From the NCBI GenBank assembly GCA_000004985.1, contig GG739077.1: DNA of 8,329 nucleotides; one strand, given 5' to 3'. The notes under the pieces are model-generated. The model was not told the origin of the DNA, did no database searches, and saw only the letters and a program-made list of their open reading frames with translations. The position numbers and the translations under genes were made by a program. Shown piece after piece: positions 1 to 8,329 of the stretch. Source of the DNA: Naegleria gruberi. Taxonomy: Eukaryota. Each line of letters opens with the position of its first letter. Within the stretch, counting starts at the first letter, position 1.

Positions 1-288
1 TGTAATGGATTTTTTAAAGAAACACCAATTATTATTGTTTTAAATAAGACTGATATATTTAAAAAGAAACTTGAAGTTCATGGTATTGAACAATGTTTTA
101 AAGATTACAATGGTTCACAAGATTATGATGAAAGTGTTCAATTTATTAGAAACAAATTTTTATCTTTAAACAAATTTGATGAACAAAGAATTTGGATACA
201 CGAATGTTGTGCCACTTCAACTGATGATGTTAGAAAAGTTTTTGAACAAATTAAACATCAAGTTGCTCAATGGAAGAGGAATCATTAA
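1..288 (+). CDS. Heterotrimeric G-protein alpha subunit, C-terminal part (5'-partial; stop TAA at 286-288)
   Basis: Frame 1 translates without stops to CNGFFKETPIIIVLNKTDIFKKKLEVHGIEQCFKDYNGSQDYDESVQFIRNKFLSLNKFDEQRIWIHECCATSTDDVRKVFEQIKHQVAQWKRNH*. It has the G4 box 'LNKTD' (NKxD), a G5-like 'CCATST' (canonical TCATDT) and a C-terminal a5-helix-like tail. Spacing and order match the G-alpha consensus (...ILFLNKKDLF...TCATDT...). Codon usage is Dictyostelium-type. Confidence 0.9.
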   Translation, partial: CNGFFKETPIIIVLNKTDIFKKKLEVHGIEQCFKDYNGSQDYDESVQFIRNKFLSLNKFDEQRIWIHECCATSTDDVRKVFEQIKHQVAQWKRNH

Positions 289-292
289 AAAA

Positions 293-298
293 AATAAA
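293..298 (+). terminator. AATAAA polyadenylation signal candidate for the upstream G-alpha gene
   Basis: AATAAA hexamer 5 nt downstream of the stop codon, in an A/T-rich 3' flank. Confidence 0.35.
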
Positions 299-647
299 TT
301 TATTATTATTAAGATCAATGTTGAACCTTTTTATTCATGGTTTTAGAATTAAATGATGTGATGAAGAGTGAGGTGTAATAATTGATTTTTGAACAAGACA
401 ATAGTCTGGAAGTGCAAATTTTGTTTTGCTGGAGAAATGGATTGGAAAATGTTTAATTTTCAATGATAAGAAGATTCATTTATCGATATGATTCTTATTG
501 TACTGTACAAATAGACTTGTTTTTTGATTCTATAATTCAATCACAAGTATTGCATTCAATGGTTCCATACAGAAACTCCATAATTGAAACAAAACAAGAA
601 ATAACACGACAAATACTTGGTCCATTATTTGGATTCACAACTCTCTT

Positions 648-684
648 TAAGAATTGTACTTTTACCAGAAGAATTGTACTTTTA
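648..684. repeat. Direct tandem duplication of about 19 bp (aagaattgtacttttac[c/t])
   Basis: Read directly: 'aagaattgtacttttaccag' is followed by 'aagaattgtacttttactttcag'. A third partial copy 'atattgtacc' lies at about 704-713. Confidence 0.6.
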
Positions 685-1243
685 CTTTCAGATTTTCCAG
701 ATATTGTACCGCTGAGATCTCAGCCAAGACCTAAAACAGAAACTCCACCAACTTGAAGAAAAGCCATAGAACCCAACAACTTACCACCAAGCACAGAAGA
801 AGATATTACTCATTTAATAATGCAGATGTGGTGTATCAGGTAACAAAAGAAGTATAAATGCTATTGGCATGACAAGTATTGGCTTTGCTTTGTTGGAGCC
901 AATTAATGTTGGCCCGTGCAACTAGTAGTAGTTCGTACGTTTTTAATTTGCTATTTATGTATTTATAATAAATATTTCACACATACATGCTGTGATAATA
1001 CTTTTCATTTAGTCTAAGAGGAGACTGCTTGGCGGATTTTTAACCTAGCAGCCTTGGTATTTATTGTTAACTAAAACACAATGAATCTCCAGAACACAGT
1101 TTTACACTACAATATTAATACAGATATTCTTTCCCACTCATCCACCATCAACTTCCAGATTCTGCACACCACAAGCAATATTTGTGATGCACACAGCTCC
1201 AAAATTGTTACGATTTAAACCAATTTGCGGATGTCAACAGTAA

Positions 1244-1293
1244 NNNNNNNNNNNNNNNNNNNNNNNNNNNNNNNNNNNNNNNNNNNNNNNNNN
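1244..1293. other. Assembly gap (50 N)
   Basis: Run of exactly 50 n characters, the conventional unknown-length gap placeholder. Confidence 0.95.
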
Positions 1294-1522
1294 TTGGTAT
1301 GTTTTGTAATTTTGAGCGGGAAACTAAATTTCAGTGTCTTGTGAAGTTGTTCTTCCATTAACTAGCCATCGCAAACAAACAAGACTATTTTCAAGCCTGT
1401 TGTGGATTTTCCAACTGTCATTAATCACTTTCCCATCAAAAAAAAATTTTGAACGACTCCCTGCTGTGAGAGTGAACTAAACTACAAAAACTCGCAGTAC
1501 CCACCTCCTTATCTACAACAAC

Positions 1523-1772
1523 GTGATTTGTTTTGATACAACAATAACAAATTTACTATTTTCCAATTATCTCTTGTCAAAAAATATTTTTTTAATAGTG
1601 TCATCTTCTGTATACAACAAGAATAATATTATCTATTATATACATTTCACTATTCTAATATACTATTCTAATATACTACTACCACTACAATTAGTACTAT
1701 TAAAAAGTAATATAACACAATAACAAATAACAAACAAATAACAACAAACAAATAACAATAATAATAATAATA
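1523..1772 (+). promoter_or_regulatory. AT-rich promoter/5' leader of the second G-alpha gene, with simple repeats
   Basis: More than 85% AT immediately upstream of the ATG at 1773. It contains a 13-bp perfect tandem repeat (1651..1676), a 13-nt 'caaacaaataaca' x2 repeat (1731..1757) and (TAA)5 at 1758..1772 abutting the start codon. The 66-aa ORF 1523..1723 here is low-complexity and judged spurious. Confidence 0.4.
1651..1676. repeat. Perfect 13-bp tandem repeat x2 (tattctaatatac)
   Basis: 1651-1663 and 1664-1676 are identical, read directly from the sequence. Confidence 0.7.
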
Positions 1773-2490
1773 ATGGGTTTATGTTTTGGTAAAACTGATG
1801 GTTCACAATCATCATCATCAAATAATCAATCTTCCAATCAAGATGGTAAAAATAAGAATAATCAACGTATCAATGATAATGATCCAAATAATGAAGGTGG
1901 TGATGAAATGAATGAAAATGCTGATCCAAATTCAGGAAATTATGATGTAAAATTATTATTATTAGGATCAGGTGAATCAGGTAAATCAACATTTTTCAAA
2001 CAAGTTCGTATTATATCACAAAGACCATTTTTAGAGAATGAACGTCGTCGTGTTAAAAATACAGTTCATTTCAATGTAGTTTCAAGTATGGCAGTAATGT
2101 GTCAAAAATTAAAAGAATTAAACTTGGAATTCTCAAGTGAAGAATTAAGTAAATGTGCAGAACGTGTATTACAATTAAGTAAGAATAGAGCATTCATGAC
2201 ATCAACAACAAGTGTTAAAGGAGGTGATCGTAATTTTTATACTGATGAAATTGCTAATGATATTTATCAATTATGGAAAGATTCAACTATTCAAAAAGTA
2301 TTTCAAAATAATAGAAATGATGTTCATGTTTTTGATGGTGCTGAATATTTCTTTGAACGTTTAGATATAATTAGAAAAAATGATTACATTCCATCTGAGG
2401 AAGATTTATTATATTGTCGTCAAAAAACTATTGGTATTGTTGAAGTTTCATTCGATCATGAATCTTTAAAATTTAGTTTATTTGATGTTG
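1773..2490 (+). CDS. Heterotrimeric G-protein alpha subunit, exon 1 (N-terminal 239 codons + 1 nt; continues beyond an intron into the assembly gap)
   Basis: ATG at 1773. The translation starts MGLCFGK (Gly2 for N-myristoylation, Cys4 for palmitoylation). There is a low-complexity S/N/Q/D-rich insert (residues ~10-57), a P-loop KLLLLGSGESGKST (nt 1965-1991), a helical-domain-length spacer and switch I 'RQKTIGIVE' (canonical RxKTTGIxE). The exon then reads ...LFDV+G, ending at 2490 in phase 1, immediately followed by GTATGT. The ORF-track tail 'MFFLNILIF*' is intron read-through. Confidence 0.9.
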
Positions 2491-2551
2491 GTATGTTTTT
2501 TTTAAATATTTTAATATTTTAATATTTTAATTTTAATATTTTAATTTTTAA
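2491..2551 (+). other. 5' part of intron 1 of the second G-alpha gene (donor GTATGT); runs into gap
   Basis: GTATGT at 2491-2496 directly after the codon phase-1 break inside the DVG(GQ) motif. Downstream is about 95% AT with an 8-bp 'atatttta' tandem repeat (2506..2551). The expected continuation 'GQ...' of the G3 box is absent in frame, so splicing is required. Confidence 0.75.
2506..2551. repeat. Period-8 AT tandem repeat (atatttta)n at the gap edge
   Basis: atatttta atatttta atatttta (a)tttta atatttta atttttaa, read directly. It abuts the N run and is probably the cause of the assembly break. Confidence 0.6.
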
Positions 2552-5500
2552 NNNNNNNNNNNNNNNNNNNNNNNNNNNNNNNNNNNNNNNNNNNNNNNNN
2601 NNNNNNNNNNNNNNNNNNNNNNNNNNNNNNNNNNNNNNNNNNNNNNNNNNNNNNNNNNNNNNNNNNNNNNNNNNNNNNNNNNNNNNNNNNNNNNNNNNNN
2701 NNNNNNNNNNNNNNNNNNNNNNNNNNNNNNNNNNNNNNNNNNNNNNNNNNNNNNNNNNNNNNNNNNNNNNNNNNNNNNNNNNNNNNNNNNNNNNNNNNNN
2801 NNNNNNNNNNNNNNNNNNNNNNNNNNNNNNNNNNNNNNNNNNNNNNNNNNNNNNNNNNNNNNNNNNNNNNNNNNNNNNNNNNNNNNNNNNNNNNNNNNNN
2901 NNNNNNNNNNNNNNNNNNNNNNNNNNNNNNNNNNNNNNNNNNNNNNNNNNNNNNNNNNNNNNNNNNNNNNNNNNNNNNNNNNNNNNNNNNNNNNNNNNNN
3001 NNNNNNNNNNNNNNNNNNNNNNNNNNNNNNNNNNNNNNNNNNNNNNNNNNNNNNNNNNNNNNNNNNNNNNNNNNNNNNNNNNNNNNNNNNNNNNNNNNNN
3101 NNNNNNNNNNNNNNNNNNNNNNNNNNNNNNNNNNNNNNNNNNNNNNNNNNNNNNNNNNNNNNNNNNNNNNNNNNNNNNNNNNNNNNNNNNNNNNNNNNNN
3201 NNNNNNNNNNNNNNNNNNNNNNNNNNNNNNNNNNNNNNNNNNNNNNNNNNNNNNNNNNNNNNNNNNNNNNNNNNNNNNNNNNNNNNNNNNNNNNNNNNNN
3301 NNNNNNNNNNNNNNNNNNNNNNNNNNNNNNNNNNNNNNNNNNNNNNNNNNNNNNNNNNNNNNNNNNNNNNNNNNNNNNNNNNNNNNNNNNNNNNNNNNNN
3401 NNNNNNNNNNNNNNNNNNNNNNNNNNNNNNNNNNNNNNNNNNNNNNNNNNNNNNNNNNNNNNNNNNNNNNNNNNNNNNNNNNNNNNNNNNNNNNNNNNNN
3501 NNNNNNNNNNNNNNNNNNNNNNNNNNNNNNNNNNNNNNNNNNNNNNNNNNNNNNNNNNNNNNNNNNNNNNNNNNNNNNNNNNNNNNNNNNNNNNNNNNNN
3601 NNNNNNNNNNNNNNNNNNNNNNNNNNNNNNNNNNNNNNNNNNNNNNNNNNNNNNNNNNNNNNNNNNNNNNNNNNNNNNNNNNNNNNNNNNNNNNNNNNNN
3701 NNNNNNNNNNNNNNNNNNNNNNNNNNNNNNNNNNNNNNNNNNNNNNNNNNNNNNNNNNNNNNNNNNNNNNNNNNNNNNNNNNNNNNNNNNNNNNNNNNNN
3801 NNNNNNNNNNNNNNNNNNNNNNNNNNNNNNNNNNNNNNNNNNNNNNNNNNNNNNNNNNNNNNNNNNNNNNNNNNNNNNNNNNNNNNNNNNNNNNNNNNNN
3901 NNNNNNNNNNNNNNNNNNNNNNNNNNNNNNNNNNNNNNNNNNNNNNNNNNNNNNNNNNNNNNNNNNNNNNNNNNNNNNNNNNNNNNNNNNNNNNNNNNNN
4001 NNNNNNNNNNNNNNNNNNNNNNNNNNNNNNNNNNNNNNNNNNNNNNNNNNNNNNNNNNNNNNNNNNNNNNNNNNNNNNNNNNNNNNNNNNNNNNNNNNNN
4101 NNNNNNNNNNNNNNNNNNNNNNNNNNNNNNNNNNNNNNNNNNNNNNNNNNNNNNNNNNNNNNNNNNNNNNNNNNNNNNNNNNNNNNNNNNNNNNNNNNNN
4201 NNNNNNNNNNNNNNNNNNNNNNNNNNNNNNNNNNNNNNNNNNNNNNNNNNNNNNNNNNNNNNNNNNNNNNNNNNNNNNNNNNNNNNNNNNNNNNNNNNNN
4301 NNNNNNNNNNNNNNNNNNNNNNNNNNNNNNNNNNNNNNNNNNNNNNNNNNNNNNNNNNNNNNNNNNNNNNNNNNNNNNNNNNNNNNNNNNNNNNNNNNNN
4401 NNNNNNNNNNNNNNNNNNNNNNNNNNNNNNNNNNNNNNNNNNNNNNNNNNNNNNNNNNNNNNNNNNNNNNNNNNNNNNNNNNNNNNNNNNNNNNNNNNNN
4501 NNNNNNNNNNNNNNNNNNNNNNNNNNNNNNNNNNNNNNNNNNNNNNNNNNNNNNNNNNNNNNNNNNNNNNNNNNNNNNNNNNNNNNNNNNNNNNNNNNNN
4601 NNNNNNNNNNNNNNNNNNNNNNNNNNNNNNNNNNNNNNNNNNNNNNNNNNNNNNNNNNNNNNNNNNNNNNNNNNNNNNNNNNNNNNNNNNNNNNNNNNNN
4701 NNNNNNNNNNNNNNNNNNNNNNNNNNNNNNNNNNNNNNNNNNNNNNNNNNNNNNNNNNNNNNNNNNNNNNNNNNNNNNNNNNNNNNNNNNNNNNNNNNNN
4801 NNNNNNNNNNNNNNNNNNNNNNNNNNNNNNNNNNNNNNNNNNNNNNNNNNNNNNNNNNNNNNNNNNNNNNNNNNNNNNNNNNNNNNNNNNNNNNNNNNNN
4901 NNNNNNNNNNNNNNNNNNNNNNNNNNNNNNNNNNNNNNNNNNNNNNNNNNNNNNNNNNNNNNNNNNNNNNNNNNNNNNNNNNNNNNNNNNNNNNNNNNNN
5001 NNNNNNNNNNNNNNNNNNNNNNNNNNNNNNNNNNNNNNNNNNNNNNNNNNNNNNNNNNNNNNNNNNNNNNNNNNNNNNNNNNNNNNNNNNNNNNNNNNNN
5101 NNNNNNNNNNNNNNNNNNNNNNNNNNNNNNNNNNNNNNNNNNNNNNNNNNNNNNNNNNNNNNNNNNNNNNNNNNNNNNNNNNNNNNNNNNNNNNNNNNNN
5201 NNNNNNNNNNNNNNNNNNNNNNNNNNNNNNNNNNNNNNNNNNNNNNNNNNNNNNNNNNNNNNNNNNNNNNNNNNNNNNNNNNNNNNNNNNNNNNNNNNNN
5301 NNNNNNNNNNNNNNNNNNNNNNNNNNNNNNNNNNNNNNNNNNNNNNNNNNNNNNNNNNNNNNNNNNNNNNNNNNNNNNNNNNNNNNNNNNNNNNNNNNNN
5401 NNNNNNNNNNNNNNNNNNNNNNNNNNNNNNNNNNNNNNNNNNNNNNNNNNNNNNNNNNNNNNNNNNNNNNNNNNNNNNNNNNNNNNNNNNNNNNNNNNNN

Positions 5501-7146
5501 NNNNNNNNNNNNNNNNNNNNNNNNNNNNNNNNNNNNNNNNNNNNNNNNNNNNNNNNNNNNNNNNNNNNNNNNNNNNNNNNNNNNNNNNNNNNNNNNNNNN
5601 NNNNNNNNNNNNNNNNNNNNNNNNNNNNNNNNNNNNNNNNNNNNNNNNNNNNNNNNNNNNNNNNNNNNNNNNNNNNNNNNNNNNNNNNNNNNNNNNNNNN
5701 NNNNNNNNNNNNNNNNNNNNNNNNNNNNNNNNNNNNNNNNNNNNNNNNNNNNNNNNNNNNNNNNNNNNNNNNNNNNNNNNNNNNNNNNNNNNNNNNNNNN
5801 NNNNNNNNNNNNNNNNNNNNNNNNNNNNNNNNNNNNNNNNNNNNNNNNNNNNNNNNNNNNNNNNNNNNNNNNNNNNNNNNNNNNNNNNNNNNNNNNNNNN
5901 NNNNNNNNNNNNNNNNNNNNNNNNNNNNNNNNNNNNNNNNNNNNNNNNNNNNNNNNNNNNNNNNNNNNNNNNNNNNNNNNNNNNNNNNNNNNNNNNNNNN
6001 NNNNNNNNNNNNNNNNNNNNNNNNNNNNNNNNNNNNNNNNNNNNNNNNNNNNNNNNNNNNNNNNNNNNNNNNNNNNNNNNNNNNNNNNNNNNNNNNNNNN
6101 NNNNNNNNNNNNNNNNNNNNNNNNNNNNNNNNNNNNNNNNNNNNNNNNNNNNNNNNNNNNNNNNNNNNNNNNNNNNNNNNNNNNNNNNNNNNNNNNNNNN
6201 NNNNNNNNNNNNNNNNNNNNNNNNNNNNNNNNNNNNNNNNNNNNNNNNNNNNNNNNNNNNNNNNNNNNNNNNNNNNNNNNNNNNNNNNNNNNNNNNNNNN
6301 NNNNNNNNNNNNNNNNNNNNNNNNNNNNNNNNNNNNNNNNNNNNNNNNNNNNNNNNNNNNNNNNNNNNNNNNNNNNNNNNNNNNNNNNNNNNNNNNNNNN
6401 NNNNNNNNNNNNNNNNNNNNNNNNNNNNNNNNNNNNNNNNNNNNNNNNNNNNNNNNNNNNNNNNNNNNNNNNNNNNNNNNNNNNNNNNNNNNNNNNNNNN
6501 NNNNNNNNNNNNNNNNNNNNNNNNNNNNNNNNNNNNNNNNNNNNNNNNNNNNNNNNNNNNNNNNNNNNNNNNNNNNNNNNNNNNNNNNNNNNNNNNNNNN
6601 NNNNNNNNNNNNNNNNNNNNNNNNNNNNNNNNNNNNNNNNNNNNNNNNNNNNNNNNNNNNNNNNNNNNNNNNNNNNNNNNNNNNNNNNNNNNNNNNNNNN
6701 NNNNNNNNNNNNNNNNNNNNNNNNNNNNNNNNNNNNNNNNNNNNNNNNNNNNNNNNNNNNNNNNNNNNNNNNNNNNNNNNNNNNNNNNNNNNNNNNNNNN
6801 NNNNNNNNNNNNNNNNNNNNNNNNNNNNNNNNNNNNNNNNNNNNNNNNNNNNNNNNNNNNNNNNNNNNNNNNNNNNNNNNNNNNNNNNNNNNNNNNNNNN
6901 NNNNNNNNNNNNNNNNNNNNNNNNNNNNNNNNNNNNNNNNNNNNNNNNNNNNNNNNNNNNNNNNNNNNNNNNNNNNNNNNNNNNNNNNNNNNNNNNNNNN
7001 NNNNNNNNNNNNNNNNNNNNNNNNNNNNNNNNNNNNNNNNNNNNNNNNNNNNNNNNNNNNNNNNNNNNNNNNNNNNNNNNNNNNNNNNNNNNNNNNNNNN
7101 NNNNNNNNNNNNNNNNNNNNNNNNNNNNNNNNNNNNNNNNNNNNNN
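2552..7146. other. Assembly gap (4595 N)
   Basis: Uninterrupted n run. The two giant minus-strand 'X' ORFs in the track (2541..7172, 2548..7239) are artefacts of translating N and use non-ATG (TTG) starts. Confidence 0.97.
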
Positions 7147-7245
7147 TCCAAATATTTGTACAAGTAAATCAAATGGATTTGTTATTACAGTTGTATTATT
7201 AAATATATTATGTCTTTTAAAATCTTCAAATGTCCACAATAGTCT
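7147..7245 (-). CDS. Putative downstream exon of the minus-strand gene (33 codons, RLLWTFEDFKRHNIFNNTTVITNPFDLLVQIFG...), open in frame to the gap edge
   Basis: If the GTAATT donor at 7320-7315 and the AG acceptor at 7247-7246 are used (75-nt, ~95% AT intron, phase 0), the frame continues without a stop for 33 codons to the N boundary. Composition is ~75% AT (coding-like), versus ~95% in the proposed intron. Confidence 0.5.
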
Positions 7246-7320
7246 CTTTTTAAAATTAATTAAATAGTAAAATTATAAAAATTATTAAAATAAATATTAA
7301 AAATTATAAAAATAAATTAC
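7246..7320 (-). other. Putative 75-nt intron of the minus-strand gene
   Basis: Minus-strand donor GTAATT after ...CAATTGTTAAGG (Q L L R), acceptor TTTTAAAAAG|AGA. Length and AT content are typical of Dictyostelium introns. Alternative: no splicing, with the stop at 7297-7299 (…RVIYFYNF*). Confidence 0.5.
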
Positions 7321-8329
7321 CCTTAACAATTGTGTCATTTCTTTTGATGTATCAACACAATAATGTGTATCACCATATTTTTCTTTAATAATTAAAATAC
7401 TTTCTATTAAGGTTAATATAATATTACTTTCAAACATTATTTTACAAATATTAACATGTTCAATTGCATTTTCTAAAATTAAATTCATAATTGAACATGC
7501 TCCAAATATTAAATTTAAAAAATTCTTTGAATAATTAATTTCTTCTTTTGAATTATTTAAATAATTTGAATTTTTAAAAAATTGTTTTAAAATAGTTTTA
7601 AATCTTCTCTTTCCTAAAACAATTACAATCATTGATAATCCTTGTATTGATCTATGTATTAACATTTCTGAAAATATTTCATTTTCATCTGGATATTGCA
7701 TTGCTATTTTAACCATTTCAACACTTTCTCTTACAACTCTAATATCTTCATCTGACAAATTCATAAATATTATATCTAATACTCTTGTTTCTCTTATTTG
7801 TTCAATTTTAATAGATTTGGATATTTCTTTTATCATTGAATATATTAATAATATTGATTGTGTTGATAATTCAATTGAATTTGCATTGTCATTTGTATTT
7901 GTATTATTTGTATTATTTGTATTTGTATTATTATTATTGTTCATATTGTTCATATTGTTCATATTATTTGTATTTGAAGGATCAAATGATTTTCTAAATT
8001 CTTCAGCTGATGCTAATTGATTTCTAGCAGTTTCAACAACATTAAGGAATGTAAATTTTGTGAATGGAAGTGATTGTTGTTTTGGAGTGGCTTCATTTTT
8101 AGGTGTTGTTAAACCTGGTTGAAATGAAATTGAAGAGGAGGGTGATTGAATTACATTTTTAGAAGTTGCAGCAGTTGAAGTAGTAGTGGTATTAGTAATG
8201 TGTGCAACATTTGGTGTTCTTGGAGACATTAAAAAATTACCAAATACTCTAGGTGAATTAAATATTGAACGTGGTGATGCAAAGGCATTCATTTCTTGTT
8301 GTTGAGTTTGTTGTTGCTGTTGTGAATTT
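7297..8329 (-). CDS. Uncharacterised N/T/M/Q-rich low-complexity protein, 5'-partial (frame open to the window edge), contiguous ORF; 3' end is either the stop at 7297-7299 or a splice at 7321
   Basis: The 331-aa ORF in the track starts at ATG 8292-8290, but the same frame stays open upstream to 8329 (…NSQQQQQTQQQE-MNAFASPRS…), so the true start lies outside the window. Dictyostelium-type codon usage. It carries an S/T/P-rich N-terminal part, a NNMNNMNNMNNNNNTNTNNTNNTNTNDN tract, then a hydrophobic/helical-looking C-terminal part (…EIFSEMLIHRSIQGLSMIVIVLGKRRFKTILKQFF…). No family recognised. Confidence 0.8.
   Translation of the reverse strand, partial: NSQQQQQTQQQEMNAFASPRSIFNSPRVFGNFLMSPRTPNVAHITNTTTTSTAATSKNVIQSPSSSISFQPGLTTPKNEATPKQQSLPFTKFTFLNVVETARNQLASAEEFRKSFDPSNTNNMNNMNNMNNNNNTNTNNTNNTNTNDNANSIELSTQSILLIYSMIKEISKSIKIEQIRETRVLDIIFMNLSDEDIRVVRESVEMVKIAMQYPDENEIFSEMLIHRSIQGLSMIVIVLGKRRFKTILKQFFKNSNYLNNSKEEINYSKNFLNLIFGACSIMNLILENAIEHVNICKIMFESNIILTLIESILIIKEKYGDTHYCVDTSKEMTQLLRVIYFYNF
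7890..7966 (-). repeat. Coding microsatellite: (tgtatt[a]tt)n followed by a 9-bp x3 repeat tgttcatat (7938..7964), encoding poly-N/T and NNM x3
   Basis: Read directly. The translation on minus is NNMNNMNNMNNNNNTNTNNTNNTNTNDN. Confidence 0.65.
8296..8322 (-). repeat. (TTG)n / CAA-CAG codon repeat encoding poly-Q at the upstream end of the minus-strand gene
   Basis: ttgttgttgagtttgttgttgctgttg on plus = QQQQQTQQQ on minus, in frame with the ORF and running off the window. Confidence 0.6.

What the first reader, a model, noticed from the sequence alone, without database searches (positions are those of the whole stretch)
300..1520. Anomalous 1.2-kb GC-enriched, ORF-poor island in an otherwise ~90% AT intergenic context
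Spacers, introns and UTRs elsewhere in the window are 85-95% AT. This block is about 35-40% GC yet has no long ORF, and its codon usage does not match that of the neighbouring genes. It contains a 19-bp tandem duplication (648..684) and an internal 50-N assembly gap, which hints at repetitiveness. Both strands carry 30-60-codon open stretches broken by stops. In Dictyostelium-like genomes such composition is typical of transposon fragments such as DIRS, TRE or DDT-type relics, of decayed pseudogenes, or of ncRNA genes. This is the piece of the window least explained by the annotated features.
Basis: seen in the sequence. Interest (0 to 1): 0.55.

Follow-up and report, generated by a model that had tools for sequence, protein, structure and literature searches.

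The report
Ordinary Naegleria spacer, misread as Dictyostelium
The "GC-rich island" is ordinary non-coding DNA flanking a G-protein alpha gene of the amoeba Naegleria gruberi, whose genome averages 33-35% GC; it is two flanks joined across an assembly gap, not a transposon or RNA gene, though about 0.3 kb of it shows a weak protein-coding signature.

Summary
The window is a complete 8,329-bp scaffold of Naegleria gruberi, not a Dictyostelium-like genome. Region 300-1520 is 33.4% GC, not 35-40%. That is higher than the local coding sequence (25%) and the local introns and proximal promoter (14%). It equals the published N. gruberi genome mean (33-35%) and falls inside the spacer range of N. lovaniensis (29-40%).

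The island is not one object. Bases 288-1243 follow the stop codon of a G-alpha gene. Bases 1294-1772 precede the start codon of the same gene. Only a 50-N scaffold gap joins them. Both flanking genes have near-identical copies on one 275-kb scaffold, so the window is a redundant haplotig or duplicate. It holds either mis-ordered contigs or a tandem G-alpha duplication.

I found no tRNA, Rfam family, Pfam domain, protein homologue, terminal repeat or similarity to related loci. The 17-nt tandem repeat with 20-nt period is real.

One residue of interest remains. Bases 440-800, containing the 97-codon ORF 463-753, show three-base periodicity (p = 4e-4). This suggests an orphan small gene or a decayed exon with no detectable relatives.

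The parts
1..288 (+). 3' end of a G-protein alpha gene: the last 95 codons (1-285) plus stop codon TAA (286-288).
   Evidence: Pfam G-alpha PF00503, profile positions 245-332 of 333, E = 5e-25. The translation is identical to the C-terminus of N. gruberi XP_002671225.1 (P0002). It is 76% nt identical to the N. lovaniensis orthologue at L003 11116-11403.
289..1243 (.). Island-left: the 3' flank of the G-alpha gene, on the same contig as the stop codon. GC is 32.5% for 300-1243.
   Evidence: No similarity to proteins, Rfam families, plasmids or the related loci. N. lovaniensis has a 1.4-kb, 33.5% GC, ORF-poor stretch at the same position.
463..756 (+). Longest ORF (97 codons plus stop), lying inside a 440-800 stretch with three-base periodicity. 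It is a candidate orphan small gene or decayed exon. The coding strand is ambiguous: minus-strand frame 540-809 shares the same third positions and has one TGA.
   Evidence: GC by codon position is 0.38/0.38/0.165, against 0.30-0.42/0.25-0.32/0.09-0.12 in the real genes here. Chi-square p = 6e-4 for the ORF and 4e-4 for 440-800. None of 401 random long ORFs shows such a GC3 dip. Codon log-likelihood is -0.01 per codon, against -0.42 +/- 0.17 for random ORFs and +0.29 to +0.47 for real genes. No homologue in 1.8e9 representative proteins. AlphaFold pLDDT is 43 for the plus ORF and 56 for the minus peptide.
649..685 (.). Exact 17-nt direct repeat (649-665 and 669-685) separated by CAG, giving a 20-nt period. 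Most simply a slippage micro-duplication.
   Evidence: Tandem Repeats Finder did not report it at minimum score 30. On the minus strand one copy reads SGKSTILKE, which resembles a P-loop, but this is not significant.
1244..1293 (.). 50-N scaffold gap that joins two separate contigs in the middle of the 'island'.
1294..1520 (.). Island-right: the distal 5' flank of the G-alpha gene, on the same contig as exon 1. GC is 37.0%.
   Evidence: The corresponding eIF6-to-G-alpha spacers are 36.5% GC in N. lovaniensis, 39.3% in L001 and 42.8% in L004.
1521..1772 (+). AT-rich, A/C-repeat-rich proximal upstream region of G-alpha (19% GC), probably promoter and 5' UTR.
   Evidence: 13-nt repeat at 1649-1674; AACAAATAACAA repeats at 1722-1758. 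The upstream regions of L003 and L001 are likewise A/C-rich just before the ATG.
1773..2490 (+). Exon 1 of the same G-alpha gene (MGLCFGK...SLFDVG), followed by a GTATGT intron that runs into the 4,595-N gap.
   Evidence: 100% identical to XP_002668415.1 and 94% to XP_002671225.1. 77% nt identical to N. lovaniensis L003 10135-10742.
7147..8329 (-). Part of a DUF5578 gene, on the third contig of the scaffold. It has an AT-rich intron at about 7251-7330.
   Evidence: 97% identical to the N. gruberi predicted protein P0121 (PF17741), which lies on the same 275,174-bp scaffold as P0002. 45% aa identity to the N. lovaniensis DUF5578 gene downstream of G-alpha.

Best explanation
The 'island' is not a discrete element. 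It is ordinary non-coding flank DNA of a Naegleria gruberi G-protein alpha gene, at the genome's average base composition.

The left part (289-1243) is what follows the gene's stop codon. The right part (1294-1772) is what precedes its start codon. A 50-N scaffolding gap brought the two together. The host is an 8.3-kb scaffold that is a slightly divergent, redundant copy of a locus on a 275-kb scaffold. It could be an alternative haplotype or a recent duplicate.

The odd order, with the gene's 3' end before its 5' end, has two possible causes. Either contig 1 was placed on the wrong side of contig 2 and really belongs inside the 4.6-kb gap, or G-alpha is tandemly duplicated and this is the inter-copy spacer. 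I cannot separate these and rate them about equal.

Functionally the DNA most likely carries only the 3'-end signals of the upstream gene copy and the promoter of the downstream one. That step is inferred, not shown.

It looked anomalous for two reasons. In addition, N. gruberi genes here have an extremely AT-rich third codon position (GC3 about 10%) and AT-rich introns, which pull the neighbouring features below the genome mean.
For: - Organism: the ORF at 1773 is 100% identical to N. gruberi XP_002668415.1, whose contig length is 8,329 bp.
- Same gene on both sides: window 1-285 equals the C-terminal 95 aa of P0002, and 1773+ equals its N-terminal part.
- Three contigs: N runs at 1244-1293 and 2552-7146.
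- Redundancy: the G-alpha copy (P0002) and the DUF5578 copy (P0121, 97% identical) both sit on one 275,174-bp scaffold. The differences are a few substitutions plus low-complexity indels.
- Synteny: eIF6 then G-alpha, with a 500-600-bp spacer, is conserved in three Naegleria-like contigs. G-alpha followed later by DUF5578 on the minus strand holds in N. lovaniensis. Contigs 2 and 3 are therefore collinear and contig 1 is the odd one out.
- Composition: genome GC is 35% (PMC6125883 Table 1), and Naegleria genomes range 33-37% (PMC12482156). N. lovaniensis spacers are 29-40% GC and its genes 30-40%. The spacers flanking the orthologous G-alpha are 36.5% and 33.5% GC.
- Nothing else found: no tRNA, no Rfam hit, no Pfam hit in six frames, no protein hit at E <= 1 for the six-frame query, no plasmid match, no terminal inverted repeats, no similarity to related loci beyond chance.
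Against: - Within the window the block really is richer in GC than every other non-coding piece (p = 4e-14). No other N. gruberi spacer was available for a like-for-like comparison. 'Normal for N. gruberi' therefore rests on the published genome mean and on sister species.
- Bases 440-800 show codon-like periodicity, which plain spacer should not have.
- Mate-pair orientation normally prevents contigs from being swapped, so the mis-ordering branch needs a scaffolding error.
- Genome-wide copy number and expression could not be examined, because no N. gruberi DNA collection is reachable with these tools.
Confidence: 0.7

Rival explanations
1. Part of the island, about 440-800, is or recently was protein-coding. 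It could be an unannotated, lineage-restricted small gene (the 97-aa ORF 463-753) or a decayed exon on the minus strand (frame 540-809 with one TGA). This is compatible with the rest being plain spacer.
For: - Third-position GC is 0.165 against 0.38 at positions 1 and 2.
- Periodicity chi-square p = 4e-4 to 6e-4.
- None of 401 composition-matched random long ORFs shows this dip, and only 0.5% reach its codon-usage score.
- The frame through 463-1243 has 6 stops against 14-18 in the other frames.
- The low-GC phase holds from about 440 to 800.
Against: - The codon-usage score (-0.01 per codon) is well below cross-validated real genes (+0.29 to +0.47).
- ORF length alone is unremarkable (p = 0.08).
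- No homologue in 5.8e9 clusters, including the annotated N. gruberi, N. lovaniensis and N. fowleri proteomes, or in 1.8e9 representatives.
- No Pfam or PDB match.
- AlphaFold models have low confidence.
- An exact 20-nt duplication, not a multiple of three, sits inside the frame.
- The coding strand cannot be decided.
Confidence: 0.3
2. The block is a fragment of a transposable element, possibly a Naegleria-specific non-autonomous one, inserted next to the G-alpha gene.
For: About 5% of the N. gruberi genome is repeats (PMC6125883 Table 1). An assembly gap and a small unplaced scaffold are typical repeat symptoms. The block has no similarity to the orthologous flanks in sister species.
Against: - No reverse transcriptase, integrase, transposase or any other domain in six frames.
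- No protein hit at all.
- No terminal inverted or long direct repeats.
- No tRNA nearby.
- Lack of similarity to sister-species spacers is expected at this divergence, because even coding DNA is only about 76% identical.
- The scaffold's redundancy is explained by gene-bearing copies on the 275-kb scaffold.
Confidence: 0.07
3. The block contains a non-coding RNA gene, either structured or a lncRNA.
For: Two 120-nt windows fold somewhat better than shuffles: 848-967 plus strand at z = -2.8, and 968-1087 minus strand at z = -3.2, with 2 of 200 shuffles as good in each case. An intron-like AT-rich segment, GTACGT...TTTAG, lies at 935-1012.
Against: - No Rfam family even at E <= 10 apart from chance-level snoRNA hits far below their gathering scores.
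- The z-scores are the extremes of 62 windows tested and do not survive that multiplicity.
- No homologous sequences exist to test covariation.
Confidence: 0.05
4. The minus strand around the tandem repeat is an inverted relic of a G-alpha or other P-loop GTPase 5' exon, left by an old inverted duplication.
For: - The minus strand reads SGKSTILKE in one frame and VSVLGLG*DLSGTISGKSESKSTIL in the frame that carries the low-GC third positions.
- 23 of 24 nt match the N. lovaniensis G-alpha P-loop codons, p = 0.005 under strict scoring with 1000 dinucleotide shuffles.
Against: - After correcting for about 12 target and strand comparisons, p is about 0.06. With permissive gapped scoring p = 0.73.
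- A G-alpha profile run with all filters off finds only the 9-residue match, at E of about 0.3-0.5.
- Nothing resembling G-alpha follows the motif.
- The adjacent N. gruberi G-alpha uses different codons there, with 18 of 27 nt matching on reading.
Confidence: 0.07

Closest known systems
Redundant small scaffolds (uncollapsed haplotigs or collapsed-duplicate junctions) in Sanger-era JGI whole-genome shotgun assemblies
   Same: The scaffold is tiny (8.3 kb) and built of three contigs linked only by N gaps. Its two identifiable genes have 94-97% identical protein models on one large scaffold. The differences are a few substitutions and microsatellite indels.
   Different: Contig order is not collinear with the conserved locus, because the 3' end of the gene precedes its 5' end. 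A simple haplotig would be collinear. Either an ordering error or a real tandem duplication must be added.
Ordinary intergenic spacers of Naegleria, such as those flanking the orthologous G-alpha in N. lovaniensis
   Same: GC of about 33-37%, with no long ORF and no annotated gene. N. lovaniensis has a 1.4-kb, 33.5% GC, ORF-poor stretch directly after the G-alpha stop and a 36.5% GC spacer before its start.
   Different: There is no alignable sequence similarity. In N. gruberi the contrast with neighbouring genes is larger, because local GC3 is about 10% against 22-30% in N. lovaniensis.
Lineage-restricted ('orphan') small ORFs and decaying pseudogene exons
   Same: A 97-codon ORF with a third-position composition bias and better-than-random codon usage, but no detectable homologue.
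   Different: Codon usage is clearly weaker than in bona fide genes. The strand is ambiguous, a 20-nt duplication lies inside the frame, and there is no expression evidence.
   Same: The only shared trait is being richer in GC than the surrounding AT-rich sequence.
   Different: The host is the wrong organism: Heterolobosea, not Amoebozoa. There are no transposon-encoded protein remnants, no terminal repeats and no tRNA gene nearby.

Membership tests
Dictyostelid transposons (DIRS-1, TRE, DDT, Skipper) | The host genome is a dictyostelid. | tested here: not met
   The window is a Naegleria gruberi scaffold. XP_002668415.1 matches at 100% and its contig length is 8,329 bp.
Dictyostelid transposons (DIRS-1, TRE, DDT, Skipper) | Remnants of element-encoded proteins: reverse transcriptase, RNase H, tyrosine recombinase, integrase or transposase. 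| tested here: not met
   No Pfam family at E <= 10 in any of six frames. No protein at E <= 1 for the six-frame query against 5.8e9 clusters.
Dictyostelid transposons (DIRS-1, TRE, DDT, Skipper) | Terminal repeats (LTR, ITR or TIR) or, for TRE elements, an adjacent tRNA gene. | tested here: not met
   Only short, AT-rich, chance-level inverted and direct repeats. No tRNA in the window.
Any transposable element or repeat family | Multiple dispersed copies in the host genome. | not testable with these tools
   No N. gruberi genomic DNA collection is available. Exact-protein look-ups for window ORFs, P0001 and P0002 returned nothing.
Structured ncRNA gene | Match to a curated RNA family. | tested here: not met
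   cmscan against Rfam 15 at E <= 10 gave only chance-level hits. The one inside the block is TtnuCD7, at 27 bits against a gathering score of 90.
Structured ncRNA gene | Thermodynamically unusual structure, conserved with covariation. | tested here: inconclusive
   The best windows inside the block reach z = -2.8 and -3.2 among 62 tested. There are no homologues on which to count covariation.
Pseudogene or small protein-coding gene | Three-base periodicity and codon usage like the host's genes. | tested here: inconclusive
   The periodicity is significant for 440-800 (p = 4e-4) and the GC3 dip is seen in 0 of 401 random ORFs. The codon log-likelihood is only intermediate between random ORFs and real genes.
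Pseudogene or small protein-coding gene | Recognisable homology to a parent gene or to orthologues. | tested here: not met
   No hits in any search. The neighbouring genes of the related loci gave nothing in the block below E about 1.8, and translated island frames gave nothing against those loci at E <= 0.1.
Ordinary Naegleria intergenic DNA | Base composition within the genome and spacer norm of the genus. | tested here: met
   The island is 33.4% GC. The N. gruberi genome is 35% (PMC6125883) and the genus ranges 33-37% (PMC12482156). N. lovaniensis spacers are 29-40%.
Ordinary Naegleria intergenic DNA | Lies between a gene's stop codon and the next gene's start, contiguous with both. | tested here: met
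   289-1243 is contiguous with the G-alpha stop at 286-288. 1294-1772 is contiguous with the G-alpha ATG at 1773.
Redundant haplotig or duplicate scaffold | Its genes have near-identical copies together elsewhere in the same assembly. | tested here: met
   P0002 (G-alpha) and P0121 (DUF5578, 97% identical) both lie on a 275,174-bp scaffold.
Tandem gene duplication | Two head-to-tail copies shown in contiguous sequence. | tested here: inconclusive
   The 3' end and the 5' end of G-alpha lie in the same orientation 1.5 kb apart, but they are joined only across a 50-N gap. Only one full-length near-identical model exists elsewhere.

The most novel reading that the evidence does not exclude
Bases 440-800 encode a previously unannotated, N. 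gruberi-restricted small protein: either the 97-aa ORF 463-753 or a minus-strand exon. Alternatively they preserve the last trace of an inverted P-loop GTPase (G-alpha-like) exon. Either way, the locus would record a recent local duplication or gene birth-and-decay event next to a G-alpha gene that may itself be tandemly duplicated.
Probability: 0.2. Interest if true: 0.3.

Novelty: not a real feature. Interest (0 to 1): 0.12.

Why it matters
It matters mainly as a correction. A composition 'anomaly' can only be judged against the right genome. Once the sequence is placed in Naegleria gruberi, the island is average, and it is also a composite created by scaffolding.

For users of the N. gruberi v1 assembly, this small scaffold is a redundant and probably mis-ordered copy of a locus on a 275-kb scaffold. 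It carries a chimeric gene model, NAEGRDRAFT_76672.

If the weak coding signal at 463-753 is real, it would add one orphan small ORF to the annotation. That would be of minor interest.

Tried and rejected
- tRNA scan of the whole window: none.
- Rfam at E <= 10: nothing credible.
- Pfam on all six frames at E <= 10: nothing.
- Six-frame concatenated query against 5.8e9 protein clusters: no hit at E <= 1.
- Exhaustive HMMER search of the 97-aa ORF against 1.8e9 representatives: 0 hits.
- PDB sequence search with the minus-strand peptide: nothing.
- AlphaFold on both candidate peptides: pLDDT 43 and 56, too low for a fold search.
- Exact-product contig look-ups for window ORFs, P0001 and P0002: not on record, so the N. 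gruberi main scaffold could not be read.
- BLASTN, Smith-Waterman with shuffles and translated searches of the island against orthologous flanks in N. lovaniensis, two other Naegleria-like contigs and Willaertia: only low-complexity or chance hits.
- A MAFFT block in the upstream spacer (TGTCAT...AAAAAAAT) looked conserved, but the upstream spacers as a whole gave no significant local alignment.
- Test of whether the island is a decayed copy of genes neighbouring G-alpha in sister species (eIF6, the 341-aa gene, the L001 minus-strand gene, Metallophos): no.
- Plasmid collection search, as a check for contamination: no match.
- Terminal inverted repeat search: none.
- G-alpha profile with all filters off against the island frames: only a 9-residue P-loop match at E about 0.3-0.5. 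The DNA-level test was marginal and was rejected after multiplicity correction.
- Removing one copy of the 20-nt repeat (done by eye): this does not lengthen any frame.
- Metagenome, bacterial-genome and viral collection scans were not run. The protein searches showed no close Naegleria gruberi relatives in JGI metagenomes, and those collections hold no N. gruberi genome.
- The original genome paper (PMID 20211133) is not held in the library.
Full report
**What the sequence is**

The window consists of three sequence blocks: 1-1243, 1294-2551 and 7147-8329. They are separated by N runs of 50 and 4,595 bases.

The ORF starting at 1773 was searched against the large protein collection. It is 100% identical to 'predicted protein [Naegleria gruberi]' (XP_002668415.1, NAEGRDRAFT_76672). 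The contig recorded for that protein is exactly 8,329 bp long. The window is therefore a whole small scaffold of the heterolobosean amoeba Naegleria gruberi. Everything that follows from it, including the choice of repeat families and the expectation of about 90% AT spacers, has to be set aside.

**Checking the observation**

- Excluding Ns, 300-1520 is 33.4% GC: 32.5% left of the gap and 37.0% right of it. Some 100-nt windows reach 37-45%. This is lower than the 35-40% stated.
- The block is still significantly richer in GC than the local coding sequence (25.5%, p = 2e-6). It is also richer than the other non-coding pieces of the window (14%, p = 4e-14).
- Those other pieces add up to only about 390 nt. 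They are two intron fragments and the 250 nt just upstream of the ATG. There is no second intergenic region in the window.
- The tandem repeat is real: an exact 17-mer at 649-665 and 669-685, with a 20-nt period.
- The 50-N gap is real.
- The longest ORF is 97 codons, at 463-753.

**Anatomy of the surroundings**

Bases 1-285 encode the last 95 residues of a G-protein alpha subunit (Pfam G-alpha, E = 5e-25), and the stop codon is at 286-288. These residues are identical to the C-terminus of a second N. gruberi protein, XP_002671225.1 (P0002, 355 aa, on a 275,174-bp scaffold). The N-terminal part of P0002 matches the exon starting at 1773, apart from microsatellite-type indels.

The 'island' therefore lies between the 3' end and the 5' end of one and the same gene, and it is split by the 50-N gap. 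Bases 289-1243 are the 3' flank, contiguous with the stop codon. Bases 1294-1772 are the 5' flank, contiguous with the start codon.

The third contig carries part of a DUF5578 gene on the minus strand. It is 97% identical to another N. gruberi protein (P0121) on that same 275-kb scaffold. The whole window is thus a redundant, slightly divergent copy of a locus assembled elsewhere. It is either an uncollapsed haplotype or a recent duplicate.

**Synteny**

I fetched the orthologous loci from N. lovaniensis (L003), two unnamed Naegleria-like assemblies (L001/L002 and L004) and Willaertia magna (L005).

- In all three Naegleria-like contigs, eIF6 sits 500-600 bp upstream of G-alpha.
- In N. lovaniensis, a DUF5578 gene lies downstream on the minus strand.

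Contigs 2 and 3 of the window are collinear with that arrangement. Contig 1, which holds the G-alpha 3' end and island-left, is not. Where eIF6 is expected there is instead the tail of G-alpha.

Two explanations remain.
- (a) Contig 1 really belongs inside the 4.6-kb gap after contig 2, where it would fit, and was mis-ordered.
- (b) G-alpha is tandemly duplicated in this haplotype, and the island is the inter-copy spacer.

I could not reach the 275-kb scaffold or any N. gruberi reads, so this stays open.

**Composition in context**

The published N. gruberi genome GC is 35% (PMC6125883, Table 1), and the genus range is 33-37% (PMC12482156). In N. lovaniensis the nine spacers of the fetched 21 kb are 29-40% GC, the same as its genes at 30-40%. 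The spacers immediately before and after the orthologous G-alpha are 36.5% and 33.5% GC. The second of these is a 1.4-kb ORF-poor stretch, a positional counterpart of island-left. L001 and L004 have 39% and 43% GC in the upstream spacer.

The local contrast arises because the N. gruberi genes here have GC3 of only 9-12% and very AT-rich introns. In N. lovaniensis GC3 is 22-30%. In both species spacers are richer in GC than third codon positions.

**Searching for content**

- No tRNA.
- No Rfam family. The best hit inside the block is 27 bits against a gathering score of 90.
- No Pfam domain in any of six frames at E <= 10.
- No protein at E <= 1 when all six frames of 288-1560 were searched against 5.8 billion clusters. 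That collection contains the annotated N. gruberi, N. lovaniensis and N. fowleri proteomes and transposon proteins.
- No plasmid match.
- No terminal inverted repeats.
- No significant DNA or translated similarity to any of the related loci.
- RNA folding z-scores peak inside the block at -2.8 and -3.2 among 62 windows, which is not convincing.

There is no positive evidence for a transposon or an ncRNA.

**One signal that is not plain spacer**

The 97-codon ORF 463-753 has GC of 0.38/0.38/0.165 at codon positions 1, 2 and 3. The real genes here show the same shape, at about 0.30-0.42/0.25-0.32/0.09-0.12.

- The low-GC phase persists from about 440 to 800.
- Chi-square gives p = 4e-4 for 440-800 and 6e-4 for the ORF. 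No other part of the spacer shows periodicity.
- Among 401 long ORFs drawn from composition-matched random sequence, none has such a dip. Only 0.5% reach its codon-usage score.
- That score (-0.01 per codon) is still far below cross-validated real genes (+0.29 to +0.47).
- The coding strand is ambiguous. The minus-strand frame 540-809 shares the same third positions, has one TGA, and fits position-specific base frequencies slightly better.
- The ORF has no homologue in an exhaustive HMMER search of 1.8 billion representatives.
- AlphaFold gives low confidence for both candidate peptides.

I read this as a possible orphan small gene or a decaying exon, with a probability of about 0.3. It concerns only about 0.3 kb of the 1.2-kb block.

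**A curiosity I could not establish**

On the minus strand the tandem repeat reads SGKSTILKE, the G-alpha P-loop signature. It matches the N. lovaniensis G-alpha P-loop codons at 23 of 24 nt.

Under strict scoring this has p = 0.005 with 1000 dinucleotide shuffles. About 12 comparisons were made, however, and permissive gapped scoring gives p = 0.73. A G-alpha profile finds nothing beyond the nine residues, at E of about 0.3-0.5. I treat it as chance until shown otherwise.

**Verdict**

The interpretation as an anomalous island in a Dictyostelium-type genome, probably a transposon relic, is not upheld.

The best explanation (confidence 0.7) is ordinary flanking and intergenic DNA of a Naegleria G-alpha gene, at genome-average composition. 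It was made to look like one block by a scaffold join, on a redundant and probably mis-ordered or tandem-duplicate scaffold. As a discrete feature it is not real, and interest is low.

The only open thread is the weak coding signature at 440-800. The trivial but decisive checks are a whole-genome BLASTN, long reads or PCR across the junction, and RNA-seq. None of these could be run here.

Noticed in passing
window 1-288 and 1773-2490: The scaffold starts with the 3' end of a G-alpha gene and, 1.5 kb later, carries the 5' exon of the same gene in the same orientation. This indicates either a permuted or mis-ordered scaffold or a tandem G-alpha duplication.
   Followed up: partly
window 1773-2490 joined to about 8030-8122 (+): The deposited gene model NAEGRDRAFT_76672 (P0001, 269 aa) looks chimeric. 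After exon 1 it jumps over the 4.6-kb N gap. It ends in 30 residues (VSTTLRNV...VVKPG) read from the plus strand, antisense to the DUF5578 gene.
   Followed up: partly
window about 1843-1856 and 2008-2034, compared with P0002: The sister model XP_002671225.1 starts at an internal Met (MVKSKNN...). This implies a 1-nt indel relative to the window, which removes the MGLCFGK N-terminus (by my own knowledge, the usual N-terminal lipidation motif of G-alpha proteins). It also skips RIISQRPFLE through what looks like a spurious 27-nt intron. Real differences between the two copies are AAT and GGT repeat indels near 1880-1900.
   Followed up: partly
window 7147-8329 (-): This is a partial DUF5578 gene with an AT-rich intron at about 7251-7330. 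It differs from the copy on the 275-kb scaffold (P0121) by about 5 substitutions and an Asn-rich repeat-length change, consistent with allelic or recent-duplicate divergence. P0121 itself ends by reading into the intron (...LLRVIY).
   Followed up: partly
window 646-689 (-): The reverse complement of the tandem repeat encodes SGKSTILKE, a P-loop signature. It matches 23 of 24 nt of the N. lovaniensis G-alpha P-loop codons. The match is not significant after correction.
   Followed up: yes
window 935-1012 (+): An AT-rich 78-nt segment begins with GTACGT and ends with TTTAG, so it looks like an intron. Splicing it out gives only a 19-codon reading frame, so no gene model follows from it.
   Followed up: partly
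window 2501-2551: Contig 2 ends inside the G-alpha intron in a TTTTAATA / 14-nt AT microsatellite. This probably explains why the assembly broke here.
   Followed up: no
window 1649-1674 and 1712-1774: The proximal upstream region of G-alpha holds an exact 13-nt tandem repeat (ACTATTCTAATAT, two copies) and AACAAATAACAA / AAT repeats running up to the ATG. A/C-rich tracts also precede the ATG in N. lovaniensis and L001.
   Followed up: no
L003 11419-12814; L005 7183-13059: N. lovaniensis has a 1.4-kb stretch with no called gene (33.5% GC, ORF-poor) directly after the G-alpha stop. Willaertia magna has 5.9 kb at only 13% GC with no called gene after its G-alpha. In L001, by contrast, a minus-strand gene starts 139 bp after the stop.
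   Followed up: partly
L001 5476-6776 and L002 1071-2371: In the Logan and ENA contigs the G-alpha gene is called as two ORFs that overlap by 4 bp (277 and 156 aa). The caller reads into the intron and does not model the splice. This affects how such proteins appear in the protein collection (for example P0003).
   Followed up: no

Follow-up and report, generated by a model that had tools for sequence, protein, structure and literature searches.

The closest described counterparts of the gene analysed here come from two other species of Naegleria. The orthologue in N. lovaniensis, C9374_001725 (XP_044551385.1), is a protein of 1149 aa, and that in N. fowleri, FDP41_003895 (XP_044561955.1), is a protein of 1245 aa. 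Intron positions were obtained by mapping each protein onto its own genomic locus (L002 and L003, respectively). In both species, the gene has a single intron, in phase 0, placed directly after the codon of a homologous arginine and followed by the last exon. The intron is the sole one of a gene of ~3.5 kb and lies ~230 nt from the stop codon. Introns in intron-poor genomes are usually kept near the 5' end of genes, so the 3' position of this conserved intron is somewhat unusual. In N. lovaniensis, the intron (L002, 9223..9320) is mostly made up of a 14-nt unit, TTCTCGTTTACAAA, present in five tandem copies.

The N. lovaniensis genome was annotated by BRAKER1 with RNA-seq data (PMC6125883), and the paper on N. 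fowleri gives an assessment of "BRAKER1 predicted proteins" (PMC6831594). The median intron of N. lovaniensis is 80 bp and 47% of its genes are interrupted (PMC6125883). N. gruberi has been reported to have 1.7 exons per gene and a mean intron length of 203 bp (PMC8296547). A splice-site consensus for N. gruberi was not found in the literature searched outside the genome paper.

The query for relatives of the gene was P0001, a "predicted protein" of N. gruberi with 488 aa (NCBI/UniRef). An exhaustive HMMER search turned up three close relatives and one distant relative, which were identified by cluster look-up. In addition to the two Naegleria orthologues, the close relatives include P0004, a gene call of 474 aa on a 3.6-kb JGI metagenome contig (3300002220, locus L001). 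The distant relative is Willaertia magna ABK040_007322 (505 aa), which has no intron in its gene; the intron position is thus not universal. Metagenomes were scanned twice, with a single protein and with alignment A2 as queries, and neither scan recovered further relatives.

The window, by which the whole analysed stretch of 8,329 nt is meant, carries a gene of this group on its minus strand. Judged from the sequence, positions 7246-7320 (minus strand) are very probably an ordinary U2-type GT-AG intron, followed by a last exon of which 33 of ~70-80 codons are visible. It is an unannotated instance of the intron already annotated in the sister species.

Structure of the Minus-Strand Gene

The features of the stretch are as follows.

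7321..8329, minus strand: upstream exon of the DUF5578 / armadillo-like helical protein gene; ORF open to the window edge, ending ...KEMTQLLR
7315..7320, minus strand: putative 5' splice site in phase 0, GTAATT, immediately following the AGG codon for Arg
7246..7320, minus strand: predicted spliceosomal-type GT-AG intron of 75 nt, 96% A+T, from the sequence and from orthologue introns at the homologous position
7297..7299, minus strand: in-frame TAA within the predicted intron, with the read-through tail VIYFYNF; ends intron-blind gene models
7264..7269, minus strand: candidate branch-site region TACTAT, with the intron's only C; a YTNAY match, weak evidence
7246..7247, minus strand: putative 3' splice site, at the first AG that follows the donor in the sequence
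7147..7245, minus strand: visible first 33 codons of the predicted last exon, RLLWTFEDFKRHNIFNNTTVITNPFDLLVQIFG; stop-free, coding-like and extending the orthologue profile alignment
2552..7146, no strand: N gap of 4595 nt, which cuts off the last exon; a convergent G-alpha gene lies on its other side

On the minus strand, the upstream exon ends at 7321 with ...GAA ATG ACA CAA TTG TTA AGG and is followed by GTAATT, with its G at 7320. The ORF at 7297..8292 (minus strand) closes with the TAA at 7299-7297. Upstream, its frame continues without a stop as far as the window edge (8329), and the length of "331 aa" counts from the first ATG only. With the frame open to 8329 and the gap starting at 7146, the gene is cut at both ends. 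The interval 7320..7246 has a length of 75 nt (a multiple of three) and an A+T content of 96.0%, and only three of its bases are G or C: the G of the donor, that of the acceptor and the C at 7267. Both GT...AG ends are present, with GTAATT at 7320-7315 and AG at 7247-7246; the last bases before the AG are A-rich (...AAAAAG). The YTNAY match puts a candidate branch A at 7268, a position 22 nt upstream of the 3' splice site. The 75 nt contain nine such matches, several of them 10-30 nt from the AG, as expected by chance at 96% A+T. An intron of 75 nt is typical for the genus.

Exactly at the acceptor AG, the A+T content drops from 96% to 78%. The 33 codons that follow (7245..7147) have an A+T content of 77.8%, compared with 76.2% in the upstream exon, and end exactly at the N run (2552-7146). 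The first-pass annotation had proposed the same stop, the donor after AGG, the 75-nt length, the acceptor and phase 0, and had noted 33 stop-free codons running exactly to the N boundary; every one of these coordinates checks out, the N run extending from 7146 down. The composition contrast that it gave as ~75% against ~95% AT agrees with the values measured here for exon and intron.

Splicing would join ...KEMTQLLR (exon end at 7321) to RLLWTFEDF... (exon start at 7245), and the junction would read CAATTGTTAAGG followed by AGACTATTGTGG. The apparent stop at 7297-7299 would then arise from reading through the intron. Removal of the 75 nt gives one continuous frame, the product of which is collinear with the homologues. 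The splicing of this intron in N. gruberi, its exact splice sites and the content of the gap are inferred.

Coding Signal of the 33 Codons

It had been suggested that an open frame of 33 codons is unlikely by chance in DNA so rich in A+T. Mononucleotide shuffles of the 99 nt are open in that frame in 3.1% of cases and in any frame in 8.8%, and with intron or intergenic composition 4-7% are open by chance. The stop-free run by itself is thus modest evidence (p~0.03-0.07). The open frame alone being weak (p~0.03), the comparative evidence carries the case. Codon usage was scored with codon frequencies learned from the window's own exons. The proposed frame scored +14.7 nats, compared with -17.6 and -23.0 for the other two frames. 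The G+C content at the three codon positions of the 33 codons is 0.33/0.27/0.06, compared with 0.30/0.32/0.10 in the window's known exons (upstream exon). Codon usage and third-position G+C are coding-like in the proposed frame only.

Comparison with the Orthologues

The upstream exon aligns at 45-50% identity with the N. lovaniensis, N. fowleri and metagenome relatives up to an invariant Arg. Comparison with orthologues had been put forward as a check on the proposed intron, and it bears the proposal out. The N. lovaniensis protein runs 75 residues past the homologous Arg (...MTMLFR-NLILRFEELNMPDADNSPQNILQQVLG...) and the N. fowleri protein 79 residues (...MTMFFR-NLVIRFEEWNMSLSFIHPRNILQQILG...), and in both a phase-0 GT-AG intron stands directly after the Arg codon. 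The intron regions of the four loci compare as follows.

Window: exon end ...QLLR (AGG); predicted intron of 75 nt, GTAATT...AAAAAG; next exon RLLWTFEDF..., at least 33 codons
N. lovaniensis (L002): exon end ...MLFR (CGA); annotated intron of 98 nt, 9223-9320, GTAAGT...GAAG; next exon NLILRFEEL..., 75 codons
N. fowleri (L003): exon end ...MFFR (AGA); annotated intron of 115 nt, 9499-9613, GTAAGT...TTCAG; next exon NLVIRFEEW..., 79 codons
Metagenome contig (L001): exon end ...NLFR (AGG; ...ANLFR); putative unannotated intron of 42 nt, GTAAGT...TTTCAG; next exon TLLLSEYNN...LFIQDAIQRSSFDMVRKSQWN and stop, 71 codons

The same codon boundary is common to N. lovaniensis, N. fowleri and the metagenome contig. 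Like the window's predicted intron, those of the two Naegleria species stand in phase 0 after the invariant Arg of ...EMT.(L/F)(L/F)R and have GT...AG ends, and the next exon starts in each case with hydrophobic-L-x-x-x-F-E-(D/E). The introns differ in length (75 nt in the window, 98 in N. lovaniensis and 115 in N. fowleri) and in A+T content (96% in the window, 66-69% in N. lovaniensis and in N. fowleri); the window's donor is GTAATT, whereas N. lovaniensis, N. fowleri and L001 have GTAAGT. The L001 intron is much shorter and less A+T-rich than that of the window.

The metagenome gene call shows the same kind of truncation. The P0004 model ends ...LFRVSE, which is a read-through into the GTAAGT intron at the homologous position. 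Splicing out the 42 nt of L001 restores a last exon of 71 codons with an LFIQDAIQR motif, the counterpart of the motif seen at the C-terminus of the Naegleria proteins (FYLFLQDAIQR..FEQVRQ). The contig comes from a different organism, with an identity of ~47-49%. The public N. gruberi model (...RVIY) and the metagenome call (...FRVSE) would thus share one read-through error.

The similarity of the visible 33 codons to the orthologue tails was examined by a collinear extension test, in which a profile made from the three relatives was scored against versions of the window protein. The spliced protein scored 243.5 bits, compared with 229.8 bits when truncated at the Arg and 231.0 bits with the tail VIYFYNF. 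Adding the 33-aa peptide therefore extends the collinear alignment by +13.7 bits over truncation at the Arg. When exon 2 was shuffled (n=1000), the mean score was 233.4 bits (sd 2.0, maximum 242.9), and 0/1000 shuffles reached 243.5 bits. The orthologue stretches aligned to exon 2 are NLILRFEEL...SPQNILQQVLG and NLVIRFEEW...HPRNILQQILG, the N. lovaniensis peptide reading NLILRFEEL...FYLFLQDAIQRSCFEQVRQ... in its last exon. Two blocks match, RLLWTFEDF with NL(I/V)(L/I)RFEE(L/W) and NPFDLLVQIFG with (S/H)P(Q/R)NILQQ(V/I)LG, and the window has an insertion of 4-6 residues between them. With these ~4-6 extra mid residues, exon 2 of the window is weakly similar to the tails in N. lovaniensis and in N. 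fowleri.

Without an intron, the gene would end at the TAA at 7297-7299 (...RVIYFYNF) and the 33 codons would be a chance frame in 3' UTR or intergenic DNA. Such an end is consistent with the public model, which stops at ...RVIY, and with the occurrence of such an open frame in 3-7% of random sequences of like composition. The 33-aa peptide compared alone with the orthologue tails is also not significantly similar (Smith-Waterman z 1.2-1.5; 10-14% of shuffles as good). However, placed in its collinear context the same peptide gains bits that no shuffle equalled, and this very codon boundary is interrupted by an intron in three related loci. The step in A+T content falls exactly at the AG, the coding signal is confined to the proposed frame, and a protein ending at the Arg would be cut within a predicted helix. 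An uninterrupted gene is therefore very unlikely.

The orthologues also support the view that the gene is larger than its apparent ORF with its 3' part hidden in the gap, as had been proposed, but the part concerned is small: the last exon would have only ~70-80 codons, of which ~40-50 are hidden. Orthologue last exons (71-79 codons) end ...LF(L/I)QDAIQR..F(E/D)(Q/M)VR(Q/K)... and then stop. By analogy, the remaining ~40-50 codons and the real stop would lie in the first ~150 nt of the gap (roughly 7000-7146, minus strand), and these codons probably carry the ...LF(L/I)QDAIQR... motif.

Choice of Splice Sites

An intron with other splice sites was also considered, for example one using the donor GTTAAG at 7327 and the acceptor AG at 7245-7244 (84 nt), which would give ...MTQL joined to LLWTFEDF.... 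Enumeration of all GT/AG pairs showed that seven keep the frame open, and the relatives have GTAAGT where the window has GTAATT, both of which leave room for such a choice. Yet 7320/7246 is the only pair that retains both the invariant Arg (R186 of alignments A1 and A2) and the codon boundary of the relatives. The pair 7327/7244 would remove this Arg and two neighbours (LRR), and the remaining pairs delete conserved residues, some of them 5-20 residues of the IKEKYG...EMT block. When the donor at 7320 is paired with the next AG (7245-7244), the frame shifts into stops. Different splice sites are thus highly improbable, and the pair 7320/7246 is preferred on the sequence.

Protein Family and Predicted Structure

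The gene belongs to the DUF5578 (armadillo-like helical) family, and the part that matches the family lies upstream of the window. P0001 matches Pfam DUF5578 (PF17741) with 70.8 bits (cut-off 25.7) over residues 7-118, and the orthologues match it with 108-111 bits. E-values for P0001, the orthologues and the Willaertia homologue range from 1.7e-19 to 7.9e-32. The in-window protein, including the last exon, has no match to DUF5578 or to any other Pfam family.

An AlphaFold2 model of N. lovaniensis residues 575-1149 (the C-terminal half), computed from a 5-sequence alignment, is all-helical with a mean pLDDT of 61.6 (moderate confidence). The exon junction (model residues 500/501) falls within helix 489-509 at a pLDDT of ~73-77, so termination at the Arg would leave this helix incomplete. 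From residue ~511 on, the model is of low confidence. With Foldseek, the top matches were mostly ARM-repeat proteins such as importin-alpha and beta-catenin, all of low strength (E >= 1.3e-3, TM ~0.3). By sequence, chain 9y6s_9T "ARM1" is the one relative with a solved structure, also a weak match. DUF5578 may be linked to axonemal ARMH1. Searches for a tie to a solved structure or to ARMH1 brought up only the weak 9y6s_9T "ARM1" match and generic ARM-repeat folds.

Identity of the Locus and the Public Gene Model

A protein search with the spliced translation gave one close database match, P0001, at 97% identity. The match begins at P0001 residue ~154 and covers the whole query except the 33 exon-2 residues, and the exon-2 peptide is contained in no database protein found by this search. 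The 97% identity extends over the whole of the in-window exon, so P0001 represents the window's gene, in this species or in a strain or allele very close to it. It differs in that it stops in the predicted intron and is without the last exon; its C-terminus, ...KEMTQLLRVIY, lies three codons into the proposed intron. P0001 is also short at the 5' end, starting at the equivalent of residue ~646 of the N. lovaniensis protein and ~734 of the N. fowleri protein. It is without the N-terminal ~650-730 residues of the orthologues, a long low-complexity region, and without DUF5578 profile positions 1-78.

Few substitutions separate the window from P0001, and an Asn-rich repeat varies in length between them, a pattern that alleles would be expected to show. 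Because the differences are few, the window belongs to N. gruberi or a very close strain, and it is possibly an alternative-haplotype scaffold of N. gruberi. A degenerate second copy or misassembled haplotig, with a downstream exon that is homologous yet outside any expressed gene, would suit a small, gap-rich window (50 and 4595 N) with two G-alpha gene pieces in odd order and a 3% protein difference plus repeat-length changes from the public protein, but the ~1000-nt exon and the 99 nt visible of the following exon are read in an intact frame, the window's gene has no frameshifts and, outside the intron, no stops, and the differences from P0001 are few and allele-like, all of which makes it exceedingly improbable.

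Other Features of the Window

The window also carries two pieces of G-alpha genes. Plus-strand positions 1..288 code for the C-terminus of a G-alpha (Pfam G-alpha profile 245-332 of 333), which closes with ...QWKRNH and stop. Positions 1773..2490 (plus strand) encode the N-terminal exon of a G-alpha (profile 12-191), which ends FDV-G and is followed by GTATGT. The DVGGQR motif of G-alpha proteins is universal, and an exon ending in FDV-G must therefore continue this motif past the GTATGT intron. That intron starts at 2491, has ~97% A+T over 2491-2551 and runs into the gap. With an intron of ~97% A+T in the same window, extremely A+T-rich introns of the GTA type are normal in this genome. The lower part of the gap (2552..7146) should hold the rest of this convergent G-alpha gene. 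The C-terminal piece lies upstream of the N-terminal piece in the same orientation, an odd order that suggests tandem paralogues or a scaffolding artefact.

The downstream gene order differs: the gene is followed in N. lovaniensis and in N. fowleri by an ORF on its own strand (1280-1477 aa, no Pfam hits), whereas the downstream neighbour in the window is the convergent G-alpha gene. Positions 450..1500 have a G+C content of 30-36%, higher than the rest of the window, and contain a 50-N gap (1244-1293). This region has no ORF of more than ~100 codons on either strand and may represent intergenic DNA, a repeat or an insert of foreign origin. An Rfam scan of the whole window gave no match.

Conclusions

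Why the intron has been kept is a separate matter. It is the sole intron of the gene, its length is a multiple of three, it has an in-frame stop, it lies ~230 nt from the true stop, and the same boundary occurs in four Naegleria-type loci. One reading of these features would be that it is no passive relic but is kept because regulated retention gives a C-terminally truncated isoform (...RVIYFYNF) or tunes expression. We regard this as quite unlikely.

With the intron placed at 7246-7320, any ORF call made at this locus without regard to introns, like the public model of N. gruberi, would be truncated in the middle of a predicted helix and would be without the conserved C-terminus of ~70-80 residues. 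The case illustrates that an intron whose length is divisible by three and which holds an in-frame stop can pass convincingly for the end of a gene, as it does both in N. gruberi and in the metagenome call. Overall, the value of the finding is that of an annotation correction, and the understanding of splicing and of the protein family is unchanged by it.
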